DNA from: a virus
Lineage: Duplodnaviria > Caudoviricetes
Length of the DNA: 64,000 bases
IMG/VR virus record: IMGVR_UViG_2636415863_000002
Span: 1 to 64,000 of that record
Direction: 5' to 3' (one strand)
Under the pieces are notes generated by a model, which saw nothing but the letters and a program-made list of their open reading frames with translations, searched no databases and was not told the origin of the DNA. Numbering within the stretch: the stretch's first letter is position 1; each line of letters starts with the position of its first letter. Below, one piece after another: positions 1 through 64,000 of the stretch. A program made the position numbers and the translations under genes.

Positions 1-414
1 CTACGGGGCTTCGGGGCCAGCGTCTCCGGCTTGCACGGCGGCTGCCGCCTCCAGCAGGGGCCAGCCGTCGACCTCCGCCGCCCGCCGCTCTTCTGGTTGC
101 CACCCACGGGCCAGCGCCACATCGAGCAGCGCCCGGACGGCGCCCGGCTCGTGCAGGTTCAGGTCTGCGCCCTGGGTGAAGCCCACGTCCCCGGAGCCAA
201 CGGGGGCCCCGCCCGGGACGTACCGGCCGGGCCCGTCGGCAAAGACAATGCGCAGCGGGCCGCCGGTGCCGGCCGGCTGCGGGGACAGCGTGAGGATTTG
301 GCGGCAGTCCACGGACCGACCGTCGTCGTCTCTTCGGTGACTGTGGCGCATCGTCCACATGTACAGGCGACCGTCAGCGACCAGCCGGCGGGGCTTCTTT
401 GAATGGCGAGGCAC
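1..414 (-). CDS. Hypothetical protein
   Basis: 137-aa ORF with plausible composition, divergent from the next gene. Confidence 0.6.
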   Translation of the reverse strand: MPRHSKKPRRLVADGRLYMWTMRHSHRRDDDGRSVDCRQILTLSPQPAGTGGPLRIVFADGPGRYVPGGAPVGSGDVGFTQGADLNLHEPGAVRALLDVALARGWQPEERRAAEVDGWPLLEAAAAVQAGDAGPEAP

Positions 415-482
415 GCAGCCGAGGGTACGCAGCCTGATCCGCGAGACAGCTGCCCGGTGTCGTCAGGTCGCATGACCACACC

Positions 483-503
483 TAGAATCGCACATGTGAA
501 CGA
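483..503 (+). promoter_or_regulatory. -10 box TAGAAT and overlapping LexA(SOS)-box-like site
   Basis: TAGAAT at 483-488; TCGCAC-ATGT-GAACGA at 488-503 resembles actinobacterial TCGAAC-N4-GNNCGA and covers GTG 496. Confidence 0.5.
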
Positions 504-822
504 TTTGCCACCGGATCTGAGCCGCCTCCGTACCCTGGAGACCTGGCTGCAGCTCACTCTCGACCGTGTCCGGCAGCAGATCGTCGTCGCCGAGCAGCGA
601 GCAGCTCAGCAGCAGCGCGCCATCCCTCCCCCGCCGCCGGACTGGGTGCTGCAGCTCAGCATCGGCGGCGAGGGGCGACCGATCGCGGTGCATGCTGGCG
701 GCTGCCCGAGCGCTGGCAGACGAGCTCGTCCCGTCTCGCGGGACCAGGCGATGCGCGCCCTCACCGAGGGCCTGGAGCCGTGCGCTCTGTGTCGGCCGGA
801 TACGGAGCTCGGCATCCTCTGA
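496..822 (+). CDS. DUF6233-like protein
   Basis: C-terminal HAGGC...CALCRPDTELG motif; GTG start chosen as leaderless start after TAGAAT. Confidence 0.7.
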   Translation: MNDLPPDLSRLRTLETWLQLTLDRVRQQIVVAEQRAAQQQRAIPPPPPDWVLQLSIGGEGRPIAVHAGGCPSAGRRARPVSRDQAMRALTEGLEPCALCRPDTELGIL

Positions 823-858
823 CCTGCGGGCCGCGGTCGGGCGGCGCACGCTTGGAGG

Positions 859-1089
859 ATGGGAGGCCGCGCGCCGATCGTCGTACACCAGCTGTCCGCC
901 ACCGGCGGCCGCCGGGTCGTCGCCCGCGGGCAGATCCTCGGTCTGGCCTACTCGGATGCCGATCTCGTCGAGTTCCTGCGTCGCGCTGGGGTCGAGGAGC
1001 CTGAGCGGATCCTCGACGACGACGCGTGGGTGGAATGGCGCGGAGGCCGACCGCACGACTACGGCGGGCCCGACCTCCACAGCATCTGA
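859..1089 (+). CDS. Small hypothetical protein
   Basis: 76 aa, GGRRV...ILGLAYSDADLVEFLRRAG...VEWRGG pattern of small streptomycete proteins. Confidence 0.65.
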   Translation: MGGRAPIVVHQLSATGGRRVVARGQILGLAYSDADLVEFLRRAGVEEPERILDDDAWVEWRGGRPHDYGGPDLHSI

Positions 1090-1099
1090 CGGCTTCGGC

Positions 1100-1474
1100 C
1101 TACTCGCCCCCGAAGGCGCTCTCATCGTCGGCCTCGCGCTTCGCCAAGCCGTCGGCATGCCCCTGCAAGAACAGGTGCGCAAACGAGGCGTTGCCGGAGA
1201 AGGGGCCTTCAACTCGGGCAGCAGCGACGACCATCCCCACTACGGAGTCCAGGGAGTACAGCGTCACCTTCTCCGTCTCCCGCGAGGGCAGCTCAGCCGG
1301 TTGATGAAGGATCTTCTGAGCTTGAAGCCAGGCTGAGATATCAGCCGATCGTGGCTTGCTGAGCTTGTCCCAGCTGGGGTCGAAGCGGTTACGGAGCCAC
1401 GCCATCGTCTCCCGGGCGATGCCGTTTTGCGCCTTGAGGTGCGCAAGGATCTCCGGACGTCGCGTCGTCGTCAT
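1100..1474 (-). CDS. Hypothetical protein
   Basis: 124-aa ORF with GGAGG RBS upstream. Confidence 0.55.
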   Translation of the reverse strand: MTTTRRPEILAHLKAQNGIARETMAWLRNRFDPSWDKLSKPRSADISAWLQAQKILHQPAELPSRETEKVTLYSLDSVVGMVVAAARVEGPFSGNASFAHLFLQGHADGLAKREADDESAFGGE

Positions 1475-1819
1475 GGTTCCCCTCCTGTGATGTGGACGGC
1501 GAGTCTGCCAGCCCTTGTACCTGGGGGGCCGACAATCACATCAGCTCCACCGAAACGGGCGAGAGCGAGTAGCGCATAACGTTCCCCTATGCGTCGCGCC
1601 CGCTGGGCTTGAGCCGCGCGGCGAGCTTGGAGGCAAGGCTGTAGGCCAGTGGCCGTCGAGCTGGCATCCGGCCCGGCCAACCCATAAGACGCGCCAACAG
1701 AGTCAGCTCACCAACCTCATGGCTCGCCTCATTCACGTTCTGGCAACATCCCTGCGCGCTCCGTATGCAACTGCCATCCTTGGCCGCACGCAACTACCGC
1801 ACTGCCAAGGGGGGGCCTC

Positions 1820-2341
1820 ATGCGCCGTATCGTCCTGCTCGTCCCCGCTGTCCTGCTCGCCACCGCCTGCAGCAGCGGGACGTCCAAGCCATCCGTACAC
1901 GCCCACGATCCGGTGGGGACCCCGGCCGCATCCACTCGGGACGCCGCTGGCGTGTTCAAGGCACTCGCCGGCGCGGTGCCTACCGCGAAGATGGCGTGGA
2001 CGGCGACCGCGGCGAACGATCCGAACCACTTGCTCGGGCGGCCGAATCAGTACACGTCGAAGATTGCGTTCGCGGACTCGCAGATCCCGGCCAAGGACAC
2101 CGAACCCGGCGGTGCCAAGATGTACAAGACGGGTGACGTGCAGCTCGGCGGAAGCGTGGAAGTCTTCTCCAGCCCAGGCGACGCTGCGGCCCGCACCAAG
2201 TACGTGGCCGCGGTGACCAAGACCGTGCAGTGGTTCGCCGAGTACGACTACCAACACGGCGACATCGTCCTTCGGCTCTCCCATCTCCTCACCCCGGACC
2301 AGGCCGCCAAGTACAAGGCTGCACTCGACAAGCTCGGCTGA
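1820..2341 (+). CDS. Putative lipoprotein
   Basis: Signal peptide MRRIVLLVPAVLLATA-C with lipobox Cys. Confidence 0.75.
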   Translation: MRRIVLLVPAVLLATACSSGTSKPSVHAHDPVGTPAASTRDAAGVFKALAGAVPTAKMAWTATAANDPNHLLGRPNQYTSKIAFADSQIPAKDTEPGGAKMYKTGDVQLGGSVEVFSSPGDAAARTKYVAAVTKTVQWFAEYDYQHGDIVLRLSHLLTPDQAAKYKAALDKLG

Positions 2342-2402
2342 CATCGAGCCGGTAATCGTGCCGCCGCCCCGCGCGCCTCGCGGCGATCCTGCCGCTGCGG
2401 CC

Positions 2403-2436
2403 CTGACTCCTGATAATCTTTATTCTCTGGAGTCAG
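2403..2436. promoter_or_regulatory. lox-like 34-bp recombination site (13-8-13)
   Basis: CTGACTCCTGATA-ATCTTTAT-TCTCTGGAGTCAG; 11/13 arm positions complementary; 26 bp upstream of the recombinase ATG. Confidence 0.65.
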
Positions 2437-2462
2437 AATAGGGCGGTATCAAGGGGGAGTTC

Positions 2463-3500
2463 ATGACCGAGATCGAGCACTACACACCAGCCGCCCCACC
2501 CGCCGTCCGGCAACTGTCCCCCGAAGCGCAGGCGGCCCTCGCCGCCGGCCGCGCCGACTCCACCCGCCGCGCCTACGCGGAGGATCGCTCGGCGTACCTC
2601 GCATGGTGCGCCGAGCGTGGCGAGCAGCCGTTGCCCGCGTCACAGGATCTGCTCGTCGAGTACGTCACGCACCTGACACTCACGCCGCGCCCCCGCACGG
2701 GCCGCCCGTCGGCGCCGAGTTCCCTAGAGCGGATGCTGTCCGCAATCACGACGATGCACGCAGAGCTGGACCTGCCGAAGCCGGTGACGAAGGGCGCCCG
2801 AACGGTCATCGCGGGCTACAAGCACAAGCTGGCCCTCGACAAGAAGCCCGGCGGCAAGCAGCGCCAGGTCAAGCCCGCACTGCCGCCCGCGCTGCGGAAG
2901 ATGCTCGACGCCCTCGACCGGGACACGCTCATCGGAAAGCGTGACGCAGCCATGCTGCTACTCGGCTACTCGGCGGCCACCCGCTCCTCGGAGCTGGTCG
3001 GCCTCGACATCGGCGAGCCGGTCGAGTGCGACGAGGGATACCTCGTGTCGATCTACCGAGTGAAGATGAAGAAGTTCACCGAGTCGGCCATCCCCTATGG
3101 GAAGAACCCAGCGACCTGCCCCGTTCGGGCCCTGCGCTCACTGATCGCCGCCATGCGGGAGGCGGGCCGTACCGAGGGGCCGCTGTTCGTGCGGATCGAT
3201 CGACACGGCCGCATCGCGCCGCCGATGGTGCGGCATGGCAAACCGATCGGTGACCCGTCCGGCCGGCTCACCGCTGACGCGGCATCGGACGTGATCGAGC
3301 GACTGGCGGAGGCGGCCGGTTTCATGGGTCGTTGGCGCGGTCACTCCCTACGCCGGGGCTTCGCCACCGCAGCCCAGCGCGGAGGCGCACCGATGGTCCG
3401 GGTTGCGAGGCAGGGCGGATGGGCGGACAACTCGACCTCCCTGGCACGGTACTTCGACGAGGGAGACCCCTGGGAGGACAACCCCGTCACCGGCCTGTAG
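2463..3500 (+). CDS. Cre-like tyrosine recombinase
   Basis: 345 aa; RDAAMLLLGYSAATRSSEL, GHSLRRGFAT and GGW...LARY catalytic motifs; no arm-binding domain. Confidence 0.9.
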   Translation: MTEIEHYTPAAPPAVRQLSPEAQAALAAGRADSTRRAYAEDRSAYLAWCAERGEQPLPASQDLLVEYVTHLTLTPRPRTGRPSAPSSLERMLSAITTMHAELDLPKPVTKGARTVIAGYKHKLALDKKPGGKQRQVKPALPPALRKMLDALDRDTLIGKRDAAMLLLGYSAATRSSELVGLDIGEPVECDEGYLVSIYRVKMKKFTESAIPYGKNPATCPVRALRSLIAAMREAGRTEGPLFVRIDRHGRIAPPMVRHGKPIGDPSGRLTADAASDVIERLAEAAGFMGRWRGHSLRRGFATAAQRGGAPMVRVARQGGWADNSTSLARYFDEGDPWEDNPVTGL

Positions 3501-3760
3501 GCAGCGCGAGTTCCTCGATCAGGGGATTCCAGACCGTGGCGACCTCGATCAAGTCGGGGCCTTCGCTGCCTCCGGAGTGGACGGTGACACGCTTTGTCTC
3601 CGTCCACGACTCCGCCCCCAACCACTGGGCACGGCTCATCCAGGACGACACTCCAAGGAGCCAACCCGCGGCCGTGCTTGTGCAGTGAGCGGCGTGACCG
3701 GCCGGACAATCGCTACGCGGGCCGCGATCCCTCTAAACTGCGGCCCGGCAGCCAGCGCCG

Positions 3761-4123
3761 CTACGCGTTGTGCGCCTTCCAGACCGCGTCACGCTCGTTC
3801 TCCCACATTCGCCCGCCCTGACGCCCACGGGAGAACGGGGGTTGGGCGGCAAGCTCATAGAACCCTTCGGCCGGTACACCGAACCCCTGGGTGACGACGA
3901 GAGCCGAGAGCATCGGCAACCGTCCGTCGGGGTTGTCGAGCCTAGAAACGTCGGCTAGTAGGTAGCGCATGACGTCGCCGTGAGGCGACACGTCGTAGCC
4001 GTCCTGTCTGAGGGCAGCGCTGAGTTCCCCATACTTGATCGTCCGGCGCTCGCGCGCTCGTTCGCGAACGATCCGGGCAGCCGCATCGACCGCGTCCAGG
4101 TACACAGGGTCAGATCTCTTCAC
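3761..4123 (-). CDS. Hypothetical protein, possible winged-helix fold
   Basis: 120 aa, TIKYGEL...PMLSALVV...PAEGFY pattern; GGGAGG RBS. Confidence 0.6.
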   Translation of the reverse strand: MKRSDPVYLDAVDAAARIVRERARERRTIKYGELSAALRQDGYDVSPHGDVMRYLLADVSRLDNPDGRLPMLSALVVTQGFGVPAEGFYELAAQPPFSRGRQGGRMWENERDAVWKAHNA

Positions 4124-4179
4124 GGTCCCTCCCTACCCGCCCCGGACTCTGGCAGCCATGACGCCCGGATTGCTCCTCC

Positions 4180-4611
4180 TCAATTTTTGCGTTCAGGGGT
4201 GCTGGCCTGGGCCTGCTGCTGCCAGCAGGGACGCGTGATGGTGTTCGCCCCGACGTGTCGTTCCAGCAGCCAGCCGCAGTCCCGTGCGAGCAGTTGCACG
4301 TGCACGAGTGCCGCGAACGGCTCGTGGGACAGAGGCTGTTCAGCCTCCCGAATGATGCCGTCCAAGCGGGCAGCCCGCTGGTACCAGGCGGTGTCCCCCC
4401 GCCACAACGAGTCTGCGTCGCTGCGGGCCGGCGGGAGCAGCAGGGCGACGTGGCCGCGCAGCATCTCGTGGAGTGCGGTCATCGCCTCGAGGTCGAGGGG
4501 GCCCGAGCCGAGCGCCTGCACCTCGCGGATCGTGTCGCTGATCGTGTCCGTGTCGATCGGGAGGTCAGGCGTCGGTTTCGTCGTGACGCCTCGGTCGGTG
4601 CGAGAGTTCAC
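4180..4611 (-). CDS. DUF6415-like protein
   Basis: LHEMLRGHVALLLP...VQLLARDCGWLL pattern; GTGA overlap with upstream gene. Confidence 0.6.
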   Translation of the reverse strand: MNSRTDRGVTTKPTPDLPIDTDTISDTIREVQALGSGPLDLEAMTALHEMLRGHVALLLPPARSDADSLWRGDTAWYQRAARLDGIIREAEQPLSHEPFAALVHVQLLARDCGWLLERHVGANTITRPCWQQQAQASTPERKN

Positions 4612-4802
4612 CGCGGCCTGCGGGCGCTGTGCCGTGGGCAGGCGACGATGAACCAGACGCGCCGGCCGCCTTCGACTGGAGTGGTGACAGATCCTGCTGG
4701 TGTGAGGGTTCCGTTCGCCGCTCCGCACCAGTAGCACGCCTCGCCATGCAGGCGGACGATGCTGACGTCTGGGTCCGCGGGTGGAGCTGTCGCTGTGGTC
4801 AC
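4608..4802 (-). CDS. Small Cys/His-containing protein
   Basis: CYWC...CPRH motif; GGGAGA RBS before GTG. Confidence 0.55.
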   Translation of the reverse strand: MTTATAPPADPDVSIVRLHGEACYWCGAANGTLTPAGSVTTPVEGGRRVWFIVACPRHSARRPR

Positions 4803-4884
4803 GCTGTCTCCCTGCGTGGGTGGCTGGCTCAGGGAGATGTTCGGCAGTCGGGGATGCCTCAAGTACCCCTGTGAGGGGTAGCAG

Positions 4885-6072
4885 TCAGCTGCTCGCGTGG
4901 CACCACTCGGCGAAGTTCGACAAGCTCTCGGCGTCCGCGCGCTTCAGCCGGCGCAGGGTAGCTGCGTCTTCCCGCACCCATCGGTGCTCCCGGGCGTGCT
5001 GCGGCGCGATTCTCCTCGCGACCTTCAGTGACTCGAATGCCGCATCGGGGCGACCGGACCAGAGCTGTGCGCGACCGAGTTCGATGTAGAAGCCGGAGCG
5101 TCGCTCAGCCGGTAGTTCACGGGGCGGCTTCCACTCGCGAGCCAGCTGTAGCGCCCTGCCCAAATAGTCGTCGCCGAGGCTCACGGCCACAGAGACCTCG
5201 TGTACGCGGACGCTGTCCGGCCCGAACGCGGTCCCCTGGTAGATGCCCTCCTGTAGTCGGTCGCCGAGGGCCCGCGCATCGTCGAGGTGGTCGACTGCCG
5301 CATTCCCGTTGCCGGCCCGGCCGGCGACCACCGCGGCCCGCATGTGCAGTGCGCCGCGAACCGCCAGGGCTCCGGGCTGAGCGCTGCGGGATGCGTTGTC
5401 CAGGGCCTGTTCGAGGGCGCGCAGACCAACAGCATGCGTCCGAGCAGAGAAGAACACCTCGGTTCGGACGTAGGCCACGGTCGCGTCGAGGAGCGGGTCG
5501 TGGGCTTGGGGCGCAGCCCATCGCATGAGGTCGATCAGGCGCGCCGAAAGATCCTTTGCCCCGCGCTTGAAGGCAACAGCGTCCGCGGCCCGGCAGGCGT
5601 CCACCAACAACCGTGCCACCGCGGGCCGGTGGGCAGGCGTCGCGGTGTGCAGGGCGCGGCACAGCTCCGTGAGGAGAGCTGGCGCTGTGCGGGCAATCCG
5701 TGAGTATTGGGCGTTCAGTCGGTGCGCTATGGCCGTTGCGACAGCGTCGCCGAGGGCCGGCAAATCCCGGCACGGCCCATCGGCCGGCGCCTCGTACTGG
5801 GCGAGGACGGCGGAGAGCCCCGGCATGGCCTGGTGTACGCGTTCGTCAGGGCGTTCCGTGCCGGGGAGCATGCGGGTTGGGTCGATATCAAGTGCGTCCG
5901 CGAGGGCGGTCAGGACAGCGTCGGATGCGCCGCGTTCACCGCGTTCGATCTTCCTGATGGTGCCGAGTGCGACTCCCGCGGCACGCGCGAGGTCGTCTTG
6001 TGTAAGGCCGTGGATGCGTCGTTCGTAGGCGATGCGTGGGCCTACCCCGCGGTACACGATGCTGGATGCCAT
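4885..6072 (-). CDS. XRE-family HTH regulator with C-terminal helical (TPR-like) domain
   Basis: RRIHGLTQDDLARAAGVALGTIRKIERGER HTH. Confidence 0.85.
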   Translation of the reverse strand: MASSIVYRGVGPRIAYERRIHGLTQDDLARAAGVALGTIRKIERGERGASDAVLTALADALDIDPTRMLPGTERPDERVHQAMPGLSAVLAQYEAPADGPCRDLPALGDAVATAIAHRLNAQYSRIARTAPALLTELCRALHTATPAHRPAVARLLVDACRAADAVAFKRGAKDLSARLIDLMRWAAPQAHDPLLDATVAYVRTEVFFSARTHAVGLRALEQALDNASRSAQPGALAVRGALHMRAAVVAGRAGNGNAAVDHLDDARALGDRLQEGIYQGTAFGPDSVRVHEVSVAVSLGDDYLGRALQLAREWKPPRELPAERRSGFYIELGRAQLWSGRPDAAFESLKVARRIAPQHAREHRWVREDAATLRRLKRADAESLSNFAEWCHASS

Positions 6073-6135
6073 ACTTTCTCCGTTCGGTGCAGCCACTCCG
6101 AACCGTACCCGCGCCGTCACGCGCAGGCACGAAAA

Positions 6136-6166
6136 CGGCCCCGCCCGCATGACGCGGACGGGGCCG
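6136..6166. terminator. GC-rich hairpin between HAD and XRE genes
   Basis: CGGCCCCG...CGGGGCCG inverted repeat followed by TTTT on the minus strand. Confidence 0.5.
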
Positions 6167-6176
6167 TGCAGTTGAC

Positions 6177-6818
6177 TCACTGCGGCCGGAGCACCTCAAC
6201 CAACTCCGCCAAGTCCTGGATCCGCCAGTCCGCGGCCCGTGCTTCCTCGCTGCCTGCCCAGAGATACCCGAGCGGGCCACGGCGCAGGTGCGCAGTTCGC
6301 AGACCGGCGGCGCGCGCTGGCGTCACATCGTTCTGCGGATGATCGCCGACGTACAGCACCTCGTGCGCCGGGACGCCGGCCAGCTCCACGGTTCGTGCAA
6401 AGAACTCGTGCGAGGGTTTGGCTACACCCCATTCCCCGGACACGGCCACAGCATCTACCGGCAGGTCGAGCCGGCGCAGCAACTCCGCCGCCCGACACGT
6501 CTGGTTACCGGCCACGACCACACGCACCCCCATGTCCCGCAGTGCGGCGAGGGACGGCCGGACGTCCGGGTACAGGTCCGACTCGTCCAGGGCTTCACCG
6601 CGCCCGGCGCGCTCCATGGCCGCCCGCTCGACCTCAATGTCGATGCCCGGCCGTACCAGCCGCAGCGCGTCGGCATTGTCCCGGCCCTGCGCCACCACCG
6701 CGCCGACCAGAGCAGACAGGGTGTGCCGATTGACGCCGAGCCAGTCGGCCCATGCCGCCCACCCGCGGTCATCCTTGATCAGAGTCTCGCCGACGTCGAA
6801 TGCCACTGCACGGATCAT
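6177..6818 (-). CDS. HAD-family hydrolase
   Basis: AVAFDVGETL motif I, KPS, YVGDHPQND motif IV. Confidence 0.9.
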   Translation of the reverse strand: MIRAVAFDVGETLIKDDRGWAAWADWLGVNRHTLSALVGAVVAQGRDNADALRLVRPGIDIEVERAAMERAGRGEALDESDLYPDVRPSLAALRDMGVRVVVAGNQTCRAAELLRRLDLPVDAVAVSGEWGVAKPSHEFFARTVELAGVPAHEVLYVGDHPQNDVTPARAAGLRTAHLRRGPLGYLWAGSEEARAADWRIQDLAELVEVLRPQ

Positions 6819-6881
6819 GTGAGCAGCCTACGGGCGGGCAACTCGCACGCATTTGTCAGAGGCTGGTCGTAGGCTTCACGT

Positions 6882-7037
6882 ATGGCAATCCCCTGCGTAC
6901 CCGACGCCACCGACGTGGCCAACGAGCGGATACGCGAGTTCATGGCCGCCCGCGCAGGCCGACCCCTTTGGCCTGAGGAGGAGGCCGAGGAGTACGAGCA
7001 GCTGCTCGCCGCGTGGGCGGAAGCGGCCCGCCGCTGA
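6882..7037 (+). CDS. Small hypothetical protein (51 aa, not in ORF track)
   Basis: Manual translation MAIPCVPDATDVANERIREFM...EEYEQLLAAWAEAARR. Confidence 0.5.
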   Translation: MAIPCVPDATDVANERIREFMAARAGRPLWPEEEAEEYEQLLAAWAEAARR

Positions 7038-7046
7038 GACCACGAA

Positions 7047-7074
7047 GCGCCCCGCCTCCGAAGAGGCGGGGCGC
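7047..7074. terminator. Hairpin ending the late operon, probably bidirectional
   Basis: GCGCCCCGCCTC-CGAA-GAGGCGGGGCGC perfect 12-bp stem between convergent genes. Confidence 0.7.
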
Positions 7075-7078
7075 GGTT

Positions 7079-7729
7079 CTATTGCCGTCGACGGTCGAGG
7101 ACGGTGGGCGGTGTGGTGGTAGGGCTCGGGGAGGGCGAAGGTGCCCCGTCACGGCGGCAGACGAGCGCGTCAGGGTCGTCGGCTGGCGGCTGGAGGCTGT
7201 ACCCGTCTGGGCAGGTTTGGCCGTCCGCGCCATCGCGGCCGTTCTGGCCATCCTTCCCCGCGGGGCCTGGCTCGCCCTGCGGCCCTTGTGGTCCCTGCGG
7301 GCCGGGTGTTCCCGCGGCACCGGGGGATCCGTCCTTGCCCGGCTGCCCTGCGGATCCGTCGTTTCCGGACGCGCCGCCGGCTCCGGTCTTGCCGGTATTG
7401 CCATTGGCTCCGGTCTTGCCGGGTGGCCCGCTCGGGCCGGTCGGGCCTGGCTCGCCCTGCGGGCCGCGGGGCCCCTGAGGACCGCGTACCGCCGGGCCCG
7501 GCGCGCCGCGGCTGCCAGGCGGCCCCGCTACCGGCTTGTGGCCGAGCTGCTGCACTTGCCGGGCCAGGGCATCACGCGCCTCGTTGGCGGTGGCCAGGTC
7601 CCGGGAGAGGCCGATGGTTTGCACTGCCAGCCAGACCAGAAAAACCAGCACCAGCAGTGCAGTTGCCGCGCCGAGAGCCTCAGCGCTCGGCAGGCGGCGG
7701 ATCCGGCGGGCTCCATGCTGGGCGCTCAT
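7079..7729 (-). CDS. Membrane-anchored collagen-like protein
   Basis: N-terminal TM helix, short coiled coil, long Gly-X-Y run, C-terminal Cys pair; ATGA overlap. Confidence 0.85.
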   Translation of the reverse strand: MSAQHGARRIRRLPSAEALGAATALLVLVFLVWLAVQTIGLSRDLATANEARDALARQVQQLGHKPVAGPPGSRGAPGPAVRGPQGPRGPQGEPGPTGPSGPPGKTGANGNTGKTGAGGASGNDGSAGQPGKDGSPGAAGTPGPQGPQGPQGEPGPAGKDGQNGRDGADGQTCPDGYSLQPPADDPDALVCRRDGAPSPSPSPTTTPPTVLDRRRQ

Positions 7730-8076
7730 TTCGCCACCACCGCCCACACCGCTATCGCTGACGTCAACAGCGTCATCAAGATGGGTACGATCATCTGGTA
7801 GAGGCGCGCCTGCCGGTCCCGTTCGCGCCGGTCCCGTTCCGCGAGCTGGTACTGCTCAAACTCTCGCTCCAGGGCCTCGCGGGCGTCGATCGCCTTCTGT
7901 AGATTCTGACTGAGGGCCGTTAGTCGCTGGTCGGTGTACGCCTGCTGGAGTGTGTACACCTCGGTCGATACGACTTTGTCCAGGCGCGCGTTGATGCCCT
8001 GCGCCATTGCCTGGATTTCTTGCCGCAGGGAGGCGACCGCGCGCCCGAGCTCGCCGGGAGTCAGCTCGTCGGGCAC
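7726..8076 (-). CDS. Coiled-coil protein with C-terminal TM helix (lysis-associated)
   Basis: Hydrophobic C-terminus; position after holin. Confidence 0.7.
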   Translation of the reverse strand: MPDELTPGELGRAVASLRQEIQAMAQGINARLDKVVSTEVYTLQQAYTDQRLTALSQNLQKAIDAREALEREFEQYQLAERDRRERDRQARLYQMIVPILMTLLTSAIAVWAVVAK

Positions 8077-8093
8077 GAGTCGCTCCGGTCAGG

Positions 8094-8417
8094 TCAGGCG
8101 CCCTGCGGTTCCTGCGGAACCGCGCGGCTGCTAGACGATGTTCCGACCTCAATGCCGGGTGCGATCCCGGAGGGCCGCCACAGCGTGTGGTAGGCGACGC
8201 CGATTGCGACCGCGGCCGTCAGCATGCAAGTTGTGATGGTCTGCCCGTGGAACTGGTCGTTGAGGTACGCGGTTCCGAGGCCGACAAGTACCGCCCACAC
8301 GAGCATGATGAGGGCCTTCAGCGGGCCGGCAAACCGCGGCTGCTGGACGATGGCGATGACGGGCGGGGACAGGTAGCCGAGGGCCGCCGCCCAGAGCTGA
8401 GCATCGGTGAGCTGCAT
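8094..8417 (-). CDS. Putative holin
   Basis: 107 aa with 2-3 hydrophobic helices in the lysis cassette. Confidence 0.7.
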   Translation of the reverse strand: MQLTDAQLWAAALGYLSPPVIAIVQQPRFAGPLKALIMLVWAVLVGLGTAYLNDQFHGQTITTCMLTAAVAIGVAYHTLWRPSGIAPGIEVGTSSSSRAVPQEPQGA

Positions 8418-8428
8418 GATCGATTCTC

Positions 8429-8776
8429 CTAGACGGGTTGAGCCAGTTGGCGGCAGCCGATGACGGTGCCGGAGCTGTTGCGCACCTCGCGGTAGGGCAC
8501 CAGCAGGTCGTTGCGCCCGCTAGGGGCTAGCGAGAGTGCTACGACGAGGGACACCACGTACCGAGCCCCGTCGCGGCGGGGCGGGAGATTGTGTGCATGT
8601 CCGTACTCCACAAGCTCGGTTCCGTCCCACTGCGTGCCCAGTTCGATGGTCGCCAGCCGAGCCGGCGCGCCCTCCGGCTCGATGACGGTCCGCAGGTGCA
8701 GGTCGAGGTCGTCTATGCCGTCCTCGCGCTCCGCGTCGTACAGACGGATCGGGTGCGGAGTCAGGTTGAGGATCAC
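8429..8776 (-). CDS. NLTPH-motif protein (possible Crn4-like ring nuclease)
   Basis: MILNLTPHPI...YVVS...RNDLLVP...VRNSSGTVIGCRQL; GTGA overlap with endolysin stop. Confidence 0.55.
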   Translation of the reverse strand: MILNLTPHPIRLYDAEREDGIDDLDLHLRTVIEPEGAPARLATIELGTQWDGTELVEYGHAHNLPPRRDGARYVVSLVVALSLAPSGRNDLLVPYREVRNSSGTVIGCRQLAQPV

Positions 8777-9765
8777 TCGGCTAGCCTGGTCGCGATCTTC
8801 TCGGCGACCTTCTCGGCGATGAGGTCGACGAGGTTGGTGCTGGCGGCGACCTGGTTGGCGAGCGCGGCGACCTGGGCGTCCGTCATCTGCACGGCCCCGG
8901 TGGCGGTCTCCAGGTTCTTCACGCGGGCGAGGGTTTCCCGGCCGACCATGACCTGCGTGTACTGCGTGTACTTCGCGGTCCAGGTGCTGTTGGCAACCGT
9001 CTTGCCGTCGGGCCCGTAGTAGTCGCTGTTGTTGTACGGCGGTACGGCGGCAGGGATGACGTCGTCACCCCAAATCCGGTCGAGGTCGCTGTTCTCCAGC
9101 ACGCCACCGCCTGCAGCGAGCTTGGCGAACACAGCGTCGGCAACCTTGCTGATGTCGTCCGAGGTCAGAGCCACGGGGTCCTCCTGAGTGTTGCTGGCCC
9201 ACGCGGCGAGCGCGGCGCGGTCGGGGAAGTTGGCGACGTCATGGTCGATGTTGTTCGCCGTGCTGTACTGGTGGAAGGTCCAGCCGTAGTCGATGCCGGG
9301 CTGGCCAGCGGGCTCGCCGCCGGTGGCGATCCACAGGAAGTCGCCGCAGGTCGAGGTCTGGTCGACGTTGCGCCAGTAGTCGGTGTTGCAGTACATGCCG
9401 ACGCGGTGGTCGGGTATGACGCTCTTGACGTACTTCAGCCAGGCGTCCCGGTAGGCGATCTGCTGGGCTTTGGGGACGGCCTTGTTGGCGGTGTCGTAGC
9501 CCTCCCAGTCGAGGACGATGAGATCGCCGGGCTTCCACGCCACCTGCTTGAGGAAATACGTCGCCTCGGCCTTCGGGTCGTTGGCCATGTGCGGATAGTG
9601 GTAGGCACCCCACACCAGACCGGCAGCCTTCGCTCGGTCGCGCTGTGCCACCCACCGCGGGTTGATATAAGAGAGCCCCTCAGTGATCTTCGTGAAGACG
9701 AAGTCAAGGCCGCTCGTGCTGTACGTCTCCGACTGGTATGCGGAGACGTCGATGCCGTGGATCAT
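8773..9765 (-). CDS. Endolysin, GH25 lysozyme
   Basis: GIDVSAYQ, KITEG, GAYHY, LDWEG, FHQY motifs. Confidence 0.9.
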   Translation of the reverse strand: MIHGIDVSAYQSETYSTSGLDFVFTKITEGLSYINPRWVAQRDRAKAAGLVWGAYHYPHMANDPKAEATYFLKQVAWKPGDLIVLDWEGYDTANKAVPKAQQIAYRDAWLKYVKSVIPDHRVGMYCNTDYWRNVDQTSTCGDFLWIATGGEPAGQPGIDYGWTFHQYSTANNIDHDVANFPDRAALAAWASNTQEDPVALTSDDISKVADAVFAKLAAGGGVLENSDLDRIWGDDVIPAAVPPYNNSDYYGPDGKTVANSTWTAKYTQYTQVMVGRETLARVKNLETATGAVQMTDAQVAALANQVAASTNLVDLIAEKVAEKIATRLAE

Positions 9766-9768
9766 GCC

Positions 9769-10560
9769 TCACACTCCATTCACGGCGAGGAGAGCCCGCA
9801 CTTGGCTGGCGAGATCTGCGGCGGTCAGTGCGGGCTTCGGGGAGGGGGCGACCGACCAGACGGGGACGGTGACGTCGCCGTCCTGTGAGAGCAGCCAGGC
9901 CAGATTCGTCTGGCTGTACCAGGCGCTGCCGTGAGCCCCCCACGACTCGCCCCAGGAGTTATCGAGGCGGTACGCCTTGCGGTCGGCGTCGTAGGCGCTG
10001 ATGACGTACTCGTGGCCGCCCGCGACCTGGCTCTTACGGTCGACGACGACGTAGCCATCAGGGTCGATGTTGAACATGCTCTCCAGCCAGAGCGTGCCGA
10101 CCATGACCGGGCCCGCCTGGAGGGCGCTGTTGAGGGCATCCAGCGAGAAGGCGTGCGTGTACTTCGCGGCCAGGCCGAGCTTCACCAGGGCTTTGGCGGC
10201 GCCGAGGCCACTGCTGCCGGTGTCGTCGGGTGGGTAGGCGCCGCGGATGCTGTCGAGTTGCGTGGCCAGGCTGTACACCTGAACGGCCAGCTGCTCGTCG
10301 ACGGGTACCGCGTTCCCGGAGATGGTGACCGAGGTCAGGCCCGGTCGGGCGGACGAGTCGGTTCCAAGCAGGCCAGCTGCCGCATTGCCGGTGCAGGAGC
10401 CGACCGAGCCCTGGTCGAAGATCGGTGCGCGGCGCTGCCAATCAACCGTCTTGATGGCCGACTGTGGCAGGACGCCGTGCGCGTACCGCAGCGAGCGTGG
10501 GTCATGCTGGACGTGCCGGCCGAGACGCGGATCGGGTTGCGCAAGGTGGTGCGTGTACAA
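9769..10560 (-). CDS. Papain-like (C1) cysteine peptidase
   Basis: VDW, DQGSVGSCTG (Gln/Cys), GGHEY (His), NSWGESWG (Asn). Confidence 0.85.
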   Translation of the reverse strand: MYTHHLAQPDPRLGRHVQHDPRSLRYAHGVLPQSAIKTVDWQRRAPIFDQGSVGSCTGNAAAGLLGTDSSARPGLTSVTISGNAVPVDEQLAVQVYSLATQLDSIRGAYPPDDTGSSGLGAAKALVKLGLAAKYTHAFSLDALNSALQAGPVMVGTLWLESMFNIDPDGYVVVDRKSQVAGGHEYVISAYDADRKAYRLDNSWGESWGAHGSAWYSQTNLAWLLSQDGDVTVPVWSVAPSPKPALTAADLASQVRALLAVNGV

Positions 10561-10577
10561 GGGCCCTCCCGGGCATG

Positions 10578-10597
10578 AAAAAAGCCCCGGAGGGGCT
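10578..10597 (-). terminator. Intrinsic terminator between tail and lysis genes
   Basis: AGCCCC-TCC-GGGGCT followed by a T-run on the minus strand. Confidence 0.6.
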
Positions 10598-10617
10598 GAT
10601 CGTTGGGCGCCGTGGCG

Positions 10618-10830
10618 TCAGGAGACTTCGGGCTGCGGGTCTAGGAGGGTCGCGGTGAGGATCTCCATCTGCTGACCGCAGACACCGCAGACGACGGCGT
10701 AGCGGATACCGTCGTTGGAATAGAACTGCGGGATGTCGAAGACCTGGTTGTAGTTGCGGCAGTCCGGGTTGTTGTCTCGGGCGGTGACCTCGTAGTACAG
10801 CGCGGGTTCGAGCGTGACGTCGCTGCTCAT
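10618..10830 (-). CDS. Small Zn-ribbon-like tail accessory protein
   Basis: C..N and CGVC motifs; ATGA overlap with upstream tail gene. Confidence 0.65.
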   Translation of the reverse strand: MSSDVTLEPALYYEVTARDNNPDCRNYNQVFDIPQFYSNDGIRYAVVCGVCGQQMEILTATLLDPQPEVS

Positions 10831-11639
10831 ATGCCGATGACCATCCAGTTCACGGTAGTTGCGGTCAGGTTTTGCCGGTTCAGCCACACGTTCAGCCCGG
10901 TCGAGCTGATGTTGTTGGTGCTGACGCCGGTGACGCCGTCAGGGGTGCCCGTAGAGCCCGGCCGAGACGTCACGGGCGAGGCGAAGGCAATGAATGTTGA
11001 TCCGCGGACGTTGAGGCCGCTGATGACAGCCGACGTCGGTGTGTTCGCGGCTGACGGCGTGATGACCACCGAGCCCCACGCCAGGTTCCCCGAGGTCGTG
11101 ACGCCGGAGACGTCAAGGTTCGCGGTCGTCGTGCCGTCTCCGGTGACGTAGACGTAGGGTGCGCCACCGCCGGACACCGTCTCCAGGATGATGAGGGCGC
11201 GCTTATCGGCTGTTCCGACGGCCCCGGACGTCACGATCATGTCCGCGTAGCTGGATCCGTCGGTGAGGTAGAGGAGCCCGCCATTCATAGCGATGATGCC
11301 GTCGTCGATGGTGCGGAAGGCCACTGTTCCGCCGCCCATGAACGACGTGATGTTGTACGGGAACTGGAAGTCGCGACTCCACCAGCCCCCGCCACCTGAC
11401 GTGTCAGGGCCGGCCTGGGCAATGAGTTGGCTGCCGTCCGAGCCGCCGTAAATATTCAGGTCCTGGGTGCTGCCGTCCAGCTCAAGCCGTGATCCGCTGG
11501 CCGCGGTCCGGATGAGGCCGGCAGTTGCCGAGCCGAGGCGGCGAGCTGCCCGCAGCTCACGAACCTCGCGTTCCAGGGCGGCCAGGCGGCGCGCCAGGCT
11601 GGTGGCGTCGGGCGGCAGTTGGTCCAGTTGGCGCGGCAT
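10827..11639 (-). CDS. Minor tail / fibre-like protein
   Basis: N-terminal coiled coil LARRLAALEREVREL, beta-rich C-terminus, synteny. Confidence 0.75.
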   Translation of the reverse strand: MPRQLDQLPPDATSLARRLAALEREVRELRAARRLGSATAGLIRTAASGSRLELDGSTQDLNIYGGSDGSQLIAQAGPDTSGGGGWWSRDFQFPYNITSFMGGGTVAFRTIDDGIIAMNGGLLYLTDGSSYADMIVTSGAVGTADKRALIILETVSGGGAPYVYVTGDGTTTANLDVSGVTTSGNLAWGSVVITPSAANTPTSAVISGLNVRGSTFIAFASPVTSRPGSTGTPDGVTGVSTNNISSTGLNVWLNRQNLTATTVNWMVIGI

Positions 11640-12725
11640 TCAGCCCTCCTCCACGATGATGGGGCGGACGCGGTCGGCGCCCGGGTCGAGCTCCCACGAC
11701 CAGCAGCGGGCCGCTATGTCGGTGCCCTGTGGGTGCCGCGGTGAGTGTTCGACAGCGAGACGGACGGTGTCGCCCAGAGACCAGTCCCGTCCCAGTCGGG
11801 GTGCCCGTGAGGCGACGGCTTCGATGTTCCACACCTGCGCGCCTTGCTGCATGAGCGCGAGCGACTGCGTGGCGTGTGCTTCGAGCTGGTCGGGGTCGGT
11901 GACTCCCGCGGCCGGGGTGTAGCGGTATTCCCAGCGTGGCCAGCCTGCCGCCAGCAGTGCGGTGGCTTCGTGCGCCGCCGAGGTGAGCCGCGATGATCCT
12001 TCACCTTCGCCGCGGGCGGTGACGACGGTGGCCCCTTTGCCGTCCTCGTAGGACTCGGTGAGGGTGTAGTTGGAGACGCAGCCGGGGAAGTCGAAGGTGC
12101 CCTCGGGCGTGGCGACTTGAGTTCCGATCGCCGAGCGGACCCGCAGTGGGAACTGGAAGCCGGAATGATCACTGTTCCATGTGACGTCGATGGTCCATTC
12201 CGGGCCGCCTTCCAGGCCCATGAGCTCCTTGAGGCAGGACAGGATGGTCTTGTCGTCGCCGTCCTGTGTCAGGTAGTTCATGGTCACGCCGGTTCCGGGG
12301 GCGTCGAGGGTGATCGGCGGACCGGCGGTGAGTGCGGGGGTGACGAGCGCGGACACCACGGCCGCCTGGTCCGTCGCAAGGAGGGTCTGGGTGCCGGGGT
12401 AGCGGGAGTCGAGATAGCGCTCCAGGGTGGCCGCGCCGAGCTGAACGGTCTGCGTGCTGCCGCTCGCGCGGGTGAGAGCGACGCCAGCCCAGATCGGCGT
12501 GTCGGTGGCTGTGTCCACCGCGACGTAGGCGCTCTGCCCCGGGACGGTGGCCTCCTCCCAGCCGCTCGGCGCCCCGGAAAGCGCGAGTTCGAACTGGAGG
12601 GTGGTGGCGTCACCGAGCTTGCGCGTAAGGGCGCCGGTGGGCTTGAGCGCACGCAGGTCTTCGACGATGCCGCCAGTGCGCAGGTCACAGCCGTACCAGG
12701 CGAGCCGGTAAGGGAGCTCGCTCAT
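11640..12725 (-). CDS. Minor tail protein (baseplate hub-like)
   Basis: Synteny; WSLGDTVRL C-terminal OB-like motif. Confidence 0.75.
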   Translation of the reverse strand: MSELPYRLAWYGCDLRTGGIVEDLRALKPTGALTRKLGDATTLQFELALSGAPSGWEEATVPGQSAYVAVDTATDTPIWAGVALTRASGSTQTVQLGAATLERYLDSRYPGTQTLLATDQAAVVSALVTPALTAGPPITLDAPGTGVTMNYLTQDGDDKTILSCLKELMGLEGGPEWTIDVTWNSDHSGFQFPLRVRSAIGTQVATPEGTFDFPGCVSNYTLTESYEDGKGATVVTARGEGEGSSRLTSAAHEATALLAAGWPRWEYRYTPAAGVTDPDQLEAHATQSLALMQQGAQVWNIEAVASRAPRLGRDWSLGDTVRLAVEHSPRHPQGTDIAARCWSWELDPGADRVRPIIVEEG

Positions 12726-13756
12726 GTCGCCGACTCGTAGATGCCGGTCATGCGTACCTGTGCGCCGCTGGCGAAGGTCTCCGGCTGGGCGGGGGTTTGC
12801 CCACCGATCCGGACGTTGGTGGAACTGAGTGGGAAGAACGGGGCGAAGGAGCTGGCGCCCGGCGAGAGGACGAGCTGCCCCATCCAGCGGTCGGTCCCCA
12901 GCAGGTGCGCGTTACCGATGTAGGACGCCCCAACGCTGGCGACCGCGAACGGCGGCAAGGTGAAGTTGTAGGAGCCGGACCCGTAAGTGGTGGTGCTGCC
13001 GGTGGTCAGGTTAACGTGGAAGATGACCGTGCGGCCGATCTTCTGATACCGACCAATCAGCGTACCGTTACCGAGGACCGGGTTGGTGGTGGACGCCGAC
13101 CAGGTCGGCGTGTACGCCGTCCAGGCGCCCGGAATCTTGAAGTAGGTGTCCCAGGAGGACCCATTCCAGCGCAGCAGGTCGGTGCCGCTGTCGTAGTACT
13201 GGCCTGTGTACGGGCTGGATGGCGCCGTCGAGGACGGCCAGATCCCGCCCGGCGCCACCGCGACCGGCCGCACCGACGTGGACACCGAGGCGGTGCCGCC
13301 GTTAGAGACCGACAGCACGGTGATAGTGGCGAGCGGCATGTAGATCTGCGTGCCCGCCGGGGTCGGCGCGACCGGCGTCGACGACGGCGTCCCGGCCAGG
13401 TAGACGATGTCCGCCTTGTTCAGGCCGGACGCGTCGACCGAGTTGTCCCACACCCTCAAATAGACCAAATCGATCCTGTTGAGAGTGGCGTGCGGCGCCG
13501 TGTACGTGCCCGGTGACACGGAAGTCGGGAACGCCGCCCGGTACACGCCCTGCCCGGCGTAGGCGACGGTGGCGACGCCCGCCGAGCAGTTGATGGTCGT
13601 ACCGGCCAGGGTGACGGTGAGGCCGGGGTCACCGGGCCGCACGCCCGACAGCGAGCCCAGGGCGGTGCCGTTGGGCATGGCGAACGCGGAGTCCGCGTTC
13701 CGGGCCTGCAAGCCCGTGAAGTTGAGCGTGTCGATCGCCCACGGGTTGACCGGCAT
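12722..13756 (-). CDS. Minor tail protein / receptor-binding candidate
   Basis: NRIDLVYL...YMPLATITV, WTAYTPTW...GNGTLIGRYQKIG motifs. Confidence 0.8.
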   Translation of the reverse strand: MPVNPWAIDTLNFTGLQARNADSAFAMPNGTALGSLSGVRPGDPGLTVTLAGTTINCSAGVATVAYAGQGVYRAAFPTSVSPGTYTAPHATLNRIDLVYLRVWDNSVDASGLNKADIVYLAGTPSSTPVAPTPAGTQIYMPLATITVLSVSNGGTASVSTSVRPVAVAPGGIWPSSTAPSSPYTGQYYDSGTDLLRWNGSSWDTYFKIPGAWTAYTPTWSASTTNPVLGNGTLIGRYQKIGRTVIFHVNLTTGSTTTYGSGSYNFTLPPFAVASVGASYIGNAHLLGTDRWMGQLVLSPGASSFAPFFPLSSTNVRIGGQTPAQPETFASGAQVRMTGIYESAT

Positions 13757-13768
13757 GAATGCCCCCTC

Positions 13769-14641
13769 CTACATCCAGGCCGATCGCCATGTGGCGGTCA
13801 GCATCGCGGTCGCGTTGTAGGTGCCGGACTGGAACTGGTAGTTGACGGATGACCCGGCCGGGATGGTGGGCCAGCCGCCCGAGACGGTCATGAAGCGGCG
13901 CCTGGATACGGTGCCGTTGAGCATCACGCTGTGGGCGTCGGTGTCGATGGTGAGGACGTCCCCGGATTGCAGGTCGAGGGAGTAGATGAGCTGTTTGACG
14001 GTGCCGTCCGGGTAGAGGGCGGCGACGCTGGGCGCGGTGACCGGGCCTGCGACGGTCAGTACCGGTCTGGTTTCGAAGGATCCGGTGTTCACGGCGTTGA
14101 TCACGCCCGAGACGGTCGTCGCCGAGAACGTGATCGGGAACGTCACCGGAAAGGCGAGGCCACCGCTGGTGGTCGGCAGCCCCGCCGTTCCGGACTGCAA
14201 ATTGGTGCTGTAGCGGCGCGGGTCCGCGGCGGTGACCATCACGCTGTACGTGGCGATCCGGTCCGTCACGTAGGCGAACAGGGGTTTTCCTGACCGTCGC
14301 ACAACCGCCTGCTTCGGCGTGGTCAGCTCGTACACCACCAGCGTGGTGTCACTCAGAGCATCGGCGGACCGCAGCCGGTCCAGAGCGTCCTCCAGCGTCA
14401 CCCGGTCCGGTGCGGTGACCGTGCCGGCCAGCGTGATGGGCCGGGAGCCGAAGTAGACGGGGCTGGCCCATGCCCCGTGGTCGGCTTCCCTTTCGGTGTA
14501 TTCGGAGCGGACCTCGGCACCATCCCAGCCTTCTAGGGACTGGAGCGACCAGGCGACCCCGGCCGTGTCCACCCCGCCGAGCGGGATGGGGCCGAGGTCG
14601 ACTCGGAGCCCGCCGAGATCCGTGCCTGGAGTGAACGCCAC
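13769..14641 (-). CDS. Distal tail protein (Dit-like)
   Basis: First gene after tape measure; RPITLAG, AADPRRY, NTGSFETRP, TWRSAW. Confidence 0.8.
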   Translation of the reverse strand: MAFTPGTDLGGLRVDLGPIPLGGVDTAGVAWSLQSLEGWDGAEVRSEYTEREADHGAWASPVYFGSRPITLAGTVTAPDRVTLEDALDRLRSADALSDTTLVVYELTTPKQAVVRRSGKPLFAYVTDRIATYSVMVTAADPRRYSTNLQSGTAGLPTTSGGLAFPVTFPITFSATTVSGVINAVNTGSFETRPVLTVAGPVTAPSVAALYPDGTVKQLIYSLDLQSGDVLTIDTDAHSVMLNGTVSRRRFMTVSGGWPTIPAGSSVNYQFQSGTYNATAMLTATWRSAWM

Positions 14642-14654
14642 CGCGCCCCCTTCC

Positions 14655-17600
14655 TCAGCCGACGAAATTCATGTGGCGTGCGATGTCGGCGGCTTGTTCG
14701 GCGCTGGACTGCTTCGCGCCGTTGAGGGTGATGTTGGTGATGCGGTCGCCGCTTCCTCCTGACCAGTGGTCGCGGTAGCCGCTGCTGGCGTACCGGCTTG
14801 CCGGGACCAAGTGGAATCCGAGCGCCGCTGCCGAAGCAGCCAACAGGGCCCGACTGCGGATCGAGGCGTTAAGTGGGATGAACGCCTCGGGTACGCCTGC
14901 CTCCCCGGCGAGAACCGGGGTCGGCTGGGTGAGGATTCCGCCGATGGCCATGGCCTGTCCGCCCTGCGAAACCCACTGCCGCACGAAGACGTCCTTGTTC
15001 GCCGTGGGCAGCCCGCTGATCTGTTTGGTCATCTTCGGCACGAGGGCCTTGATGACGTCGACGCCCAGGCCTGCGGCGATGAGGTCCGCGTAGCCGCGTC
15101 CCTTGCCGCCGCGCAGCGTGGACAGCAAGATCAGGCTGTTAGCCAGGTCGTCGCCGGTGAGTGTGGACTGCGCGGTGGTGACGGCCTTGTTGGCGGCCGC
15201 CGCCCCCTTGCTGGATCCGGTCGCCGCCTGGTGAGCGACGGCCATCGCGTTCGCGTCGCCCTGCGCTGCGAGAGCTTGGGCGAGGTTACCGAAGCCTTGC
15301 GCGGCGAGTTTCTGCAGGTCGGCAGCGAACTGCTGGGACTGCTGGGTGGACGTACCGAGCTGCTTGGTGAAGTCGCCCAGCGTGGCCTTGGCCAGCTCTC
15401 CGGTCTTCTGCAACTTGTCCGCGATGTCCTTGAACTGCCTGTTGGACGCCTTCGCCAGGGCGTTGACCAGGGCGTAACCGTCCTGCCCCATGCCCTCCAG
15501 CGTCGACTTCAGCTCGGCGCCGCCCCGCTTGCCGATGGTGACCAGGTTGTGGCGCCACCAGGTCGTCGCCGCCACGGACTTGGCGAGTTGCGCCTCGTAC
15601 CCCTTCAGGTCGAACCCGACGGGCACCTTGGCGCCTCTTCTCAGCCCGAGCGCCGCGTCGTCCTTGTTGACGACTGCCCGCTTGGCGCGGGCGTTGGCGT
15701 CCGCCTGCCGCTTTGCGGATTCCGCCTTGTCGACCGCGGATTGGGCGGCCCGCAACTGCGCGGCCGTGTGATGCCCGTGGCGGACCCGGGACAGGTTCCT
15801 CTCAGCGTTGGTAAGGGCGTCGGCTTTCTTCTTCGCGTCTGTGAGGGCGCTGTTGAGGCTGTTCCATGCATCCTTGAGGTTCTGGATTGCCTGGTCGTAG
15901 CGGGTCTTGGCGTCCGAGGGCCCGCCGAGTACCGGCTGGCCGCTGGGCGTGTACGTGAAACCAGGGATCCCGCCGGACGCGTAGGTCGTGACGCTGCCGT
16001 CGGCGTTCCAGGCGATGCCCTTGCCACCGAGGCGCTTGACGGTCTCCTCGGCGACCTTGCGGGAGCGGCCGCGCTTGGAGGGGGCGAGGGGGATGTATGC
16101 CTCTCCCTCGGTCTCGGGCTCTGCCCACACGCGCCAGGTGCCAGCCGGCGCGAACTGTGCGATGTGCTGCTCAGCACCGGCGGCGAAGCGACGGACACCG
16201 CCGCGCTGGACGCCGCCGTTCGCGTAGTAGTCAACGGTGCCACCAGTGGCATACCCCGACGTTTCCGCCGCGTTCTTCGCGGCCTGGCTGCTGCCGCCAC
16301 CCCGGATGACAGTCTCGAAAATCTGACGGCGGGTGACGGTGATAGTCGCTGAGCTGCCCGACACGCTGTTGATCGCGCGCTGGATGGCAGCCACAGCAGC
16401 CCTCGGGCCGCCCGTGGGCACGGTGATCCGCACGGTGCCGTCCTGCATGTGCGTGACCTTGAAGCCGAGAGCCTCCAGCGCGGCGATGGCAGTGCCGGTC
16501 AGCGCCGTCATCGTGAAGGACTTGCCGTGGGTGTCCCGCACCTTCTGCTGGACCTGGTTCAGCTCCCGGATGGCGCTGGCGGTCTCGGCGTCGACCTTGA
16601 CGGTTTTTGAGGGAAGCCTCTTCGCGATCAGGGCATCGAGAGCGGCGGCGGCCTTTCCGGTCGGGGCGGTAATTTCCATCTGCCGTCCGCCGGGCAGGGT
16701 CTTGACCTTGAAGCCGACGCTCTCGATGTCCTTGACAGCCTCGGCGGTCAGCGCGGACACCTTGATCGTGGACCCGGTCGGCATGTGCCCGGCGAGCCCC
16801 TGCACGTAGAGGAGTTGCTTCTCGGTGTCCGACAGGCCGGGCGTGGACATGGTGATGGCCAGGCTGCTCGGGATGAACCCCATCTGGTTGGCGAGCACCT
16901 TGGCCTGGTCCGCGGACAGGCCGAACGCCTGCCCAGCTTTGACCGCGGCCGCCCATGCGCTCTGCATGCGCGCCTCGGACTCCTGCAGCGCCGGCACCAC
17001 GGCAGTCCCGTTGGCGCGCGCGAAGTCATACGTGGCCTGCGCTGCCGACGCGGTCTGCTCGTTCAGCGCCTGCAGCTTGTTCCACAAGCTCTGGCCGTTC
17101 TCCGAGGTCGTGTTCAGGCTGCCGTCAACCTGGAGGAGGGCGCTCTTGTAGCCCTTGGACTTGTCTACCCCGTCCTTGTAGCTGCTGTTGAGGTCCAGCA
17201 GCGCCTGGTTCATGTTGGCCATCGCCGCCTGCACGTCCAGCTCGCCACCAGACAGCAGGTCGAGGGCGGTGTGCAGGGCACGGGCCTTGGTGTCGGCATC
17301 GGATGCCGAGTCGCCGAGCGTCTTGATGGCGCTCTGCAGCCGCCCGGTGGGGTCGGTGGCGTCGAGTGCAGCCGCGCCGGATCCCTTGACAGCGTCGGCC
17401 AGATCCTTCTGCTTCTTCTTGGCCGTGTCGAACTCGCCGGACAGGCTGCCGAGCGCGTCAGCGGCGTTTTTGTAGGCTTCCCCCTGCGGTGTGTACACCT
17501 TCTGGCTAGTCCGGCCCGAGGCGATCCACTGCGCGTTCTCCTCAGCGGCGGCCGACAGCCGCTTGCGCAGAGTGTCGATGCTCGTGCCCTGCCCGAGATA

Positions 17601-20039
17601 GGCGTTCGTCAGTTCGGTGGTGCCGACGTGGGCCTGCCGCATCACGTCCAGCAGCTGCGTCTTGCCGTCCGCCAGCTTCGCGTCCGCGAGGGTCTGCACA
17701 GCGGCAGCACGAACACTGCCGTCCGCCACTCCGGCGGACTGCTGCAGCGCCTGGGTAAGGCTGGAGATCCGCTGCTGGTGGGCCGCCGCAGCTGCCGCGG
17801 CTTCCTGCTGTTTCTGGGCGAGCAGGTCCAGGCCGACCATCGCTGCGCCGATCGCGACACCCCACGGCCCACCCAGGAACGACCACAGCCCGCGGACAGC
17901 ACCTACCAGGCCGCGCCCGGCACCGGTACCGATGGCCGCGAGCGCGCCGCCAGCAGCAGAGCGGAAGCCGACGAGACGGCCGCCGGCCTCCTGGATCCCG
18001 GCCGAGGCGCTACGGAAGCTGGTGCCCATCGCGGCGATTGTCGGGGAGCGCCGCTCTAGCTCAGCCATCACCCCGCCGAACCGGCCAAGGGTCACACCGG
18101 AGTTCGCGGCTTGCACCCGCTGGTACAAGGCAGCGTCGCCGATGCCACGGAATGCGTTGATGCCGGCCCGGCCGAAGTTGGCAACGGACTGCTGCATGCT
18201 CTGGATCTGGCCCCGGAACGGGCGCAGGGCGAGCATGGACAGCACCGACAGCTGGATCGGGCCCGGCAGTGCAGCGAATGCGTGCGCGACGCCACCCACC
18301 AGCTCGCCGATTGGGCGCAGGACGCCGGACATGTCACCGATGAGCCCCACGCCGACCTGGAGGCGGCCCGTAAGTATGCCGAGGGCGCCGGCCCCAGACG
18401 AGACGGACGAGAACATGTCGTGCAGGCCGCCCAGCAGCGGTTGCGTGGCTGCACCAGCGTTGCCGAGAACCTGGCTGAGGGAATGGACGGAGGTGATGGC
18501 GAGCGGGATCGTCGCGGCGGCCGTCGATGTGATCGCGGTCTTCAGCGGGGTAGCGAATTCCTCCGCCGCCCGCTCGACACCGCTGGCCGCCGCACGCAGC
18601 TTCGCCTCAACGGTCGGCCCGTAGATGTCCCACAGGTCACCTGCGATACGGATACCGCTCTTGATGTACGGGATAGCGTCGGAGACACCCTGCGTCATCG
18701 ACCGCGTGACCTTTTCCAGGCCCGGCGCAACACCGAGGTAGACCTGAAGGAAGGCACTTTGGAGCTGCTTGCCGAGGCCGCGCATGGCGCCGCCCAAGCC
18801 CTTGCTCTCAGCAGCGGCCAGAGCAGCGGCGCCGCCGACACGGCCGACCTGCTGGCTGAACTGCTGGAATGCCGGGCCACCCTGATGCGCCAGCGCGATC
18901 ATCCCGGTCATGGCGGGCTTGCCGAAGGCCATCGCCGTCGCCGCCATGAACTGCTGCGTCGACATGTGCTCGGATGCCGCGCCGAGCTGGGTGATGACGT
19001 ACTGCAGGCCCTTGAAGCGCCCGTTGGAGTCGTATGCCTGGATACCGAGGGTCTTCAGACCCTCGGTGGCCTGCTTGGTCGGCTTGGACATGTTGACCAG
19101 CGCGGACCGCAGCGCGGTACCCGCGGTCTCACCGATGACGCCGGACTTGCCGAGCAGGCCAACCGCTGTGGCCGTGTCCTGGAGCGAGATGCCAGCGCTG
19201 TGGGCGATCGGTCCCACGTATTTCATGGCGTAGTAGATGTCCATGAGCTCGCCGGACGCCGCGTTCGAGGTGTTGGCGAGCGTGTCCGCGACCTTCGTCG
19301 CCTCGGTGCTCTTCAGGGCGAACTGGTCCATGATGTCGCCCTCGATGCGGGCGGCCGTGGACACGTCCGTGCGGGCGGCGGCGGACAGCTGAATCGTGCC
19401 GCGGGCAGCCTTGATGGCATCCCCGGCGGACAGGCCAGCCTTCGCGAGCTCCACCATGGCGTCCGCAGCCTCCGCCGCGTTCGCCGACGGCAGCTTCATG
19501 TCCGCACCCAGCGACTGCGCCTCCCGGCCGGCCGCCGACATCTGCGCCCCCGAGGCCCGCGTGACCTCGAGGAACTTGTTCATGCTGTCCGTGTATTCGT
19601 TGCCCATGTGCACGATGTCGTGCAGGCCGAACAGGATCGCCCCGCCCGCCAAGAGCGCACCCAAGTGCTGGACGGGGCCGAGGACCGATTCGATACCTGA
19701 CCGCACCGATCCCATGCCAGCGCGGGCAGCGGAACCGAGCCGCCCGAACGCGGGCGTGGCCAGAGCCGTCTCCTCCCGGATGGCCCGCGCTCCCCGGCTT
19801 GCGGCCAGCGCGGCAGCCTCGCCCTCTCGGACACCCGCCGCGCCGCCGCGGGCGCCCGTCCCCATGGACATCATTCCGGCGCGGGCTGCCGCAGCGTCGG
19901 CGCCGAGCGTCCGAACGCCCCGGCCAGCCAGGGCCGCGGCCTCGCCGAGCGCCGTCGTCGAGGCGACGCCAGCTCGCATAGCCGCGGCGTACCCGGGTAG
20001 TTCGGCGAGGACCCGGACACGGACGGTGCGGTCAGTCAC
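14655..20039 (-). CDS. Tail tape measure protein
   Basis: 1794 aa Ala/Gly-rich; TMP core motif GETAGTALRS; LGGPWG; C-terminal EAYIPL and EAFIPL motifs. Confidence 0.95.
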   Translation of the reverse strand: MTDRTVRVRVLAELPGYAAAMRAGVASTTALGEAAALAGRGVRTLGADAAAARAGMMSMGTGARGGAAGVREGEAAALAASRGARAIREETALATPAFGRLGSAARAGMGSVRSGIESVLGPVQHLGALLAGGAILFGLHDIVHMGNEYTDSMNKFLEVTRASGAQMSAAGREAQSLGADMKLPSANAAEAADAMVELAKAGLSAGDAIKAARGTIQLSAAARTDVSTAARIEGDIMDQFALKSTEATKVADTLANTSNAASGELMDIYYAMKYVGPIAHSAGISLQDTATAVGLLGKSGVIGETAGTALRSALVNMSKPTKQATEGLKTLGIQAYDSNGRFKGLQYVITQLGAASEHMSTQQFMAATAMAFGKPAMTGMIALAHQGGPAFQQFSQQVGRVGGAAALAAAESKGLGGAMRGLGKQLQSAFLQVYLGVAPGLEKVTRSMTQGVSDAIPYIKSGIRIAGDLWDIYGPTVEAKLRAAASGVERAAEEFATPLKTAITSTAAATIPLAITSVHSLSQVLGNAGAATQPLLGGLHDMFSSVSSGAGALGILTGRLQVGVGLIGDMSGVLRPIGELVGGVAHAFAALPGPIQLSVLSMLALRPFRGQIQSMQQSVANFGRAGINAFRGIGDAALYQRVQAANSGVTLGRFGGVMAELERRSPTIAAMGTSFRSASAGIQEAGGRLVGFRSAAGGALAAIGTGAGRGLVGAVRGLWSFLGGPWGVAIGAAMVGLDLLAQKQQEAAAAAAAHQQRISSLTQALQQSAGVADGSVRAAAVQTLADAKLADGKTQLLDVMRQAHVGTTELTNAYLGQGTSIDTLRKRLSAAAEENAQWIASGRTSQKVYTPQGEAYKNAADALGSLSGEFDTAKKKQKDLADAVKGSGAAALDATDPTGRLQSAIKTLGDSASDADTKARALHTALDLLSGGELDVQAAMANMNQALLDLNSSYKDGVDKSKGYKSALLQVDGSLNTTSENGQSLWNKLQALNEQTASAAQATYDFARANGTAVVPALQESEARMQSAWAAAVKAGQAFGLSADQAKVLANQMGFIPSSLAITMSTPGLSDTEKQLLYVQGLAGHMPTGSTIKVSALTAEAVKDIESVGFKVKTLPGGRQMEITAPTGKAAAALDALIAKRLPSKTVKVDAETASAIRELNQVQQKVRDTHGKSFTMTALTGTAIAALEALGFKVTHMQDGTVRITVPTGGPRAAVAAIQRAINSVSGSSATITVTRRQIFETVIRGGGSSQAAKNAAETSGYATGGTVDYYANGGVQRGGVRRFAAGAEQHIAQFAPAGTWRVWAEPETEGEAYIPLAPSKRGRSRKVAEETVKRLGGKGIAWNADGSVTTYASGGIPGFTYTPSGQPVLGGPSDAKTRYDQAIQNLKDAWNSLNSALTDAKKKADALTNAERNLSRVRHGHHTAAQLRAAQSAVDKAESAKRQADANARAKRAVVNKDDAALGLRRGAKVPVGFDLKGYEAQLAKSVAATTWWRHNLVTIGKRGGAELKSTLEGMGQDGYALVNALAKASNRQFKDIADKLQKTGELAKATLGDFTKQLGTSTQQSQQFAADLQKLAAQGFGNLAQALAAQGDANAMAVAHQAATGSSKGAAAANKAVTTAQSTLTGDDLANSLILLSTLRGGKGRGYADLIAAGLGVDVIKALVPKMTKQISGLPTANKDVFVRQWVSQGGQAMAIGGILTQPTPVLAGEAGVPEAFIPLNASIRSRALLAASAAALGFHLVPASRYASSGYRDHWSGGSGDRITNITLNGAKQSSAEQAADIARHMNFVG

Positions 20040-20078
20040 GGCATCCCCCCGATCTTCAGTTGTTGCGCGGCGAGTAGG

Positions 20079-20681
20079 TCAGCCGGTGGCCATCCCGAAG
20101 GAGCGGAGAATGTCGGCGGCGGCCTGCGAGGGCGGCCCGAGCTCGCCAGTCTGGAACTGGATCTGGATCGCGGCGCCCCACAACTGCCCGAGCTGGCCGT
20201 CCGACAGGGCATCCCAAAACTCCACGAACTCTTCCGAGTCCGCGGGCTTGGGCTCGATCAGCTGAGCCTCGACCAGGGCCGGGGCGAAACTGTCCGGATC
20301 AAAGGCCGGTTCCTCTTCGCCACCGCGCTTCGCCGCGGCCTCAATCTGCTCCTTCGTCGGCGGATGGTCAGCACGGAGCTGCTGGTAGGCGCGGTGCGTG
20401 ATGGCCTCGAGGGTGAACTGCACTCGCGACGCTTCGGCTTGCGCCTCCAGCTCCTGCAGACGCTTAGCGACGTCTCGGGCGGTCTCCGTACCGTTCGCCT
20501 CGTCGTGACGCTGCGCCCTATCGAGGAGCTCCTCAAGGGCGCCTATCTCTGCAGCAGCCTCGGCGTCCATGACGAGTTCGACGACCCTCCTGGGGCGCTG
20601 GATCTTGGCGCGGACGTCGGCGAACGTCAGTGCTGGCGGCTTGGCTGCCCGGCGTGCGGGTGGCTTCCTGCTCGTGGTCAT
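20079..20681 (-). CDS. Tail assembly chaperone paralogue
   Basis: Shares F...HRAY..L.A.HP and (F/Y)D...F.PA blocks with 21450-21926. Confidence 0.7.
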   Translation of the reverse strand: MTTSRKPPARRAAKPPALTFADVRAKIQRPRRVVELVMDAEAAAEIGALEELLDRAQRHDEANGTETARDVAKRLQELEAQAEASRVQFTLEAITHRAYQQLRADHPPTKEQIEAAAKRGGEEEPAFDPDSFAPALVEAQLIEPKPADSEEFVEFWDALSDGQLGQLWGAAIQIQFQTGELGPPSQAAADILRSFGMATG

Positions 20682-20711
20682 TGGGGTCCCTGTCCTTGAT
20701 GATCTGTGGTG

Positions 20712-21095
20712 CTAGGTGATGGCCTGGTTGACGGCGATCTCGATGCCGGTGACCAGGTCTTCAGCGTTCGCGTCGAGCGCGGGGCCGAGGTGCGGGATGG
20801 GGGCGGTAACGCTCGTCCCGAACTCGATGATCGCTCCATAGGGTGCCTGTCCCCTCAGGGATTTGTCCGGCCCGATCTCACCCTCGATGCCTTCGGCGGT
20901 GACCTTGGTGTCATAGGTGATGGTGCGCGGATAGTGAACCCAGCGAGGGTGGCCAGACACGCGCGATTGTGCGTCTCGCTTGATCTTCAAACTGGTGATC
21001 TGCACGGCCTTGCGGACGTTGACCAGCAAACGCCCCGGGAACATCTCCAGGTCGTCGACCACGCCCTGCAGGCCGGTCACGGTGATGCCGTCCAT
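20712..21095 (-). CDS. HK97 gp10-like tail completion protein
   Basis: YGAIIEFGT...PHLGPAL motif. Confidence 0.8.
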   Translation of the reverse strand: MDGITVTGLQGVVDDLEMFPGRLLVNVRKAVQITSLKIKRDAQSRVSGHPRWVHYPRTITYDTKVTAEGIEGEIGPDKSLRGQAPYGAIIEFGTSVTAPIPHLGPALDANAEDLVTGIEIAVNQAIT

Positions 21096-21096
21096 C

Positions 21097-21462
21097 TCAG
21101 CCCTCTCTCCGGAAGACCGAGATCTTCAATCCCTCGGTCTTCCCTCCGTCCTCCTGGTACGTCGCCACCCGGCGGGCAGCGGCGAGACAGGCATGGCATT
21201 TCGTGATCGACGCGTCGTAGACGAACTCGTTCTCGGCCTGCGTCGTCTCGGCGAGCAGGTGCCCGCAGTCCCCGCACAGCCCAGACTCGGCCTCCATCAG
21301 CGCCATCGCCCACCAGCGGTCCTCCGGCAGCCACAACGGCTCCCCCGGGCCCGGCTGGGGACGGCCGAGAAGGATGCTGCGGGGAATGCCCCACGCGCGC
21401 GCCGCCTCCACCTCCCGCCGGTAGGGCAGACGATTGTCGCGGAGGCGGGCTACGAGAAAGGG
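21097..21462 (-). CDS. Tail assembly chaperone -1 frameshift extension (gpT-like part)
   Basis: No proper start; -1 frame from slippery CCCTTTC; CGDCGH and CHAC motifs. Confidence 0.7.
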   Translation of the reverse strand, partial: PFLVARLRDNRLPYRREVEAARAWGIPRSILLGRPQPGPGEPLWLPEDRWWAMALMEAESGLCGDCGHLLAETTQAENEFVYDASITKCHACLAAARRVATYQEDGGKTEGLKISVFRREG

Positions 21463-21926
21463 AGGGGCGACGGCTCCTCGTTCACCGCGAGCGCCGCCGC
21501 GAACAGGGTCCGCGCCGTGCCGTCGTTGACGACGTCCAGCAGCCGGTCCACCTGCGCGGGCGTCAGCGACGGCTCGACGCAGCAGGCCGCCAATACCGCC
21601 GGGAGGAACGTGCCAGCGTCGTAGGGTTCCTTGGAGCCTTCCGGCGCTGGGTGGGCTGCCAGCAGGTTGCTGTAGGCGCGGTGCCCGAGCGCCCGGAACC
21701 GGAACTCGACCGCAGACTCCCGCACCCGCTGCCGAGCCACTTCGATGCGTTCCTGGAGTTCGAACACCGGATTGGCCTCGCCAAGCGATGTGGGCTGCCA
21801 CTCCCCCAGCTGCCCCACCTCGGATTCCAGCGCCTCCAACTCAGCGCCGGCGTCGCCCGAGAGACACACCCGGATGGTGGCCTCCCGGGGCGACGCCTGC
21901 TCCAGCAGCTCGGAGATATCAGGCAT
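21450..21926 (-). CDS. Tail assembly chaperone (gpG-like)
   Basis: Follows major tail gene; ends CTC CCT TTC TCG TAG. Confidence 0.8.
   Translation of the reverse strand: MPDISELLEQASPREATIRVCLSGDAGAELEALESEVGQLGEWQPTSLGEANPVFELQERIEVARQRVRESAVEFRFRALGHRAYSNLLAAHPAPEGSKEPYDAGTFLPAVLAACCVEPSLTPAQVDRLLDVVNDGTARTLFAAALAVNEEPSPLPFS
21456..21462 (-). other. -1 ribosomal frameshift slippery heptamer C CCT TTC
   Basis: X XXY YYZ pattern one codon before the stop, opening the downstream frame. Confidence 0.75.
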
Positions 21927-22405
21927 CAGGCGACGGTCGCCCGCGTCGCCGGGTCGGAGGTCACCTTCAGCGGGCTCATGGCCTTGCTGACCTCGTTCGC
22001 CGCGGGCGCGATGTTCTGGACCTCGCCCGCCGTCACCGGATACACCTCCACCTTGTCGCCCGTGGCGAAACTGGTGGAAAACAGCTGACCACGGCGCACC
22101 ACCAGATAGCCGCTGGTGTTGTACACCAGCGTCGTGTACGGGGAGTCTTCCGTGGGCGTGCTGCCACGCTTGTAGGTGATCTCGCAGGAGTAGGAGCGCC
22201 TGCCAGGCTGGTTGGTGTCGAACGTGCTGGCCAGCGAACTTGTGTTGACGTCAGCGGTCGTCGGGTCGCACTTCAGGCCGTCCGGCGTGAGCCGAGTCGT
22301 CCAGTCCAGGCCCGCGTTCAACTCGACAGCGGTCGGCGCGGCGATGCTGGCGATGGACGACACCCACACCACCTTGGTGTTGCCGTCGGAGATCAGGTCA
22401 CTCAT
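21926..22405 (-). CDS. Major tail (tube) protein
   Basis: IAAPTAVELNAG, GYLVVRRG, GDKVEVYPV motifs. Confidence 0.85.
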   Translation of the reverse strand: MSDLISDGNTKVVWVSSIASIAAPTAVELNAGLDWTTRLTPDGLKCDPTTADVNTSSLASTFDTNQPGRRSYSCEITYKRGSTPTEDSPYTTLVYNTSGYLVVRRGQLFSTSFATGDKVEVYPVTAGEVQNIAPAANEVSKAMSPLKVTSDPATRATVA

Positions 22406-22466
22406 TGCACCCTCCTTGGGGCATCAAAAGCCCCGTCAGCGGGGCGGTTGTGGCTGGAGGCTGGGG

Positions 22467-22796
22467 TCAGATACGGAAGGCGCCGACGGTCACGCTGGTG
22501 ACGCCGGAGTAGCCGATCGATGCCTGGTTGTTCGTGTCGCCGTGGAGACTGGCGTCCAGCGGGATCTTTGCCGAGCCGGACGCCGCGACGGTCACGGTCC
22601 TGTTCGGCAGCGTCAGACCCTTGTACGAATTGTTCTGCACGGTCACGGTGACAGTGACGGAGGATCCGCCGCCGTTGGCGACCTCGATCCACGTGTTCGC
22701 AGACCCCAACGGAACCTTGTCGCCGCCGGCCGCCGCCGAAGCCATCGTCGGGGTCAGGCCAGCCGCAACGACCGCCTGAACGGGGAGAAGTGCCAT
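22467..22796 (-). CDS. Small beta-rich virion protein
   Basis: NGGGSSVTVTVT pattern; between tail terminator and tail tube genes; GAGGAG RBS. Confidence 0.7.
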   Translation of the reverse strand: MALLPVQAVVAAGLTPTMASAAAGGDKVPLGSANTWIEVANGGGSSVTVTVTVQNNSYKGLTLPNRTVTVAASGSAKIPLDASLHGDTNNQASIGYSGVTSVTVGAFRI

Positions 22797-22809
22797 GAGA
22801 GTGAGCTCC

Positions 22810-23220
22810 TCACTGAGGGATTGAACGCAGCCGGTAGCGGCTGGCGGCATAGAAACAGGGCGGGACGACATCGTCATCGCGCTGCACCGGCTGCCCGTCG
22901 AGGGGCTCTGGCCTCCAGGACGTGCGTCCGGCGACCGCCAGGACCACGGAGAGGGCGGCAACAGCCCGGTCAGAGACGGACATGGCCGCCTCTGCCGTCA
23001 GGCCCACACAGGTCAGCTGAATGACGGCCGAATAGTTGGTCCGGTTGTCGGCGAGCGACGCCACCTCGGCGCGACCCGGCTCCGGATACAGCACGACATA
23101 GGGCGTACTAGCGGTCGGTGAGACCCCAGAAGGCGCCCCGCCCAGATAGACGACCAGTCCGGCACCAGTGAGGGCCGACACGACGGCATCGACGTGAGGC
23201 AGGACAGCAGGCGTCGTCAC
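22810..23220 (-). CDS. Tail terminator-like protein
   Basis: PYVVLYP...QLTCVG pattern; synteny. Confidence 0.7.
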   Translation of the reverse strand: MTTPAVLPHVDAVVSALTGAGLVVYLGGAPSGVSPTASTPYVVLYPEPGRAEVASLADNRTNYSAVIQLTCVGLTAEAAMSVSDRAVAALSVVLAVAGRTSWRPEPLDGQPVQRDDDVVPPCFYAASRYRLRSIPQ

Positions 23221-23233
23221 GGGCGGCCTCCCG

Positions 23234-23641
23234 TCAGGTAGTTCCCTCGACGGAGATCCGCCAGGCCGTGGCCGTGGAACCGAAGTCGACGGCCATCACC
23301 GAAAAGGGCTGGCCGACGAGCCTAGTGTCGCCCGACGCCGTGATGGTGACGGTGTCGCCGACGTGCAGGTCATCTGCAGCAAGGGAAGCAAACGGCAGCG
23401 CCAGTTCGTACCGGGCGACCACCGTCAGCCGCTCCCCCGCCTCCTCGTTGCGAGGAACCCGCTGCGGCTTCAGACGGCACGGCCCCGAATACAACACCGT
23501 CGGGGTCCCCGGGGTGAGGACGCTCGTCGACCGATTCAACGTCGGCGTACCGGGCCGGCTGATCGTGCACGCATCCACCATGAGCTGCTGGTGCGCGATC
23601 CGACCTGCGGCAAGCAGCGGTTGGATGTCGATGGCTGCCAT
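23234..23641 (-). CDS. Head closure protein (DUF6093-like)
   Basis: MVDACTISR...LYSGPCRL pattern. Confidence 0.75.
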   Translation of the reverse strand: MAAIDIQPLLAAGRIAHQQLMVDACTISRPGTPTLNRSTSVLTPGTPTVLYSGPCRLKPQRVPRNEEAGERLTVVARYELALPFASLAADDLHVGDTVTITASGDTRLVGQPFSVMAVDFGSTATAWRISVEGTT

Positions 23642-23642
23642 G

Positions 23643-24272
23643 TCACGTCACCGGATCCACAGAGAACCCGCCCACCCGGTACGGGCGCAGCGCCAGCTTG
23701 TGCTCCGGCGTCAACTGGGCGCCGCCGATCGTCTCTGCCGCGAACGTCCGGGAGTAGTCGTCAATCGACTCCGAGCGCAAGCCCTGCGGGTTCGTCATCG
23801 ACATTTGCGCCAGGTCCAGGACCACGTCCACGACGTCGTCCGGGACCTCGGCATAGCCGTGGCTGTAGGTGACCCGGACCCGCTGCGACCAAATGCCTTG
23901 CGGGCGCAGCCATGGAAAGCCCATCAGCCGTGTGGGCGTCCACCATGCCTCGCCGCGGGTCAGCTCGGTGCCGATCCGCGTGTAGTCGCGGCCCTCGAGG
24001 GCCGTGTATTCGACGTTGGTGATCCCGAACAGCTCGACGACGGTGAGCAGATGGGTGTCATCAAGAACGAGGGGACGCTGCGGAAGCCGAAGCACCCGCC
24101 CGTTACCCGGCAGGGTGATCGTCTCGTTCTCCACCAGGGTGAACTGCTGCCGGCAGTGCTTGCGAACCCGAGCCGAGGCACGGCGGATCGCCATCGCGGC
24201 CTGCGCCGGATCCAGCGACCGCTGCAACGCCGCCTCGAGGTCCGCCTGCGTTGCCAGAGGGGTCGGGGACAC
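23643..24272 (-). CDS. Head-tail adaptor
   Basis: LATQADL, VTYSHGYAEVPDDV, NPQGLRSESIDDYS motifs. Confidence 0.8.
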   Translation of the reverse strand: MSPTPLATQADLEAALQRSLDPAQAAMAIRRASARVRKHCRQQFTLVENETITLPGNGRVLRLPQRPLVLDDTHLLTVVELFGITNVEYTALEGRDYTRIGTELTRGEAWWTPTRLMGFPWLRPQGIWSQRVRVTYSHGYAEVPDDVVDVVLDLAQMSMTNPQGLRSESIDDYSRTFAAETIGGAQLTPEHKLALRPYRVGGFSVDPVT

Positions 24273-24284
24273 AGGGCGCCCCCT

Positions 24285-24650
24285 TTACTCCTCGCCGTCG
24301 GCCAGGCCAGCCAGCCGCTTCACAACGGTCGAGCGCGGCTTGTCCTTCGCCTGCTCCGCCTCGAGAGCCTGTGCGGCACGCCCCGGATCGCCGTCCACCC
24401 ACGTCATGAGGGTGTCGATGGTGCCGTCCACCGGCGGCCCGTCACCCTCCGACTGGACAGGATCCGCCGCCTTCGCGGGGGCGGGCTCGGGCTTCGGCTC
24501 GGGGTCCCTCTCCAGAACCTCGATGCAGCCGACGGGGGCGTTGTCCGCGAAGTGACGGGCCATCTCGCCCTCCAGCTCCGCATCCACGTTGAACGTGGTG
24601 ACGGCGTAGTTCCAGTACGCCTCAAACGGTTTGACCACACGCACACGCAT
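24285..24650 (-). CDS. Virion-associated hypothetical protein
   Basis: Follows capsid gene; WVDGD...ALEAE...PRSTVV C-terminal motif. Confidence 0.7.
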   Translation of the reverse strand: MRVRVVKPFEAYWNYAVTTFNVDAELEGEMARHFADNAPVGCIEVLERDPEPKPEPAPAKAADPVQSEGDGPPVDGTIDTLMTWVDGDPGRAAQALEAEQAKDKPRSTVVKRLAGLADGEE

Positions 24651-24672
24651 GCGTCTTCCCCTTCATAAGAGC

Positions 24673-24712
24673 CCCGCCGGCACAGGCAGACAGGGGTGCC
24701 TGTGCCGGCGGG
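24673..24712. terminator. Hairpin after major capsid gene
   Basis: CCCGCCGGCACAGGCA / TGCCTGTGCCGGCGGG 16-bp inverted repeat. Confidence 0.65.
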
Positions 24713-24718
24713 AGACGG

Positions 24719-26041
24719 TCAGGCGTGCTCGATGACCACGCCGCGCTTGTACAGCGCCGCGTCGCCGCTGCCCGCGTCGGTCGGAACGCCGTAGTCGCCC
24801 ACCCACGACCAGGTCGACGACAGGACCTGCTGCAGGCGGTCCTGCGGCGGACGCACCAGCAGCGTCATGTCGACACCCGGTGCCACGTTGACCTGTCGCA
24901 CCTCCGGCACGTCCTCCACCCCGGTGCCGGACAGCAGCGTGCCGGTGTTGTCGAACGGGGCCGCCATCAGCGCGGACGCGCCCAGGACGATCGGCCGGTG
25001 CACCGTCAGCGTGCCCGCCGAGCCACCCAGGATGGTCGGGGTCTCGATGTTCCTGACCCAGTCGATGCCGCCGAAACGGCCAATACTCAGGTCGCGGTAG
25101 ATGGGGCTGTCAACGCGGCCCTGCAGCGCCTGCTTGAAGTCGCTGTCGGAGAACAGTTCGGCCTCAGTGTCCGGGTCGATGTGCGCGACGTAGTAGCCGC
25201 CGAGGGTCGGCACGTTCATCTTCCTGAGCCTCGCGACTGCGCTGCGGAAGTTCTGGAAGGTGACCGTGTTGCTGCTGGCCAGGTCGTAGGCGGTGTTCGT
25301 GCCGGTAGCGCGGATCGTGGTCGGCGCGTTGCTCGAGATCACCGCATCACCGACGACGTCCACCCGCGCGGAACCCAGCGTGAGCGTGTTCGTGGACGTG
25401 TTGACGCCGACGACCGTGTTCGCGACACCAGCGATCGTCACGTTCAGCGGGTTCGCTCCGGACACCGGGGTCGGCACACCGTTGACGTTGACCGTCGAGA
25501 ACCCGTTCACGGACTGCACGATGATCGCCGTGTCCGAGGTGCCCGCAGTGGTGCACCACGTGCGGCCGCCCGCGTAGGACGCGTACAGCTTGTTCCGGGC
25601 GACCTGGTTGATGGTCTGCCCCGCGTTGATGCCGAGGGTCTCCACGTCGGCAAGGAACTTGGAGGCCAGCGCCATCGCGTTGGACAGCATGTTCGTGTCC
25701 ATGCTGTTGGCGTACTGGTCCATCACGACCGACCACTGCTCGATGCTGTAGGTCGACGCGGACGGGTCCGAGCCGGTCACCGGCGTCGTCGCCGGCGCCA
25801 GCAGACCCTTACGGGTGAAAGTCTTCGTGTCCCCGAGCCCGCCCTGCCACGGCTCGGAGTCCGCAATCGCAGGGAACAGAAAGTTCGGCACGAGCGCGTC
25901 ACGGAAGACACGGTCCAGGATGCCGTTCTGCAGCATCGCCTGAATCGCGGCCGGAACGGTCGCACGGACACCGGCGTGCCGGTCAAGACGGAACCACGAA
26001 CGGGTGGTGCCCGCCTTCGGGATGGTGGGGGTCATGCTCAC
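24719..26041 (-). CDS. Major capsid protein
   Basis: 440 aa after scaffold; YYVAHIDP, IGRFGGIDWV motifs; leader WFRLDRH. Confidence 0.85.
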   Translation of the reverse strand: MSMTPTIPKAGTTRSWFRLDRHAGVRATVPAAIQAMLQNGILDRVFRDALVPNFLFPAIADSEPWQGGLGDTKTFTRKGLLAPATTPVTGSDPSASTYSIEQWSVVMDQYANSMDTNMLSNAMALASKFLADVETLGINAGQTINQVARNKLYASYAGGRTWCTTAGTSDTAIIVQSVNGFSTVNVNGVPTPVSGANPLNVTIAGVANTVVGVNTSTNTLTLGSARVDVVGDAVISSNAPTTIRATGTNTAYDLASSNTVTFQNFRSAVARLRKMNVPTLGGYYVAHIDPDTEAELFSDSDFKQALQGRVDSPIYRDLSIGRFGGIDWVRNIETPTILGGSAGTLTVHRPIVLGASALMAAPFDNTGTLLSGTGVEDVPEVRQVNVAPGVDMTLLVRPPQDRLQQVLSSTWSWVGDYGVPTDAGSGDAALYKRGVVIEHA

Positions 26042-26226
26042 TCCTCAGTGATTTCTACGGACACCAGGTCCGGGTGCTGCTCGGCAATCGCCTGGACCCC
26101 GAGCAATGCGGTTTGAATGACGGCCGACACGGCGGCGCAGACGCGACCCCCAGCGACGTGCTCTTCGTGACCGGCCACCTCAATCGAGATGCGCCCCTCG
26201 CCCAGGTGGGCGCGGACTTCGATCAC
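26038..26226 (-). CDS. prp: Prp-like (ribosomal-processing cysteine protease) capsid maturation protease, 62 aa
   Basis: MIEV...V.GH...VCAAVSA His/Cys motif; 4-nt overlaps with both scaffold and capsid genes. Confidence 0.8.
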   Translation of the reverse strand: MIEVRAHLGEGRISIEVAGHEEHVAGGRVCAAVSAVIQTALLGVQAIAEQHPDLVSVEITEE

Positions 26227-27032
26227 GCCGAGCGCTGCCGGTAACCGAACTGGGAGAGGTAATCGGCGACCTCGTCCTTGGATGCCTTCGAGTAGTCGGT
26301 GGGCGCCGGCGCGCCTCGCGAGCCCTGCCCGGGGTCAGGCCGGGGCTTCGGCTTGCGGGCGGGCTCCGGCTCCGCCGCCGCAGCGCTCACCACCGGTTCG
26401 GGCTTCGCCCAATGCGGCTTGCGCTCCAGCAGGTCCGCAAGGTCCGCTTCGATCGCATCGGTATCGATCTCGCCGTCGGAGTCGACGTACTTGCTGGGGT
26501 CGCGCATCAGCACGTCCACGGCATCCGACGGATCCGCGAACTGGCCGACCGCAAAGACCTTCACTTCGGACGACACGGCACGCGCAACGGCCTTCGCCGC
26601 CTGGGTCTTCGCACGCTCGCCCTGAGCCTGCGCCTTCTCCAGCTCGGACTTGTCGCGGTCCTCGAACTCTTGCACCTTGCGTGCGAGAGCAGCCATCTCC
26701 CTCTTCGCGGCCGCGGCTTCCTTCTTCGCCGCAACCCGCTCAGCTTTCATCCGCTCGAGAGCCTTCTTGCCCGCATCGCCCAAGCCGTCCTTCGCCGGCT
26801 CATCACCGGGCTCCGGATCGCCCTCGTCGCCCTCGGGGTCGTCGTCACCATCGCCGTTCAGGGCGTCGGCGAGCATCCGCTCAGCTTCGGGGTCTCCCCC
26901 GTCGCCGGTCCCGGCGCCGGCGCCAGCCGCCGGTGCCTCCGGGTCGCCGCCCTCAGGCTCAGGGTCGTCGTGTCGTGCCAGGTTGAACCAGGTGGCGCCG
27001 GTTGCCGGTGCCGGGTGCTTCTCGGTGGACAT
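26223..27032 (-). CDS. Capsid scaffolding protein
   Basis: Acidic N-terminus, LGDAGKKAL coiled coil, DPGQG C-terminus; leader WFNLARH. Confidence 0.85.
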   Translation of the reverse strand: MSTEKHPAPATGATWFNLARHDDPEPEGGDPEAPAAGAGAGTGDGGDPEAERMLADALNGDGDDDPEGDEGDPEPGDEPAKDGLGDAGKKALERMKAERVAAKKEAAAAKREMAALARKVQEFEDRDKSELEKAQAQGERAKTQAAKAVARAVSSEVKVFAVGQFADPSDAVDVLMRDPSKYVDSDGEIDTDAIEADLADLLERKPHWAKPEPVVSAAAAEPEPARKPKPRPDPGQGSRGAPAPTDYSKASKDEVADYLSQFGYRQRSA

Positions 27033-27103
27033 TGCGTCCGCCCTCTCGTGTGATGCGAAAGGGGCGCCGTTGCAGCACCCCTCGGGGGTTGGGTGGTGCG
27101 TGG

Positions 27104-27352
27104 TCAGCTCTTGAGACTGCCGTCGGCTGACCAGGTATCGGGGACAGCGTCCGAGGCGCCGAGCGCCTTGGCCCGCTGGATGATGAAGCGCCGCACCTTG
27201 CTGCGGGCCTCTTCCGTCGGCGGCTGCACACGGCCGACAGCACGGATGGCGTTCTCGAGATCCGCACGATTGCGGATGGGGAATCTCCCTCCAGGCATCG
27301 CCTGGCCCTTCGCGGCCGCCTTCTTCCGGGCGGCCGTGTTCATGTCGGCCAC
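27104..27352 (-). CDS. Small head-module protein (DUF6582-like)
   Basis: GRFPIRNRADLENAIRAVGR...IIQRAKALG motif. Confidence 0.65.
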   Translation of the reverse strand: MADMNTAARKKAAAKGQAMPGGRFPIRNRADLENAIRAVGRVQPPTEEARSKVRRFIIQRAKALGASDAVPDTWSADGSLKS

Positions 27353-27361
27353 GATGTCCTC

Positions 27362-28387
27362 CTACAAGAGGTAGCCAAAGCGCCGCAGGAGCCGGATCAG
27401 TTCGTCCCGGTCCTCGGCGAGCTTGAGAATCTCGGACGGCATCAGCCGCGGAGTACGAAGGCGGAAGCGCGGCAGGCCCTGCTCAACGTCCGCTCGGGTG
27501 CGGGCGAACCGCTGCCCCGTCCTCTGCTCGGTCTCACGCCGCATCTCCTGGAAGAACTCGCCGCGGCGTGTAGTGCTCTCCAGCGTGGCGACGACTTTCC
27601 GCCCATAGACGTCCAGCGTCTGCACGCTCCGGCTGGCATTCACGACGCGGAAGATGTCAGCGCCTTCCCGAATCGCGGTCGCGCCACCCACGCCAAACCG
27701 TCGGTCCTGCTCCGCGCGGGACAGGCTGTTGAAGAACGCCTTCGGGTCCGTAAACCGACCCGGCCGCGCCTTCGTCGACGGACTGCCATAACACTGACAG
27801 CGGCGATGCCTAGCGAAGTCCGCATTCCAGCGGTACCACTTCCCGGCGAGGATCACGCAGCGGGCGCACGCGCCGGGCCGGACCATCCGGATGTAGCCGG
27901 TCACCGTGCGGTTGGCGACCATCGCCACTCCCATCGCTCCCGACCCTGCGTCCGCGACCTCGCTCGCAACGATCCGCTGCAGGCTGGCCATGCCGCCGAG
28001 CATCGCCTCCTGCAACGTCAACCCGCCCTGGATCAGGGTCTTGGCGCGGATGACTGGCAGGTACAGCAGCGAGTCCAGCGCCCGACCGTCCGCCGCGGTC
28101 CCGGCCAACTGCCGGTACTGCACGGTCGACGCGCCGTCCGCGTAGTCCGAGGAGAGCCCGTCCGCGGCCACCATCGCGTCCACGTACCGCTGCCCGGTCG
28201 ACGCCGCGAGCAACTGGCCCGCGGCCAGCGCGCTCACCATCGCATCACCGATGCCCCGCAGCCACGATCCGGACAGGTCCGTGGTGTCCAACTGCCGCCA
28301 CAGTTGCGCCATACGCATCGTCGCCTGAAGCTGCGCGCGGCGTTGCGTCTCACCGTAGGAGGCGACGATCGTGCTGGTGTCGGCCAT
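27362..28387 (-). CDS. Head morphogenesis (MuF/VG15-like) protein
   Basis: ACARCVILAG...FARHRRCQC motif; follows portal. Confidence 0.8.
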   Translation of the reverse strand: MADTSTIVASYGETQRRAQLQATMRMAQLWRQLDTTDLSGSWLRGIGDAMVSALAAGQLLAASTGQRYVDAMVAADGLSSDYADGASTVQYRQLAGTAADGRALDSLLYLPVIRAKTLIQGGLTLQEAMLGGMASLQRIVASEVADAGSGAMGVAMVANRTVTGYIRMVRPGACARCVILAGKWYRWNADFARHRRCQCYGSPSTKARPGRFTDPKAFFNSLSRAEQDRRFGVGGATAIREGADIFRVVNASRSVQTLDVYGRKVVATLESTTRRGEFFQEMRRETEQRTGQRFARTRADVEQGLPRFRLRTPRLMPSEILKLAEDRDELIRLLRRFGYLL

Positions 28388-28388
28388 C

Positions 28389-29828
28389 TCAGCCGTCCGC
28401 GGAAGCCGCCGAGAACTGCGGCACCGGTTCGCCACCACCTGGGCCGCCGTCCGATGGCGCGGGGGCGCCCGGGGCGGTCGGCGGCGCCGTCGACAGCGCG
28501 TGCAGGTCCGCGGCCGTCATCCGGGTCAGAGCCTCATCCTGCATCGCCCGCATCCGGATCCGCTGCTCAGCCGAGTAGCCCAGGTCCTCCCAAGCCTGCT
28601 CGGTCGGCAGGATGCCGGACGCGTGCAGCTTGGTGACCGCGTCCGCCTTCTGCGCATAGGTCGGGGTCGCAGCGTCCCGCCACGCCGTCTCCAGACTGCG
28701 GGCCTTCGGATCCAGGCTGCCGTCCCGGACCAGCAAGGCGAGACGCATCACCCGCTCCCACGCCTCCCCGAACGCCCGCTGGCGCCGCTCGGACCGCTTC
28801 ACCAGGCGAGCCTCCGACGCACGGATCGCGTCCGCGGACGGCGGCTGATCCGTGGCCAGGCCGAGGAAGGCCGGCGGAAGGCCCGTCAACGCGGCCACGA
28901 GCCGGGCAAGCTGGTTGATCGTCTCGTGGAAGTTGGTCAGCTGAGCCTCGGGGAACTGGCCGAACTTGACGCCGTCGCCCTCGTTCACCCACAAGCGGCC
29001 CGCCAACGACGACATCGCGCCGAGCGGCTGCCCCATCTCATCGGCGAAGTCGTCCCTGCTCATGCCGGTCGCCCACCGGCGCGGCATCGCGTGATACTCC
29101 GCACTCACCATCATGTCCGTGGCGATCTTGCAGGCGGCATCCGACAGAGGGATCACCGCACGCAGCTCCGACGTGCCGTCCATGTGCCGCAACCGGGGCC
29201 GGTTCGCCAGCGTCACCACCAGCAACTGACCGAGACCATGCTCATCCCGGTCGACCTCGACCCACGCGCCCTTCTGCTTCTCGAACTGGTGGCGTGAGTC
29301 CGGCAGGTACAGCATCGCGTTCTGCACCGGCATCGACCCGGACGCGGCCGGCTCATCCCACCGCTTGATCGCGGCGATCTCCTGCCGCGTCCGCGGATCC
29401 CGCTCCGCATACGCCTCGAGCGCCGACTCCGCAGTGACGATCGGGATCTCCTCATCGGCGTCGTTCGCGCCGACGATCGCATACGACCGCCGCAGCGCCA
29501 GCGCATCCACGTGCGCCTGCTGCGACCCCTCGTCGAGGTTGTTCGCCTGCCAGATCTCCCACAGGTCATCCGCGGTCGTCTCGCTCTTGGCGTACCGAAA
29601 GCCCTCGATGTCCAGCCGCTCATCCAGCGCATCCACCACCAGCTGCGGCCAGTTGATGACGACCTGCCGCATCCGGTCGGACAGCTCGACCTGAATCTCC
29701 GGCGCCATGTACGACAGCGGCTGAATGCCCTCGTAGTAGGCGTCCATCAACTTCAGCTCGGGCAGCTCCTTGTCGTGCGCCTGCACGAGCCGCTTCAGCC
29801 ACTCCTCCGGGGACAGGTCCAAAGCCAC
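28389..29828 (-). CDS. Portal protein (SPP1 gp6-like)
   Basis: YYEG, NWPQLVVD, NRP...GTSEL, SADAIRA motifs. Confidence 0.92.
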   Translation of the reverse strand: MALDLSPEEWLKRLVQAHDKELPELKLMDAYYEGIQPLSYMAPEIQVELSDRMRQVVINWPQLVVDALDERLDIEGFRYAKSETTADDLWEIWQANNLDEGSQQAHVDALALRRSYAIVGANDADEEIPIVTAESALEAYAERDPRTRQEIAAIKRWDEPAASGSMPVQNAMLYLPDSRHQFEKQKGAWVEVDRDEHGLGQLLVVTLANRPRLRHMDGTSELRAVIPLSDAACKIATDMMVSAEYHAMPRRWATGMSRDDFADEMGQPLGAMSSLAGRLWVNEGDGVKFGQFPEAQLTNFHETINQLARLVAALTGLPPAFLGLATDQPPSADAIRASEARLVKRSERRQRAFGEAWERVMRLALLVRDGSLDPKARSLETAWRDAATPTYAQKADAVTKLHASGILPTEQAWEDLGYSAEQRIRMRAMQDEALTRMTAADLHALSTAPPTAPGAPAPSDGGPGGGEPVPQFSAASADG

Positions 29829-29846
29829 AGCCCCACCCCCTTCAGG

Positions 29847-31481
29847 TCAACGCATGACGGTTGTCCGGCTCGACTTCTTCGGGCGGGCCATGCCTGCGGC
29901 AATCGCGTCACCAGCGGCTTCATGGGCAAGTACGGACACCACCGTCAGGTCGATCTTCTGGTGGGGTGCTGCCTTGCGCAGCACGTACCGGCCAGCGGTT
30001 CGGGCCGCCTTCCGGGCATGCCCCACGTGAGCCGACGTGTCCTCACAGCCGTCATGCTCGAAGGCACTGCCAGCCTTCGTCACATCAGTCAGCAGCCGTT
30101 CACAGGCGGCATACATCTGCACGACGCGCTGCGTGTACCAGCGGACCACCCGCTTCTCCCCGTACCGCTCCGCCCACGTGTCGACCTCGGTCTCCCAGTA
30201 CGGCGGATCGCAGTACGCGCGCACCACGTGGTAGCGGTGCATCACCTCGTCCATAGCGGCGTCGACCTCGAGGCGCGGTGTTTGGCCGCCCCACTCGGCC
30301 GGGTCCCAGATCGTCGGCAGCTTCAGTGAGCTGTACACCGGCGTGAACTGGTAACCATCCAGCGTCTCGAGCCGGATGCCCGTCCAGTCGTCGATGTCGC
30401 TGCCGTCGAACCCGAGCGTCACGGGCGTCCCGTCCGGGACCTCCCGCGGAGCTGCTCGAAGATCCCAGCGGTCCCGGGCAAGCCATGTACCCGTACCCGC
30501 CGTGATCCGGTTGCCGAAGAACCGCTCGGCCTGCGCCTGGTCCCGTTCGATCAGCTCAGCAGCTTCGGCCTCGATGGCGTCGAGGTCGACCCACCAGGAG
30601 TCGCCATATACCGCCTTGTGAATCTTCCGGCGGTCCGCCTTCTTGGCGTAGTCCAGGTCAGCCGGAGCCCGCCGGAAGTCCCGGAAGATGTCCTGCACCT
30701 TCGCCTCGAACGTCCGCTGCGCCACGCTGTTCTCGCTGGGGTCCCAGCCGTTCGTCGTCTCCGTCGACCGGCCGCCCATGCCCGCCAGGCCACGCCGCTG
30801 CGTGTCCGCGACCCTCTGCATCTTGTTCTCGGTCGTCCAGATGCCGGATTCGTCCTGCGGCACGAAAGTGACGCGCTGACCGAGGCGGGACTGAGCCGAC
30901 GAGGTCACCGTGTCGATGCGGCCCCCGCCCGGCAGGCGAATGAACTCCTCGCCCGTCTTCGGGATCAACTCGGCAAGCGGACCCTTGTCGATCATCGGAC
31001 GGAGGGCACCATAGATGTTGTCGGTCTGCTCCTCCGAGAACGCCGTGATCTGGATCAGCGGCGTCGGCCACGGCATGCCCATCGGCTCGCCCGGCTCGTA
31101 CTCGTACAGCCAGCCGCAGCCACAGCCGTGATCCCGGCAGTCGTACAGCTCGCCACCGGACGCCCACCCGGCGAACACCGCCGGGCCGACACCCTCGACA
31201 CAGACCTGCGACGCGGTCAGCGGACCCTTGCCCCACTTCTGCGGACGCACCAACTGGCTGCGCCGGTAGTGGAACGCCGAAGCAGGCGACAGCATCGACC
31301 GCTCCCGCGTCGCACCGGGCTTCACCCGGTAGTGGTTCAGGTAGAACCACAGCATCTCGTCGGTGAGGACATACGGCTCGCCAACGGAGAAGCCGTCCGG
31401 GATCACGCAGTGCGCCTCAACCCAGTCCGCGATCAGGAAGCCGAGCGTGGGCCACTGGACTACCCGATCATCCCCCGTCAC
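29847..31481 (-). CDS. terL: Terminase large subunit
   Basis: Walker A RPQKWGKG, Walker B QDE, nuclease LGFDGS..DD, KID. Confidence 0.92.
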   Translation of the reverse strand: MTGDDRVVQWPTLGFLIADWVEAHCVIPDGFSVGEPYVLTDEMLWFYLNHYRVKPGATRERSMLSPASAFHYRRSQLVRPQKWGKGPLTASQVCVEGVGPAVFAGWASGGELYDCRDHGCGCGWLYEYEPGEPMGMPWPTPLIQITAFSEEQTDNIYGALRPMIDKGPLAELIPKTGEEFIRLPGGGRIDTVTSSAQSRLGQRVTFVPQDESGIWTTENKMQRVADTQRRGLAGMGGRSTETTNGWDPSENSVAQRTFEAKVQDIFRDFRRAPADLDYAKKADRRKIHKAVYGDSWWVDLDAIEAEAAELIERDQAQAERFFGNRITAGTGTWLARDRWDLRAAPREVPDGTPVTLGFDGSDIDDWTGIRLETLDGYQFTPVYSSLKLPTIWDPAEWGGQTPRLEVDAAMDEVMHRYHVVRAYCDPPYWETEVDTWAERYGEKRVVRWYTQRVVQMYAACERLLTDVTKAGSAFEHDGCEDTSAHVGHARKAARTAGRYVLRKAAPHQKIDLTVVSVLAHEAAGDAIAAGMARPKKSSRTTVMR

Positions 31482-31935
31482 CGGGAACGACCTTGAACCG
31501 ATCCCGGGCCGTGCGCCGCTTCACCGGCTGCTTCCCGGAACCCTCGCGCCGCTCCGCGACCTCGTCGGCCGCAATCCGCCACCGGTTCGCCCGCATCCCC
31601 GGCGTCGTCAACCCCAGCGAGTCGGCCATCTGCCGAACCAGGGTCGACAGATTCACCCGCGACTCCATCGCCTCAGCCTCAGCGAAGCGGCGCACGTACA
31701 GCGCCACCTCGTACTCCTGGCCGTACCGCTCCCACATGATCGCTTGCGGCTTTCGCCACAGCGACGCCCACAACTCGTGCTCGCGGATCGTCTGCTCCGT
31801 CAACGGCCACTCGGGCATTGCGCCCTGGCGGCCCTCCGCGGGCAGGATCGTCCACTCGCCAGCGTCCCGGTCACGCCGCAGCGCGCTCGGGTCGGGGGCC
31901 GGGCCGGAGCGCGCTCGTGCTCCACCACTCGCCAT
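31468..31935 (-). CDS. terS: Terminase small subunit
   Basis: GGARARSGPAPDP, LGLTTPGMRANRW; overlaps terL. Confidence 0.85.
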   Translation of the reverse strand: MASGGARARSGPAPDPSALRRDRDAGEWTILPAEGRQGAMPEWPLTEQTIREHELWASLWRKPQAIMWERYGQEYEVALYVRRFAEAEAMESRVNLSTLVRQMADSLGLTTPGMRANRWRIAADEVAERREGSGKQPVKRRTARDRFKVVPGDGG

Positions 31936-32002
31936 CTCGGTACTCCTCGAGTCGCGCCGTTGCGGCGCTCATCCCGACCGGCATTGCGCACGATCGGCCG
32001 TA

Positions 32003-32030
32003 CATGACGAAACCCCCGACGGGCGGGGGC
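32003..32030 (-). terminator. Hairpin plus T-run upstream of terS
   Basis: CCCCCG-CCCGT-CGGGGG-TTT on the minus strand. Confidence 0.45.
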
Positions 32031-32214
32031 TCCGAGGTACTACAGACGACGGCGTGGGCATGCCACCCTTCCCGATGCACGCCCACGCCGCCGCCGGTTC
32101 TTGGGGATCGGGACGGCGGTACGGGCAGGTTGCCGTCTCCTGCCGCCTACTTGGGTATTCCCGATCGCGCCAGGGCGATCCCACAGGACGTCACCGTCTG
32201 TGGTTATGGATCGA

Positions 32215-32317
32215 GGACTTTTTGGATCATGAAAAATTAGAACTTGACGGACCAGGGCTAGCTCTCCCCGGCGGTCCGACCTTGATCGCCCCGACGGGTC
32301 CCTCCCCTGGGGTACGG
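32215..32317. other. Candidate cos / packaging-site region
   Basis: Locally AT-rich stretch (TTTTTGGATCATGAAAAATTAG) between HNH and terS. Confidence 0.4.
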
Positions 32318-32710
32318 TCACCCTCCGTCGCGATGCCAGCCGCCAGGCTGTTCGCCGGCCGTCGACCGGCTGTGGCACGACGTGCAGAGTCCCCGGCCGT
32401 GCCGCGGGTCGTCAGGGTCCTCGCCTCGCTCGACCAGCTCCCGCCGACTGAGGGGGTGGTGGTCAGCGTGTACCGACGGCCGACCGCAGGGCCTGCCGTG
32501 GGCATGGCCCTCGTCGACGCAGACGCAGACCGGGTCACGAGCCAGCACAGCGGGACGGAAGCGCTGCTCGTGCTGTCGTCCATAGCCTCGCTGCCGTGCT
32601 GTGCCACGCCTCTGCTCTGCCTGTCGCCTGTGCTGCTCACACCGTCCGCCTTGCGTGTACTCGGGACAGCCAGGCACCGAGCAGATCCGGTAACCACCGC
32701 GCCCACTCAT
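32318..32710 (-). CDS. HNH endonuclease (packaging-associated)
   Basis: CSVPGC, RGYG, ADHHP...LCTSCHSRST. Confidence 0.85.
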   Translation of the reverse strand: MSGRGGYRICSVPGCPEYTQGGRCEQHRRQAEQRRGTARQRGYGRQHEQRFRPAVLARDPVCVCVDEGHAHGRPCGRPSVHADHHPLSRRELVERGEDPDDPRHGRGLCTSCHSRSTAGEQPGGWHRDGG

Positions 32711-33003
32711 GTGATGCCGAGGTAGCCGGACAGGCGGACGATGTTCTCGCTGCCGGCCGGATCGACGGACACCCAGACGTGGTAGTCGCCTGGTGTGAGG
32801 GTGAGTGCTCCGCCGTCCGGTCCGATGAGGAGGCGGGCTTCGGTGGGACTGGCCCAGTCGCCGATGTGCCAGTCGACCGTGCTGGGGTTGTTGCGGTTGG
32901 ACATCGACAGGATGGCGATCCTCGGTGTGGTGGCGGTGAGGTCGACGCCTGCCGGGGCGGTCACCGTGATGTGCAGGTATTCGGTGCTGCTGGCTGGGAT
33001 CAC
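32707..33003 (-). CDS. Small Ig-like virion protein
   Basis: LLIGP...LTPGDYHVWV; GTGA overlap; GGAGG RBS. Confidence 0.65.
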   Translation of the reverse strand: MIPASSTEYLHITVTAPAGVDLTATTPRIAILSMSNRNNPSTVDWHIGDWASPTEARLLIGPDGGALTLTPGDYHVWVSVDPAGSENIVRLSGYLGIT

Positions 33004-34202
33004 CACGGGGCGGCCACCTCCCAGCTTGTCTGCTGTGGTGCGCCAGCCGTCCACGTTTCGGCCTGGGGTTCGCCTGCGACCCATGGGCTGTAGGGCGCGC
33101 CGACGGTGATGTCGATGTCGTCGCGGGTGCTGTGCGTTGTCCCGCTGGCCGTGAGCGTCGCCGTGGCGGTGAGCGCGGCGTTGCCGGTGCTTGTTGTGGT
33201 TCCTGCTGCTGCGAGTGCTGCGGCAGCGTTGAGGCCGGTGCCTGAGGCTGTCGCGCGGACGCCGGCCGCTGTGAGGGTGCCCGTCGTGTTCAGGGTGGCG
33301 TCTCCGAGTATGGGCGGTACGCCGGTCACTCCGTCGGCCGTGAGGGTGGCCATGGACGTCAAGGATGCGTCGCTGCTGTGGGCGATCTGTCCTTGTGAGG
33401 TCAGGTCTGCTGTGGTGGCGAGGCCCGCGACGGCTTGGGTTGCGCGTGTTCCGTCCGCGGCGAGGGTTGCGGTGGGGGCGAGGTTCGCCGTCCCGGTTGT
33501 GGCTCGGGTGCCGTCTGCGGTGAGGCTGGACGTGATCGTGAGTGCCGTGCCGCCTGTGGTGGCGTGCAGTCCTGTTGCGGTCAGGGATGCGGTCGCGGTG
33601 ACCGCAGCGTCGCTGGCGGCGGCTCGTAGGCCCGACGCGGACAGTGTTGCCGTGCTGGACAGTGCCGCGTCGCCGGTGGCGCCGGTGGTGACATCCGCCC
33701 CGGTGAAGTCATCGAATCTGAGCGAGCTGGTGGATTCGGCGCGGATTCCGACGCTGGTGCCGGTGGTGACGGCGGTGTCAGTGACGCTGACGCGCTGGAT
33801 GCCGTTGACGTATCCCTTGATGGTGCTACCGACCGCCTGGATTTTCGCGACGTCACCAGCGACGGCGGCTGCGGCGAAGGAACCGATGGAGGTAAAGCTG
33901 CCACCGACGACGGAGAAGAGGTTCCACGACGTGCCGTCGTTGCGCCACAGGTAGCCCGAGGTGAAGGTGGAGTTGCCGCGGCACCATATGCCGTGGCTGA
34001 CGGCTGCGGTGGCGGCGATGGTGACCTGCGCTGAGTTGTCGTTGGTGGCCATGGCGCCGGCGGCGCGAAGGATGACCGTGCCACCCGCTGATCCGGATGA
34101 GAGCTGGTTGGAGATGATCGACCAGTCGCCGGACACCTCAACCCAGTTGGCGCCGAGGTTGGTGGAATCGGAGCGGTTGAAGTTGTCGGTGAAGGTCGTC
34201 AC
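33000..34202 (-). CDS. Fibre-like protein: lectin-like N-domain plus ~20-aa Ala/Thr repeats
   Basis: FTDNFNR...RFDDF domain followed by about nine AxLxxTxxLxAxG repeats. Confidence 0.75.
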   Translation of the reverse strand: MTTFTDNFNRSDSTNLGANWVEVSGDWSIISNQLSSGSAGGTVILRAAGAMATNDNSAQVTIAATAAVSHGIWCRGNSTFTSGYLWRNDGTSWNLFSVVGGSFTSIGSFAAAAVAGDVAKIQAVGSTIKGYVNGIQRVSVTDTAVTTGTSVGIRAESTSSLRFDDFTGADVTTGATGDAALSSTATLSASGLRAAASDAAVTATASLTATGLHATTGGTALTITSSLTADGTRATTGTANLAPTATLAADGTRATQAVAGLATTADLTSQGQIAHSSDASLTSMATLTADGVTGVPPILGDATLNTTGTLTAAGVRATASGTGLNAAAALAAAGTTTSTGNAALTATATLTASGTTHSTRDDIDITVGAPYSPWVAGEPQAETWTAGAPQQTSWEVAAPW

Positions 34203-34247
34203 GGCGGCCTCCCCGTCAGCGCGTCACGCCACCTGCGAGCTACGCGA

Positions 34248-34655
34248 TCATGCAGATTGGGGGGCCACGCTTGCACCCAAGGACGCCAATGTGAACGTGT
34301 CGGCTGAGGCCCACGCCTTACTGGCTGTCAGTGCCACCGAGAACAGGAACGTCCCGGCGGAGGAGGCCGTCCACACCGAGATGTGGGTGAGCGTCTCCGA
34401 CGTGCCGCCGTTCGTCCACGCCGACGGCGCTGTACTCAGCGACAGAGACGAGCCCGACGAAGAGCTGGAGAAGACGAAGCTGTTGCGGGTGGTCGAGCCG
34501 ACGCTGATGTTGGCGGTGCCGGCGGCGCCGGGGTCCCCGGTGTGCAGCTGCACGAAGGCGCCCGCGACTGCGCTGTATGCAGCGCCGCCGTTGCCGGTGG
34601 TGCGGAGCGTGTTGAGCCAGCCGGAGACGAGGCCGGGGGCGAGTCCTGCGGTCAT
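34248..34655 (-). CDS. Phage fibre/decoration protein
   Basis: VQLHTGDPGAAGTAN...THISVWTASSAGTFL motif. Confidence 0.75.
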   Translation of the reverse strand: MTAGLAPGLVSGWLNTLRTTGNGGAAYSAVAGAFVQLHTGDPGAAGTANISVGSTTRNSFVFSSSSSGSSLSLSTAPSAWTNGGTSETLTHISVWTASSAGTFLFSVALTASKAWASADTFTLASLGASVAPQSA

Positions 34656-34768
34656 TGCTCGGGCTCCTCGGTCTCGGTCTCGGGCTGGGTTTCGGCGGCG
34701 TCGTTGTCGGGTTGGGCGGGGGTGACTTCGCCGGAGGCTTCCAGTCGCAGCACGTATTCGTCGGCCAT
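34652..34768 (-). CDS. Small acidic protein (38 aa)
   Basis: MADEYVLRLEASGEVTP; ATGA overlap. Confidence 0.5.
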   Translation of the reverse strand: MADEYVLRLEASGEVTPAQPDNDAAETQPETETEEPEQ

Positions 34769-34864
34769 GGCGGTCCGTTCGGTCGGGTGTCGTGGAGTGC
34801 GCGGCGTGTCACGATCCGGCGGTGGCCGTGTACGCGGCGTTGGGGCGCTGGGATGATGCCGCGC

Positions 34865-35347
34865 ATGTCTGAGATGACCGATGCCGCCGCCGTGTCCCTC
34901 ACTCCCGCTCCTACGAAGCGTTGGCTGCACCCGCTGATAACCGGTGTTGTCGGCCTGGTCGTTGGTGCGGGTGCTGTGGGCCTGGCGTGGGGCCTGTCCG
35001 GCAGCGGGTCGAGTGCGCCTGCGACGTTCACACTGCGCGGCACGATGATGCTGACCGGCGACCATGTGCCGTCCGGGGCGACGAGCGAGGACTGCACGGG
35101 CTACAGCGGCTACGACGACATCGCCAAGGGGGCCGGGGTGACGGTGTACGACTCGGCGGGCAAGGTTGTGGCGACGGGTGCGCTCGGCACGGGGAAGCCG
35201 GATTCGGGGGCGTGTGTGTTCGTCGCCGAGGTGCCGGGCGTGCCGGAGGGCTCACGCTTCTATCAGGTCGAGGTCAGCCATCGCGGGAAGGTCACCGTGT
35301 CGGCGGCGGAGGCGAAGGGCGGGAAGTTCGCTGCCTCGTTGGGCTGA
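34865..35347 (+). CDS. Membrane-anchored protein (moron, opposite strand)
   Basis: TM helix then CTGYSGYDDI...C.F...FYQVEVSHRG; start codon uncertain. Confidence 0.7.
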   Translation: MSEMTDAAAVSLTPAPTKRWLHPLITGVVGLVVGAGAVGLAWGLSGSGSSAPATFTLRGTMMLTGDHVPSGATSEDCTGYSGYDDIAKGAGVTVYDSAGKVVATGALGTGKPDSGACVFVAEVPGVPEGSRFYQVEVSHRGKVTVSAAEAKGGKFAASLG

Positions 35348-35447
35348 TGGTCAGCGGCTGTTGCGCTGCCTTCGGCCGCGAGCTGCTGGGCAGCCTCCCG
35401 CGCGCTGGCGGGTGCGGTGGCGTGCTGAGTCACGGGTCTCCGTCCGC

Positions 35448-35600
35448 TCAATGCGCTTGGAGGGTGTGGACGGTGGTGGGGAGGAGCCAGAGGGCGAGCC
35501 CGGCGTAGGCGAGTCTGTCGCGGTGCGGCACGTTTGCCGGGAGTACGGCGGCGAGCGCTAGGAGAGCGAAGCCGATCGTGTAGCAGAAGACGTTCAGCAT
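35448..35600 (-). CDS. Small two-TM membrane protein
   Basis: 50 aa hydrophobic; GGAG RBS. Confidence 0.55.
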   Translation of the reverse strand: MLNVFCYTIGFALLALAAVLPANVPHRDRLAYAGLALWLLPTTVHTLQAH

Positions 35601-35840
35601 GGCTGTCAGCTCCGTTCGGGCAGGGTGCGGGCGACGGCACATCGACGAGGCCCGCTGCCCGGCCGCGGTCCCTCGGGCAGCGGGGGTTTTGGGTCCGCCC
35701 GACCGCGGCCAGGCGGTCGGGCGGACCGGGGTGCCGAGCGCGGGGGTGCGCTTCAAGGCCCCTGCCTGCCCCACACGGCAGGCGTTGTTCCTCGCGGGCG
35801 CGGGAGCTGCCGCCACAGGGCTCGACCGTCCCGCGAGGGG

Positions 35841-36083
35841 TCAGGCGGCGCGTAGTCCGCGCTGCGGTGTGGCCCGGTAGGTGCGGGCCAGCGCTTCGAT
35901 CTCGGGGAGCGCGTACATGGTCTTGTATTCGTGGCCGTTGCCGGTGAGCCGGTTCTCGCCGGAGAAGCGGCGGATCTTCCCGCGGGACGCCCACTGGCGG
36001 ATCACCTGCTGCGGAACGCCGGTTGCCGCTGTGGCTTCGTGACCGAAGACCAAGTCTTCGGGCTGGATCTCTACGAGACGCAC
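35841..36083 (-). CDS. Small MerR-like HTH protein
   Basis: AATGVPQQVIRQWASRGKI...YALPEI; GGAGGT RBS. Confidence 0.7.
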   Translation of the reverse strand: MRLVEIQPEDLVFGHEATAATGVPQQVIRQWASRGKIRRFSGENRLTGNGHEYKTMYALPEIEALARTYRATPQRGLRAA

Positions 36084-36107
36084 GCGGCACCTCCGGATCT
36101 GGAATGC

Positions 36108-36135
36108 AGAAAGCCCCCGACGAATCGGAGGCTTC
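36108..36135 (-). terminator. Intrinsic terminator just downstream of putative late promoter
   Basis: AAGCCTCCGA-TTCG-TCGGGGGCTT-TCT. Confidence 0.6.
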
Positions 36136-36172
36136 CTCAAGGTTGCGGGCACACGGGTGCTTCGTTTGAAGC

Positions 36173-36201
36173 AGTGTGACATTCAACTACCCGTCCCGCA
36201 A
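36173..36201 (-). promoter_or_regulatory. Putative late promoter
   Basis: TTGCGG-17 nt-CACACT facing the structural operon. Confidence 0.45.
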
Positions 36202-36222
36202 GCGCCGCCGGGAATTCGGCAA

Positions 36223-36936
36223 TCAGGCCGCCATGTCCCGCTCAGCAAGGGGCAGTTCCAGCGCATCGGTCCGGGTGTATTGAGTGTTGCAGTTGATGCA
36301 TCGCGTGCCGGGTGTAGAGATCGTGATGCGCATTGTCCCGCCGCATGGGCAGGCGACAGTGACGCGCCGCTCGGGCTTCTCTCCGGTGACCTGGCGTCGG
36401 CAGGATCGGGTGAGTGTTGCGACCTCGGTGGCGAATTCTGCGAAGGCTGGGTGTTCGGTGGCTGCCCATTCCAAATTATTGCGGAGCGCCTTCACGACCT
36501 GGTCAAGCTGCTGCTGCAGGCCGCCTTGCCACCGCGGATGGTTCCAGCCGAGGCGCTCGTGCCAGTCCGTCAGCCAGGTCTGTAGGACGGTGACGACGCC
36601 TCCGCGGGCGGAGAGGCTGAGCGGTTCGAGGCGGAGCGGGAGCGGTGCGGTGCGGGCGCCTCCGGAAACGCGGGCTTCCCCACTGCTGGCACCGGGCCTG
36701 AGGGCGAGGGCGAGGGAGGCGTACAGTCCGCGGGGCCCGGCGAGCGCTTCGAGGTACTCGCCGGCGCGGCTCTGGCACAGGCGGCATGCCTGCCGGCCGA
36801 GTTCGGTGTCCCACAGGTTCCGGCCGCACGCGGTGCAGGTCGGCCATTGGTAGCTGTCGTTGCTGGCGGCGTTGTTCACGGTGAGGCTCCTCGGCGGCGC
36901 GTGGGACTGAGGGGCGGCGTTATACACAGTGTGCAC
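36223..36936 (-). CDS. Zn-finger protein, candidate late-gene regulator
   Basis: CTAC, CRLC, CPCG, CINC; immediately upstream of the late operon; start uncertain. Confidence 0.7.
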   Translation of the reverse strand: MHTVYNAAPQSHAPPRSLTVNNAASNDSYQWPTCTACGRNLWDTELGRQACRLCQSRAGEYLEALAGPRGLYASLALALRPGASSGEARVSGGARTAPLPLRLEPLSLSARGGVVTVLQTWLTDWHERLGWNHPRWQGGLQQQLDQVVKALRNNLEWAATEHPAFAEFATEVATLTRSCRRQVTGEKPERRVTVACPCGGTMRITISTPGTRCINCNTQYTRTDALELPLAERDMAA

Positions 36937-37116
36937 GCCTGCCCCGACAATCCCGGGCGCCTGGGAGGGTGCCGTGAGGTATGACGGCTCCTTGGCCGGT
37001 ACCTATCTCTCTGAGCCCTGTCCGGCGTGAAGCCTGTGTCTGATGCCGGGGGGTTGGCCGACTGGCATGTACACGTGACAGGGTGGACGCGTGACCTGGG
37101 AGGGGGCGGTGACGCG

Positions 37117-38682
37117 GTGTTCTATCGCGTGCATGCGGTGGATCTGATCGAATCGTCGTGGGGGATGCACACGCTGAACGACGAGCTCGTGGAGACGGTT
37201 CTCGCGCTGGTGCGGGAGCTGAGCGAGCAAGCGGGCATGGTGGGCGACGACGATGCGGGCGAGGTTTTCGCCAACGTGTACAAGAGCGCAGCCAAGACGA
37301 CGGTAAACCAGCTTGGGGAAGCCGCCCATGCCATGGGGCGTGGCAGTGACGCAGTGCTGCAGACGGCCAACAACTACATGGCGGCCGAGAGCGCTGCGAC
37401 CAAGGCGATGCTGGAGGCGATGGGGAAGAGCGGAGCAGCCGGCCCTCCGACGGGTCGATCCGGCAACTGCACTTCGGCACCGCGGGGGCGGGGCGAGGAA
37501 CTGGAGGAAGTGGTCGGCGAGTCCAGCACGGCTACCAAGTGGCTGTTTGGCGACCGGTTCCGGGGCGATCCCGAGAAGCTGCGCAGTGTTGCCGCCACTT
37601 GGCGTAAAGCCCGAACCATCACCGAACGGGTGCACACCGAGGCGCAGGATTGCTGGCTCCAAGCCAAGCGCAACCACGAAGGCAAAACCGCCGAGGCGAT
37701 CGACAGGTTCTTCACCAAGTTCGTCGGGTGGGAGACCGCTCCGTCGCAGACTGACAGCTCGTGCACGCTGATGGCCAACCTGCCCGCCGCCTGCCAGCAG
37801 ATCACCAACGCCTGCGATCAGTATGCCGACCACATCGAGACCGCACACAAGGCGGCACTGGATGATGCATCCGACCTTTTTGGGGAGTCGAACTGGCAAA
37901 TGCCCTGGGAGAAGCCGGCGCTGGGCGGTAACGGTTATGACGGTGGATTGATGAACGCCGTTGTGAGCGATGGTCGGATAACCCAGCTGGCGAGCCTCGC
38001 ACACAACCTGGACGCCTCCCAGGCCCGTGTTCCAGTGCCCGGCCCGAAACCGGACATCGACGGACCAATGCCGGGCGTCCCGCCCTTCATCCGCGTCCCT
38101 GCCCCGATCCTCGTGCCCGCGGCGTATTTCCCGCCAGACCCATCCGTACCGCGCGGGCAGCCCATCCCTCCACCCAATCCGCCGGACCCGCGCTTCCCGC
38201 CGCTCAGCGCCCAGGAGCGTGCCGCCTTCACGCACTGGGCCGGTGGGCTGCGCGACGGGGGGTTCTCCAACGGACGGGACATCACTGATCCGGACAACGC
38301 CTACCAGCACCGCATTTGTGGCTATCCGGAGAAGGAACTGCCGATCGATCCGAAGCTCTCGAAGAATGGCACGCAGATCGCTGATGGCGTGCGTGCTTCT
38401 GATGGCATGGCGGTGGACGCCAAGCACGTCCGGGATCCCGGATGTTCCAAAACCTTCCGTAGCCTCGACAAATTGGAAAAAGCAGACGCTTTCCAGAAGA
38501 GGGTATTGTTCAGCGACGACACGGGTGAGCTGAAGAAGTACAAGTCAGCTATGGAGTACGGGCCGAACAAGGGACAGATCCGCGGCCTGGAAATCGTCAC
38601 CAACGACCAGTCGACCGTGCCGTACTGGGACGCCATGATGGCCGCCCAAGGCGTTAAAGGCTACGCCCGCTACGCACCCTGA
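37117..38682 (+). CDS. Polymorphic toxin: WXG100-like helical N-terminus, Pro-rich linker, restriction-endonuclease-fold (Tox-REase-2-like) C-terminus
   Basis: GDPEKLRSVAATW, YQHRICG.PE, ADGVR..DG..VDAKHV PD-(D/E)xK-like core; start uncertain. Confidence 0.75.
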   Translation: MFYRVHAVDLIESSWGMHTLNDELVETVLALVRELSEQAGMVGDDDAGEVFANVYKSAAKTTVNQLGEAAHAMGRGSDAVLQTANNYMAAESAATKAMLEAMGKSGAAGPPTGRSGNCTSAPRGRGEELEEVVGESSTATKWLFGDRFRGDPEKLRSVAATWRKARTITERVHTEAQDCWLQAKRNHEGKTAEAIDRFFTKFVGWETAPSQTDSSCTLMANLPAACQQITNACDQYADHIETAHKAALDDASDLFGESNWQMPWEKPALGGNGYDGGLMNAVVSDGRITQLASLAHNLDASQARVPVPGPKPDIDGPMPGVPPFIRVPAPILVPAAYFPPDPSVPRGQPIPPPNPPDPRFPPLSAQERAAFTHWAGGLRDGGFSNGRDITDPDNAYQHRICGYPEKELPIDPKLSKNGTQIADGVRASDGMAVDAKHVRDPGCSKTFRSLDKLEKADAFQKRVLFSDDTGELKKYKSAMEYGPNKGQIRGLEIVTNDQSTVPYWDAMMAAQGVKGYARYAP

Positions 38683-38694
38683 TAAGGAGCTCTT

Positions 38695-39144
38695 GTGCCA
38701 GACACAGCCGCGCACGACTACCGGACGCTGTTCATGTTCGGCGCCCCTAACGCCAACCCGCGCAGTTGGGGCCTGTCACTCGACACGTTTGCCGACACCC
38801 TGCGGAGCCAAGATCCCGACGTTTTTCTGAACCGGGACAGCAGTGAGATCACTGGCGATGCGCTGACCTTCGGCTTCGGAGAGGACCTCGAAGGCTTCGC
38901 ACAGGCCGACCCTGACGGGACAGCTCTGCAGGACTGCACGGCCGAAGAGGCAGCCGAGTTCGCCCTCTGGCTGCGCCAGTACATCGTCCCTGAGACGGCA
39001 GAGATCGAGTTCAACATCCGACCGGCCGCTGAAATCGACCTGCCCAACCGCCTCCTGCCCCGGGGGGATGCGGCGACAGTGAAGCAGGCCCTGCTGGCAT
39101 ACGTCGAAGACGTCCTTGCAGCGCAGGAGCGCGGGGACATGTGA
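38695..39144 (+). CDS. Putative immunity protein
   Basis: Acidic 149 aa, 12 nt after toxin stop, AAGGAG RBS. Confidence 0.65.
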   Translation: MPDTAAHDYRTLFMFGAPNANPRSWGLSLDTFADTLRSQDPDVFLNRDSSEITGDALTFGFGEDLEGFAQADPDGTALQDCTAEEAAEFALWLRQYIVPETAEIEFNIRPAAEIDLPNRLLPRGDAATVKQALLAYVEDVLAAQERGDM

Positions 39145-39273
39145 GCCGTCGTGCGACCGAGAAGACGGCGCGTGGGACTGAGGGGCTGTGCTGCTCCCAC
39201 GGGGCTACGGCCGTTGGAGGGGTTCTGCCCGAATTCACCCCCAACTGTGCTGTGTCCGGGGCATGATGCTGCT

Positions 39274-39456
39274 ATGGAGACGGTGTACACGGTCCTCGCG
39301 GATTCGCGAGACACGGCGCACGAGAGAATCACCCGCCTCTGCCAACTCCTTGACCTGGCTCCGTTGGGCGGGCCGTCTGTGGTTCTCGGCCGCGGCCGTT
39401 GGCTGGCCCGCGCTGTCGAATCGAAGCGCCCCGCGGAGGGCGAGACGTCGTCCTGA
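39274..39456 (+). CDS. Small hypothetical protein
   Basis: METVYTV...GRWLARAV. Confidence 0.5.
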   Translation: METVYTVLADSRDTAHERITRLCQLLDLAPLGGPSVVLGRGRWLARAVESKRPAEGETSS

Positions 39457-39514
39457 ACCTGGGCCGGGGGAATGCACGTCGGACAGGCGACAGTTTTCGT
39501 GCCACGGTCACAGC

Positions 39515-39709
39515 ATGACGAAGCAACTACCCCGGGAATGCACGCAATCCGAGTACCGCCGAATCCCGTTCCGCCGTTGCCCCGAGTGCGGGCATCGCTA
39601 CCAGCCATCCTGGACGCCCGCCCCACCGGAATTCGAATCCGAGGCTGATCCGATCGGCGCTCTCGGCTGGGTCTGTCCTCGCGAGCTCTGCGGCCACATC
39701 CCCGAGTAG
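39515..39709 (+). CDS. Small Zn-ribbon protein
   Basis: CPECG and CPRELCGH. Confidence 0.5.
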   Translation: MTKQLPRECTQSEYRRIPFRRCPECGHRYQPSWTPAPPEFESEADPIGALGWVCPRELCGHIPE

Positions 39710-39785
39710 CCCGGACATAGAAGGGCCCCGCCGCGACGGGGGACGCGGCGGGGTCAAGTTCAGTTTGACAGACGGTCGGCGACTT

Positions 39786-39974
39786 TCAGGACCAAACAGT
39801 CGCGATCAGGAGCCGTTCGTAGTCGGCAGCGGTGACACCAAGGCTGGCGGCGACTTCCATCGCGGTGTTGGCGGCGCGCACTTCCGCGTACTTTGTCCCA
39901 CCGTTGTCCAGTTGCTTGAAGACCTTGTCGAGGGCCTTGGCTGCGCTGTCGGCGGCGGATTCCTTGAGGCTCAT
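39786..39974 (-). CDS. Small hypothetical protein
   Basis: 62 aa; AAAGGA RBS. Confidence 0.6.
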   Translation of the reverse strand: MSLKESAADSAAKALDKVFKQLDNGGTKYAEVRAANTAMEVAASLGVTAADYERLLIATVWS

Positions 39975-40029
39975 CGGTGTTCCTTTCACAGTTCGCTGGT
40001 TGTTGACGGGGACATCGCCAGCTTGCTTG

Positions 40030-40347
40030 TCAGCGCCATTCCCAGGGCTGTCGGGCGTTGGCAGCGGCTTGTGCGGCGTTGGCGAGTTCGCGGGCGAGGT
40101 CGCCGAAATCGGGTGGCATTCGGCGGTGACTGGCGGCCTTGTGCAGGAGGCTCGCGATACGGCCAGCATCTGCGGCGGGAACGGAGAAGTACGCGTCGCC
40201 GTAGCGGTGGTTGAGCACTGGCGCCAGAGTCCGCCAGTCGCGGGCGGGCAATACGTCCGCGACTGCTTGGGCGAGGTTGGAGATGGTGGTGTACGAGCGG
40301 CAGATTTCGTTGTTCCGGTCGGTTCCGTGGAAGATGTTCCAGCCCAT
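40030..40347 (-). CDS. Hypothetical protein
   Basis: 105 aa; AAAGGA RBS. Confidence 0.65.
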   Translation of the reverse strand: MGWNIFHGTDRNNEICRSYTTISNLAQAVADVLPARDWRTLAPVLNHRYGDAYFSVPAADAGRIASLLHKAASHRRMPPDFGDLARELANAAQAAANARQPWEWR

Positions 40348-40416
40348 TCAGGGTTCCTTTCGATGTGGAGGTGATGCGGGGCCCGGTACTGGTCGCTGGG
40401 CCCCGCCGAGAGACGG

Positions 40417-40650
40417 TCAGACCATGAGCCGGTATTCGTCGACCATGTCGCTGGTGTTTGCGAGGTACTTGACGGCCTGGTTCAGGAGGGTTCGACGCTT
40501 GGCGCCGGTGGAGCCGATGGCGCCGGACAGGTACGTCGCGGCGGTCTCCAGATCCTCCGCCCCGTTAATCCGGGCGTAGGTGCCGAAGTTGAGCGCTGCC
40601 GTCCCGAGCTGATTGATGAATTCCTCGGGAGTCTCGGGAGCGATGGTCAC
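40417..40650 (-). CDS. Small hypothetical protein
   Basis: 77 aa; AAGGAG RBS. Confidence 0.65.
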   Translation of the reverse strand: MTIAPETPEEFINQLGTAALNFGTYARINGAEDLETAATYLSGAIGSTGAKRRTLLNQAVKYLANTSDMVDEYRLMV

Positions 40651-40695
40651 GGGCTTCTCCTTGATGGTCGGAGGGGTTTGACGGGTGGGTTGGAG

Positions 40696-40938
40696 TCAGT
40701 CGAGCTGGACGCCGTCGGGGATTTCGCCGGCGTGGAGGGCAGCGGCGATCACCCGGAAGTCGCGGGCATTGCGGCGGTGAAGGGGGACGGCGCGGGAGGC
40801 CACCTGCCGTTCGGCGTCGCCGAGCTGCGGGTTCTTGGCGGCCTGTTCGCCGTCGCGGGCGGCTTCGTCGTAGCGCTTCGCTTCGGCTTCGAAGCGGTCA
40901 GCCTCCTGGTTCAGGCGGGCCCGGGAGTAGCGGGACAT
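40696..40938 (-). CDS. Small helical hypothetical protein
   Basis: 80 aa; AAGGAG RBS. Confidence 0.65.
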   Translation of the reverse strand: MSRYSRARLNQEADRFEAEAKRYDEAARDGEQAAKNPQLGDAERQVASRAVPLHRRNARDFRVIAAALHAGEIPDGVQLD

Positions 40939-40956
40939 TCGGTCTCCTTCTGTGGG

Positions 40957-41181
40957 TTAGGCGGCTGACCGCTTCGGCGTCAGGTACTGGGCGGGGATCT
41001 GATAGCCGGCGGGCGGCTCATAGTCGTCGGGTACGTCGCCGGGGCGCGGCCGACCGAGGCAGGCGAGGCTGCGCTTGCGCCAGTAGCTGGTCGGGTAGGC
41101 GAGGATCTGGAAAGCGCGGGCGAGACGGGCAGGGTCGGGCAGAGTCGCGGTGGGCTTATGGGCACGGTTTCGGCGGAGCAT
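40957..41181 (-). CDS. Small hypothetical protein
   Basis: 74 aa; AAAGGG RBS. Confidence 0.55.
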   Translation of the reverse strand: MLRRNRAHKPTATLPDPARLARAFQILAYPTSYWRKRSLACLGRPRPGDVPDDYEPPAGYQIPAQYLTPKRSAA

Positions 41182-41196
41182 GCGTTTCCCTTTCGG

Positions 41197-41778
41197 TTAG
41201 CGCCCTGCGTTGAGGGCGCGGTGGTGAGCGGCGGTGAGGAGTTCGACGGCTTGGTCGGGAGTGCGGCAGACGTTCTGGTTCCAGTCGCCGATGAGGGCGT
41301 TCCAGTGCCGCCCCCGCAGCTCGGTGAGGACGTAGCCGGCGGCCTGGTGGGCGGAGTCGACGGAGCCGACGCCGAGGGCTACGGCGGAGCAGATGGCGCC
41401 GCAGATGCAGCGGCGGCCTCGCCCGTCGCGGAGTTTGTGGGGCCGGTTCTGCCAGCCCCAGCGGCGCAGCACCTCGGCGGCGACGGCCAGTTGCGTGCTG
41501 GGCTTGTGGGAGAGGTCGGCCCGGGTGCGGTGTGCCCAGTCGGGCAGGGCGCGGGAGATGCGGCCGGGCAGCCGGACGTCGACGGCGGGCCGGGTGCCGT
41601 GCTCGGGCAGCGCGCGGAGGGCCTCGTCGACGAGCTCGGCGGTGGTCTTGGCCACGAGGCTGCGGGAGTAGCTGGCGGCGATGCTCGCCCACGCTGCCCG
41701 CTCGGGCTCGCTCAGGGTCGGGGCGATGCGCGCGGCGGCCTGATCGAGGGCGGCGGCGGTCAACGTGGACGTGGGCAT
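41197..41778 (-). CDS. DUF6197-like protein
   Basis: AAEVLRRWGW...CICGAI...WN...RT.DQAVELL. Confidence 0.65.
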   Translation of the reverse strand: MPTSTLTAAALDQAAARIAPTLSEPERAAWASIAASYSRSLVAKTTAELVDEALRALPEHGTRPAVDVRLPGRISRALPDWAHRTRADLSHKPSTQLAVAAEVLRRWGWQNRPHKLRDGRGRRCICGAICSAVALGVGSVDSAHQAAGYVLTELRGRHWNALIGDWNQNVCRTPDQAVELLTAAHHRALNAGR

Positions 41779-41857
41779 GGCGAGGTAGAGCTCCTTACTT
41801 GGTAGGTGAAATGCGGCTTATGCGGGGCGAACGGTGCCCAATATCTCCCGCTATGCA

Positions 41858-41976
41858 CCCCGGACGGGGCCCGGACAGGGGGTGGACGCGACCCGGGTCA
41901 CGTCCGGGTGCCGTCCGCCCCCTGTCCGCCCTCTGACCGGGGGATATACCGGGGCAAACAGATCACTGTCCGGGGT
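41858..41976. repeat. Candidate clt (TraB recognition repeats)
   Basis: G(T/A)CCG cores at 41902, 41913, 41924, 41935 (11-bp period) plus inverted copies, directly downstream of traB. Confidence 0.55.
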
Positions 41977-41978
41977 GG

Positions 41979-44135
41979 TCAGGCCCCGTTGAAGAAGTCC
42001 AGCGCGTCAGCGATCTCGGCCCGCTGGTAGCCGTTGACGCGTCCGGTCTTGTGCGGCACGGTGATCTTCACGGTGCCGCCGGCCCCGGCTGCCCGCAGCA
42101 GCTCCCCCAGACGGTCAGCGGTCATGCCCCCGCCGATGATCTCGGCCATCTCCTCCAGCTGTGCGACATCACGGCCCAGGTCGTTCATCGCGGCGAGCGC
42201 GCCACGCAGCGCCTCCACCTGCCGCACCTGCGCAGCCGACAGATGCATGACCTCCCGCCCCGGCACACCGTCCCGCTTCGGCCCGCCGGCCGCCGACGAC
42301 AGGCCGGTCGTGTTGAAGAGGTGCCTCTCGATCGCGTCATCCCACTGCCCGGCGAGACGCCCCGCCTGCTCGCGGATCTTCGCGGCCCGCTCCAGCAGCA
42401 TGGTGATCTCGCCCCGCTCGTCCTCATCCAGGTCGAAGCTACGGGCCTTGTCGGTGACCCCGGCGAACGGGTTCACCAGCCAGCCCAGACCTGGCCGCGG
42501 CGGATCAAACTTGGAGGCGTCACGGCCCGCACCGGATGACCCCTTGCCGAGGATGGCGTTGGACTGGTCCGCGTTGTCCACACGCATCGCCCACTTGGTA
42601 CCGCAGTTCATCGCGAGAGCCTGCGGGATCACATCGACCTCGGGGTACTGCGTGATCAGCACCATGAGGATGCCCGCTCCCGCAGCAACAGCAGACAGCC
42701 CGATCAGAGCTTCCAGGATCTCTTCACGCAACGGCTTGCCCGGCCGCGTGTACGTGGCCAGCTCATCGATGACCAGCAGCTCCAGCCCGCCGATCTGCTC
42801 GATAGCAGACGCCACAAGCTTGGACTTGCCGAGCCTGCCCAACTCCGCCTCACGCCGGTCCTTGTCCGCCAGCAGCCCCTTCAGCAGGGCGAGGAGCCGC
42901 TCGGGGCTGGGCTTGAAGTACGTAGAGGCGACCCCGGTCTTGGCGTATGCGTCCCACTCGCCGTTGTTCTTCCCAGCCACGATCCGCAGGTTGACCCGAG
43001 GGTCAAAGGCGGCGCCCACGATCAGGTTGGAAGCACCGACGCCCTTGCCCGAGCGGGTCATGCCCGCGATGACGAACGAGCTGTTATTGATGACGAGAGA
43101 GACGATGGCGCCGCGCTTGTTCCAGGCGACGGGCACACCGTGCGTCCAGGCGTCGATGCCGCCTCGCATGGCCAGAAGGGGGGACGGGCGGGGCGCGGCG
43201 AAAGGGTTGGCGTCGGTCATCCACAGGGAGACGCGGCGTTCGGTGCCAGCCTTGGCGATGTCGACCATCGAGCTGTCGCGGCCGAGCGCCCCGGCGAGCG
43301 CGTCCAGTTGCTTCTGCAGCATGGCGACGGTGACGCGGGCGGGCAGGTCGAACACAGCGGTGGTGTTGCCGTCCGTACCGCGCTCCGGCGCGGCGAGGAC
43401 CGTGATCTGCTCGCGTCCCTTGACGATGCCGATCTCGCGCAGCGCCGTGTCCAGCTCCTCCACGGTCAGCGCCGGCGGCGGCGGGGCGTCGAAGGCTCGC
43501 TCGACGGCAGCCGACACGGGGACCGCCCCGTCCTGAGGCACAGCTTCGATCTCCTGCTGGTTCGGCTCCTCGACATCATCCACCGGTTCGGGTCGGCCGT
43601 GCCAGACACCGAGAGCCATCGCGCCGAGCCCCATGAGGAGGTCGACGACGGGGCCGCCCGTGACGGCGCCAACGGTGGCGCCGGTCGCAGCGGCGGCGGT
43701 CCAACCGCTGGTCTTCGCGAGCATGATCCGCTTATGGCGCTTGTAGGCGGCACGCCGCTCAGTCACGAGTTCCCGCATCTCGGTCTCGCGATCCAGGTTC
43801 CCCTTGGAAGCGCGGAGAGCCTGACGCGCGGTCTCGATCATCTGCGGGTAATCGTCGCGCCGAGCTTCCATCCAGCGACGACCGAGTTGCTGGTAGCCGC
43901 GGACGGACCAGCCGACGTACAGACGGTTTTCGACCGCGTGCCGCATCGCACGGTTGGACTGAATCCAGGTAGGCCGGACGGGCTCACCCTGATGCTCGAC
44001 GACCGCTCCTTCTACAGGCTGCGGCTGGTCCTTGACGAGGCTCAGATTCGGCCGGCGGATAGCCGGTTCGGTGCGCATGAATTCCGGGACGTCGAGGTCG
44101 GTCTGGGAGTCCGCGGAGGGGGTGTGAATAGCCAT
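41979..44135 (-). CDS. traB: TraB-like FtsK/SpoIIIE conjugative DNA translocase
   Basis: N-terminal TM pair, Walker A AGMTRSGKG, Walker B LLVIDEL, ITQYP, C-terminal wHTH-like ...NGYQRAEI. Confidence 0.85.
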   Translation of the reverse strand: MAIHTPSADSQTDLDVPEFMRTEPAIRRPNLSLVKDQPQPVEGAVVEHQGEPVRPTWIQSNRAMRHAVENRLYVGWSVRGYQQLGRRWMEARRDDYPQMIETARQALRASKGNLDRETEMRELVTERRAAYKRHKRIMLAKTSGWTAAAATGATVGAVTGGPVVDLLMGLGAMALGVWHGRPEPVDDVEEPNQQEIEAVPQDGAVPVSAAVERAFDAPPPPALTVEELDTALREIGIVKGREQITVLAAPERGTDGNTTAVFDLPARVTVAMLQKQLDALAGALGRDSSMVDIAKAGTERRVSLWMTDANPFAAPRPSPLLAMRGGIDAWTHGVPVAWNKRGAIVSLVINNSSFVIAGMTRSGKGVGASNLIVGAAFDPRVNLRIVAGKNNGEWDAYAKTGVASTYFKPSPERLLALLKGLLADKDRREAELGRLGKSKLVASAIEQIGGLELLVIDELATYTRPGKPLREEILEALIGLSAVAAGAGILMVLITQYPEVDVIPQALAMNCGTKWAMRVDNADQSNAILGKGSSGAGRDASKFDPPRPGLGWLVNPFAGVTDKARSFDLDEDERGEITMLLERAAKIREQAGRLAGQWDDAIERHLFNTTGLSSAAGGPKRDGVPGREVMHLSAAQVRQVEALRGALAAMNDLGRDVAQLEEMAEIIGGGMTADRLGELLRAAGAGGTVKITVPHKTGRVNGYQRAEIADALDFFNGA

Positions 44136-44146
44136 TAGTGGGCTCC

Positions 44147-45442
44147 TCAGATGGTCTTGTTAGCTGACTGCGTGTCGGCCTGTTCGCGGGCCGCCTGCTT
44201 CTTTGCGGCATCGCAGTACGGTTGCGTGTCACCGGCCCGCCTGAGGGGCGGCACGCCCCCGTTGTGACGCCGACCGTCGGGGGTCCCCGGGGCCTTCTTC
44301 GCGCCGGGCGCCTTTTGGGATCCCACCTGCGACGAGTCGCCCAGTACCGGCATCTCCGAGATGGTCTTCATACGGGCCTGCGCGGCCCTGCTCTGGGCCT
44401 CCAATTCGGGCCGCACGCCGACCACCTTGGAGCCGGTGACGCGGTACCAGGCGTCCGCCCAAATCTGTTCGGTGACCGTGGCCGAACCCCGCGCGGAGCG
44501 CAGCGCCTCGGCGACCTCCCACACGTCGGGGTGTTGCTCCTGGCGGTCCTTGTCCTTACGCGCTTGCTCTTCGTCAGCGCGCTTCTGCTGCTCGGCCTTC
44601 TGTTCGGCGGCTCGCATTTCAGCGGCGGCCTTTTCTGCCTTGACCTTCTCGCGCTCCTCTGTCTCCTTCTTCGCCTGGCGCTCGGCTGCACGCTTCTCCC
44701 GCCAGGACGGAATGCCGTCGGCTTTCTGTGCGATGCCGTGCTCGTAGGCCATCAGCACGATCGGGCCAACAAGGGACGCGATGGCGCCGACCAGGCCGGC
44801 GTTAAAGCCGATCGCTTCGTTCGTCATGCCGCCGCGCATGTTGATCGTGGCCGCGATTGCGGCGCCAAGCATGATGCCGACCCGGTATGGGGCGACGTCC
44901 CGCCGGTGGGCCACTGCCCACGCAGCCCCGCACGCCAGGACCAGGGCGATGCCCTCCAGCATGGCGGGCGCGGCGACCAGAAAGGGGCGGCGCTCGTCCC
45001 AGAAATCGAGGAACTGCACCGGGGCGGCGATGATGAGGCAGACGGCGTAGATGCCGCGGGCGCCCCACTTCCAGTACCGCTCGGAGCGCTCTTGCTCGGC
45101 CAGCTGCTGCGCCTCGCGCTCGGCCTCCTCCTCTTCGGCCTTCTTCGCCTTCGCCTCTTCGGCGTTGGACTTCGCCGTGTCGGCGGCCTTCTTCGCGAGG
45201 TACGCCTTGTAGTCGGCCTTCTCCTTGCCCAGCCGCATCGCGGCGCGCTCGTTGGCGATGCGCAGCTTCTCGGCTTCCTCCTTCGCCGTGATCTTCTCGG
45301 CGTCTGCCTTGCCCTCGGCTTCGATCCGGCGGGCTTCCGCCTCGGACTCGGCACGGCTACGGATCGCCTCCGCCTCGGCCAGGGCAATCGGGTCGAACCG
45401 CGTGTCAGCAGCGGTGGCCTTGTCTTCGATGACGGTCGTCAT
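44147..45442 (-). CDS. Spd-like membrane protein with coiled coils
   Basis: Four TM helices flanked by charged coiled coils; directly upstream of traB. Confidence 0.7.
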   Translation of the reverse strand: MTTVIEDKATAADTRFDPIALAEAEAIRSRAESEAEARRIEAEGKADAEKITAKEEAEKLRIANERAAMRLGKEKADYKAYLAKKAADTAKSNAEEAKAKKAEEEEAEREAQQLAEQERSERYWKWGARGIYAVCLIIAAPVQFLDFWDERRPFLVAAPAMLEGIALVLACGAAWAVAHRRDVAPYRVGIMLGAAIAATINMRGGMTNEAIGFNAGLVGAIASLVGPIVLMAYEHGIAQKADGIPSWREKRAAERQAKKETEEREKVKAEKAAAEMRAAEQKAEQQKRADEEQARKDKDRQEQHPDVWEVAEALRSARGSATVTEQIWADAWYRVTGSKVVGVRPELEAQSRAAQARMKTISEMPVLGDSSQVGSQKAPGAKKAPGTPDGRRHNGGVPPLRRAGDTQPYCDAAKKQAAREQADTQSANKTI

Positions 45443-45477
45443 CGGGCTTCTCCTTCCTTACTGGTGGGGCGGGGCGG

Positions 45478-45696
45478 TTAGGCGGCGGTTCGGTAGTCGT
45501 CGTGGGCGGCGGCGGAGGCGGGCTTGCGGATGCGCTGCTCCTCGACCGCGCCGTCCCCTGCGATGCCGGCCAGGACAAGGACGGCGATCACGATGCGGAT
45601 TCCGGGCGGTACGGACAGGCCCATGAACCAGGCCAGCCCCGCGATCAGTAAGGCGACCCGGGCTCGGGTCAGGCCGATCAAAAGTCCGTGACGCAT
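45478..45696 (-). CDS. Small two-TM membrane protein
   Basis: 72 aa hydrophobic; AAAGGA RBS. Confidence 0.65.
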   Translation of the reverse strand: MRHGLLIGLTRARVALLIAGLAWFMGLSVPPGIRIVIAVLVLAGIAGDGAVEEQRIRKPASAAAHDDYRTAA

Positions 45697-45789
45697 GACG
45701 GTGTCCTTTGACAGGGGTGAGGGTGGGTGCTGCGTCGGATCTCCTCACCGCCGGTACGAGACCGGCGGATCGGGCTACCGACGAGCGGG

Positions 45790-45993
45790 TTAGCGGGCGG
45801 GGCTGAGCTCTTCGGCGTAGAACCCGCGGTGGCCCCTGACCGCCTCGGCGACTCGACCGTCGATGCCCTTCACAGTCATCAGGCCGCCGGACTTCGAGCC
45901 GTCGTCGACGACAACGCCGGTCTTGCCCTTCGCTGTGCGGTTTTCGCGGCTGGGGTTGGTGACGGTGACGCGGTCTCCCTTGCGGAAGCGCAT
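45790..45993 (-). CDS. Small KOW/SH3-like protein
   Basis: FRKGDRVTV...GKTGVVV; GAGG RBS. Confidence 0.6.
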   Translation of the reverse strand: MRFRKGDRVTVTNPSRENRTAKGKTGVVVDDGSKSGGLMTVKGIDGRVAEAVRGHRGFYAEELSPAR

Positions 45994-46088
45994 TTGGTGT
46001 CCTCTCGGTAGGCGGCCGGCTGGTCCGGCTCCCCGCGGTCCCGGCGCCAGCTGCGGTTCTGGCGTTGCTCCGGGGCCACAGGCAGCCG

Positions 46089-46421
46089 TTAGCGGCGGGC
46101 GAGACGCTTCTTCCGGCTGGCTTCTCGTATGGCAAGGACATCCGCCGGTGTGACGAGTACCTCGTCGTCCTGCTCGAACATGGCCCTGACGTGGGTGGGC
46201 TTGGTGTCGTACATCGGGCCGTAGCGCAGGCACACGCCCTGAGCCGAGTTCGCGCCGGACATCCACGAGCCGGTGATCGGCGAACGCTTATCGAAGACGT
46301 GCGAATCCCAGACCGGCTCTTCGCCCCACGGATTCACCGTGGTGTGGATCGTGTAGTAGGTCTTGCCGGGCACTACCTGCCGGCCGAACTTCTTGTAGTC
46401 GCCGGGCTCCCAAACAGTCAT
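46089..46421 (-). CDS. Hypothetical protein
   Basis: 110 aa; GAGGAG RBS. Confidence 0.65.
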   Translation of the reverse strand: MTVWEPGDYKKFGRQVVPGKTYYTIHTTVNPWGEEPVWDSHVFDKRSPITGSWMSGANSAQGVCLRYGPMYDTKPTHVRAMFEQDDEVLVTPADVLAIREASRKKRLARR

Positions 46422-46526
46422 GTCTGTCTCCTCAACTCGATGCGTGGATGGGTGGGGTTCACGTCTGGTCCGGCTGGCCGGCTCCCCGTCCCGCTCGGTG
46501 GTAGCCCGAGCGGGACAGGCATCCGG

Positions 46527-46688
46527 TCAGTCCTTCTTGGACTCCGAGCGGCCGGCGAGCTTGGCCTCGCGGGCTTTGGCCTCGTCCTCGGTTGTGAAGT
46601 GGACCCAGGGGGTGTCTCCCTCGACCTGGTAGCGCGGCCGCGGAACGCCGTAGATCTCGCTGGGGACGTAGCTCTTGCGGATGGCCAT
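46527..46688 (-). CDS. Small hypothetical protein (53 aa, not in ORF track)
   Basis: Manual translation MAIRKSYVPSEIYGVPRPRYQV...; AAGGG RBS. Confidence 0.55.
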   Translation of the reverse strand: MAIRKSYVPSEIYGVPRPRYQVEGDTPWVHFTTEDEAKAREAKLAGRSESKKD

Positions 46689-46780
46689 GGGGTTCCCTTC
46701 GTCGGTGTGGTGTCGGTGTCGGTGCGTGCCCCTGCCTGCACTTGCGGCATACGTCCGGGAGACCGGGCAGGGGCTGGGGG

Positions 46781-46951
46781 TTAGCTGCTCTTGCGGTCGA
46801 TGTCGTCGGCGACGCGGCGGGCTTCACGGGCGAACCCCTCGTGCATCTCCACGTCGGCGGTGTTGCCGGCCTTGCGGGCTTCGGCGGCGTATCGGTCGGC
46901 GTTCGCGGCGGCCTCGCGGTTGCCCTCGGCGGTGTCGAATCGGCTGCGCAT
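46781..46951 (-). CDS. Small helical protein (56 aa, not in ORF track)
   Basis: MRSRFDTAEGNREAAANADRYAAEA...; AAGGAGG RBS. Confidence 0.6.
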   Translation of the reverse strand: MRSRFDTAEGNREAAANADRYAAEARKAGNTADVEMHEGFAREARRVADDIDRKSS

Positions 46952-46963
46952 GTGATGCCTCCT

Positions 46964-47143
46964 TCAGCGGCTGGTGGTGCGGTGGGCGTTGATCTGGGCG
47001 GGGGTGGCGCCGGCCCGGACCGCGGTGCGGATCGCAGCCTGGGCGGCGAGTCGAGCGCCGGGCTTCGGCGCCTCACCCCGCTCGATCGGACCGAGGTAGG
47101 CGTCCGCCTGGCGGGCAGCGGCGAGGACAGCGGCGGCGGACAT
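46964..47143 (-). CDS. Small hypothetical protein
   Basis: MSAAAVLAAARQAD..., coupled to upstream stop. Confidence 0.55.
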   Translation of the reverse strand: MSAAAVLAAARQADAYLGPIERGEAPKPGARLAAQAAIRTAVRAGATPAQINAHRTTSR

Positions 47144-47319
47144 CACGCGGCGGCCGGCTGACGGAAGCCGCGGATCTCGTCCATCAGCCGAGGACCGTCG
47201 GGATCCGCCTGATCCAGGTCGAGGGCGGCCAGCTGAATGCCCAGCTGACGGTCCAGGTCGCCCTTGGCAACGGCGTCGCGGTACTCGTTCAGGTAGGCGA
47301 TACGGGTGTTCTCGGGCAT
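47143..47319 (-). CDS. Small hypothetical protein (58 aa, not in ORF track)
   Basis: MPENTRIAYLNEYRDAV...; GAGG RBS. Confidence 0.55.
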   Translation of the reverse strand: MPENTRIAYLNEYRDAVAKGDLDRQLGIQLAALDLDQADPDGPRLMDEIRGFRQPAAA

Positions 47320-47363
47320 GACGGTGGTCCTCTCGGAAGGTGTGGGTGGTGAAGAGGTACGGG

Positions 47364-47621
47364 TCAGGCGGTGGCCGGGGCGGCGGTCTCACCGCGGGAG
47401 ACGCGGGCGGCATCGAGGTACCGCTGCGCCTCGTCGAGATCGAGGTTCAGCTGGTAGCGACCGAAGGCGTAGGCGCTAACGTCCTGTGCGGTGACGTCAG
47501 CAGTGACGGGGTGGTAGCGGAGGGACTCCGGGCGACGCCGGTCGGCCACCTCGCCGAGGAGGTGGTGGGCGACACGCATGAGCTTCTGGTGACGCTGGCG
47601 GGCCTGGTACTTGGCGAGCAT
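47364..47621 (-). CDS. Small hypothetical protein
   Basis: 85 aa; AAGGA RBS. Confidence 0.6.
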   Translation of the reverse strand: MLAKYQARQRHQKLMRVAHHLLGEVADRRRPESLRYHPVTADVTAQDVSAYAFGRYQLNLDLDEAQRYLDAARVSRGETAAPATA

Positions 47622-47975
47622 CGGACGAGTCCTTCCGGTTCGGGTCGGGGTGATCTGCGTGGGGAGTGGGTCTTTCAGGCGCGGTAGACGGGCGGACGGA
47701 CGCCCGCGCGGAGTTCGCGGATGATCGAGCAGGGGCCCTTGGTCGCGCAGTACGCGTCGTCGGTGTCCGGCAGGGCGTTACCCGTGGTACCCCGCATGTC
47801 GCGGGTGGGATGAGGTGAGGTTGGAGAGCCGCGCCCGGGACGCCGGGGGTAGTCAGCCCGCAGGCGCGGCGGTCAGAGGGTTACAGCGACCCGCCGGGAG
47901 TCCGCTTCGGAAGCGGCGGCAGAGCGGGCGGAGGATCAGCCCGGTCGTGCTGAGGCTCAGGCTCAGACGACACCG

Positions 47976-48206
47976 TCACCGCCCCCGAACCGGCTGAACC
48001 GCATACCGAGCAGCCGACTCATACGCCTCACGAGCCGCCCACCTGTACATGTCCAGCTGACCGTGCGACGGATGACGGGGATCGGCAGAGATCGCGACGA
48101 TCCGGGCCGTAAGCCCGTCCCCGCGAATCTGCTCCGCATGCGCAAGCTCCGGAGCCACAGACGGATCCGAGTCGCCCGGGAACGGGGCAGGACAGGTAGC
48201 CATCAC
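47976..48206 (-). CDS. Small hypothetical protein
   Basis: 76 aa, GTGA overlap with upstream gene. Confidence 0.5.
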   Translation of the reverse strand: MMATCPAPFPGDSDPSVAPELAHAEQIRGDGLTARIVAISADPRHPSHGQLDMYRWAAREAYESAARYAVQPVRGR

Positions 48207-48553
48207 GCCACCGCCAGAGCGGAGGCGTCGATCAGGTGCAGCAGGCCAGCCCGCTCCAGCACAAGCCGGGCTTCGACCATCGTGTCCTGCGCGAGAGCCA
48301 GGGAGTCGAACTGGGCGGCGGACATACCGCGGGCATCCAGGCCGGCCAACTCCACGACCCGCAGCGCAGCGACCTCGAAGCGCGTGACCGCACGCTGAAC
48401 CTCCGGCGAGACCCGGACGTGCGAGCCGAACTTGTGGGCGGCGATGTCCGCCGCAGTCATGGCGGGGGTGGTGCTGGGGTAGCAGCCGGCCGGTACGGAA
48501 GTGGCGGTCGGGGCGCTAGCAGTACTACGCGGGACGCAAGTACTATCGGTCAT
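48203..48553 (-). CDS. First gene of the leftward transfer operon, hypothetical
   Basis: AGGAGG RBS; C-terminal L.RAGLLHLI motif. Confidence 0.65.
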   Translation of the reverse strand: MTDSTCVPRSTASAPTATSVPAGCYPSTTPAMTAADIAAHKFGSHVRVSPEVQRAVTRFEVAALRVVELAGLDARGMSAAQFDSLALAQDTMVEARLVLERAGLLHLIDASALAVA

Positions 48554-48590
48554 GTCTGGTCCTCCTGGTGATGCAGGTGGAACTGGGCGC

Positions 48591-48700
48591 CTCGGCAAGG
48601 TGTGCAACCACCTAGCCGGGATTGAGGCCCTTCCCGGTGTGCAACCACTGGGGAGGGCCGCTTCCAGCCCCGGCCTGGTGTGCAACCACCTGCCGGGGCT
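48591..48700 (-). ncRNA. Putative leader RNA with three tandem hairpins, identical GUUGCA loops
   Basis: GGTGTGCAACCAC at 48599, 48636, 48677, each centred in a different 12-14 bp stem. Confidence 0.6.
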
Positions 48701-48713
48701 TCGTTCGTCTTCG

Positions 48714-48765
48714 ACACTAGAGGAGAACTTGCGTGTTGACAAGTACTGCCCACCGAGTGGAAAGT
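48714..48765. promoter_or_regulatory. Divergent promoters with overlapping -35 boxes
   Basis: Minus: TTGTCA-17-TAGTGT; plus: TTGACA-18-GAAAGT, 7 nt before ATG 48773. Confidence 0.6.
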
Positions 48766-48772
48766 TGTAGCC

Positions 48773-49075
48773 ATGACCCCAGATGACGAGAAGGGGGGGA
48801 TGCCCGAATTCGTCACCTTCACGCAGATCGCGAAGCGCGTGAACGAACAGGACCTGGTTAGCCGCCCCATCACTCGGCAAGGCGTCCGATACATCGCCGA
48901 CCACGACCCCGACTGGCCTGTCCCGCAGGACCGCTGGATGAAAATTGGCTCGGCCTGGGCAATGCCCTGGGAGCCGATCGAGAGGTTCTTCCGGGAGCGC
49001 ACCACGCCTCGCGGAAGAGGGCCGGTCGCCAAATCGGACGATGCGCCACCGAAGAGCTCCGAGCCGGAGCAGTAA
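48773..49075 (+). CDS. Small HTH DNA-binding protein (repressor/excisionase-like)
   Basis: VTFTQIAKRV...ITRQGVRYIA...DWP; divergent from transfer operon. Confidence 0.7.
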   Translation: MTPDDEKGGMPEFVTFTQIAKRVNEQDLVSRPITRQGVRYIADHDPDWPVPQDRWMKIGSAWAMPWEPIERFFRERTTPRGRGPVAKSDDAPPKSSEPEQ

Positions 49076-49205
49076 TTCTTCATGCCCCCAGCGCACCACC
49101 ACGCTGGGTCACGATCCAGATCCAGCCTGTTGTCAATCGGCAACAGGCGGATCTGAAAACACCAACCCCCTCCGCACCATTCGAATACGGCGACAGGATT
49201 GCGGC

Positions 49206-50408
49206 ATGACCTTCGGATCGGAGCTCCGCCACTACCGGCAAGACGCCGGAATGTCTCTCGCTGAACTCGCTTGCCGCGTCCACATGACTAGGGCCCACAT
49301 CCATAACGTCGAGACCGGGCGCCGCGCCCCGAGCAGCGATCTCGCCGCAGCGGCCGACGTAGCCCTCGCAGCATGTGGCCGGCTGGTCGCCGAGTTCGAC
49401 CGGGAGGACCGGGAACGGCAACGGCAAGCCGCCACCCGAAAGACTCTCGCTGCTTCCCTCGCCACCTCGCGAGATCTGATGGCGCTGGCCGACCTGGAGC
49501 TCGATGAATTGCAGGCGGGAGTGGAGGAGACCGCGGTCGACTACCTCGGAACCGCGCCGGGCCCGATGCTGCTGCGCGCTGACTCGCTTCGCCGTGATGC
49601 CCTGGCGCGCCTGCGGGACTACAGGCACGGGCCGCACGAGCGAGCCGATCTGTACGTCTCCGCAGGACGACTCTCCGGCATCCTCGCCTACGCCGCCCTC
49701 GACCTCGGCGACTCGGCAGCGGCGTTAGAGCACGCGCGGGCGGCCGGACGTTGCGCCCAGTACGCCGGCGACACTGAGCTGCTGATGTGGGTGCGCGGCA
49801 CCCAGTCGCTGATCTCCCGCTTCGCCGGCGACTACGGCATCGCCCTCGACTACGTGCGAGACGGGCTCCAGTACGCCGGTGACGTGCCCGGCACCGGCGA
49901 GGCGCGCCTGCTGTGCGGCGAGGTCCAGTGCCTGGCGAACCTCGGCGACTCCCGGGCGGCGAACCGGACGCTGCGCCTTGCCGAGCAGGCGCGGGAACGC
50001 GTGCAGCGACCCGACAGCCTGACCGGTCTCTTCGAGTTTTCCGAGACGAAGCAGCGCTACTACGCCGCCAGCTCCCTGATCTGGCTGAACGGCGGCGACG
50101 ACGCGCGAACCGCGGCAACCGAAGCCGAGGCGGCAATCGCATCGTGGCAGCAGATGCCGCCCGAGCAGCGGTCCCTGGACGACGAGCGACTGTGCCATAT
50201 CTACCTGGCCACCGCCCAGGTGCAGCTCGGCGAGGTGGAAGCGGCCGCGGAGTCCATGGCCCCGGTGCTGGCGCTGCCGGTCGAGGATCAGATCAGTTGG
50301 ATCAACAAGCGGGCGCACCGGGTCGGCTCGATCCTCGCCGCGCCCCGCTACCACCAGTCTTCTGCTGCCGTCGATCTCCGGGAAGCCATCGCGGCCCTCG
50401 GTGCCTGA
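49206..50408 (+). CDS. XRE-family HTH regulator with C-terminal helical domain
   Basis: FGSELRHYRQDAGMSLAELA...HIHNVETGRR. Confidence 0.85.
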   Translation: MTFGSELRHYRQDAGMSLAELACRVHMTRAHIHNVETGRRAPSSDLAAAADVALAACGRLVAEFDREDRERQRQAATRKTLAASLATSRDLMALADLELDELQAGVEETAVDYLGTAPGPMLLRADSLRRDALARLRDYRHGPHERADLYVSAGRLSGILAYAALDLGDSAAALEHARAAGRCAQYAGDTELLMWVRGTQSLISRFAGDYGIALDYVRDGLQYAGDVPGTGEARLLCGEVQCLANLGDSRAANRTLRLAEQARERVQRPDSLTGLFEFSETKQRYYAASSLIWLNGGDDARTAATEAEAAIASWQQMPPEQRSLDDERLCHIYLATAQVQLGEVEAAAESMAPVLALPVEDQISWINKRAHRVGSILAAPRYHQSSAAVDLREAIAALGA

Positions 50409-50512
50409 GCAGCAGAAAGGCCGGGCGGTCATCACCCGCCCGGCCAGTTCGACCAGCGGGCTGCAACCCGCTGACCAGTAGAGATCCACACGCAAATGAG
50501 GAGAACTCTGCC

Positions 50513-50881
50513 ATGACTGTACTCGCTCCCGAGATTCCGTCCCAGACCAACCCAGCCGAGTGCCTGGTCTCACACCCGACCGCGTGCCCGTCGTGGTGTC
50601 GGGACCGTCACGCCCCCGTAGCGCACGAGTTTGGCCCGTCGGTGACGTCGCACTGGGGCGTGCAGGCCCGGCTGGACAATCCGGCGGCGTTCGGCGCCGG
50701 TGAGTCGTTCATGCGGGCGGAGCTGTACCGCTACGACGCCGGCTCGGAGGTCGGCGCCACCACGATGTACGTGCAGGGGCAGACCGACGTCGAGATGACG
50801 GCTGCGGAGGTGGACGTGCTCCTGGTCCAGGCGCAGGCGTTCGTGGACACGTTGCGGGTGTTGCGCGCGCAGATGGGCTGA
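50513..50881 (+). CDS. DUF6907-like protein
   Basis: CPSWC...H...H motif; GAGGAG RBS. Confidence 0.6.
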   Translation: MTVLAPEIPSQTNPAECLVSHPTACPSWCRDRHAPVAHEFGPSVTSHWGVQARLDNPAAFGAGESFMRAELYRYDAGSEVGATTMYVQGQTDVEMTAAEVDVLLVQAQAFVDTLRVLRAQMG

Positions 50882-51020
50882 TCGCCCCGAGTTCCTCACG
50901 GCCGGGCAGCCTCAGCTGTCCGGCCGTTCTCAGTTCTCCCGCGGGTGCAGCACTCGCGAATCCTGGAGCGTCCATGCACGAAACGAGTCCTGCCGTGGGC
51001 CCGCTGATGGGGGCGGGCGG

Positions 51021-51794
51021 ATGCTGAAGATCCGCCGTTCGAAGCCCGTCGACAACTTCACCATCTTGCCGAACGCCCTGCTGCGCGACGATCGGCTGAC
51101 GTACTGCGCCCGCGGCGTGCTCGCTGAGCTACTGAGCCGCCCTTCGGGCTGGGAGACGAACGCGGACGCCTTGTCAGAGCGGGCGCGCCGGCACCGCGGG
51201 GATGTCGTCGGCGAGGGGCGGCGTGGGTTGCGGGCCGCATTCACCGAACTGGAGGCGGCCGGCTACATCGTCCGTCGAAGGGAGCAGGCATCGAAGGGGC
51301 GATTCATCACGGTCCTTGAGGTCTACGACATCCCACAGGACCGAGGTACCGCTCGCGGTACGTCGGCAGACGGTACGTCGGCCAGCGTGACGTCGGCGGG
51401 CGGTACCTCTTCAGTAAGTACTGACGGAGGAAGGACTGATGAAGAAGATGCTGGCGAAGAACACTCCTCCGCGCTCGCTGGCGCTCGCGCGGGCCAGCAA
51501 GCCGGCCCGCAAGATCGACGGCGCGAGCAGCTCAACCGGCTGTACGAGGCCGCCAACGACCTCGACGATGACCAGCTGCGCCGACTGCTCCTCCAGTTCG
51601 AGAAGAAGCGGCCACGGATCTACCGGGAACAGCGGCAGTCGGCCCTCGCGCAGCTGGAGCGGGAATCGCCAGAGATCCTGCGCACCGCGAACTCAGTACG
51701 CGCTGTGGACCTGTTGAGCTTCAAATACGCGCTGATGCACTACCAGGAGCCAGGCATCCCGGAGTGGCTACGCCGCTTCCCGCAGCCGCGATGA
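51021..51794 (+). CDS. HTH replication-initiator-like protein
   Basis: NFTILPNALLRDDRLTYCARGVLAELLSRPSGW...ELEAAGYI winged helix; internal DNA repeats. Confidence 0.7.
   Translation: MLKIRRSKPVDNFTILPNALLRDDRLTYCARGVLAELLSRPSGWETNADALSERARRHRGDVVGEGRRGLRAAFTELEAAGYIVRRREQASKGRFITVLEVYDIPQDRGTARGTSADGTSASVTSAGGTSSVSTDGGRTDEEDAGEEHSSALAGARAGQQAGPQDRRREQLNRLYEAANDLDDDQLRRLLLQFEKKRPRIYREQRQSALAQLERESPEILRTANSVRAVDLLSFKYALMHYQEPGIPEWLRRFPQPR
51344..51424. repeat. Iteron-like repeats inside the rep-like gene
   Basis: CGGTACGTCGGC-type units at 51356, 51371, 51386, 51401 (15-bp period), then palindrome TCAGTA-AG-TACTGA. Confidence 0.55.
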
Positions 51795-51839
51795 CACCAC
51801 ACGGCCCTATCCGCACACTCACGAAAGGAACGATCACCG

Positions 51840-52145
51840 ATGGACGACATGATCCCGTACACCCACTGGGCGTACTTCTCCGACGAGGCCGGCGCCCGCC
51901 GCTGCGCCCAGGCCCTGCCCGACTTCGTGACACGTGTCCGCAAGGCGGCCGAGGGAGGCGAGTGGCTGCTGCTGGCCGGGCGGGACGTCGTCCGTGACCG
52001 TCTGCCGGAGCGGCACAGGGAGGTCGAGGAAATCGTCACCCGGCACGGCGGCAAGTACGACGGCGGCGAAGCCACATACCTCGGAACGGGACAGCCGGTC
52101 GCGGACCCGATGCTGATCCAGGATGGTGAGGGTGACGATGCCTGA
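51840..52145 (+). CDS. RraB-like fold protein
   Basis: HWAYFSDE...HGGKYDGGE. Confidence 0.55.
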   Translation: MDDMIPYTHWAYFSDEAGARRCAQALPDFVTRVRKAAEGGEWLLLAGRDVVRDRLPERHREVEEIVTRHGGKYDGGEATYLGTGQPVADPMLIQDGEGDDA

Positions 52146-52536
52146 TCAGCCCATCGCCGCCGCCGTAATCGTTCGGGGCTGCCGCGTGCTGCTGGTACGC
52201 CGAGCGGTCGAAGAAGGCGATCTGCGCTGGCAGTTCCCGGCGGGCAAGCTCGAGGCCGGCGAGACCGCGGAGCACGCAGCCGTCCGTGAGACCGAGGAGG
52301 AGGCCGGGCTGACCGTCGAGGCGGTCAAGACGCTGGGCAGTCGTATGCACCCGAAGACCGGCCGACTGATGCACTATGTCGCTTGCTCCCCCGTATCCGG
52401 TGAGGCGCACGTAGCCGACGAGGAGGAGCTCGCCGAGGTCGCGTGGGTCGCACACGGCGAGATCCCCGAGTACGTGCCCTACGGGCTGTTCGAGCCCGTG
52501 CAGGCGTATCTGGACGGGGAGCTGAGTGAGACGTGA
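52138..52536 (+). CDS. NUDIX hydrolase (Pif-like)
   Basis: GKLEAGETAEHAAVRETEEEAGL Nudix box. Confidence 0.9.
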   Translation: MPDQPIAAAVIVRGCRVLLVRRAVEEGDLRWQFPAGKLEAGETAEHAAVRETEEEAGLTVEAVKTLGSRMHPKTGRLMHYVACSPVSGEAHVADEEELAEVAWVAHGEIPEYVPYGLFEPVQAYLDGELSET

Positions 52537-52670
52537 GCGCTCCCCTACGGCGGCCTCCTTCACCGGCTTGGTCCGTCCTCATCCGGCCTGCGCGTCGGAA
52601 TGGTGCGTTCCGCCTCGTGTGCGCCACCCTCGTAGACTCGCTGTGCCCACCCCGAGAGGATTGATCGCTG

Positions 52671-53162
52671 ATGCGCCCGCAGAGGTTGATGGAGTTTGTC
52701 GCCGAGACGCTGACCAATGCCCCCGAGGTGCAGCGCGCTGTGCCGTGGCAGGAGGGTGGCGTCCGGCCGTATGGTGTGCAGGTCACGTTCCTTACGGGCG
52801 CGGAGTTGTGGCTCGGGGTTATGGCGCAAGCCGCGCCCGGCGAGAGCTATGACGAGCCGGAGGTGCCGGTGACGGCGGAGCCGCCGGCGGAGGTGGCGGT
52901 GCCGGAGCTGCTGGAGGGCGGCAAGGTCACGCCCTTGTCGGCGGAGGCGTACATCGCCGCGGTGTTGACGAACTCGGGTAGCGCGGAGATCAAGCGGGCG
53001 TATGGGTATTCGGAGGGGGCGACGATGACCAGGCCGACGTCGGCTCCGGGTGTCGGGCTGGAATTTCATTCGGCGGGGCGGGGCTTCTTGCCGTTCATTC
53101 ACACGGCTCGGGCTGGCCAGGGGAAGGGCCGGCAGGCGTTCGATCTTCAGGAAGCGTTCTGA
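52671..53162 (+). CDS. Hypothetical protein
   Basis: 163-aa ORF, GAGG RBS. Confidence 0.6.
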   Translation: MRPQRLMEFVAETLTNAPEVQRAVPWQEGGVRPYGVQVTFLTGAELWLGVMAQAAPGESYDEPEVPVTAEPPAEVAVPELLEGGKVTPLSAEAYIAAVLTNSGSAEIKRAYGYSEGATMTRPTSAPGVGLEFHSAGRGFLPFIHTARAGQGKGRQAFDLQEAF

Positions 53163-53229
53163 CCACTTCCGCTGGGTAGCTGAAGGTGTCGCCTCACGCG
53201 GGGCGGCACCTTTCTGCTTGGAGGTGGCC

Positions 53230-53370
53230 ATGGAGCGCAAGATCGAGTTAGGTACGGCGTCATGCCCGTCGTGTCAGCAGACGGTGGGGAGTGAGCCGGG
53301 GCAGCCTGTGACGCCGCACCAGAAGGCTGACGACAGCCGCGAGCAGTGCCCTGGCGGCATCGGGCAGTAG
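53230..53370 (+). CDS. Small Zn-binding protein
   Basis: CPSC...H...CPG; GGAGG RBS. Confidence 0.5.
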   Translation: MERKIELGTASCPSCQQTVGSEPGQPVTPHQKADDSREQCPGGIGQ

Positions 53371-53498
53371 GTGGCTTGAGGCCCCGCCTCTTTGGGGGTG
53401 GGGCTTTGCTGTGCGCGCCCCTCGGTGCGCTTCTTGCGCCCCCTGCTGAACGTCTCGTTCCGCTGGGAGCCTGTCCGTCTTCTGACTGAGGGGGATCG

Positions 53499-53846
53499 AT
53501 GGCGCTTGCCTGTCCGCGCTGCAAGGACCACACGCAGGTTTTGCATCGGCCGGAGTATTGGCGCTCGTTGTCGCAGGACGCAGAGGCGAAGAAGTTGCAC
53601 GCGCCGCCCCCGGAGTACGCGGTGCAGTGGCTGCTGCCGGCTGGCATAGGTGCTCTAGGCGTGGTCGCCTTCGTCACCGGAGCGATAGCCGCTGGCATCG
53701 TCCTCCTGATCGGCGCGGCCGGGATCGGCTACTGGCTATCGCGGCGGGCCCAGGCGGCGGAGGATGCGCGGGCCCGGTGGGAGCGGTCGTTGATCTGTAA
53801 GCAGTGCACGGCCGTGTTCCCGCGGGAGGATGCTGTCGCGGTGTGA
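53499..53846 (+). CDS. Two-TM membrane protein with CxxC pairs
   Basis: CPRC and CKQC flanking two TM helices. Confidence 0.65.
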   Translation: MALACPRCKDHTQVLHRPEYWRSLSQDAEAKKLHAPPPEYAVQWLLPAGIGALGVVAFVTGAIAAGIVLLIGAAGIGYWLSRRAQAAEDARARWERSLICKQCTAVFPREDAVAV

Positions 53847-54025
53847 GGGTCGCGCTGTAGTTGCACCAGGTCGTCGGGAATTCGGTGCCACTCCGCGGGA
53901 TCTGCTCCGCTGGTCGAACAGGGATGCGGGGCGGCGCGGGCACGGGCGGGTGAACGGGCGAGGAACCGGGCGCGCCGCTACAAGCCGGCCGCTAGCCTCG
54001 CCGTCCCCTGACCTGAGGAGAGCTC

Positions 54026-54280
54026 GTGACGTCCATCCGCACTTTCAGCGGCCCGATCTTCCTGTGCAAGACGTGCGGCCAGCCGTGCTTCGAAGGCAAG
54101 GAGGCGGGGCTGGAGCACTTTATGGAGCAGTGGGACGGGATCTTCTGCCCGATGTTCCCGCTGGCCGGCGAGCGTCTCGAGGTGGGGTGGGACGCGATGT
54201 CGCTGGATGACTTGAAGGAGAGCTACCCGGACACGTACCCGTATGAGCTGGCTGCGGGACCGGATGCGGTGGCCGGGTAG
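54026..54280 (+). CDS. Small Cys-containing hypothetical protein
   Basis: CKTCGQPC; GAGGAG RBS. Confidence 0.6.
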   Translation: MTSIRTFSGPIFLCKTCGQPCFEGKEAGLEHFMEQWDGIFCPMFPLAGERLEVGWDAMSLDDLKESYPDTYPYELAAGPDAVAG

Positions 54281-54489
54281 TCGTTGCGCTGTTGGGGTGG
54301 TCTTGCCGGGCCTGGAGGCCGCCCGCCTGGGGCGTCTGGACGGCTCGTGCGGGCAACCTTCCGAGGCCCGGCGGCGGTCGATAGGGTGGGTTGCCTGGGG
54401 GGTTCTTCTCTGCCGCGGTGGATCTGTCGAGGGGCCGCTGGTGTCGTCTCGTCTACGGTGGCGGAGGGGGACGAAAGGGGATCGCGATC

Positions 54490-54945
54490 ATGCCGAGCGT
54501 GGAGGACGTCGCCGCGTACATCCTGGCGAAGGACGGCCCGATGTCGGCGATGAAGCTGCAGAAGCTCTGCTACTTCGCCTACGGCTACCACCTCGCGTGG
54601 GAGGACCGGCAGCTGTTCCCTGAGCGGTTCGAAGCCTGGGCGAACGGGCCTGTCTCCTACGAGCTGTACGACCAGCACCGCGGCCGATACCAGCTCAATG
54701 CAGGCGACGTGAACGGCGACCCTTCGCTGCTGGATGACGGCGAGCGGGAGTCCGTGACCATCGTCCTCGACTCGATGGGCGTCTACTCCGCGCACGAGCT
54801 GTCGGCGATGACGCATCGCGCCGGCCCGTGGGTGCAGGCCCGGGAGCGTGCCGGCGCAGCCGATCTGCAGCGAAGCAACGAGGAGCTGAGGGATGCGGAC
54901 ATCGCCGACTTCTTCGGCGCGCTGGTGAGCCAGGACGACGAGTAG
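54490..54945 (+). CDS. Panacea-domain (DUF4065/SocA-like) antitoxin
   Basis: VAAYIL...MKLQKLCYFAYG...FEAWANGPV...LSAMTH...PW. Confidence 0.9.
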   Translation: MPSVEDVAAYILAKDGPMSAMKLQKLCYFAYGYHLAWEDRQLFPERFEAWANGPVSYELYDQHRGRYQLNAGDVNGDPSLLDDGERESVTIVLDSMGVYSAHELSAMTHRAGPWVQARERAGAADLQRSNEELRDADIADFFGALVSQDDE

Positions 54946-54963
54946 CCGCGGGCGGGGGCAGAG

Positions 54964-55419
54964 GTGGGGAAGAAGAAGCTGTCTGTCCCGCAGTCGAAGA
55001 CTGCCGAGGGGAAGCGGACAGGTAACCCGGGTGTTCTCCTGCCGGGCGCCGACACGTCGCATGAGCGGGTCTCGTGGCGCTTCTCGCAGGTGGATCACGA
55101 TGGGCCATGGGGCTTCGGTGAGATGGTGCCGGGCATGCTCTGCGAGGTCTTGCGGAAGCTGTCGCATTGCGAGTCGATGACCGTCAACGAGCTTCGGGGT
55201 AGTTGGCGACTGTTCAAGGAGTACGACCTTCCTGGCGGCCTGTGCCGGGACGCTTTAGACCGGCTCGAGGCTTTGCGCCGGGATGACATGACGAAGATCC
55301 AGCGTCTTGAGTTCACGGGCACGCAGCGCCTGTACGGCTTCCTCGAGGGCAATATCTTTCACGTCGTGTGGTGGGACCCGAACCACCAGGTGTATCCGTC
55401 GAAGCTGAAGCACACGTGA
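54964..55419 (+). CDS. Putative cognate toxin (RelE-like fold suspected)
   Basis: Directly after Panacea gene; RLYGFLEGNIFHVVWWDPNH motif. Confidence 0.65.
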   Translation: MGKKKLSVPQSKTAEGKRTGNPGVLLPGADTSHERVSWRFSQVDHDGPWGFGEMVPGMLCEVLRKLSHCESMTVNELRGSWRLFKEYDLPGGLCRDALDRLEALRRDDMTKIQRLEFTGTQRLYGFLEGNIFHVVWWDPNHQVYPSKLKHT

Positions 55420-55506
55420 CGCTGCCCCGCCCGATCACGCTGGGCGGGGGCAGGTCAGGCGTCGTGACGGATCACGGGCACGCCGACCGCGGGGTAGCGT
55501 TCGGGT

Positions 55507-56496
55507 GTGGAGTGGGAGATGTGGGAGATACGGCACCAGACGAGGTACGGCTGCGGATCGTGGCACCGCGCGGTCCAGCAGGCTGGCACGCTCCTCGACT
55601 GGGAGATGGAGCACCGCGGCATCGACGCGGAGGAGCGCCTCCGTTTGGTCTACGCCCGGCCGGCGCTGGAGCGGGAGTGGGCCGACCAGAAACGTCTCGC
55701 CGCTCTGGTCTTGTGGCGGGCGGCCTACGACGCCGACGTTCTGGTGGACGACGTGGTGCTCGGTACCATCCGGCGCTACTACGGCCGCATCCTCGGCGCC
55801 CAAGCCCTGCGCGACGGCCCGGTCCCAGACGCCGCGCGCGAGATCATCGACGGAGACGGCCCGTCGCCCGAGCTGCTCCACCAGGTGGCAATCATCCTGG
55901 ACAAGCACGCCCTCGTCGATGAGGCGACGCCACATCGGATCGGGCCACTCACCACCGTCGGGTACCGGGCCCGGGACCTGCGGTCCACGCCCGGTTGGGC
56001 TGAGGGCGACTGGACAGCAGACCTGAGGATCGCGCGAAAGTATCTGGATCACGCCTGGCAGAAGCGCGAGGACGGAAGCTGGAGAGTAACCGCGGCGGAT
56101 CTTCAAGCCGCGGCCCGAGCGGTGCCCGTCGAGCCGACCTACGACTATCCCGCCGCGCCCGTCGGTCCGGACGGGTACCGGCTGTGGCTGCAAGAGGCGC
56201 ACTACCTGCTCTCCGTCGGGACCGCCCTGGCCGCAGTGGCCGGCACGCTGCCGCGCACAAGCGACGGCTACATAGGCCCCCTGGCCATGGTTCTCTCCGG
56301 CCACGCCGGCGCCTGTCTCCAGTTGCACGACAGCGTCGTCGACGTTGAGCACCTTTGGTCGGCCGAGCCGGTTCAGCCAGTCGACCTGAGCTATTGGGAC
56401 CTGTCGCATGTCCCCGCCTCGCTCCTTAGGCGGACAGATGAGATCAAGGTGCTCATCCAGGACCTTCGCGTCTGGCTCACCGTCCTCGCCTCGTAG
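55507..56496 (+). CDS. Hypothetical protein
   Basis: 329-aa ORF with typical codon usage; start uncertain. Confidence 0.65.
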   Translation: MEWEMWEIRHQTRYGCGSWHRAVQQAGTLLDWEMEHRGIDAEERLRLVYARPALEREWADQKRLAALVLWRAAYDADVLVDDVVLGTIRRYYGRILGAQALRDGPVPDAAREIIDGDGPSPELLHQVAIILDKHALVDEATPHRIGPLTTVGYRARDLRSTPGWAEGDWTADLRIARKYLDHAWQKREDGSWRVTAADLQAAARAVPVEPTYDYPAAPVGPDGYRLWLQEAHYLLSVGTALAAVAGTLPRTSDGYIGPLAMVLSGHAGACLQLHDSVVDVEHLWSAEPVQPVDLSYWDLSHVPASLLRRTDEIKVLIQDLRVWLTVLAS

Positions 56497-56591
56497 GCCA
56501 CGGCCCGCGACTACTGGCAGGGCGTGGGGCGCGCGTGCAACCGCTCTTCCCGCACGGCCGTCACGGGAAGGATCGTGACGGCGATTGCCTG

Positions 56592-56894
56592 TCAGGGAGA
56601 TCCGGTCACCACCAGCGACCCGTCCGTCACTCTCCGGGTCTCCCTGACCCTCAGTTGCGGAGACGAGTAGAGCAGCGCGCCACCTCGGTACAGCTCGTAC
56701 TGGTACCACTCGGCCCGCTCCAGGGAGCGGCGCTGCTGCGGGTCGGCGTCCGGCAGCGTGAGCTCAACAACCCCGGCACCGGCGCGCATGATGCCCTGGG
56801 ACGTGATGCTCCCGGTGATGGTCATCGAGGCGGAGCCGGTGGTGAGCAGGACGGCGTCACCGTGTATCGGGCGAGGGCCGGGGTACCCGGTCAC
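56592..56894 (-). CDS. Hypothetical protein
   Basis: 100-aa beta-rich ORF. Confidence 0.5.
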   Translation of the reverse strand: MTGYPGPRPIHGDAVLLTTGSASMTITGSITSQGIMRAGAGVVELTLPDADPQQRRSLERAEWYQYELYRGGALLYSSPQLRVRETRRVTDGSLVVTGSP

Positions 56895-57122
56895 GCTGTC
56901 ACCCCCGCAATGTCGCCCGTGGGCCTGGCGATTCGCATCTCATATTGCGCCGTGTCCATCTGCGCTCCTCCTGCCGACTGCATGCCGTGCTCATCCTCGC
57001 GGTGCCGCACAGGTCTGCGCCAGCATCCGGCCAGACAGTGGGCGAAGTGCGGCGGCGCTGGACGCCCAGATAACGTGGCTGTCGCCCGGCGGGTGCTGGT
57101 GCTGACGATGGAGGAGACGGGC

Positions 57123-57584
57123 ATGAGATGGGAGCAGGCATACGCGCGGGCGGGAGAGCTGGCCGCACTGGACCAGCCGGTCGTCGACGACAGCTGGGAC
57201 TGCACCGGTGTGCGCGGCATCCTGGCCATCGCGCTGACCAGCCTCAGCGAAAGCGCCAAGGACCCGGTGCAGACCGGAGATCTGCTGTCGCACCTCGAAG
57301 CGGGCCCGGCCGCCGTGCGGAGGCTGGCCGCCGTCCTGCTCGGCGATGACCTGGCGCACGCGACGGACATCGACCCGGCGACCGTGGACATGAATGATCC
57401 CGTGGTGGGGGCGTGGGTGTGGCTGACGCGCTCCTGGCCGGCCGACGGCCCGTGGGATGGTATGAGCCGCGGCGTCGCCCGTGGCCTGACAGCCCCTGCC
57501 CTCGACATCTTGACCGGCTGGGCGGCAAGGGCCGCGTTGACGGGGCTGCACGCCGAACGCGGCGTGGAGTCGAACAGCTTCTGA
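57123..57584 (+). CDS. Hypothetical protein
   Basis: GGAGGA RBS before ATG 57123; C-terminal half of ORF 56535-57584. Confidence 0.55.
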   Translation: MRWEQAYARAGELAALDQPVVDDSWDCTGVRGILAIALTSLSESAKDPVQTGDLLSHLEAGPAAVRRLAAVLLGDDLAHATDIDPATVDMNDPVVGAWVWLTRSWPADGPWDGMSRGVARGLTAPALDILTGWAARAALTGLHAERGVESNSF

Positions 57585-57641
57585 GGCCCGGCGGGGATAC
57601 CGTCATCTGCCCAGCGCTGCGCCTGTTGTTAGTGTCGTCGC

Positions 57642-58079
57642 GTGACCACGCCAGCGGAGCGCCTCGCACAAACCCTCGAGACCGTGCTCGAGGACCTGTC
57701 CGCCGAGCCGACGCCCCCAGCCCCGGTGTCGACACCAGCAGGACTCAATCCCGCAACCGTTTACCAGATGCGGATCCGCACACTCACGGTCCGGCGTCCC
57801 GTCCAGATGCGGGCCGAGGGCGATGACTTCCCGGGCCTGGACAGCGAACCGCTCTACGTCACCGAGTGGATCGAAAGGCGGATGACCTGCCGTAACTGCC
57901 GGAGCGGCACCGATCTTTCTCTCCGGGGCAAGTGGGGCGACCTCGCCACCGTCGTCTGCATGGCGTGCGACCACACGTGGCCCGCCCCGCTGCCTCCGGC
58001 GGCAAGCGTCCATGCCCTTCAGGCCGCCATCGCCCAGAGCGCCGAGAAGAGCGGCGGGCTGCCGACCGAGCCGGCGTAA
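57642..58079 (+). CDS. Zn-ribbon hypothetical protein
   Basis: CRNC and CMACDH. Confidence 0.6.
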   Translation: MTTPAERLAQTLETVLEDLSAEPTPPAPVSTPAGLNPATVYQMRIRTLTVRRPVQMRAEGDDFPGLDSEPLYVTEWIERRMTCRNCRSGTDLSLRGKWGDLATVVCMACDHTWPAPLPPAASVHALQAAIAQSAEKSGGLPTEPA

Positions 58080-58080
58080 G

Positions 58081-58160
58081 CAACGACCGGGTCGTCATCG
58101 TCTGGGACCAGATGTCGCTCGAGAACGTGAAGACCAAGTACCCGGACCACTACCCGCGGT
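58081..58160 (+). pseudogene. Remnant paralogous to the 3' end of 54026-54280
   Basis: WDQMSLENVKTKYPDHYP vs WDAMSLDDLKESYPDTYP. Confidence 0.6.
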
Positions 58161-58266
58161 GCGCGGCGGCGTCGACGGCCTTCGGTTCGTAGGACGACCA
58201 GCGAGTCGCGGGGCTGGTCGTCTCCAGATCGAAGCCGACCAGCCGGCCCAGATGCCATTCGCTCAC
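58150..58266 (-). pseudogene. Truncated DEDDh 3'-5' exonuclease N-terminus
   Basis: VSEWHLGRLVGFDLETT (ExoI motif) then loses similarity and stops. Confidence 0.6.
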
Positions 58267-58407
58267 AACTTGCCCTGTCCGTCGAGTGCGTTCACCGTGG
58301 CGCAGGGCCACCCTGTGTCGCCGTGGTTTGCTACAGAGATCGCAGTAGGCAGTTCCGTCAGCGCCGAGGCGTCGAGCGTGCAGTACACGCACACGTCGAA
58401 CCGCAGC

Positions 58408-58584
58408 CTAGGCCTCATCCCGAGCTTTGCCGATCGGGCCCGCCAGGTGCATCACGGCTTGCACGAGGTGCCGGGGAACTCGGCGAAAGTTGATCGACCG
58501 GTTGCCGTTGTCGCGCTCTGCCTCGGCGATCAGCTCTGCGATGACGGTCGGGAATTCGCTCGTGTCAATGCGGCGCGCCATCAT
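58408..58584 (-). CDS. Small hypothetical protein
   Basis: AGGAGG RBS; ATGA overlap. Confidence 0.5.
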   Translation of the reverse strand: MMARRIDTSEFPTVIAELIAEAERDNGNRSINFRRVPRHLVQAVMHLAGPIGKARDEA

Positions 58585-58862
58585 GCCTCCTGGGCGGGAT
58601 CTACGTGGTGGCAGGTGCAGGTGCACTCTTCCCCGGTGAACTTGTTGTTGAGCCGGCACCGCTGGTGTAGTTGCCGCGCCCAGCCCGTGGCGTCCGGGAC
58701 GTCGGCCGCGTCGACGCGGAGTGCAGTGTCGCAGCCGGTGGACAGGTACGGCGGGGTGTCGATGGCGGCCAGGATCTCCGGAGGCAAGAGTTCACTGGTC
58801 GAGCCGGGTGGGTTGACGTAGCCGGGCGTCAGGTTCGGGCCGACTGTGCGGTCTTCGGTCAC
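58581..58862 (-). CDS. Small Cys/His-rich phage protein
   Basis: YLSTGC...H.RCR...CTCTCH. Confidence 0.6.
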   Translation of the reverse strand: MTEDRTVGPNLTPGYVNPPGSTSELLPPEILAAIDTPPYLSTGCDTALRVDAADVPDATGWARQLHQRCRLNNKFTGEECTCTCHHVDPAQEA

Positions 58863-59359
58863 GGCTGCTCCTGCTCGCTGCTGGGTGTGTTGTATGCCTC
58901 GACAACAACTGTCGTGGTCCGGCGGGCGATGCGGAACTGGTAGCCGGGTCGCCATTTGCGACGTGCCGCGAGTCGCGCTGTGGCGAAGTCCGGATCCGTG
59001 GTCGTACTGCTTGCCTGCTCCCATGTGCCGTCGGGCTGCTGGCCTTGGACGAAGTATTCGACGGTCTCCCGCCGCTCTGCGGTGGTCATCTCGGCAGCGG
59101 TGCTGATCGCCGGGTAGAGGTCGGGGAACGCGAGGCAGGCGTCGATGACGTGGGCGATGGTCTGCCGGTCCTTGGCGATGGGCTCGCCCTGCGGGTGCCG
59201 CATGCCCTGGACGTAGCCCATGACAGCGGCGTCATGGACCAACGCCTTCTCCCAGTCGGTGAAGGAGGCGAGGACGACATTCACGGCGTCGGTGCGGTGG
59301 ACAGCCCGCTGCTCCAGGTAGTCGGCCAGGAAGCTGGGCAAGGCGGCATTGTCGGTCAC
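58859..59359 (-). CDS. Hypothetical phage protein
   Basis: GAGGAG RBS; LVHDAAVMGYVQG...FPDLYP. Confidence 0.6.
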   Translation of the reverse strand: MTDNAALPSFLADYLEQRAVHRTDAVNVVLASFTDWEKALVHDAAVMGYVQGMRHPQGEPIAKDRQTIAHVIDACLAFPDLYPAISTAAEMTTAERRETVEYFVQGQQPDGTWEQASSTTTDPDFATARLAARRKWRPGYQFRIARRTTTVVVEAYNTPSSEQEQP

Positions 59360-59440
59360 GGCTGCTCCTCGGAGATGGCGAGGTCGGTAGGGCGATACGC
59401 ATTGGGTGTTGGGCACGCCGCGAGGTGCGGCGGGCTGGGG

Positions 59441-59734
59441 TTAGTTGAAGGTGACGGTCATGGCGTCAGGCGAGTGCACCGTCGGGTCGGTGCCGTTGTC
59501 GCGGTCGAGGATGCACCGCTCACCGCGCTGCCCTTCGGGCGCCATGTACAAGTGCCGGCCGCAGAAGTAGCCACCGCAGCCGTAGTCGTCGCCGCCAGGG
59601 GTCTCCCCGCACAGGTGCGCGAGGCCGCGGTCGATGCGCTCGGTGCAGCCGGGCTGCTCGCAGGTGGTCGGGACGTCGTAACCGGCCTCGATCGTTTGGC
59701 CACGGCGGAAGATCTCGTATCGGGCGTATCCCAT
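59441..59734 (-). CDS. Cys-rich hypothetical phage protein
   Basis: CEQPGC...IDRGL..LCG...GCGGYFCGRHL. Confidence 0.7.
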   Translation of the reverse strand: MGYARYEIFRRGQTIEAGYDVPTTCEQPGCTERIDRGLAHLCGETPGGDDYGCGGYFCGRHLYMAPEGQRGERCILDRDNGTDPTVHSPDAMTVTFN

Positions 59735-59780
59735 GAGGTTCTCCTACGGTTGGTCGTTGTGTCGGACGACGCGGTCCGGG

Positions 59781-60215
59781 TTAGGTGGTGGACTGCTGGT
59801 GGGCGTGGGGGCGGGGAGACGGGCTGTCGGGGTCGACGTCGAGGTGGGTGAATCGGACGGGCTTGCCGAGGCTGCGGGCGTACCGGACCTCTGCGCGAGT
59901 GGAGTCGCCGATGTAATCCCCGACGACGAGCACCTCGTCCGCGAGCCGGATCTTCGCCCGGTGCAAGTCGTCGAGGCGGACCTTGAGCGCCTCGGCCTCG
60001 GCGGGGTCGTCCCAACGCGGGTGCGCTTCCTTCATGTTGCAGCCGGGCGCGACAACGATGTTGCCGTCGGCGGTCTCGAGAAGGTTGGCCTCCTGCATCT
60101 CGGCCATGAAGCGGGTAGATCCGCAGATGACCACGATGCGCGGCAGGTTGAGGCGCTGCTTGGCGTCGGCGAGCTTCTCTTCGGCGGTGAGCAGTTGCGG
60201 GTAGGACATGGTCAC
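59781..60215 (-). CDS. Nucleoside-deoxyribosyltransferase-like fold protein
   Basis: ICGSTRF...KIRLADEVLVV..YIGDSTRAEVRYA...GKPV. Confidence 0.6.
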   Translation of the reverse strand: MTMSYPQLLTAEEKLADAKQRLNLPRIVVICGSTRFMAEMQEANLLETADGNIVVAPGCNMKEAHPRWDDPAEAEALKVRLDDLHRAKIRLADEVLVVGDYIGDSTRAEVRYARSLGKPVRFTHLDVDPDSPSPRPHAHQQSTT

Positions 60216-60478
60216 TTCTCCTTCTCGGGTGTCCAGTACGGGGCGTCGGGACCGTGGGCGGCGATACGGGCGTGGACGTTGCGGAGGGTGGAGACGACCA
60301 GATCAGGGCGTTCCCCGTCCGGGAAGGTAGGGCGGTCGGCGCGGTGGATTTCGTCGGCAACACGCTTGCGTTCATCAGCACGGGCCTCGGCTTCGACGGC
60401 GTCGAGTAGTTCATCGAGGGGGCCGTCGTCGAGGTGTGCGCTGGCGGCGTAGTTGTAGAGGTCGTCGCGGGCGGTCAT
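60212..60478 (-). CDS. Hypothetical phage protein
   Basis: GAGGAG RBS; MTARDDL start. Confidence 0.55.
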   Translation of the reverse strand: MTARDDLYNYAASAHLDDGPLDELLDAVEAEARADERKRVADEIHRADRPTFPDGERPDLVVSTLRNVHARIAAHGPDAPYWTPEKEK

Positions 60479-60533
60479 GGGCTCCTCAAGGGTTCGGGCC
60501 CGCCGCGAGGTGCGGCGGGCAGGGGCGGGGTTT

Positions 60534-60863
60534 TCAGGCGCCAGGTTCGGGCTGGCAGTTGGCGTTGTCGCCGCGGGCGTAGCTTCGGGCGGCCATGCTG
60601 CAGAGGGCTTCGCGACCGGTGCGCATGAGGTCATCCCAGGCAAGGAGCGGGGGCGTCGGCACATCGGCCATCCCCTGCGCGATCGCAGCCTTGAACGCGG
60701 AGGCGATAGGTGAGGAGAGACGGAACACGCCCTGCTCGTAACCGCGTTCAAGGGTCCAGGTGGTCAGGGTCAGGTCGAATCCAGCGTCGCCAACCGGGGT
60801 CAGGCTGAACGCGGTCACCGGCTCTGGCTGCTGCGCGGCAAGGGCGGTCTCTGGGGTGGTCAT
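60534..60863 (-). CDS. Hypothetical protein
   Basis: 109 aa, ATGA overlap. Confidence 0.55.
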   Translation of the reverse strand: MTTPETALAAQQPEPVTAFSLTPVGDAGFDLTLTTWTLERGYEQGVFRLSSPIASAFKAAIAQGMADVPTPPLLAWDDLMRTGREALCSMAARSYARGDNANCQPEPGA

Positions 60864-61222
60864 GCTGCTGCTCCTCGGATGTGTGCGGTGAAGGTGGCGC
60901 CGGCGGCTTCCTGGAGTTCGCTGGCGAGGATGATGGCGGTGTCCGGCCGCAGGGTGACTTCGGCTGCGTCGAGGCCGACGACCGTCTCCAGGTCGTCGCG
61001 GGCCGCGTCGATCGCGGCGGGATGCCAGCCCGTGTCGTCGTCGGGGTCCGTGGTGCGCTGCACTACCGCGGCGAGCCGGTCCAGGGCATCGATGACGGCG
61101 GTCTGGTCATCGGCCCACGCGCGGGCCAGCTGGTCGAGCGTCTCGGCACGTATCACGTCGACGCGGAGGATCACGCCGAGGCCGAAGCCGTCCAGGCGGG
61201 CGGACAGGTCGGCGGCGGTCAC
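60860..61222 (-). CDS. Hypothetical protein
   Basis: 120 aa, GTGA overlap. Confidence 0.6.
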   Translation of the reverse strand: MTAADLSARLDGFGLGVILRVDVIRAETLDQLARAWADDQTAVIDALDRLAAVVQRTTDPDDDTGWHPAAIDAARDDLETVVGLDAAEVTLRPDTAIILASELQEAAGATFTAHIRGAAA

Positions 61223-61422
61223 AGGGAACCACCCTCACGAAGCCGTTCCGCCACGGTCCGACGCGACGGCTGCGCCCACTCCAGCAGGCTGTGCAACTGG
61301 TCCCCGGACCCACTGACCTGGGTGTGCGGAATGGCGCCGAGGTCGTCGCGGACGCCCCTGGCCTCCTCGGCGGACAGTTCGACGACGACCGTGCCGTCGT
61401 GCTTCATGCTGACGATCTCCAT
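61219..61422 (-). CDS. Small hypothetical protein
   Basis: 67 aa; AAGGAG RBS. Confidence 0.6.
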   Translation of the reverse strand: MEIVSMKHDGTVVVELSAEEARGVRDDLGAIPHTQVSGSGDQLHSLLEWAQPSRRTVAERLREGGSL

Positions 61423-61494
61423 GCGGTGCTCCTTCGATTCGGTGCGGGCGGGAAGGGCCGCCCCACGCTGGGGCTTGGGGCGGCCGCAGGGGCA

Positions 61495-62094
61495 TCAGCG
61501 GATGGGCTCGGTGCGAGCGACGTACAGGGCTTCGCGGTGGGCTTCCATGGCCTCTTCGCGGGTGTCGCTGCGCACCTCATCGGCGTCGATGACGTGCTTG
61601 CCGACGCGCTTCCCGGTGTGCCGCCGGTCGGGATGGTCGTCGAAGATGACGGTGCTGTAGCGGCGGAAGCCGATCTGGACGGTGGAGACCGTCAGGTCCT
61701 TCTCTGCGCCCTTGACCTTGGCCTGACGAACGATCTTCGGGAACACGGTGAACTCCCTACTGGGAATGCGGGCGGACTGCTCGGTGGGGGTGCCCTTCCC
61801 GGCGGCGTCGGCCATGCGGCGCAGTTCCTTACCGACACCAGCGGCGACCGACGCGGCGTACTGCCCGGCCTCGGTGTCGCCGCAGGAACGGGCGGCGCGT
61901 ACCGCCACCTCGGCGGCCTCGCGCAACACCTCGGCGCGCGCTTCAGCGCGAACCTCGTCCAGCAACGCCTGCGCCTCCGCATGCGTGTGCGTGGCGTTCA
62001 GTACGTTCGCGATCCGCTCGGACGCCGGCAGTGCCTTCTCCGCCGCAATCTTCGCTCGGACTCGGGCCTTCGCGGCTTCCCTGCGCTCGTTCAT
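61495..62094 (-). CDS. Hypothetical phage protein
   Basis: RAEVLREAAE motif; AAGGG RBS. Confidence 0.6.
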   Translation of the reverse strand: MNERREAAKARVRAKIAAEKALPASERIANVLNATHTHAEAQALLDEVRAEARAEVLREAAEVAVRAARSCGDTEAGQYAASVAAGVGKELRRMADAAGKGTPTEQSARIPSREFTVFPKIVRQAKVKGAEKDLTVSTVQIGFRRYSTVIFDDHPDRRHTGKRVGKHVIDADEVRSDTREEAMEAHREALYVARTEPIR

Positions 62095-62142
62095 GGAGAA
62101 TCCCTTCGATGCGGGCTGGCTGGACTGGGCGGCGAAGTCGGT

Positions 62143-62460
62143 CTAGCCGACCTCCGCGGGGCGGCAGTTGACGATCCGGTCGATGCGGAAGGTGCGGTCC
62201 TCGCCGCGCATCCGGTCGTGGCCGCGGACGGTGATCGCACCGGTGCTGGTGGCAGCGAGTTCGGCCGGCTCGATGACCCGGGTGGACTCGGTGCCGTCCG
62301 CCTTCCGGTAGCTGATCTCAACCACCTGGTCGAGGTCGATCGCCCGGAACAGGTCGGCCAGCAGACGGAAGATTCGGGAGAGGGCGCCGCGGGCGATGGC
62401 CTCGGTAGCGGCGAGTGCGGCACGGATCGTGCGGCGAATCGTGGTGACAGTGCGGTACAT
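62143..62460 (-). CDS. Stand-alone WYL-domain protein
   Basis: VEISYRKADG...RVIEP...RGEDRTFRIDRI. Confidence 0.85.
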   Translation of the reverse strand: MYRTVTTIRRTIRAALAATEAIARGALSRIFRLLADLFRAIDLDQVVEISYRKADGTESTRVIEPAELAATSTGAITVRGHDRMRGEDRTFRIDRIVNCRPAEVG

Positions 62461-62481
62461 CTTGGACTCCCCCTTGTACCT

Positions 62482-62610
62482 GGTGTAGCTACACCGTACA
62501 GTTGGGTGTAGCTACACCGCAAGCCATTCGCTGAAGAATCTGTAGCTACACCCGACAGGGGATGTGTAGCTCCATAGAGGGGAGACTGCTTTGCAGCCCG
62601 TAGCTACACC
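62482..62610. promoter_or_regulatory. Five GTGTAGCTACAC palindromic operators within divergent promoters
   Basis: Copies at 62482, 62505, 62541, 62564 (degenerate), 62600; TTGCGG-18-TACGGT (minus) and TTGCAG-18-TACGGT (plus). Confidence 0.75.
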
Positions 62611-62626
62611 TGGATACGGTGCGACC

Positions 62627-62848
62627 ATGTCGCCCAACGTGCCCAAGACCCCGCCCCGCCAGATCCGCATCGGGGACGCCTGGTACGACTTCGACGCCGC
62701 TGCCAAGGCCATGAGCACAGAGCGCGCGGCACTCATTCGCGACTTCATCGACTGGTACCTGCGGGAACCCGGCGCCAAGCTGCCCAAACGGCCGGAACGC
62801 GCTGACTGGAAGGCCAACCCCGAAGATGCAGGCGGCGAGGAGGCGTGA
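62627..62848 (+). CDS. Ribbon-helix-helix repressor
   Basis: TPPRQIRI...W...ALIRDFIDWYL; ATG 6 nt after -10 box (leaderless). Confidence 0.75.
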   Translation: MSPNVPKTPPRQIRIGDAWYDFDAAAKAMSTERAALIRDFIDWYLREPGAKLPKRPERADWKANPEDAGGEEA

Positions 62849-63525
62849 CGTCGAACGGACGCACCGCCCTCTACCGGCTCCGCGCGGCGGACCATCGGTT
62901 GCTGTACGTCGGCATTAGCACCAACCCCGACATGCGCTGGGGGCAGCACTCCATCACCAAGCCTTGGTGGAGCGCTGTCGAATATCGCGAACTGGAGTGG
63001 CACGAGAGTCGCGCCCTCGCTGAATCGGCAGAGCGGGCGGCGATCCGAAACGAACACCCAATCTGGAACGTCGTCCACGCAGTTTCCGATGCCGCATCCA
63101 GGACCGACATCCCCGCAAAGATCCTGAGGGCGATGCGTATGCGGGACAGAGCCGACTTGGCAGTGGTCGACGCTCACAATCAACTCGTTGAGAGCGTGGT
63201 CTCCGCGCTGCTGGTCGGGATGATTGGCCCGACTCGGGCAGCTCAGCTCGCAGGGTGGGAGCCGTGCACTGTGCGCAAGTATGCGCGACTCCACGCCGTC
63301 CCGCCGACGCCACCAGGTTTGAAGACCCCCACAAAATGGAGCAAGTCGAGGGGAATACCTGTCGACGAAGTCGTAGAGCGTCAGATGGAGGCGGAGGATG
63401 CGATCAAGGCCGCGGTTCGCCGACTGAAGACTTGCAGAGCCCGCTTGGCGAAGCGTAAGACCGAGGTGACGGACGCGATCAGGGAAGGACGTTCGCCTCG
63501 AAGCTCCGCACCCCCCGACGCCTGA
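62845..63525 (+). CDS. GIY-YIG nuclease-domain protein with C-terminal HTH/coiled coil
   Basis: ALYRL...LLYVGIS...RWGQH...AE..AI..EHPIWN. Confidence 0.8.
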   Translation: MTSNGRTALYRLRAADHRLLYVGISTNPDMRWGQHSITKPWWSAVEYRELEWHESRALAESAERAAIRNEHPIWNVVHAVSDAASRTDIPAKILRAMRMRDRADLAVVDAHNQLVESVVSALLVGMIGPTRAAQLAGWEPCTVRKYARLHAVPPTPPGLKTPTKWSKSRGIPVDEVVERQMEAEDAIKAAVRRLKTCRARLAKRKTEVTDAIREGRSPRSSAPPDA

Positions 63526-63538
63526 CCTGCCCCACCGG

Positions 63539-63566
63539 AGCCGCACCCTCCATGGGTGCGGCTTTC
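63539..63566 (+). terminator. Intrinsic terminator
   Basis: AGCCGCACCC-TCCAT-GGGTGCGGCT-TTC. Confidence 0.65.
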
Positions 63567-63718
63567 GTGTGCCAGCGGCCAGCGGGTTGCCTGTCAGCGC
63601 GTCCACCGGGCCGCGGTGGCGACCGGCGGCGCCTACCGGTACTCGATCCGTACCGGGGCGAGCATCGGGCCGAGCGCCATGTACGCGAACCAGACGGCCA
63701 GCAAGGCGCACAGGAGCC

Positions 63719-64000
63719 TCATCGCGCACCGCCGGCCGACGGGTCGGGCGGGGCCGACTCGCCGGGCGACGGGTGGCACTCGTCCAGTGCGCGTCGGAGG
63801 ATTTCCGCGGCGATGTGGAGGCCGGCTGCGATGCCGCTGTGGGCGATGGTTGCCTCGTCGCTGCGGGAGGCGGCGGTGTCGCGTTCGGCTTTGGCGTGTT
63901 CGGCTTCGATGCGTGCGAGGGCGACGTGGGCGGGGGCGACGTGATCCGGATCGCCTGTACGGCCGCCTGCCGCCCTCTCGGGTGCTTCGACGCCCTGGGC
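63719..64000 (-). CDS. 3' part of a hypothetical gene running off the window
   Basis: Frame open from 64000 to TGA at 63721-63719. Confidence 0.45.
   Translation of the reverse strand, partial: AQGVEAPERAAGGRTGDPDHVAPAHVALARIEAEHAKAERDTAASRSDEATIAHSGIAAGLHIAAEILRRALDECHPSPGESAPPDPSAGGAR

Follow-up and report, generated by a model that had tools for sequence, protein, structure and literature searches.

The window, a 64,000-nt stretch of prophage DNA (positions 1 to 64,000 of the IMG/VR record IMGVR_UViG_2636415863_000002), encodes a half-length cysteine protease of the Prp lineage (MEROPS C108), which probably cuts short N-terminal leaders from the scaffolding and major capsid proteins of the phage. 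The original prediction had described a short Prp with matching leaders on scaffold and capsid, and this observation is confirmed. Its proposal that a phage-encoded minimal Prp acts on both leaders agrees with all comparative tests, namely homology, co-occurrence, leader loss, and site continuity. Prp is an antibiotic target under study, and the host enzyme is borrowed by phage 80alpha. The features of the head module referred to below are as follows.

24719..26041, minus strand: major capsid protein (PHROG 1357 major head protein, E 6.7e-24)
25976..25996, minus strand: leader motif of the capsid, WFRLDRH, at residues 16-22 counted from the GTG; cleavage predicted C-terminal to His22, WFRLDRH↓AG
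26038..26226, minus strand: short Prp, an ORF of 62 aa; catalytic pair His20/Cys30
26223..27032, minus strand: scaffolding protein, 269 aa (PHROG 4708 head scaffolding, E 1.2e-20; weak PF06810 match)
26970..26990, minus strand: leader motif of the scaffold, WFNLARH, at residues 15-21; cleavage predicted C-terminal to His21, WFNLARH↓DD
27362..28438, minus strand: MuF/VG15-like minor head protein, 358 aa (PF25310 VG15, E 7.3e-7; PHROG 1522, E 6.9e-64)
28389..29828, minus strand: portal protein, 479 aa, which marks the head module (PF05133 SPP1 portal, E 9.8e-47; PHROG 104, E 2.7e-143)

The shortened Prp and its relation to the classic fold

The GTG start of the short Prp gene overlaps the scaffold stop codon as GTGA. 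An overlap of 4 nt with both neighbours had been noted originally; it stands on the scaffold side and is lost on the capsid side if the capsid gene starts at ATG 26035. This codon, rather than GTG 26041, may be the capsid start. The sequence GAGGAG lies in the 3' end of the Prp gene, 5 nt upstream of ATG 26035. The capsid protein is 440 aa long from GTG 26041 or 438 aa from ATG 26035, with a leader of 22 or 20 residues, respectively.

The 62-aa protein reads GH...VCAAVSA, followed by IQTALLGVQAIAEQHPDLV, and His20, Cys30, and the helix serine S34 are all present. It matched PF04327 (Peptidase_Prp) over profile positions 1-58 of 90 (E 2.8e-6), with a marginal score of 27.9 bits, just 0.9 bits above the cut-off of 27 bits. 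The match to PHROG 4478 ('peptidase') had an E-value of 1.1e-5, and the scores against the NCBIfam Prp equivalogs were 14-19 bits, with cut-offs of at least 133. Comparison of the short-Prp profile with 20 full-length Prps using hhalign gave a probability of 99.3% (E 4e-20). In the profile match to solved Prps, His20 and Cys30 align to His22 and Cys34 of Staphylococcus aureus Prp (SaPrp). Both residues are invariant in 25/25 close relatives and in 36/36 diverged short relatives, which are 35-61% identical to the window protein.

The short-family profile matched the solved Prps in two stretches: residues 1-39 correspond to SaPrp 1-43, and residues 36-52 to SaPrp 82-98 (residues 40-61 to SMU.848 123-144). 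When the halves of full-length Prps were separated, hhalign matched residues 1-49 to the N half (99.3%) and residues 28-61 to the C half (98.4%). The claim that the Prp His/Cys motif is joined directly to a Prp C-terminal segment is borne out by the two-stretch matches and the separate halves. Judged from these alignments, the protein consists of the hairpin, loop, and helix from the Prp N-terminus, fused to the end of the C-terminal helix and the last strand. As residues 1-49 are covered by the N half and just 28-61 by the C half, the inter-helix segment is absent; about 40 central residues of a classic Prp, including two strands, are missing. A complete two-lobed Prp chain (~95-120 aa: hairpin-helix, hairpin-helix, last strand) is not found in the 62-aa protein, the length of which is 59% of that of a usual Prp. 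By these comparisons, the protein is a shortened variant of Prp and not a standard member.

The predicted structure of the short Prp comprises a beta-hairpin (residues 3-9 and 12-18), a loop with His20, a helix over residues 28-50 with Cys30 at its start, and a C-terminal tail. The pLDDT values of two AF2 models were 84.0 and 93.4. A Foldseek search of the PDB with both models gave no match (best E-values, 1.9 and 2.8). VIA-align of the model against 48,161 chains placed 2idl_B at rank 1 (Z 4.4), 1s12_A at rank 3 (Z 4.2), 4peo_A at rank 4 (Z 3.9), and 2g0i_A at rank 9 (Z 3.6); these Z-scores of 3.6-4.4 are all below the reliable range of the tool, and the Prp structures were aligned to the C-terminal half, not to the catalytic half.

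Leaders of the scaffold and capsid proteins

The scaffold has an N-terminal leader of 21 residues, and its predicted mature start is DDPEPE. The predicted mature capsid protein starts with AGVRATVPAA. The capsid matches the TIGR04387 N4-gp56 family with 46 bits, below the cut-off of 60, and is 57% identical to the major capsid protein of Streptomyces phage Kromp. A motif common to the two leaders had been reported, and it is seen about 20 residues from each start, as WFNLARH↓DD and WFRLDRH↓AG. Its position in the scaffold needed correction (residues 15-21, not 14-20); in the capsid, residues 16-22 hold if the start is GTG 26041. Across the six frames of the window, W.{0,1}F.L.R[HF] has two matches, and a slightly narrower pattern has three in the six-frame translation of the complete 8.65-Mb genome (17.3 million codons). 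The coding occurrences in the whole genome number two, both N-terminal in the genes flanking Prp. A third substrate on contig C44 was rejected, the motif match there being antisense within a 23S rRNA gene. A chance motif is ruled out by the counts in the window and the whole genome.

Covariation of the leader motif and the protease across homologues, proposed as a check of the original prediction, was assessed in a related-locus set consisting of the window, Kromp, and 41 genome loci. F-x-L-x-R-H was present in 43/43 capsids of this set, and F-x-L-x-R-[H/F] in 41/41 scaffolds of the related loci with upstream DNA, with His at P1 in 35 and Phe in 6. Since the capsids that accompany the six Phe scaffolds have His, one enzyme must accept both residues at P1. 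Among 77 high-GC IMG/VR loci, a strict pattern found the motif on 66/73 capsid sides and 64/69 scaffold sides; eight of the 12 misses were inspected, and all eight were one-residue variants (WFRIDRH, WYRLDRH, WFSITRH, WTFNLACF). The trio of protease and two leaders is thus kept throughout the related-locus set and in most IMG/VR loci.

Relatives of the capsid protein occur in Komagataeibacter phage phiKX1 and Ralstonia phage Hyacinthe, neither of which has a Prp gene in the locus. Their capsids begin with MAIANFPASLQP and MPISNFPAALQP, respectively, and the leader is absent. The first residue of the phiKX1 capsid corresponds to window residue 24, at most one residue from the predicted cut (in the alignment, window residue 27 pairs with phiKX1 residue 4). 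The scaffolds of these two phages have the acidic/proline-rich segment right at the N-terminus, again with no leader.

In low-GC viral contigs, a scaffold containing FWMFNIQRF↓SEGG and a capsid containing KMNLQRF↓NGTG lie downstream of a short Prp; the downstream leaders of other low-GC short-Prp contigs contain DLQLF or NLQMF. Full-length phage Prps have x[DN]LQxF↓[ANSTG] on the scaffold and capsid downstream. SaPrp is reported to cut KLNLQFF↓A (PMC9261936; PMC5744158). As far as such sequence comparisons go, the window motif FNLARH is a graded variant of the canonical Prp site, as represented by FNIQRF, MNLQRF, and the reported S. aureus KLNLQFF (PMC9261936). Actinobacterial short Prps read GGRVC in place of GKDIVC, and their substrates are without P3 Gln. 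The P3 Gln of the SaPrp substrate is described as bonding Gly29 and Asp31 and as required for cleavage (PMC9261936). The co-variation of Asp and Gln suggests that enzyme and substrate changed coherently; it rests on two clades and therefore possibly reflects one event.

Distribution of short Prps and comparison with known systems

The short Prp is less isolated than the original prediction implied: a wider lineage was found, and such genes already carry the labels 'Prp' or 'protease' at NCBI and SEA-PHAGES. Homologues of the short Prp formed 144 clusters; of the 120 listed, almost every one is 62-65 aa long. Searching 1.84 billion representatives with the profile returned 738 matches at E<=1e-3, and classic Prps of 100-120 aa were matched by the short-family profile in two stretches, down to E 1e-12. 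Among the best 150 representative clusters, 36 are 55-83 aa. When 50,697 phage records were searched by tblastn with the short Prp, Kromp was the sole genuine relative; rows from Escherichia and Enterococcus were noise (E 2-5). With a low-GC short Prp as the query, the matches were confined to Kromp and five records of uncultured fecal phages. The head module, compared with phage records by megablast, gave a single match, 43 bp of the scaffold region in Mycobacterium phage Aminay. Short Prps make up a large and coherent lineage that spans phages from several phyla.

A Prp tree was built from 92 rows and 65 columns, and 1/89 branches was starred. All 52 short forms fit on one side of a branch, and the constrained tree lay 39.3 log-likelihood units above the free quick tree (p-AU 0.908). 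The tree supports a cluster of short forms, without a direction of change; the shared-helix alignment itself may pull the short forms together.

S. aureus Prp (MEROPS C108, clan CR; PDB 4PEO, 7KLD) resembles the window protein in its His/Cys dyad in GH...C(A/G)AVS. It is further reported to act on a short N-terminal leader common to unrelated substrates, including the 80alpha capsid and scaffold (PMC5744158). The sites of the two enzymes follow a common pattern in which P6 and P4 are hydrophobic and P1 is aromatic or an imidazole (PMC9261936 for SaPrp). SaPrp is host-encoded and 106 aa long, forms a homodimer, acts on L27, is essential for ribosome assembly, and needs P3 Gln and P1 Phe. The window protein, in contrast, is phage-encoded and 62 aa long, lacks the ~40 central residues, and resides in a host with an unextended L27; its predicted site has Arg at P2, His at P1, and Asp at P1', with no P3 Gln.

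The protease of pneumococcal phage Cp-1 (C108/clan CR) is described as a phage-encoded Prp relative that trims the N-terminus of the major head protein (PMC12445089, PMC9405229). The removal of 48 residues is reported (PMC12445089), versus the predicted 20-22 in the window capsid. The Cp-1 protease was not among the matches of the sequence searches made with the short Prp. Full-length Prps of uncultured phage contigs (IMG/VR), including Prp-scaffold fusions, are like the window in having a head-module Prp with a site on both scaffold and capsid. They differ in length (86-130 aa), gene order (Prp-scaffold-capsid), and the canonical x[DN]LQxF site, and they are known from sequence collections alone; no paper describing them was found in the literature searched.

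Thermotoga maritima Prp TM1457 (PDB 1S12) is reported to be like the window protein in having no extended-L27 substrate and a shortened His-Cys loop (PMC9405229). It differs in being cellular and in keeping both lobes, with 94 residues in the solved chain. A glycine bond is reported to stabilise its catalytic loop (PMC9405229). Short Prps include a short-loop class with a His-Cys spacing of 5-6; a related-locus search with the single short-loop protein P0157 found no loci.

Databases already name the short Prp 'Prp', and no description was found in the searched literature. No paper on short or actinophage Prps was found there. In the examined passages of the Prp literature of 2022-2026, only Cp-1 is named as a phage-encoded Prp, and short forms are unmentioned.

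The host genome contains no second Prp, the prophage gene being its sole Prp match. The host rpmA directly follows rplU, and L27 starts with MAHKKG and has no N-terminal extension, as had been stated for actinobacterial L27. The short Prp locus is accordingly not of the rplU-prp-rpmA operon type with extended L27. The NCBI name 'ribosomal-processing cysteine protease', which its homologues carry, is a functional misnomer here because the sole genomic Prp is prophage-borne and L27 is unextended. Since the host is without Prp and without extended L27, the phage brings both the enzyme and the substrates.

Proposed mechanism and alternative explanations

The short Prp is made from a scaffold-Prp-capsid operon, with the Shine-Dalgarno-like GAGGAG for the capsid in its last codons. 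It would bind the N-terminal leader common to the scaffold and the major capsid protein, W-F-x-L-x-R-H, in which P6 and P4 are hydrophobic, P2 is Arg, and P1 is His (Phe in some relatives). The Cys30/His20 pair would then cleave on the C-terminal side of the leader His, whereby the scaffold would lose ~21 residues to start with DDPEPE and the capsid 20-22 residues to start with AGVRAT.

A more far-reaching proposal, possible but on balance doubtful, combines a self-pairing half-fold, a single old phage lineage, and a P1 shift. The 62-aa chain would be a single hairpin-helix half of the Prp fold, active solely after self-pairing, such that a dimer would stand in for a single classic chain of Prp, and a tetramer for the classic dimer. 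The short form would be either the ancestral unit, from which the cellular two-lobed Prps arose by duplication, or the product of one ancient deletion between repeated helices; the actinobacterial branch would have shifted P1 from Phe to His. If this were true, the short Prp would, to our knowledge, be among the smallest protease subunits.

The possibility that the short Prp binds the leaders and serves chiefly as a chaperone of assembly or a timing factor, with cleavage absent or incidental, seems unlikely. In 80alpha, the scaffold leader is reported to be needed for assembly and cleavage of the capsid or scaffold to be dispensable, and a leader can therefore matter uncut (PMC5744158). A chaperone role of Prp is discussed in a review (PMC9405229), and part of the classic fold is missing from the 62-aa protein. 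However, the invariance of His20 and Cys30 in all 36 diverged relatives, at 35-61% identity, is hard to explain without catalysis, and the Prp-less capsid relatives start at the predicted cut; the mature protein therefore needs no leader. It is quite improbable that the leaders are removed by the MuF/VG15-like protein (27362-28438) or a host protease while the short Prp has another target or role. The MuF/VG15-like protein does carry protease labels ('head maturation protease' from PHROG 1522 and 'capsid maturation protease' from Kromp gene 4). The MuF-like gene, moreover, is also missing from the loci of relatives without Prp and leader, so the Prp-less contrast cannot separate the two candidate proteases. 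The label, however, is an annotation only: the protein matches VG15/MuF, with no match to a peptidase family in Pfam or NCBIfam. The leader motif also follows the Prp recognition pattern position by position. Phage 80alpha has a protein, gp44, which we take to be MuF-like. The enzyme that cleaves in 80alpha is named as Prp, and gp44 is given as a minor capsid protein of unassigned function (PMC5744158). The original statement that no HK97-type prohead protease is visible stands: none of the 7 proteins from the portal to the head-tail connector matched such a family (S78/U35, ClpP-like S14/S49; Pfam, E<=1), and an NCBIfam scan of 6 head-module proteins for the same families gave no match.

Enzyme and leaders stay together despite different gene orders (scaffold-Prp-capsid here versus Prp-scaffold-capsid in the low-GC contigs) and different capsid families (N4-gp56-like here versus PF05065 in locus L047), and the motif resembles a known protease site. 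Against this background, we see very little likelihood that the leader is a never-removed docking signal, for scaffold-capsid or portal contacts, and that the adjacency of Prp is inherited synteny, even though leaders of phage head proteins can serve targeting. A length of 59% of that of the usual Prp could also be taken as the mark of a decayed, functionless fragment of a full-length Prp. This pseudogene reading is contradicted by the conservation data and is hardly credible: the homologues form 144 clusters with a nearly uniform length of 62-65 aa among the 120 listed, the catalytic residues are invariant, and the short forms cluster in the tree.

If the 62-aa protein is active as a protease on both leaders, it would show how little of the Prp fold suffices for specific proteolysis and would offer a natural experiment for locating the parts that determine specificity at P1 and P3. 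It would also add a route of prohead maturation in actinobacterial phages, where annotation credits the MuF-like protein, and correct the systematic name 'ribosomal-processing' protease in bacteria without such a substrate. Streptomyces phage Kromp is cultured, and the prediction is therefore directly testable.

The head module and its 62-aa gene

The window belongs to a bacterial genome of 8.65 Mb with 68% G+C. The phage head module lies on the minus strand and is arranged as follows:

28389-29828, minus strand: portal (PF05133, E 9.8e-47)
27362-28438, minus strand: MuF/VG15-like protein
27104-27352, minus strand: 82-aa ORF, placed between MuF-like and scaffold genes
26223-27032, minus strand: scaffolding protein (PHROG 4708, E 1.2e-20)
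26038-26226, minus strand: 62-aa ORF
24719-26041, minus strand: major capsid protein (PHROG 1357, E 6.7e-24)

Sequence comparison supports the 62-aa ORF as a half-length Prp carried by the phage, with matching leaders on scaffold and capsid and His at P1; cleavage and cut position are predicted. Its GTG start overlaps the scaffold stop (GTGA). The original prediction had the gene overlapping both neighbours by 4 nt; the scaffold side stands, and the capsid side holds only if the capsid starts at the GTG at 26041. GAGGAG occurs within the final codons of the 62-aa ORF, 5 nt ahead of an ATG at 26035, which may be the true capsid start. The nearest capsid family is N4-gp56 (TIGR04387), at 46 bits, under the cut-off of 60. 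The 82-aa ORF matched nothing in Pfam, PHROG, or NCBIfam, and its place has no annotated gene in the cultured Streptomyces phage Kromp. Immediately downstream of the capsid lies a 121-aa ORF (24285-24650, minus strand) with a proline/acidic middle and no family match; a hypothetical Kromp gene occupies the same place.

A shortened member of the Prp family

The 62-aa protein narrowly passed Pfam Peptidase_Prp (27.9 bits; cut-off, 27). Clustered at 90% identity, its homologues fall into 144 groups, and almost every one of the 120 listed is 62-65 aa long; many homologues, from Streptomyces, Kitasatospora, Embleya, and Catenulispora, are named "ribosomal-processing cysteine protease Prp" by NCBI. 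One 62-aa homologue (P0091, 71% identical) is assigned by NCBI to Enterococcus casseliflavus, an odd host for a high-G+C actinobacterial family; the assembly may be contaminated or mislabelled. Profile-profile comparison of 25 short-form members with 20 full-length Prps gave 99.3% probability (E 4e-20). Scanning 1.84 billion representative proteins with a profile gave 738 matches at E<=1e-3. Among the best 150 of these, 36 are 55-83 aa, each matching in one stretch, and 104 are 84-130 aa, mostly with two matching stretches. His20 and Cys30 are invariant in 36/36 short relatives (35-61% identity to the window protein).

The Prp His/Cys part was originally proposed to be joined directly to the C-terminal helix and strand, and both stretches do align to solved and halved Prps. 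Against solved Prps, residues 1-39 fell on residues 1-43 of S. aureus Prp and residues 36-61 on the C-terminal helix and strand. Against separate halves of full-length Prps (hhalign), residues 1-49 matched the N half (99.3%) and residues 28-61 the C half (98.4%). For the last 22 residues, the C-terminal region outscored the region after helix 1 in 17/20 full-length Prps (mean score, 37 vs 18). These alignments indicate that the short form is a classic Prp minus approximately 40 residues between equivalent points of two helices. A helix repeated in both halves of aligned full-length Prps (AIxQTAxLGL / AILETMLLGL; hhalign 89.5%, E 2e-6, 15 columns) hints at internal duplication as the origin of the classic fold.

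AlphaFold models (pLDDT 84.0 from 25 sequences, 93.4 from 36) contain a hairpin, a His20-bearing loop, a helix at 28-50 beginning at Cys30, and a free tail. Foldseek found no match for them in the PDB. In VIA-align, against 48,161 chains, the four Prp structures ranked 1, 3, 4, and 9, with Z of only 3.6-4.4, and the superposition fell on Prp's second hairpin-helix; this is weak evidence consistent with a fold of two similar halves.

Leaders and the predicted cut

The proposed leader motif is present in both the scaffold (GATWFNLARH↓DDPEPE; ↓, known or predicted cut) and the capsid (TRSWFRLDRH↓AGVRAT), and these are the only two occurrences in all six frames of the window. A slightly narrower pattern occurred three times in the whole genome, the third antisense within the 23S rRNA gene. 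Kromp carries the same trio: gene 6 (62 aa, annotated "protease", 72.6% identity to the window protein), a scaffold with WFQLTRH↓DDPDP, and a capsid with WFRLDRH↓DIRTT. In a set made up of the window, Kromp, and 41 loci from actinobacterial genomes, with upstream DNA missing from two loci, F-x-L-x-R-H was present in 43/43 capsids and F-x-L-x-R-[H/F] in 41/41 scaffolds (H in 35, F in 6). The sequence ahead of the motif varies freely; the sequence after it is conserved. In a further sample, 77 IMG/VR loci of high GC, the strict pattern was found on 66/73 capsid sides and 64/69 scaffold sides, and no locus missed it on both; eight of the 12 misses were inspected, and all eight were one-residue variants. 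Leader and protease occur together in the related loci that could be judged, and the comparative evidence supports the original reading of a Prp-type enzyme with a leader pair.

Capsid relatives at 32% identity occur in Komagataeibacter phage phiKX1 and Ralstonia phage Hyacinthe (L126 and L127), whose capsid loci contain no Prp gene. Their capsids start MAIANFPASLQP and MPISNFPAALQP, respectively. In the alignment, window capsid residue 27 pairs with residue 4 of phiKX1; the relatives therefore begin at the equivalent of window residue 24, one past the predicted new N-terminus, Ala23. Their scaffolds start directly at the proline/acidic segment. The MuF-like gene is also absent from both loci, so this contrast alone cannot tell which protein cuts. 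The phiKX1 locus has a tail sheath gene.

Host, lineage, and canonical Prp sites

The sole Prp match in the 8.65-Mb genome is the prophage gene, and host L27, encoded directly after rplU, starts MAHKKG. The system is therefore self-contained, as originally proposed, and "ribosomal-processing" is a misnomer here. The 52 short and 40 full-length sequences gave a poorly resolved tree (65 columns) on which the short forms required three state changes, against a mean of 30 with shuffled labels (0/500 shuffles as low). A tree holding all short forms together was 39.3 log-likelihood units above the free quick tree (p-AU 0.908). The short forms may have a single origin, with either direction of change.

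MEROPS C108 (clan CR) includes Prp of S. aureus together with the protease of phage Cp-1, which is reported to remove 48 residues from the Cp-1 head protein (PMC12445089, PMC9405229). Phage 80alpha uses host Prp; cleavage is dispensable and the scaffold leader is required (PMC5744158). Passages of two 2025-2026 preprints from one Prp group discuss the staphylococcal phage motif and say nothing of Prps that are short or encoded by phages. The literature searched yielded no account of short or actinophage Prps.

S. aureus Prp cuts KLNLQFF↓A; hydrophobic pockets hold P1 and P2, P4 and P6 are leucines, and the essential P3 Gln bonds Gly29 and Asp31 (PMC9261936). Compared with this site, the window site F-N-L-A-R-H keeps P6 and P4, and P5 in the scaffold, whereas His replaces Phe at P1. 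Phe is at P1 in six related scaffolds whose capsids have His. Low-GC viral contigs also encode short Prps, of 58-77 aa, flanked by a MuF gene (PF04233) on one side and by scaffold and capsid (PF05065) on the other; the leaders there are FWMFNIQRF↓SEGG and KMNLQRF↓NGTG, or DLQLF, LQRF, and NLQMF, and Arg at P2 is shared with the window site. After full-length phage Prps, scaffold and capsid carry x[DN]LQxF↓[ANSTG]. In actinobacterial short Prps, the Asp that bonds P3 Gln is missing (GGRVC vs GKDIVC), and their leader sites have no Gln at P3; the two features are coherent but may reflect one evolutionary event.

Four IMG/VR loci (L055, L060, L062, and L081; 34-37% G+C) carry short Prps of 58-66 aa outside any head module, between class II ribonucleotide reductase and dUTPase, with no leader-bearing neighbour seen. 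In five others (L071, L086, L107, L116, and L119), ORFs of 428-460 aa combine a full-length Prp domain with a coiled-coil-rich tail resembling scaffold. The site directly after the Prp domain, DLQLF↓ADG or ELQLF↓AEG, suggests that this Prp would free itself from the scaffold.
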